11,474 nucleotides of DNA from Candidatus Heimdallarchaeota archaeon (lineage in GTDB: Archaea; Asgardarchaeota; Heimdallarchaeia; Heimdallarchaeales; Heimdallarchaeaceae), in assembly GCA_019057375.1 (NCBI GenBank), contig DXJF01000065.1:1-11474 (forward strand). The letters run 5' to 3'. This document shows, piece after piece, positions 1 to 11,474 of the stretch. The notes below the pieces were generated by a model. The model was not told the DNA's origin. It did not search any database and worked only from the letters and a program-made list of their open reading frames with translations. Every line of letters starts with the position of its first letter. Position 1 is the stretch's first letter. A program made the position numbers and the translations under genes.

Positions 1-72
1 CTTAAACATAATTCACATAGATCATGTACTATTAAGTAAACATATTTTCACACTACTAAGTTTAACTTAAAC
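1..72 (-). CRISPR. Leader-proximal start of a CRISPR array, truncated by the window edge. Repeat 1 = 44..72 (GTTTAAGTTAAACTTAGTAGTGTGAAAAT, 29 nt), spacer 1 = 8..43 (36 nt), first 7 nt of repeat 2 = 1..7
   Basis: Minus-strand GTTTAAG recurs at 72..66 and 7..1 (period 65 = 29+36, typical of I-B). The repeat has a GTTT start and GAAAAT end like I-B repeats, and lies 100 bp downstream of cas2. Only one full copy is visible, so the 3' boundary is inferred. Confidence 0.75.
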
Positions 73-172
73 CATGCTTACTTTGCCTTGTAATTGATGT
101 TTTTTCTATTCTTATTCTGAGGTTTACAGGTCAACCTCTAATTATGTTTATCCTTTATAAAGGTAGACCTTT
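73..172 (-). promoter_or_regulatory. CRISPR leader with candidate TATA box (TTTATAAA 154..161)
   Basis: AT-rich non-coding stretch between the cas2 stop and repeat 1. Contains palindrome CCTTTATAAAGG (152..163) and two AGGT-NN-ACCT motifs (128..137, 161..170). Confidence 0.7.
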
Positions 173-436
173 TCAAATAATTCTTGTTATTTCTTCTTTT
201 TCTAACCCAATTATTTTTTTGTTCAATAATTTTTTTGTGACGACTTCATACACTATAACCGAGTCTTCCTTCCCATTTATAGTAGATCTAATTGATTTTT
301 CTAAATGTACCATATTTGCTTTATCAATTTCTCCTTCAAAAACTGAATTTTGTATCCAGTTCAAATATTGCTTCAATAGTTTGTGTACTCTATTCACCCT
401 TTCTACTTTTATATCATAGACTACTATTATATACAC
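173..436 (-). CDS. cas2: CRISPR-associated endonuclease Cas2
   Basis: 87 aa; N-terminal YIIVVYDI and WIQNSVFEGE motifs; GTG start with GGTGG RBS 4 nt upstream; 1 nt after the cas1 stop. Confidence 0.97.
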   Translation of the reverse strand: MYIIVVYDIKVERVNRVHKLLKQYLNWIQNSVFEGEIDKANMVHLEKSIRSTINGKEDSVIVYEVVTKKLLNKKIIGLEKEEITRII

Positions 437-437
437 T

Positions 438-1418
438 CTACCACCAAGCTTTCAAACTTGAATACTTCTTATCTTCCATAAATTGCTTTACTAGTTTGTA
501 CCCCTCTAATCTTATCAGATACTGATAACTAACGTTTCTTTTTAGAGTCTTATGCTTAACTGTTGTTTTCAATGTTTTTTCAATTTCTTCTATGAAGATT
601 CTTCTTGACTTATCATTTAGTAGCACACCTATTTCTCTATTAAAGTCCTTCTTGTTTATTTTTCTCCTATTTACTATTCTGAATATAGTTCTATACACAA
701 TTAATGGTTTGAAAATATCTGCAATATCCAAAGATAATGAATACCTTCTCTCGCTTGGTTCGTGAACAAAGGATATTGCAGGATATAAATATGTCTTATG
801 CAATTCTGATATTATTTTACTATAGAGTATTGAGTTCCCAAATGATATCATTGAATTAATTTCATTTTCAGGTGGTCTTTTTGTTCGTTTTTCAAAATTC
901 CAGTTGGGAATTATCTCCTGAAAACAATTATAAAAAATTTCCCAAATTTTTCCTTCATAGCTTCTTAAAGCATAAATATCTGTTACATCTTCAAACTCCT
1001 CAATCTTTTTTATTTTCTCAATATTTTCACCAATATCTTTTTCTTTTTTTAGATAGTAATCTAGTACCCAAAGTATATTATATTTTACTCCCCTAATCAT
1101 TTCTTTTGCAATTTTCAATCTTTTGATTATATTCAAATAATATGCTGCTTGATTTACTACTACAGTTCCAGAGATCAGATTTATTTTAGGTGTTAATGTT
1201 CCTCTGTAATGTCCATATTTCCCAAAGAAATGAACTGGAATTTTCTCTTCCATTAAAATATAAGCTGCACCTGATTTTACTGTAGTTTTTCCAATACAAT
1301 AGATGTCACTAATGCCCTTAATTGGTATATGTTTCTTGATCCTTTCATTTTGAAAGTATATTGTATTATCCTTCCTAAAAATAACTCCCTCTTGTGTAAC
1401 ATAAAGAGCTTCCTTCAT
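438..1418 (-). CDS. cas1: CRISPR-associated integrase Cas1 (type I-B)
   Basis: 326 aa; RKDNTIYF N-terminus, YEG, RRPP-like KRPPENEINSMISFGN, FVHEP and DIADIFKP catalytic motifs; GAGGTGA RBS 4 nt upstream of ATG. Confidence 0.98.
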   Translation of the reverse strand: MKEALYVTQEGVIFRKDNTIYFQNERIKKHIPIKGISDIYCIGKTTVKSGAAYILMEEKIPVHFFGKYGHYRGTLTPKINLISGTVVVNQAAYYLNIIKRLKIAKEMIRGVKYNILWVLDYYLKKEKDIGENIEKIKKIEEFEDVTDIYALRSYEGKIWEIFYNCFQEIIPNWNFEKRTKRPPENEINSMISFGNSILYSKIISELHKTYLYPAISFVHEPSERRYSLSLDIADIFKPLIVYRTIFRIVNRRKINKKDFNREIGVLLNDKSRRIFIEEIEKTLKTTVKHKTLKRNVSYQYLIRLEGYKLVKQFMEDKKYSSLKAWW

Positions 1419-1427
1419 CTAATCACC

Positions 1428-1952
1428 TCAAACCCAGCAAAAAAAGAAATAAGCGCAGTTCGTACAATAAGCTTTTCTTTGCGGTTTTGGTGGTTTTTTA
1501 CTCTCAATTATTCTTCTGATTTCTTCTAAAATTCTTTCAATTTCTTTTCGCAATTCATTTGTTAATTTTACCGCAATTATCTTCCTTTTTTGTGGAATTC
1601 TCAATTTTCCAAATACTTTCTTATTTGTAAGTTGCTCAGTAATGTAAATATAATAAAGAAGCTGATATTTTGCTGGTTCTAATAGCTTATCAGACTTTTT
1701 AATCTCTGAAATTATTATGCTATCTTTCAATTCTACAAAATCGAATTTTACAAAACCAAGAGAGATTTCAGACATTTCTCTTTTATATGAATTTAGATGG
1801 ATCATTTTACCTAATCTAATATTTTCATTTTCTTCATTGAAATCAATTTTTCTTGAAAAATACCATAGTTCCCGATGACATGCCTTGTAGTATTGAACCA
1901 TAACACCAGTTATGATATTATTGTATATTGGAGAGGATTGTTCGCTAATCAT
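1428..1952 (-). CDS. cas4: CRISPR-associated exonuclease Cas4
   Basis: 174 aa; YYKACHR, GKMIH, D..EIKKS, QLLYY and C-terminal CxxCxYxxxC (4-Cys Fe-S cluster); TAATG overlap with the cas3 stop. Confidence 0.96.
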   Translation of the reverse strand: MISEQSSPIYNNIITGVMVQYYKACHRELWYFSRKIDFNEENENIRLGKMIHLNSYKREMSEISLGFVKFDFVELKDSIIISEIKKSDKLLEPAKYQLLYYIYITEQLTNKKVFGKLRIPQKRKIIAVKLTNELRKEIERILEEIRRIIESKKPPKPQRKAYCTNCAYFFFCWV

Positions 1953-4468
1953 TATTCATCACTTACGAAAAATGGACCTCCTTTTGATTTGAAAAATCCA
2001 ATCTCTTCATCATAATAGTTTTTCACTTCTCTTGATGGTATATAGTGAAAACCTTTGAATTCTTCAAGTTTTTTCGCAAAATCGCTACTAATATTTATTG
2101 TGTTCCTATACATTTTGTTTTTAATGTTGAGAAAAGCCTCATTTCTCTTTTTCCAATCTTTGATTTCCCATATCTTCATATATTCTTTCCATAATTTGCT
2201 TGATTCATCATCAGCATCTAAGAAAACTGGTAATTCTTGCATTTTTTTGTTAATCAATTGAAACTTACCTACATCTTCGAAAAACCCTTTCTGGATGCTT
2301 TGTAATAATTGCTCAGATTCCATTTCATCCCCATCTCTAGCAATACTCTGGAAGTATTCATCAACTAATTCAAAAAACTCGTTTTCGTCTAAATTTCCTT
2401 TTTTTTCTAAAATCTGTTTTGTTTTGAATAGAAGAAACGAGTCATATATATAGCTTGAAAAAGTTGTCTTTGATTCAGCCTTTCTGTCATCAACAATATT
2501 GTAGATAATAACTTGTCCCTTCTTCTCCGAATTATTTCTGTTGCATCTTCCTGATGCTTGATTAATAGAATCTAGGGGAGCAAAATCTCTAACTAGAATA
2601 TCTACGTCAATATCAACACCCGCTTCTACTAATTGAGTAGAAACGATGATTACTTTCTCTCCACAATCTAATTTTTGTTTGATCTCTTTAAGTCTCTCTT
2701 CTCGAATTTTTGGTAGAATTTTAGTAGATAAGAAGATACTTTGTACATTTGGAGAAGTTTCTTTTATAGCTTGATAGACTTGAATAGCTTGGTAAATTGT
2801 ATTCATCACAAACAGAAGGCTTGAATCTTTACTATTATTGATTAAACAATTAATGTCTAATAAAAAATCAGACATCTTTATTTTCTCTAGATACAATTTA
2901 ATATGAGTGCGATTGAGTTTCTGGAAGTATTCTTCTTTGTTCGAAACTAATTCTTTAATATTATCTTCTTTTTTGAAAAGCCAAGGTTGAGTTGCAGTCG
3001 CTAATATAACATAAACATTTGTCTTGTTTACAAATTCCTTAATTACTCTTCTTATGACTTCCCAATATTTATGTGGTATTGCTTGAATTTCATCAAGTAT
3101 TATAATTGAATTGTAAATATTATGTGTTTTTCTTATTGCCTTGTTTCTGTTTGAAAAAAGACTATGAAATAATTGAACAAAAGTAGTAATGACTACTCTA
3201 GAATGCCAATCTTCAATTAAAAATTGACTCTGATTCTTGTCATATTCTTCTTCTTCTGTCTTATAAAATACATCAGAGAGGTGATGGTTAATAAGAAATT
3301 CAGATGATTTTATTGTGAAATCTTTTGTATCTAGACTTAAATCTATTTCTTTCCCTCTTAATTTTTGATACTTCTCAGAATCCACTCTTTTATACTTTAG
3401 TAGTCTTTTAATAACAATTGCATTTTGATCTATGATACTCAAAAATGGTAAACAATAGATTATCTTTGGTTCAAATCCTTTCTCTTTTCTAATTTTCTCA
3501 CTCAATCGTATTGCTGCTGAAAGCACAGTAAGTGTCTTACCTGATCCTGTTGGGGCGGTCAGAGTAAATAATTTTGTGTCTGTATCTATTGACTTAATAT
3601 TTTCTAATACTTCTTTATAGATTGAATTCCTAATATAATTGATAGTATCTTCCTTCTCATTTATTGATGGAAACCTGTTATTACGATAGTTGTCAACAAT
3701 ATTCCCCTCAATTTTATCTAAAACAGGTTTATCAAGACCCATTGCGTTAGTCTTATCTGCATCTGTTAATAGGGAAAAAAAGAATAAACTAATGAAATAA
3801 AACTCTGCAGATTTCGTTTTTTTACTCGAATAAAAGAATAAATCCTGGAATTCATCAATTTTATCTAAGATTGTATCAAATCTCTCATTAACTTCTTCAA
3901 CTGATATTTCTATGCCGATTTCACCAGAGATTCTTTTTAATATTTGATTAAAACCGGAATGCAAATTCTTGTTTTGTTTTACTAATCGTTCATGTTGTCT
4001 TCTCGTGATTAAGAATTCATCCTCGATGTTTCCTAAATCACCATGGTGCCTTTTTACACATAAGAAACCGATATACGGTAACCATAAGCTTAACCTTTTC
4101 TCTTGTTCAATTTTTAAATTGTTTACATAGGATTTATCCCTTATTAGCTTATAAAGAGCAGAAAATGTATATACTGCAGATAGTAGACTATGGGTATGTA
4201 GTTTGTTTTGTTTAAGTTTTCTTACAGTTGAATAGTCCTCCTTTTCAGAAGCTTTTAGGTATTCTTGAAAGAATATTGTTGCTTTCCCTAAATCATGTGT
4301 AAGAGTAATAATTTCTATTGTTTTTTTCAAGATATTTTTTGAGAGATTAAAATCTATACTAAGATTGTCAATATATTTTAATGCTTCATCTCTTGTTTCC
4401 AGCAGATGTGATACTAGCAGCTTATTGGGATGTGAAAAAATATTTTCAGAGGAAGCAGATATGTTCAT
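1952..4468 (-). CDS. cas3: Cas3 HD nuclease-SF2 helicase fusion
   Basis: HD motifs (SHP, SHL, HDLGKA, HSLLSA, HHG, DADK) plus helicase motifs APTGSGKT, DEIQ, ATAT, STQLVEAGVDID, QASGRCNR. Start placed at ATG 4468 because GGAGGA lies 7 nt upstream; the ORF track uses 4492. Confidence 0.96.
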   Translation of the reverse strand: MNISASSENIFSHPNKLLVSHLLETRDEALKYIDNLSIDFNLSKNILKKTIEIITLTHDLGKATIFFQEYLKASEKEDYSTVRKLKQNKLHTHSLLSAVYTFSALYKLIRDKSYVNNLKIEQEKRLSLWLPYIGFLCVKRHHGDLGNIEDEFLITRRQHERLVKQNKNLHSGFNQILKRISGEIGIEISVEEVNERFDTILDKIDEFQDLFFYSSKKTKSAEFYFISLFFFSLLTDADKTNAMGLDKPVLDKIEGNIVDNYRNNRFPSINEKEDTINYIRNSIYKEVLENIKSIDTDTKLFTLTAPTGSGKTLTVLSAAIRLSEKIRKEKGFEPKIIYCLPFLSIIDQNAIVIKRLLKYKRVDSEKYQKLRGKEIDLSLDTKDFTIKSSEFLINHHLSDVFYKTEEEEYDKNQSQFLIEDWHSRVVITTFVQLFHSLFSNRNKAIRKTHNIYNSIIILDEIQAIPHKYWEVIRRVIKEFVNKTNVYVILATATQPWLFKKEDNIKELVSNKEEYFQKLNRTHIKLYLEKIKMSDFLLDINCLINNSKDSSLLFVMNTIYQAIQVYQAIKETSPNVQSIFLSTKILPKIREERLKEIKQKLDCGEKVIIVSTQLVEAGVDIDVDILVRDFAPLDSINQASGRCNRNNSEKKGQVIIYNIVDDRKAESKTTFSSYIYDSFLLFKTKQILEKKGNLDENEFFELVDEYFQSIARDGDEMESEQLLQSIQKGFFEDVGKFQLINKKMQELPVFLDADDESSKLWKEYMKIWEIKDWKKRNEAFLNIKNKMYRNTINISSDFAKKLEEFKGFHYIPSREVKNYYDEEIGFFKSKGGPFFVSDE

Positions 4469-5192
4469 CTTTTTTTGTCCTCCAAACTTCATTTTTAGGT
4501 ATAATATTTAATATATCGTTAGCTAACGGGCTCAATATAACATTTTGATATTCCAAAGTTTCTCTTTCTGAATTAATGAATCTAGGAACATTTTCTGTTC
4601 TAATCACTTTGTTTGTCTCAATATTTAATTCTTTAATGTTGGACAACGGAATAACACTTGTTATTCTTACTTCTTTTTCAGTAAGAACTTTGTCAAGACT
4701 CATCTCTTTCACATACCTGAAATCGCAAATTAGATTACTTAGTCCTAAAGCTGGAGTATAATAGCTCTTATGAAACTTTATATTTTCTTTTAGTTTATCA
4801 AAAAGATTCAAATCAGTACAACTAAAGTATACTCTGTACTTTGGGTTCACTAAAAACTGAAAGGGTATCTGTGTATGCTGTTTAAAATAGTTTAGAAATC
4901 TTTCATTTACTAGAGCTTTAGAATTCACTAGATTGATTTTCATAGTAATTTTTTTTACATCACTTTTAATAGAAAGAGCAAGATCGCATTCATCTGGTGA
5001 AAGTATTTTAGGAAATTCATTTCTTTTTATACCTAAAATAGCTCCTATCAAACCTGCAAGAGTGTTTCGTGGTGGAAAGCTAAAAGTTATTGCTGACGTT
5101 GTAGCGAAATTTTGCTTAAAGTGAGCAAAATCTCCCCAAACATCGAAAATTAGAGTTTGCTTTTTCTCTGAAGTAACAGTGTTCATATGCAT
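4446..5192 (-). CDS. cas5: Type I-B Cas5
   Basis: IFDVWGDFAHFK and FPPRNTLAGLIGAILG Cas5 signature; position between cas7 and cas3. Start uncertain (TTG 5195, ATG 5192 or ATG 5186). Confidence 0.94.
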   Translation of the reverse strand: MHMNTVTSEKKQTLIFDVWGDFAHFKQNFATTSAITFSFPPRNTLAGLIGAILGIKRNEFPKILSPDECDLALSIKSDVKKITMKINLVNSKALVNERFLNYFKQHTQIPFQFLVNPKYRVYFSCTDLNLFDKLKENIKFHKSYYTPALGLSNLICDFRYVKEMSLDKVLTEKEVRITSVIPLSNIKELNIETNKVIRTENVPRFINSERETLEYQNVILSPLANDILNIIPKNEVWRTKKDEHICFL

Positions 5193-5209
5193 CAACCACT
5201 TGTTCTTAT

Positions 5210-6157
5210 CTAGAATTCAAATTCATCATAATCAATATCTAGGTCTTTCAAAATTTCCTCTATGCTCTTTTGAGTATCTTCTATAAATATGTGGAGCTTT
5301 GGATTTTCCTTATAACGTATCTTATGAATTTTTGCTTTATTTTTTCCAACTATGTTTACGAAATCAGATGCTTCTAAATGAAAATCATCTAATGAACGAA
5401 TATCTTCTTCATCTTTTATTCTTGGGTTCAGAACAAGTTTGAATGATTTATTCAATTCTCCTATGTGGAAGTTTTCCTCTTGAAAAATGACCTCTATGAG
5501 TAATCTTGGTACTTGACCAAACTTACTTCTTGTAATGAGATTTTCAGTTCCATTCCATATGCTATCCATAAGTACTTCTTTATCACTAGTTGTTAGAGAA
5601 GTATCCATTGCAGCATTTTCATTTATGATTCCATGAAATCCAATAATGGCGTATGGGAGTATATATTCTTCTCGAAATGTTTGCTGTTTTGCTCCTGGTT
5701 TTGATGCAAATGCACCAGTTCCTTTAATGTGTTTAGTTTCTACCCGGTGAAGAGACCGACCCATATTAAATTGAATTGGTCCCGTAAGTGTGATACTCCC
5801 TTTATCTTCACCTTTTTCCTTTTTGTCACTTATAGGGATTGTTCCACCAAACATCCTTACATCAATACACTCAGAGATTATTTTCTCAGGATTATTGCTA
5901 AATTCTTTAGCCCTATCTTTTGCCATAGCAATAGAACCATCTTTTTTTGAAACCTTCCTAACAAAAATTTCTTGTCCTTTGAACTTTAGAATGTAATCCC
6001 GAATAGTTCTTTTTAATCTTACATCAGTTACAAGATTTATCCCGCAGCTTTCATCTATTCTTGGTTTATTACTATCCGCAGGATCTCCATTAGGATTTGC
6101 ATCAGTAATGTCATACAAGAACACTATTTCTGATCTATTTTTAATTATTTCATTCAT
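5210..6157 (-). CDS. cas7: Type I-B Cas7 (Csh2 family)
   Basis: 315 aa; NPNGDP..N.PRID, TDVRLKRTIRDY, DVRMFG and GPIQF motifs of Csh2/Csd2-type Cas7; abuts the cas8b stop. Confidence 0.97.
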   Translation of the reverse strand: MNEIIKNRSEIVFLYDITDANPNGDPADSNKPRIDESCGINLVTDVRLKRTIRDYILKFKGQEIFVRKVSKKDGSIAMAKDRAKEFSNNPEKIISECIDVRMFGGTIPISDKKEKGEDKGSITLTGPIQFNMGRSLHRVETKHIKGTGAFASKPGAKQQTFREEYILPYAIIGFHGIINENAAMDTSLTTSDKEVLMDSIWNGTENLITRSKFGQVPRLLIEVIFQEENFHIGELNKSFKLVLNPRIKDEEDIRSLDDFHLEASDFVNIVGKNKAKIHKIRYKENPKLHIFIEDTQKSIEEILKDLDIDYDEFEF

Positions 6158-6592
6158 TTATTCCACTTCTTTTTTAATTTTATAATATCTAGCAGTATTC
6201 ATGCCTAATACAAAATAAAAACTCAATTCATTATTAGTTGCTTCCCAATTTTCTCCGCTTACAAGAAAATACAAAGACATAAGTTCTTCAATTGATTTGT
6301 AAGCTAATTTGTACTCTCTTAATTTATTTTGGAGTTCAGGGAGAAGTTTAATAATTACTCTTTTATTCATTTTAAACCCATTGAGTTTGTTTATAAATGG
6401 AGTCGATCTGTTTAGCTCAACATATTGTTTGTTGAGAAGGAGCTGTGTTAATACTCCTAAAATAAAAACTGCTTTTATAATGGGTAAATAAAAAAACTCT
6501 TCAAAATCCTCAAAAGTTTTATTTAAACTTTCGACTCTTTTGTCATTACTATAGCTTGTTCTGCTTTCTACCATTTTCTCTTTATCTTTCAT
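6158..6592 (-). CDS. cas11: Probable Cas11 small subunit translated from an internal in-frame start in cas8b (144 aa)
   Basis: In-frame ATG (Met516 of Cas8b) preceded by AAGAGGAAGAAAAAT, nearly identical to the cas8b RBS AAGAGGAAACAAAC. Helical C-terminal domain. Internal Cas11 translation is established for I-B/I-C/I-D systems. Confidence 0.65.
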   Translation of the reverse strand: MKDKEKMVESRTSYSNDKRVESLNKTFEDFEEFFYLPIIKAVFILGVLTQLLLNKQYVELNRSTPFINKLNGFKMNKRVIIKLLPELQNKLREYKLAYKSIEELMSLYFLVSGENWEATNNELSFYFVLGMNTARYYKIKKEVE

Positions 6593-8137
6593 ATTTTTCT
6601 TCCTCTTGGTTTCAATCAAACCTAACTTATTTAGAAACACGAGATATTGAAACATCGAAACAATCTGAAAAGTAGACTGTGAAATTCTTTTCGTTCCCTT
6701 TTGTTGAAACTTAGTAAGCTTTTGTGATTTTGAGAAAGTATCAACCATAATATTGCTTGATAGTGCTGATATATCGTCTATTATTACATTATAGCTTAGT
6801 TTTAATGATTTCAAGATTGATTCTAAAGCTAAAATATATGAGGGATTTGCAATTTTATCTATTTTTGGATACAGATGGTATAAAATTGCTCCGAGATTAA
6901 AATTTTCTCTTTCAAAAATCGAAGACTGTTCAATTAATCTAATATAATCAGCTAGTACACTGAATCTGGAAGGTAATACGTCCTCTATTGTCCCCAAAAT
7001 CTCAATCGAACTTTGAGATTTATGATAGAAAATGAAATTCATCAATGTCTTATGAGAAAGCAAGACACTATTTAATTCCTTATCCCCGAGCATCCTAATT
7101 GTATCGTGTTTTTTAGTATCGAAAATATTCTCGTAAATTGATTCATCCAATCTTATTACTTTTTTTGATTTAAGTCTTTTTTCTCTCTCACTTTGTTCTT
7201 CTAGAGTATTCTCTGTTGCATTCTTCTTCCTGGTAAGAGTAATATTTCTTATTCCTTTCAGTTTCTCAAGATAATTCTCATCGATTAATTGTTCAGTCAA
7301 GAAATAGGGAATAAAGTAATATGGACAATAATTGTTAAATAGTAAATTCAGATTTTTTTCAATAAATTTTTTCCCTAATTCTAAATCTTGGATACAATCT
7401 TCACAAACAGGAAATAATTTCCATGCATTGTTATTATCCATGAATGGAGCAAAACTTCTTTTATCTAGAGTATACCACGAAAATATATCAGAAGCACAAC
7501 CGTAAACTAATGACTTATTTTCATGGCATAAAGTACATATGGCGTTTTGTTTTATTGAGGTTATATTCCATTTGGATTCAAATTTTTCCATTGTTCTCTG
7601 AAGAAAAATCTCTCTAAATACCTTGAAGTCTCTCAAATAAAGTTCTTGATTATTCTTGCAAAAAATTAGTGTAAGAATTATATTACTTTTCTCAGGAAAT
7701 TTAAAATCTGTGACGATTGACGAAATGTCTTCAATTATCTTCTCTGATGAATCCTTTAAGCAAGAGGCAATATTTGTACAAAAAATCCTTGTTTTATCGT
7801 CTAACAGATCATCATTTATTTCTCTCTCAAACCATCCTAGAATAGCATCTTCAAAGTTTTTCTCAATTTTCTTTGAGCTAAACTTCTTTATAGGAGATGG
7901 ATAGGTTTTTACATTACCTTGGTAAAAACGAAGTAACAGCTTATTAGTTATTTCAGGCTTGATTTGTTTAACATTGATTGAATTGTAACTACATTGATTT
8001 TCATTCTTAAGATCGAGTTGAATGTAGATTACGTGAGAATATTGTATATTGTCAATGAAGATGTCTATTGGATTCTTGAACTCTTCCGAGTTTATACTTT
8101 TTATAGAATTTCCTAAGTTCCTTACAGCTTGTATCAA
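6158..8137 (-). CDS. cas8b: Type I-B large subunit Cas8b (Csh1/TM1802-like)
   Basis: 659 aa, TTG start with GAGG RBS; CTLC...CEDC zinc finger, YTLDKRSF and EDVLPSR-type motifs; position between cas6 and cas7. Confidence 0.92.
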   Translation of the reverse strand: MIQAVRNLGNSIKSINSEEFKNPIDIFIDNIQYSHVIYIQLDLKNENQCSYNSINVKQIKPEITNKLLLRFYQGNVKTYPSPIKKFSSKKIEKNFEDAILGWFEREINDDLLDDKTRIFCTNIASCLKDSSEKIIEDISSIVTDFKFPEKSNIILTLIFCKNNQELYLRDFKVFREIFLQRTMEKFESKWNITSIKQNAICTLCHENKSLVYGCASDIFSWYTLDKRSFAPFMDNNNAWKLFPVCEDCIQDLELGKKFIEKNLNLLFNNYCPYYFIPYFLTEQLIDENYLEKLKGIRNITLTRKKNATENTLEEQSEREKRLKSKKVIRLDESIYENIFDTKKHDTIRMLGDKELNSVLLSHKTLMNFIFYHKSQSSIEILGTIEDVLPSRFSVLADYIRLIEQSSIFERENFNLGAILYHLYPKIDKIANPSYILALESILKSLKLSYNVIIDDISALSSNIMVDTFSKSQKLTKFQQKGTKRISQSTFQIVSMFQYLVFLNKLGLIETKRKKNMKDKEKMVESRTSYSNDKRVESLNKTFEDFEEFFYLPIIKAVFILGVLTQLLLNKQYVELNRSTPFINKLNGFKMNKRVIIKLLPELQNKLREYKLAYKSIEELMSLYFLVSGENWEATNNELSFYFVLGMNTARYYKIKKEVE

Positions 8138-8178
8138 GTTTGTTTCCTCTTAAGGTTGTTTTCGATAATGTATTGTGT

Positions 8179-8187
8179 TTTATAAAA
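8179..8187 (-). promoter_or_regulatory. Candidate internal TATA box (TTTTATAAA) for cas8b-cas2
   Basis: Lies in the 117-bp cas6-cas8b gap about 30 nt upstream of the cas8b RBS, a spacing compatible with an archaeal promoter. No experimental support. Confidence 0.45.
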
Positions 8188-8254
8188 GAATTGGAAATCA
8201 ATGAAAATAGTCAAAATCAGTTGCTTTTTTACAATAATTCAATTTATTAGCTTA

Positions 8255-8971
8255 CTATTCTCTAATTGGATTCAGAAATCCAAACCCCATGCTATTTTTT
8301 TCTCCCAATCCTGTGTCCATGATGAATTTAAAAAATTTATTAAGACTTTTATCAGTGGATTCATTTCCAATTTTTCTCCAAGTAGATCCAATATGAATAA
8401 ATGATTTATCACATTTAGAATTGTGTATTATGACTTCTTTCCTAAATTCAAAATCAGAGAATATTTGTTGTTTTAGTTGAAATGATTCATTGAAGAAAAT
8501 ATTGTATTTTTTTACTGCATTCTCTTTTAATCTTCTAAGAAAAAACTCAAAATCTCTATGCTTTTTGAAACTAAAATATTCGTTCTTCTTGCTATCTTTG
8601 TAAAGGACGATTGGACTACCTGTTGTAAATAAAAATTTATTCTGTAGTTCAAATTTCTTAACTGATCTAATTGCGATCGGACATCCGCCTAAATGATACC
8701 CTCTTTGAATATTAAGATTGTACTCTAATGCATTAATGAAGGTTTTAGAGGGAGAGCTAACTAACAAATTCTTGTCTTCATTTTTCTTAAAATCCCCAAT
8801 TGGATAAATGTCATTGAAACAAAAGAATTTGAATTGTTTCGTATCATGCTTCAGACTTACTTTTCCATTTTGAGTTCTGAAAAGATTGTAAATAAATCCT
8901 TGAACATCATGTTTAGTTACACGACCATCCGCATAATTCCACTTTGGGTGAAATTTGATTAATAATCTCAC
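8255..8971 (-). CDS. cas6: CRISPR RNA endoribonuclease Cas6
   Basis: KHD..FKFFCF region, TGSPIV, and C-terminal Gly-rich loop GLGEKNSMGFG. Start placed at GTG 8971 (MRLLIKF, AGGTAA 5 nt upstream); the ORF track uses ATG 8989. Confidence 0.95.
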   Translation of the reverse strand: MRLLIKFHPKWNYADGRVTKHDVQGFIYNLFRTQNGKVSLKHDTKQFKFFCFNDIYPIGDFKKNEDKNLLVSSPSKTFINALEYNLNIQRGYHLGGCPIAIRSVKKFELQNKFLFTTGSPIVLYKDSKKNEYFSFKKHRDFEFFLRRLKENAVKKYNIFFNESFQLKQQIFSDFEFRKEVIIHNSKCDKSFIHIGSTWRKIGNESTDKSLNKFFKFIMDTGLGEKNSMGFGFLNPIRE

Positions 8972-9019
8972 TATGATTACCTTCTCCATTTTTAGTTCAA
9001 GAATTTAAAAATGTAGCTT

Positions 9020-9117
9020 AAAATAGAAAAAATAGTAAAAAATATAAAGAAAAAGAACATAATTACCTTGGAAGCTTCAAGTCCGTAGACAGAAGTTGAG
9101 GAGATTTTATACTCCTC
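9020..9117 (-). terminator. Candidate terminator/attenuator: GAGGAG/CTCCTC hairpin (9098..9117) followed by oligo-U tracts (9054..9020)
   Basis: 6-bp GC-rich stem 10 nt after the micro-ORF stop; several T4-T6 runs downstream on the minus strand. Confidence 0.45.
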
Positions 9118-9127
9118 TTAATCCGCT

Positions 9128-9199
9128 TTATGGAACTGGAAGGGGTTCAGGGTCATTTGGGTCACCATTTGGAGGACAAATCCAATTATCTGATTTCAT
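9128..9199 (-). CDS. Unannotated 23-aa proline-rich peptide MKSDNWICPPNGDPNDPEPLPVP (29 aa if started at ATG 9217)
   Basis: Open frame ending TAA at 9128..9130. GGTGA RBS 4 nt upstream of ATG, the same spacing as cas1 and cas2. Locally GC-rich in an AT-rich intergenic region. Confidence 0.6.
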   Translation of the reverse strand: MKSDNWICPPNGDPNDPEPLPVP

Positions 9200-9242
9200 T
9201 TTCTCACCACTTTTCATTGATGATCTTAATGGAATGGACAAT

Positions 9243-9341
9243 AACAAAGAGTTGTTGTACAGTTAGCAATACGCAAAAGATTGGAATTCATCAATTCCAG
9301 AAGGTGAAAGCTGAAATTATTGATTGTCCAAGAATGGACAA
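9243..9341. repeat. Three perfect inverted repeats with 4-nt centres: AACAA-AGAG-TTGTT (9243..9256), TGGAATT-CATC-AATTCCA (9282..9299), TTGTCCA-AGAA-TGGACAA (9324..9341)
   Basis: Read directly from the sequence; centres at 9249.5, 9290.5 and 9332.5. Confidence 0.8.
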
Positions 9342-9358
9342 AGTTTCTTTCGGAATAA

Positions 9359-9391
9359 TTTAATAGCTTATCTATATTCATAATTATATAA
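9359..9391. promoter_or_regulatory. Candidate overlapping divergent TATA boxes: TTTAATA 9359..9365 (+, regulator) and TTATATAA 9384..9391 (-, peptide)
   Basis: TTTAATA lies about 30-35 nt before ATG 9394 (near-leaderless mRNA). TTATATAA is too close to that ATG to serve it but could drive the minus-strand transcript. Confidence 0.35.
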
Positions 9392-9393
9392 CA

Positions 9394-10827
9394 ATGACAT
9401 CTGATTCATCTTCTTTGACAAAGATAAGTCTTAATGAGGTAAAAGAAATTTTAAAAGAAGAATTTCAGTCCTTTAAACATAGATTACTGAAGGATAACAT
9501 TCAATTATACACACCTAAATGGGATCTCTTATGTTTTCAATATTATAATCTCCTTGCATCTCAACCAGAAGTGCAAAGTAGATGGGAAGATTTTTGGGAA
9601 AAAAAAAGCAAATCAATGGAGTACAAAGGATTAGTCTACAAAATACCTGATATATACAAACCATTCATTAATAATCATTCATCGTTAAGCAAACTTTTCA
9701 TGTTACTTGATAAAAAAGAAGATCTTGGTTGGGAAATGTATCTTGAACTATTTTTACACTTGAGAAAGCAAATTTACCCAGAATTTACAAAAACTGAATA
9801 TGAACTTTTTACTACGATCATCAAACATCAAACTTCAGCTTTAACTGATTTAAGCAATTTGTGTAATAAAAATAAATCAAACATTTTGAGATATCTTAAA
9901 TCACTTAAACAAAAAGGATTGATATACGAAGGAATCACAATCAATGTATCAAAATTACTGTTATATCCTTATGTAGTACTCATCCAAAATCCTAAAGGCT
10001 ACAGAGAAGACTTTATTGATACATTTGAAAGTCTTGATTCCTTTAGAAATTTCTATTTTAGTTTTTTAGGAGAAAAAACTCTAATTAGTTTTCATATCGT
10101 AAATGAGAAAGAAAAAAATCTGCATCTTTTAGAACATGAATTGAACCTGATCAAAAAGAAAATTTATCCAGAGAAAGTTGAAATAATAGAACTTAAGAGA
10201 ATTAATAGACTAAAATCTTTCAATTATTCCTTATATAATTATAAAACTACTAGTTGGGAAAATCCTCTAGTAAAATTCGTGGAATTTCACTCAGGAAAAA
10301 CTGGAGATATAACTGAGCCTATAGCTGAATTTTCTGATGATAAACCTTCTTTAATTCAATTGAACAAATCAGGAATAGATATTCTAGAGTATATCATTAA
10401 ATACTGTGATATAACACAGAGTAGAATCCAGAAACATACTCAACTTTCATCTACAATAGTAAGAAAATACATTGATTATTTTAAAGAACAAGAGGTTTTT
10501 ACCACTAGAATAAACCCACAACCTATTTTTGGCTTAAGTAATATAATTATCATATTAGAAGAGAATATACAAAATCAGCTAGATATTCACTCAAGATTGT
10601 CCTTCTTACCAGAAGTTTATTCAGAACCCTATCAATCAAATGAATCAGAAGGGATTGTGTTGATTCTGCGATTACCTCAAGAATGTGTAATTAATTTTGC
10701 AGATTTATTAAGCTTCATGTATAAAGAAAAAATCAAGAAAATATTTCTACTTGAAAGCTTATATCGGAGAAGACGGTCGCTGAATTTCGATTATTACGAT
10801 ACTTTATTAAAAGAATGGTCTAAATAA
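9394..10827 (+). CDS. 477-aa putative transcription regulator: N-terminal helical domain plus two tandem wHTH + Lrp/AsnC-like (RAM-like) units
   Basis: HTH1 aa ~131-178 (TKTEYELFTTIIK...KSNILRYLKSLKQKGLI) followed by INVSKLLL. HTH2 aa ~323-369 (LNKSGIDILEYIIK...STIVRKYIDYFKEQEVF) followed by INPQPIFGL. Both units end in similar motifs, SFNYSLYNYKTTSW and SLNFDYYDTLLKEW. Confidence 0.8.
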   Translation: MTSDSSSLTKISLNEVKEILKEEFQSFKHRLLKDNIQLYTPKWDLLCFQYYNLLASQPEVQSRWEDFWEKKSKSMEYKGLVYKIPDIYKPFINNHSSLSKLFMLLDKKEDLGWEMYLELFLHLRKQIYPEFTKTEYELFTTIIKHQTSALTDLSNLCNKNKSNILRYLKSLKQKGLIYEGITINVSKLLLYPYVVLIQNPKGYREDFIDTFESLDSFRNFYFSFLGEKTLISFHIVNEKEKNLHLLEHELNLIKKKIYPEKVEIIELKRINRLKSFNYSLYNYKTTSWENPLVKFVEFHSGKTGDITEPIAEFSDDKPSLIQLNKSGIDILEYIIKYCDITQSRIQKHTQLSSTIVRKYIDYFKEQEVFTTRINPQPIFGLSNIIIILEENIQNQLDIHSRLSFLPEVYSEPYQSNESEGIVLILRLPQECVINFADLLSFMYKEKIKKIFLLESLYRRRRSLNFDYYDTLLKEWSK

Positions 10828-10838
10828 ATGTGACTAAG

Positions 10839-11474
10839 ATGGAGAATATCACAATTACTTCATTCTGTTTATATCCTTTGGTAGAGCTTCTATACAGAGA
10901 AGAGAGAAGAGCTCACTTCAAACTCTTTATTTACACTGAAAAATTTTATAAGATGCTAAGGGATTTAAGAAGAAAAGGAAGGCAGCTTATTCAAGATAAT
11001 GGAAAAGATCTTTTTGTGCCACAATATACAAAGTGCTACTTAAAATGGTCTCCAGATAATTTCATTTATTTTTACAGAAAGAAACGTTATCTATATGAAA
11101 TAAAAAGTTTAAGACCTTTTATACCAATCCAATCGCAATATAATGAGTGGTATCACATTCGATCATTTTTAAAACTAAAACTGGCTTTGAAAAAAGTAAA
11201 ATTTTATCCTCTTTTAGTAGCTGAAAGTGAAAAGAAAGTAGTATTTGATAAATCTGAGATAACAAGTTCACTCAAGTTTATGCAAGTTTTACATGAACTT
11301 AATCAGAATTTTCCACTTGAATTAATAAAAGATGGAAAAAAAGTTTACACAAAAATTTGTATCTTAGCTGCAACATTCAAAGATTATAATGATATACAGA
11401 TTGAAGAATCACCAATAGTCAACTTGGTAGAAATGAGCTTTCAAAAAGCGGTAGAGCTTGATATTCTAAAGAAG
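10839..11474 (+). CDS. Partial ORF (>=212 aa, runs off the window), putative PD-(D/E)xK nuclease-fold protein
   Basis: No stop from GTG 10830/ATG 10839 to the window end. Translation MENITITSFCLYPLVELLYREERRAHFKLFIYTEKFYKMLRDLRRKGRQLIQDNGKDLFVPQYTKCYLKWSPDNFIYFYRKKRYLYEIKSLRPF...; PD-x13-EIK at 11052..11105. Confidence 0.65.
   Translation, partial: MENITITSFCLYPLVELLYREERRAHFKLFIYTEKFYKMLRDLRRKGRQLIQDNGKDLFVPQYTKCYLKWSPDNFIYFYRKKRYLYEIKSLRPFIPIQSQYNEWYHIRSFLKLKLALKKVKFYPLLVAESEKKVVFDKSEITSSLKFMQVLHELNQNFPLELIKDGKKVYTKICILAATFKDYNDIQIEESPIVNLVEMSFQKAVELDILKK

Follow-up and report, generated by a model that had tools for sequence, protein, structure and literature searches.

Judged from sequence comparison, a 23-codon open reading frame (ORF) on the minus strand of the window, the whole 11,474-nt stretch of DNA analyzed here, is a genuine gene, conserved among Heimdall-group Asgard archaea, that had until now escaped annotation. 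It completes a regulator cassette as its third member and travels with the regulator, not with the cas genes beside which it happens to lie in the window. The reading that we favor, giving it somewhat better than even chances, is that its product is a predicted cytoplasmic, acidic, proline-rich peptide and that, as structure modeling suggests, this peptide is the cognate ligand for the double-Lrp regulator encoded beside the ORF. That the cassette also controls the neighboring cas operon is a further step that we put forward tentatively. The complete proposal, an archaeal circuit in which a gene-encoded peptide and a fused double Lrp/AsnC receptor would gate the type I-B CRISPR-Cas operon in the window's clade, we regard as doubtful.

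The window is an entire 11.5-kb contig of a Heimdall-group metagenome-assembled genome (3.47 Mb, 33% GC). Pfam searches identified a complete type I-B operon on the minus strand (cas6-cas8b-cas7-cas5-cas3-cas4-cas1-cas2, from 8989 down to 173), of which the first gene, cas6 (8255–8989, minus strand), is a possible target of the proposed switch. Its start may be a GTG at 8971 and not the ATG at 8989 (window 8957–8989), because the orthologs in L086 and G045 start at the aligned M-R-(L/I)-L-I and GGAGAAGG stands shortly before the GTG. The contig start cuts through a CRISPR array (window 1–72), with a 30-nt repeat at 43–72. Contigs C17 and C103 of genome G000 have arrays of this 30-nt repeat at their ends, so the array beside cas2 is probably split over contigs. 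A 404-nt spacer, in which the micro-ORF is located, separates cas6 from the regulator gene (9394–10,827, plus strand). The regulator is followed by a partner gene (10,830–11,474, plus strand) that is cut by the contig end after its first 215 codons.

The micro-ORF (9128–9199, minus strand) runs from an ATG at 9199–9197 through a further 22 codons to a TAA at 9130–9128, and its product, MKSDNWICPPNGDPNDPEPLPVP, combines a variable stretch (residues 2–12) with a conserved tail (residues 13–23). The initial annotation described a short proline-rich ORF with seven prolines among its last 15 residues, one cysteine, and one tryptophan, and reading the minus strand bears this out. It had placed the ORF at 9128–9217; the stop end stands, and the start at 9217 does not, being an in-frame upstream ATG without a Shine–Dalgarno (SD) sequence, with the SD-led ATG at 9199. 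The SD, GTGGTGAG (9203–9210, minus strand), has its GGTGA core at 9208–9204, 4 nt 5' of the ATG at 9199. The same spacing had been claimed for cas1 and cas2; it is exact for cas1 (GAGGTGA, 4 nt, ATG) and rough for cas2 (GGTGG, 4 nt, GTG). The reported local rise in GC was confirmed (0.39–0.41 at 9050–9199 vs. 0.20–0.33 in the flanks), as was the unannotated status of the ORF, where the gene calls of three public copies of the locus show no gene.

Such an ORF is rare in this genome. Among its 43,379 short ATG ORFs, 26 have at least five prolines in their last 15 residues, and an SD motif, found ahead of only 2% of the short ORFs, is present in only two of those 26 (0.5 expected). Both adjoin the two regulator paralogs of the genome, on contigs C8 and C85. 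Since these are the only two SD-led proline-rich ORFs genome-wide, and both lie beside regulator paralogs, we consider the window ORF to be more than a product of chance. A nucleotide search of the window spacer against 40 relatives returned only chance A/T-rich matches, so the family is detectable only by peptide and layout. Rfam yielded nothing above threshold (RCNMV_5UTR, at 27 bits against a gathering score of 75, is noise), and there was no tRNA. The A/T-rich tract at 9010–9057 is matched by a large number of unrelated contigs from metagenomes (depth up to 228), which makes cover there uninformative for this organism.

The family was assembled by reading upstream of regulator homologs, the regulator family itself having been searched for through the whole order; a metagenome scan contributed one extra locus and a word-based protein search one extra ortholog. 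The regulator family is restricted to a single family of the order, where it occurs in 19 of 30 genomes, with one weak match elsewhere in the order. The micro-ORF was found in 18 loci, which span at least four genera of one Heimdall-group family plus two metagenome contigs, and each locus has an SD, an ATG, and 15–24 codons (orthologs include L086:5745–5816, minus strand, and L081:3176–3250, plus strand). GAGGTGA followed by 4 nt and ATG recurs in L086 and L081, and the SD of the remaining loci is GGAGGTG or a near variant (GAGGTGA, GGAGGTA, AGGAGG). N-terminal halves vary in sequence and length with the frame kept, and a tail of the form P-[DN]-[DE]-P-x-[PF]-hydrophobic-P is present in all 18 loci, ending 0–2 codons before the stop. 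The residues invariant in the family alignment (A3) are M1, P9, P14, P17, and P21, and the four invariant proline columns make use of all four proline codons (CCA, CCT, CCC, CCG). At least five regulator paralogs have no micro-ORF detectable by the filter used. Three tandem regulator copies without detectable micro-ORFs lie at G043:C37:350–5042, one of them with an in-frame TAA, and a second regulator copy at G001:C16:140243–141722 is broken by a TAG.

Variation between strains was available from contigs ~95% identical to the window, which came from sediment runs X2, X4, and X5 of two studies. The variants differ at codons 4, 8, 11, and 12 (D to E, C to Y, N to D, and G to D) and in the stop, which changes from TAA to TGA; no differences occur in the SD, the first hairpin, or the 33-nt tail. 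Frame, SD, and stop are all kept in orthologous regions, and it was on conservation of the frame and of the ribosome-binding site there that the initial annotation had staked the gene.

Codon-position statistics were tried as sufficient proof of coding and set aside: an antisense Gly/Ser frame shares the wobble positions, so the third-position pattern alone does not choose the strand. We prefer the sense frame because all 18 loci retain its SD, start, and stop, whereas antisense reading gives frames that lack a conserved start and end early in four loci. Two plus-strand ORFs, at 9130–9363 (77 aa, no Pfam match) and 9096–9266 (56 aa), were rejected as frames without conserved start or length across loci; the plus-strand ATG at 9130 is the reverse of the minus-strand Pro-stop CCATAA. 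An untranslated RNA or DNA element, such as an sRNA or an operator array with the ORF as a by-product, would agree with the fact that the wobble-sharing antisense frame is also conserved, which leaves codon statistics alone no proof of sense coding, and with a hairpin (described below) that could be a palindromic protein site. We find this highly improbable, given that SD, ATG, and stop persist in all 18 loci while the N-terminal half varies in-frame, that the antisense frames are truncated in four loci and lack a conserved start, that the strain change from TAA to TGA still leaves a stop, and that no Rfam family matches.

The gene neighborhood ties the micro-ORF to the regulator. In all 18 loci it lies 190–250 nt from the regulator homolog, divergent from it in 17 and co-oriented in one (L083), where the inverted micro-ORF unit still adjoins the regulator and points at the regulator gene, with T-tracts between the two. 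Neighbors on the far side vary and include cas genes, a class-V aminotransferase, a convergent sulfotransferase, and a 102-aa Zn-ribbon-like protein that is followed by large surface proteins (PKD or beta-helix). The next gene is convergent in L040 and L041, and its distance from the micro-ORF ranges from ~140 to 870 nt. Cas genes stand beside the micro-ORF in four of the 18 loci; because the other 14 are without them, we regard it as a member of the regulator cassette and not as a Cas component. The initial annotation had made it part of the type I-B cas operon, a placement that fails in view of these 14 loci, the convergent next gene in two, and the co-orientation with the regulator in one.

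Linkage to cas genes is confined to particular branches of the family. The layout of regulator, micro-ORF, and cas6-led type I-B operon is found in three loci (the window, L086 on a JGI contig, and the closed genome G045, from another genus), with the same type I-B gene order after the micro-ORF in each. The JGI contig has a regulator 48% identical and a peptide 61% identical to those of the window, the regulator of the closed genome of another genus is 34% identical to the window's, and the window, JGI, and closed-genome regulators form one clade (support 96/95). In the fourth cas-linked locus the regulator belongs to a different clade, and the micro-ORF points into an unrelated Cas6 (PF19308). 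As one clade keeps the position at the head of type I-B across genera and a second lies beside an unrelated cas6, the cassette may offer a view of how CRISPR immunity is turned on in these uncultured archaea.

Downstream of the micro-ORF, a hairpin of the form GAGGAG-N8-CTCCTC (9098–9117, minus strand) starts 10 nt after the stop, and across loci it is found 10–21 nt after the stop. RNAalifold, applied to 16 loci, had eight of the 10 hairpin pairs kept via changes on both sides. Being a 6-N8-6 palindrome, the hairpin could instead be a DNA site. A second, weaker stem–loop (9072–9096, minus strand) aligns with a better stem in L086. Beyond it lies a run of T-tracts (9020–9057, minus strand), and T-runs occur 70–170 nt past the stop in the 17 loci readable downstream (L084 ends too soon). 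These tracts are probably an archaeal-type terminator of the peptide transcript. A TATA-like A/T box (9001–9014, minus strand) just upstream of cas6, where a ATTTTTAA block is conserved in the window and L086, is possibly the cas operon's own promoter.

This order of elements bears on a second role offered by the initial annotation, that of an attenuation leader, taken here as one for the cas operon, in which pausing on the proline codons would set termination at 9020–9117 against read-through into cas6. On the minus strand of the window, the ORF, hairpin, T-tracts, and cas6 do follow one another within 140 nt, the order is equal in L086, G045, and L097, and in the minimum-free-energy fold the 3' end of the ORF pairs with downstream sequence. 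Yet the fold energy of the whole transcript was not better than that of shuffles (z of −0.5 and −1.5), no conserved pair of mutually exclusive stems was found beside the one covarying hairpin, the TATA-like box intervenes between the T-tracts and cas6, and the residue-level conservation of the tail would be superfluous for simple pausing on proline codons. Because neighbors are convergent in L040 and L041 and the next-gene distance is variable (~140 to 870 nt), attenuation is not the general role of the family; the L083 unit, pointing toward the regulator gene, argues the same way. The idea is possible for the window itself, fails as a family-wide role, and is in our judgment very unlikely to be what the micro-ORF is for.

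Operator-like repeats lie upstream of both divergent genes (neither is assigned to a strand). Inverted repeats of the TTGTCCA type are common to the cas-linked loci. O1 (9324–9341), a 7-4-7 palindrome without mismatch (TTGTCCA-N4-TGGACAA), precedes the regulator ATG by 53–70 nt and has an equivalent in L086 and in L081. O2 (9231–9260), 20–50 nt upstream of the peptide SD, consists of inverted half-sites GTACAA...TTGTCC, and GACAA-N-TTGTCC is conserved there in the window, L086, and L081. TTGTCCA occurs five times in the window (1.4 expected), three of them within the 400-nt spacer. In the same-genus paralogs L034, L037–L041, and L044, a palindrome ATCGGGTAA-N-TTACCCGAT, ~100 nt upstream of the regulator ATG, takes the place of the window's TTGTCCA-N4-TGGACAA. 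Regulators and their operators appear to have diverged in step, as would be expected if each regulator reads its own operator. Separately, a motif of ~20 nt, GAAAAAAGTC-N-AAAATGGTA, is present on either strand in L033, L035, L036, L037, and L044 (e.g., L037:10080–10180), all of them same-genus loci, where it shortly precedes TATA-like boxes to either side of the cassette, with a degenerate copy at window 9020–9045; it may be a promoter-proximal site.

The regulator is a 477-aa single chain, and its homologs across loci are 480–500 aa long. At the sequence level it is recognizable only by its helix-turn-helix (Pfam matches HTH_24 and TrmB), and no RAM Pfam model matched. The AF2 model (pLDDT 73) has an extra N-terminal helical domain of 130 aa, followed by two units, each a winged helix-turn-helix (wHTH) plus a RAM-like beta-alpha-beta-beta-alpha-beta fold. 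The best Foldseek match was NirDL (4ch7, E 6e-8), which is fused double Lrp/AsnC-like, and many Lrp/AsnC regulators matched too, with a Foldseek probability of 1.00 for PH0061, NMB0573, ST1022, and AsnC. The label of tandem Lrp given by the initial annotation holds on the strength of this model and these matches.

In every locus with a readable 3' side, the partner gene comes after the regulator. Its product, ~485–498 aa in relatives, has no Pfam or NCBIfam match. In a full-length relative (L086:7442–8938, plus strand), residues 376–498 model as a winged helix like that of Orc/Cdc6 or MarR (Z ~8, a score common by the tool's own account), and the N-terminal ~370 residues gave no clear match in a wide search that covered this part barely. 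A PD-(D/E)xK nuclease fold, as suggested for the partner, was not confirmed: Foldseek returned nothing at E ≤ 0.001, and the wide search matched the C-terminal winged helix only.

We co-folded the regulator (alignment A4) with the peptide (alignment A3), giving each chain its own family alignment. Three runs scored ipSAE values of 0.02, 0.71, and 0.81 (median 0.71), and the best of three controls scored 0.02. During calibration, 58 of 80 solved complexes and two of 110 mismatched pairs attained the mark, counts that are only roughly valid here because own alignments were used and no calibration chain was shorter than 30 residues. At least 5% of contacts are common to the runs, with a peptide pLDDT of at least 28. 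On the peptide, predicted contacts fall on residue 10 and residues 12–23, which correspond to the conserved tail; on the regulator, they fall on strands of both RAM-like domains, on loop 74–87, and on a basic C-terminal stretch (456–463) that is disordered in the monomer model. Contacted regulator residues include the invariant G180 and L463 and the near-invariant P375 and R460, with conservation across the interface not higher than in the rest of the regulator (0.60 vs. 0.57, p 0.21). Peptide types follow the regulator clades: A Trp at the hydrophobic position of the peptide pairs with regulator Gly/Ala at 194, His at 218, and Phe at 267, and Leu/Phe/Val peptides pair with Val/Ile/Leu/Ser at 194, Arg at 218, and Leu at 267. 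This covariation is explicable by shared descent, because only two clades underlie it. Among the three roles offered by the initial annotation (ligand of the regulator, attenuation leader, and modulator of Cascade), that of a ligand is the one the controlled co-fold supports.

The peptide might be real and have some other target, whether the winged-helix partner protein, Cascade or other Cas proteins, or, once exported, a receptor outside the cell. For the first of these speaks the position of the partner gene, as constant a neighbor as the regulator. We nevertheless rate another target as quite unlikely, since modeling of the peptide with the regulator passed the comparison with controls, none of the 18 peptides has a signal peptide or a membrane segment, and Cas proteins are absent from most loci. 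Mimicry of a PNGDP stretch in Cas7 was considered and rejected: residues 11–12 read D-D in the strain variants and L086 (D-D-D in L086), so the match is lost there and is not conserved.

We therefore return to the regulator as the target. Support for the ligand reading comes from the micro-ORF keeping to the regulator whatever gene is on its other side, and from the fused double Lrp/AsnC fold, since the RAM domains of the Lrp family are known ligand binders. Counted against it are the one co-fold run of three at 0.02, a peptide shorter than any calibration chain, the known ligands of Lrp/AsnC proteins, which are amino acids and not peptides, the paralogs in which no micro-ORF was found, and a build (SD, proline-rich ORF, and hairpin) that is also that of a known ribosome-stalling RNA toxin. 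Readings as a CreTA element, an attenuator, or a non-coding element fit less well than that of a cognate ligand.

Our observations comprise the existence and conservation of the ORF, the fact that it occurs strictly paired with the regulator, the fold of the latter, and a co-fold that passed with controls; the mechanism that we propose builds on them as follows. The micro-ORF would be an autonomous small gene with its own promoter, a strong SD, 23 codons, a hairpin, and a T-tract terminator, and the conserved tail of its product (residues ~12–23, ...D-P-N-D-P-E-P-L-P-V-P) would be the ligand of the regulator encoded ~200 nt away. The regulator would bind the TTGTCCA-type inverted repeats, which overlap both divergent promoters. 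The peptide would dock in the cleft of the two RAM-like domains, against loop 74–87 and the basic C-terminal tail (456–463), and the docked peptide would alter DNA binding by the regulator. The outcome would be a feedback switch for the cassette and, in the window's clade, probably also for the type I-B cas operon alongside. That the ORF is translated, that its product binds in the cell, that the repeats are operators, which way the effect runs, and that cas is controlled are what we infer here.

If the tail is indeed read by the fused double-Lrp protein, Asgard archaea would have a new peptide–receptor pair, and peptides are not known to be read by any receptor of this fold. If the cassette gates the type I-B operon as well, adaptive immunity in the archaea most closely related to eukaryotes would be under peptide-signaled control, possibly at the population level, for which quorum-sensing control of bacterial cas genes is the nearest precedent. 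We know of no established gene-encoded peptide ligand of an archaeal transcription factor, and literature searches likewise found none, nor any paper on a peptide-binding Lrp-type protein or on such a cassette in archaea. The micro-ORFs are in any case a conserved gene family missed by standard gene calling in these genomes. What the window itself newly contributes is the cas-linked clade, the evidence from strain variants, and an explicit test of the CreTA reading.

Several known systems resemble parts of the cassette. In Lrp/AsnC (FFRP) proteins, RAM domains sense the ligand, and a palindromic operator in the protein's own promoter is the classical layout of autoregulation. The regulator described here resembles them and NirDL/AhbAB in its two wHTH plus RAM-like units and in the palindrome in its own promoter region. 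It differs from Lrp/AsnC proteins in being a single chain of two units, in its extra 130-aa N-terminal domain, in matching no RAM Pfam model, and in its proposed ligand, a gene-encoded peptide instead of a free amino acid.

Proline-rich leader and arrest peptides (mgtL, TnaC, and WPP-type stalling motifs) are similar in that a short SD-led ORF with a stall-prone, proline-rich C terminus near the stop is followed by a hairpin and T-tracts. Unlike in those systems, the micro-ORF is not consistently followed by a gene on the same strand, and no pair of alternative structures turned up; the unit probably ends at a terminator of its own, and transcription of the next gene appears to start from a separate promoter.

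CreTA modules are CRISPR-repressed toxin–antitoxin RNAs, and the proline-codon CreT of the type I-F system of P. aeruginosa consists of an SD, a 4-codon proline mini-ORF, and a structure-dependent hairpin (bioRxiv 10.64898/2026.06.02.729485). The micro-ORF shares these three parts, its hairpin covaries, and it can lie inside or beside a type I cas locus, with the window unit heading a type I-B operon. It could on this analogy be a stalling small RNA, a proline-codon toxin or translation sensor in which translating the proline-rich ORF matters and not the free peptide. A stall on PP, DP, or P-stop would harm the cell if the RNA were over-made, or would report aIF5A or proline status, and the neighboring regulator would be a repressor, the whole forming an addiction module or checkpoint beside cas. 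Operator-like repeats that overlap the unit's promoter are in keeping with such a repressor, and most same-genus paralogs (12 loci besides the window) end in two proline codons and a stop. The window ORF, however, ends CCA GTT CCA TAA, without consecutive proline codons before the stop, and other family members end W-P, P-P-M, P-P-F, or P-P-Q. It has 23 codons with a tail conserved at the residue level where CreT has four codons, and at least eight of its tail residues are conserved as amino acids (Asp/Glu and the hydrophobic position among them), of which a codon-level toxin needs none. A creA consists of one or more degenerate CRISPR repeats plus a spacer matching the creT promoter; in 8990–9393 no creA-like repeat was found, the best local match to the repeat at 43–72 scoring 10 against a shuffle mean of 10.2. 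The unit is, moreover, tied to a protein regulator and mostly away from cas genes, and the co-fold pass favors a role at the peptide level. Taken together, we consider a stalling RNA unlikely.

For the cognate-ligand reading, the RRNPP(A) cassettes of Bacillota offer a counterpart, in which a tiny, usually unannotated ORF lies beside the gene of a DNA-binding receptor, with leaderless peptides in the RopB-LCP/SIP systems (PMC10518010). There the receptor is a TPR-HTH protein and the peptide hydrophobic; here the receptor is a fused double Lrp/AsnC protein in which Foldseek found no TPR, the peptide is acidic and proline-rich, and the host is an archaeon. RRNPP peptides leave the cell and are taken up again as cell-to-cell signals; in the present cassette no Opp-type importer turned up, and no transporter is constant across loci. 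The likenesses lie in a small ORF that adjoins the gene of a DNA-binding receptor and carries no classical secretion leader, in a peptide and receptor that diversify together (adjacent in 18 of 18 loci, with peptide types that follow the regulator clades), and in the control of nearby genes, which is here a proposal. By analogy, the leaderless communication peptides of the RopB class are the closest working model for the cassette.
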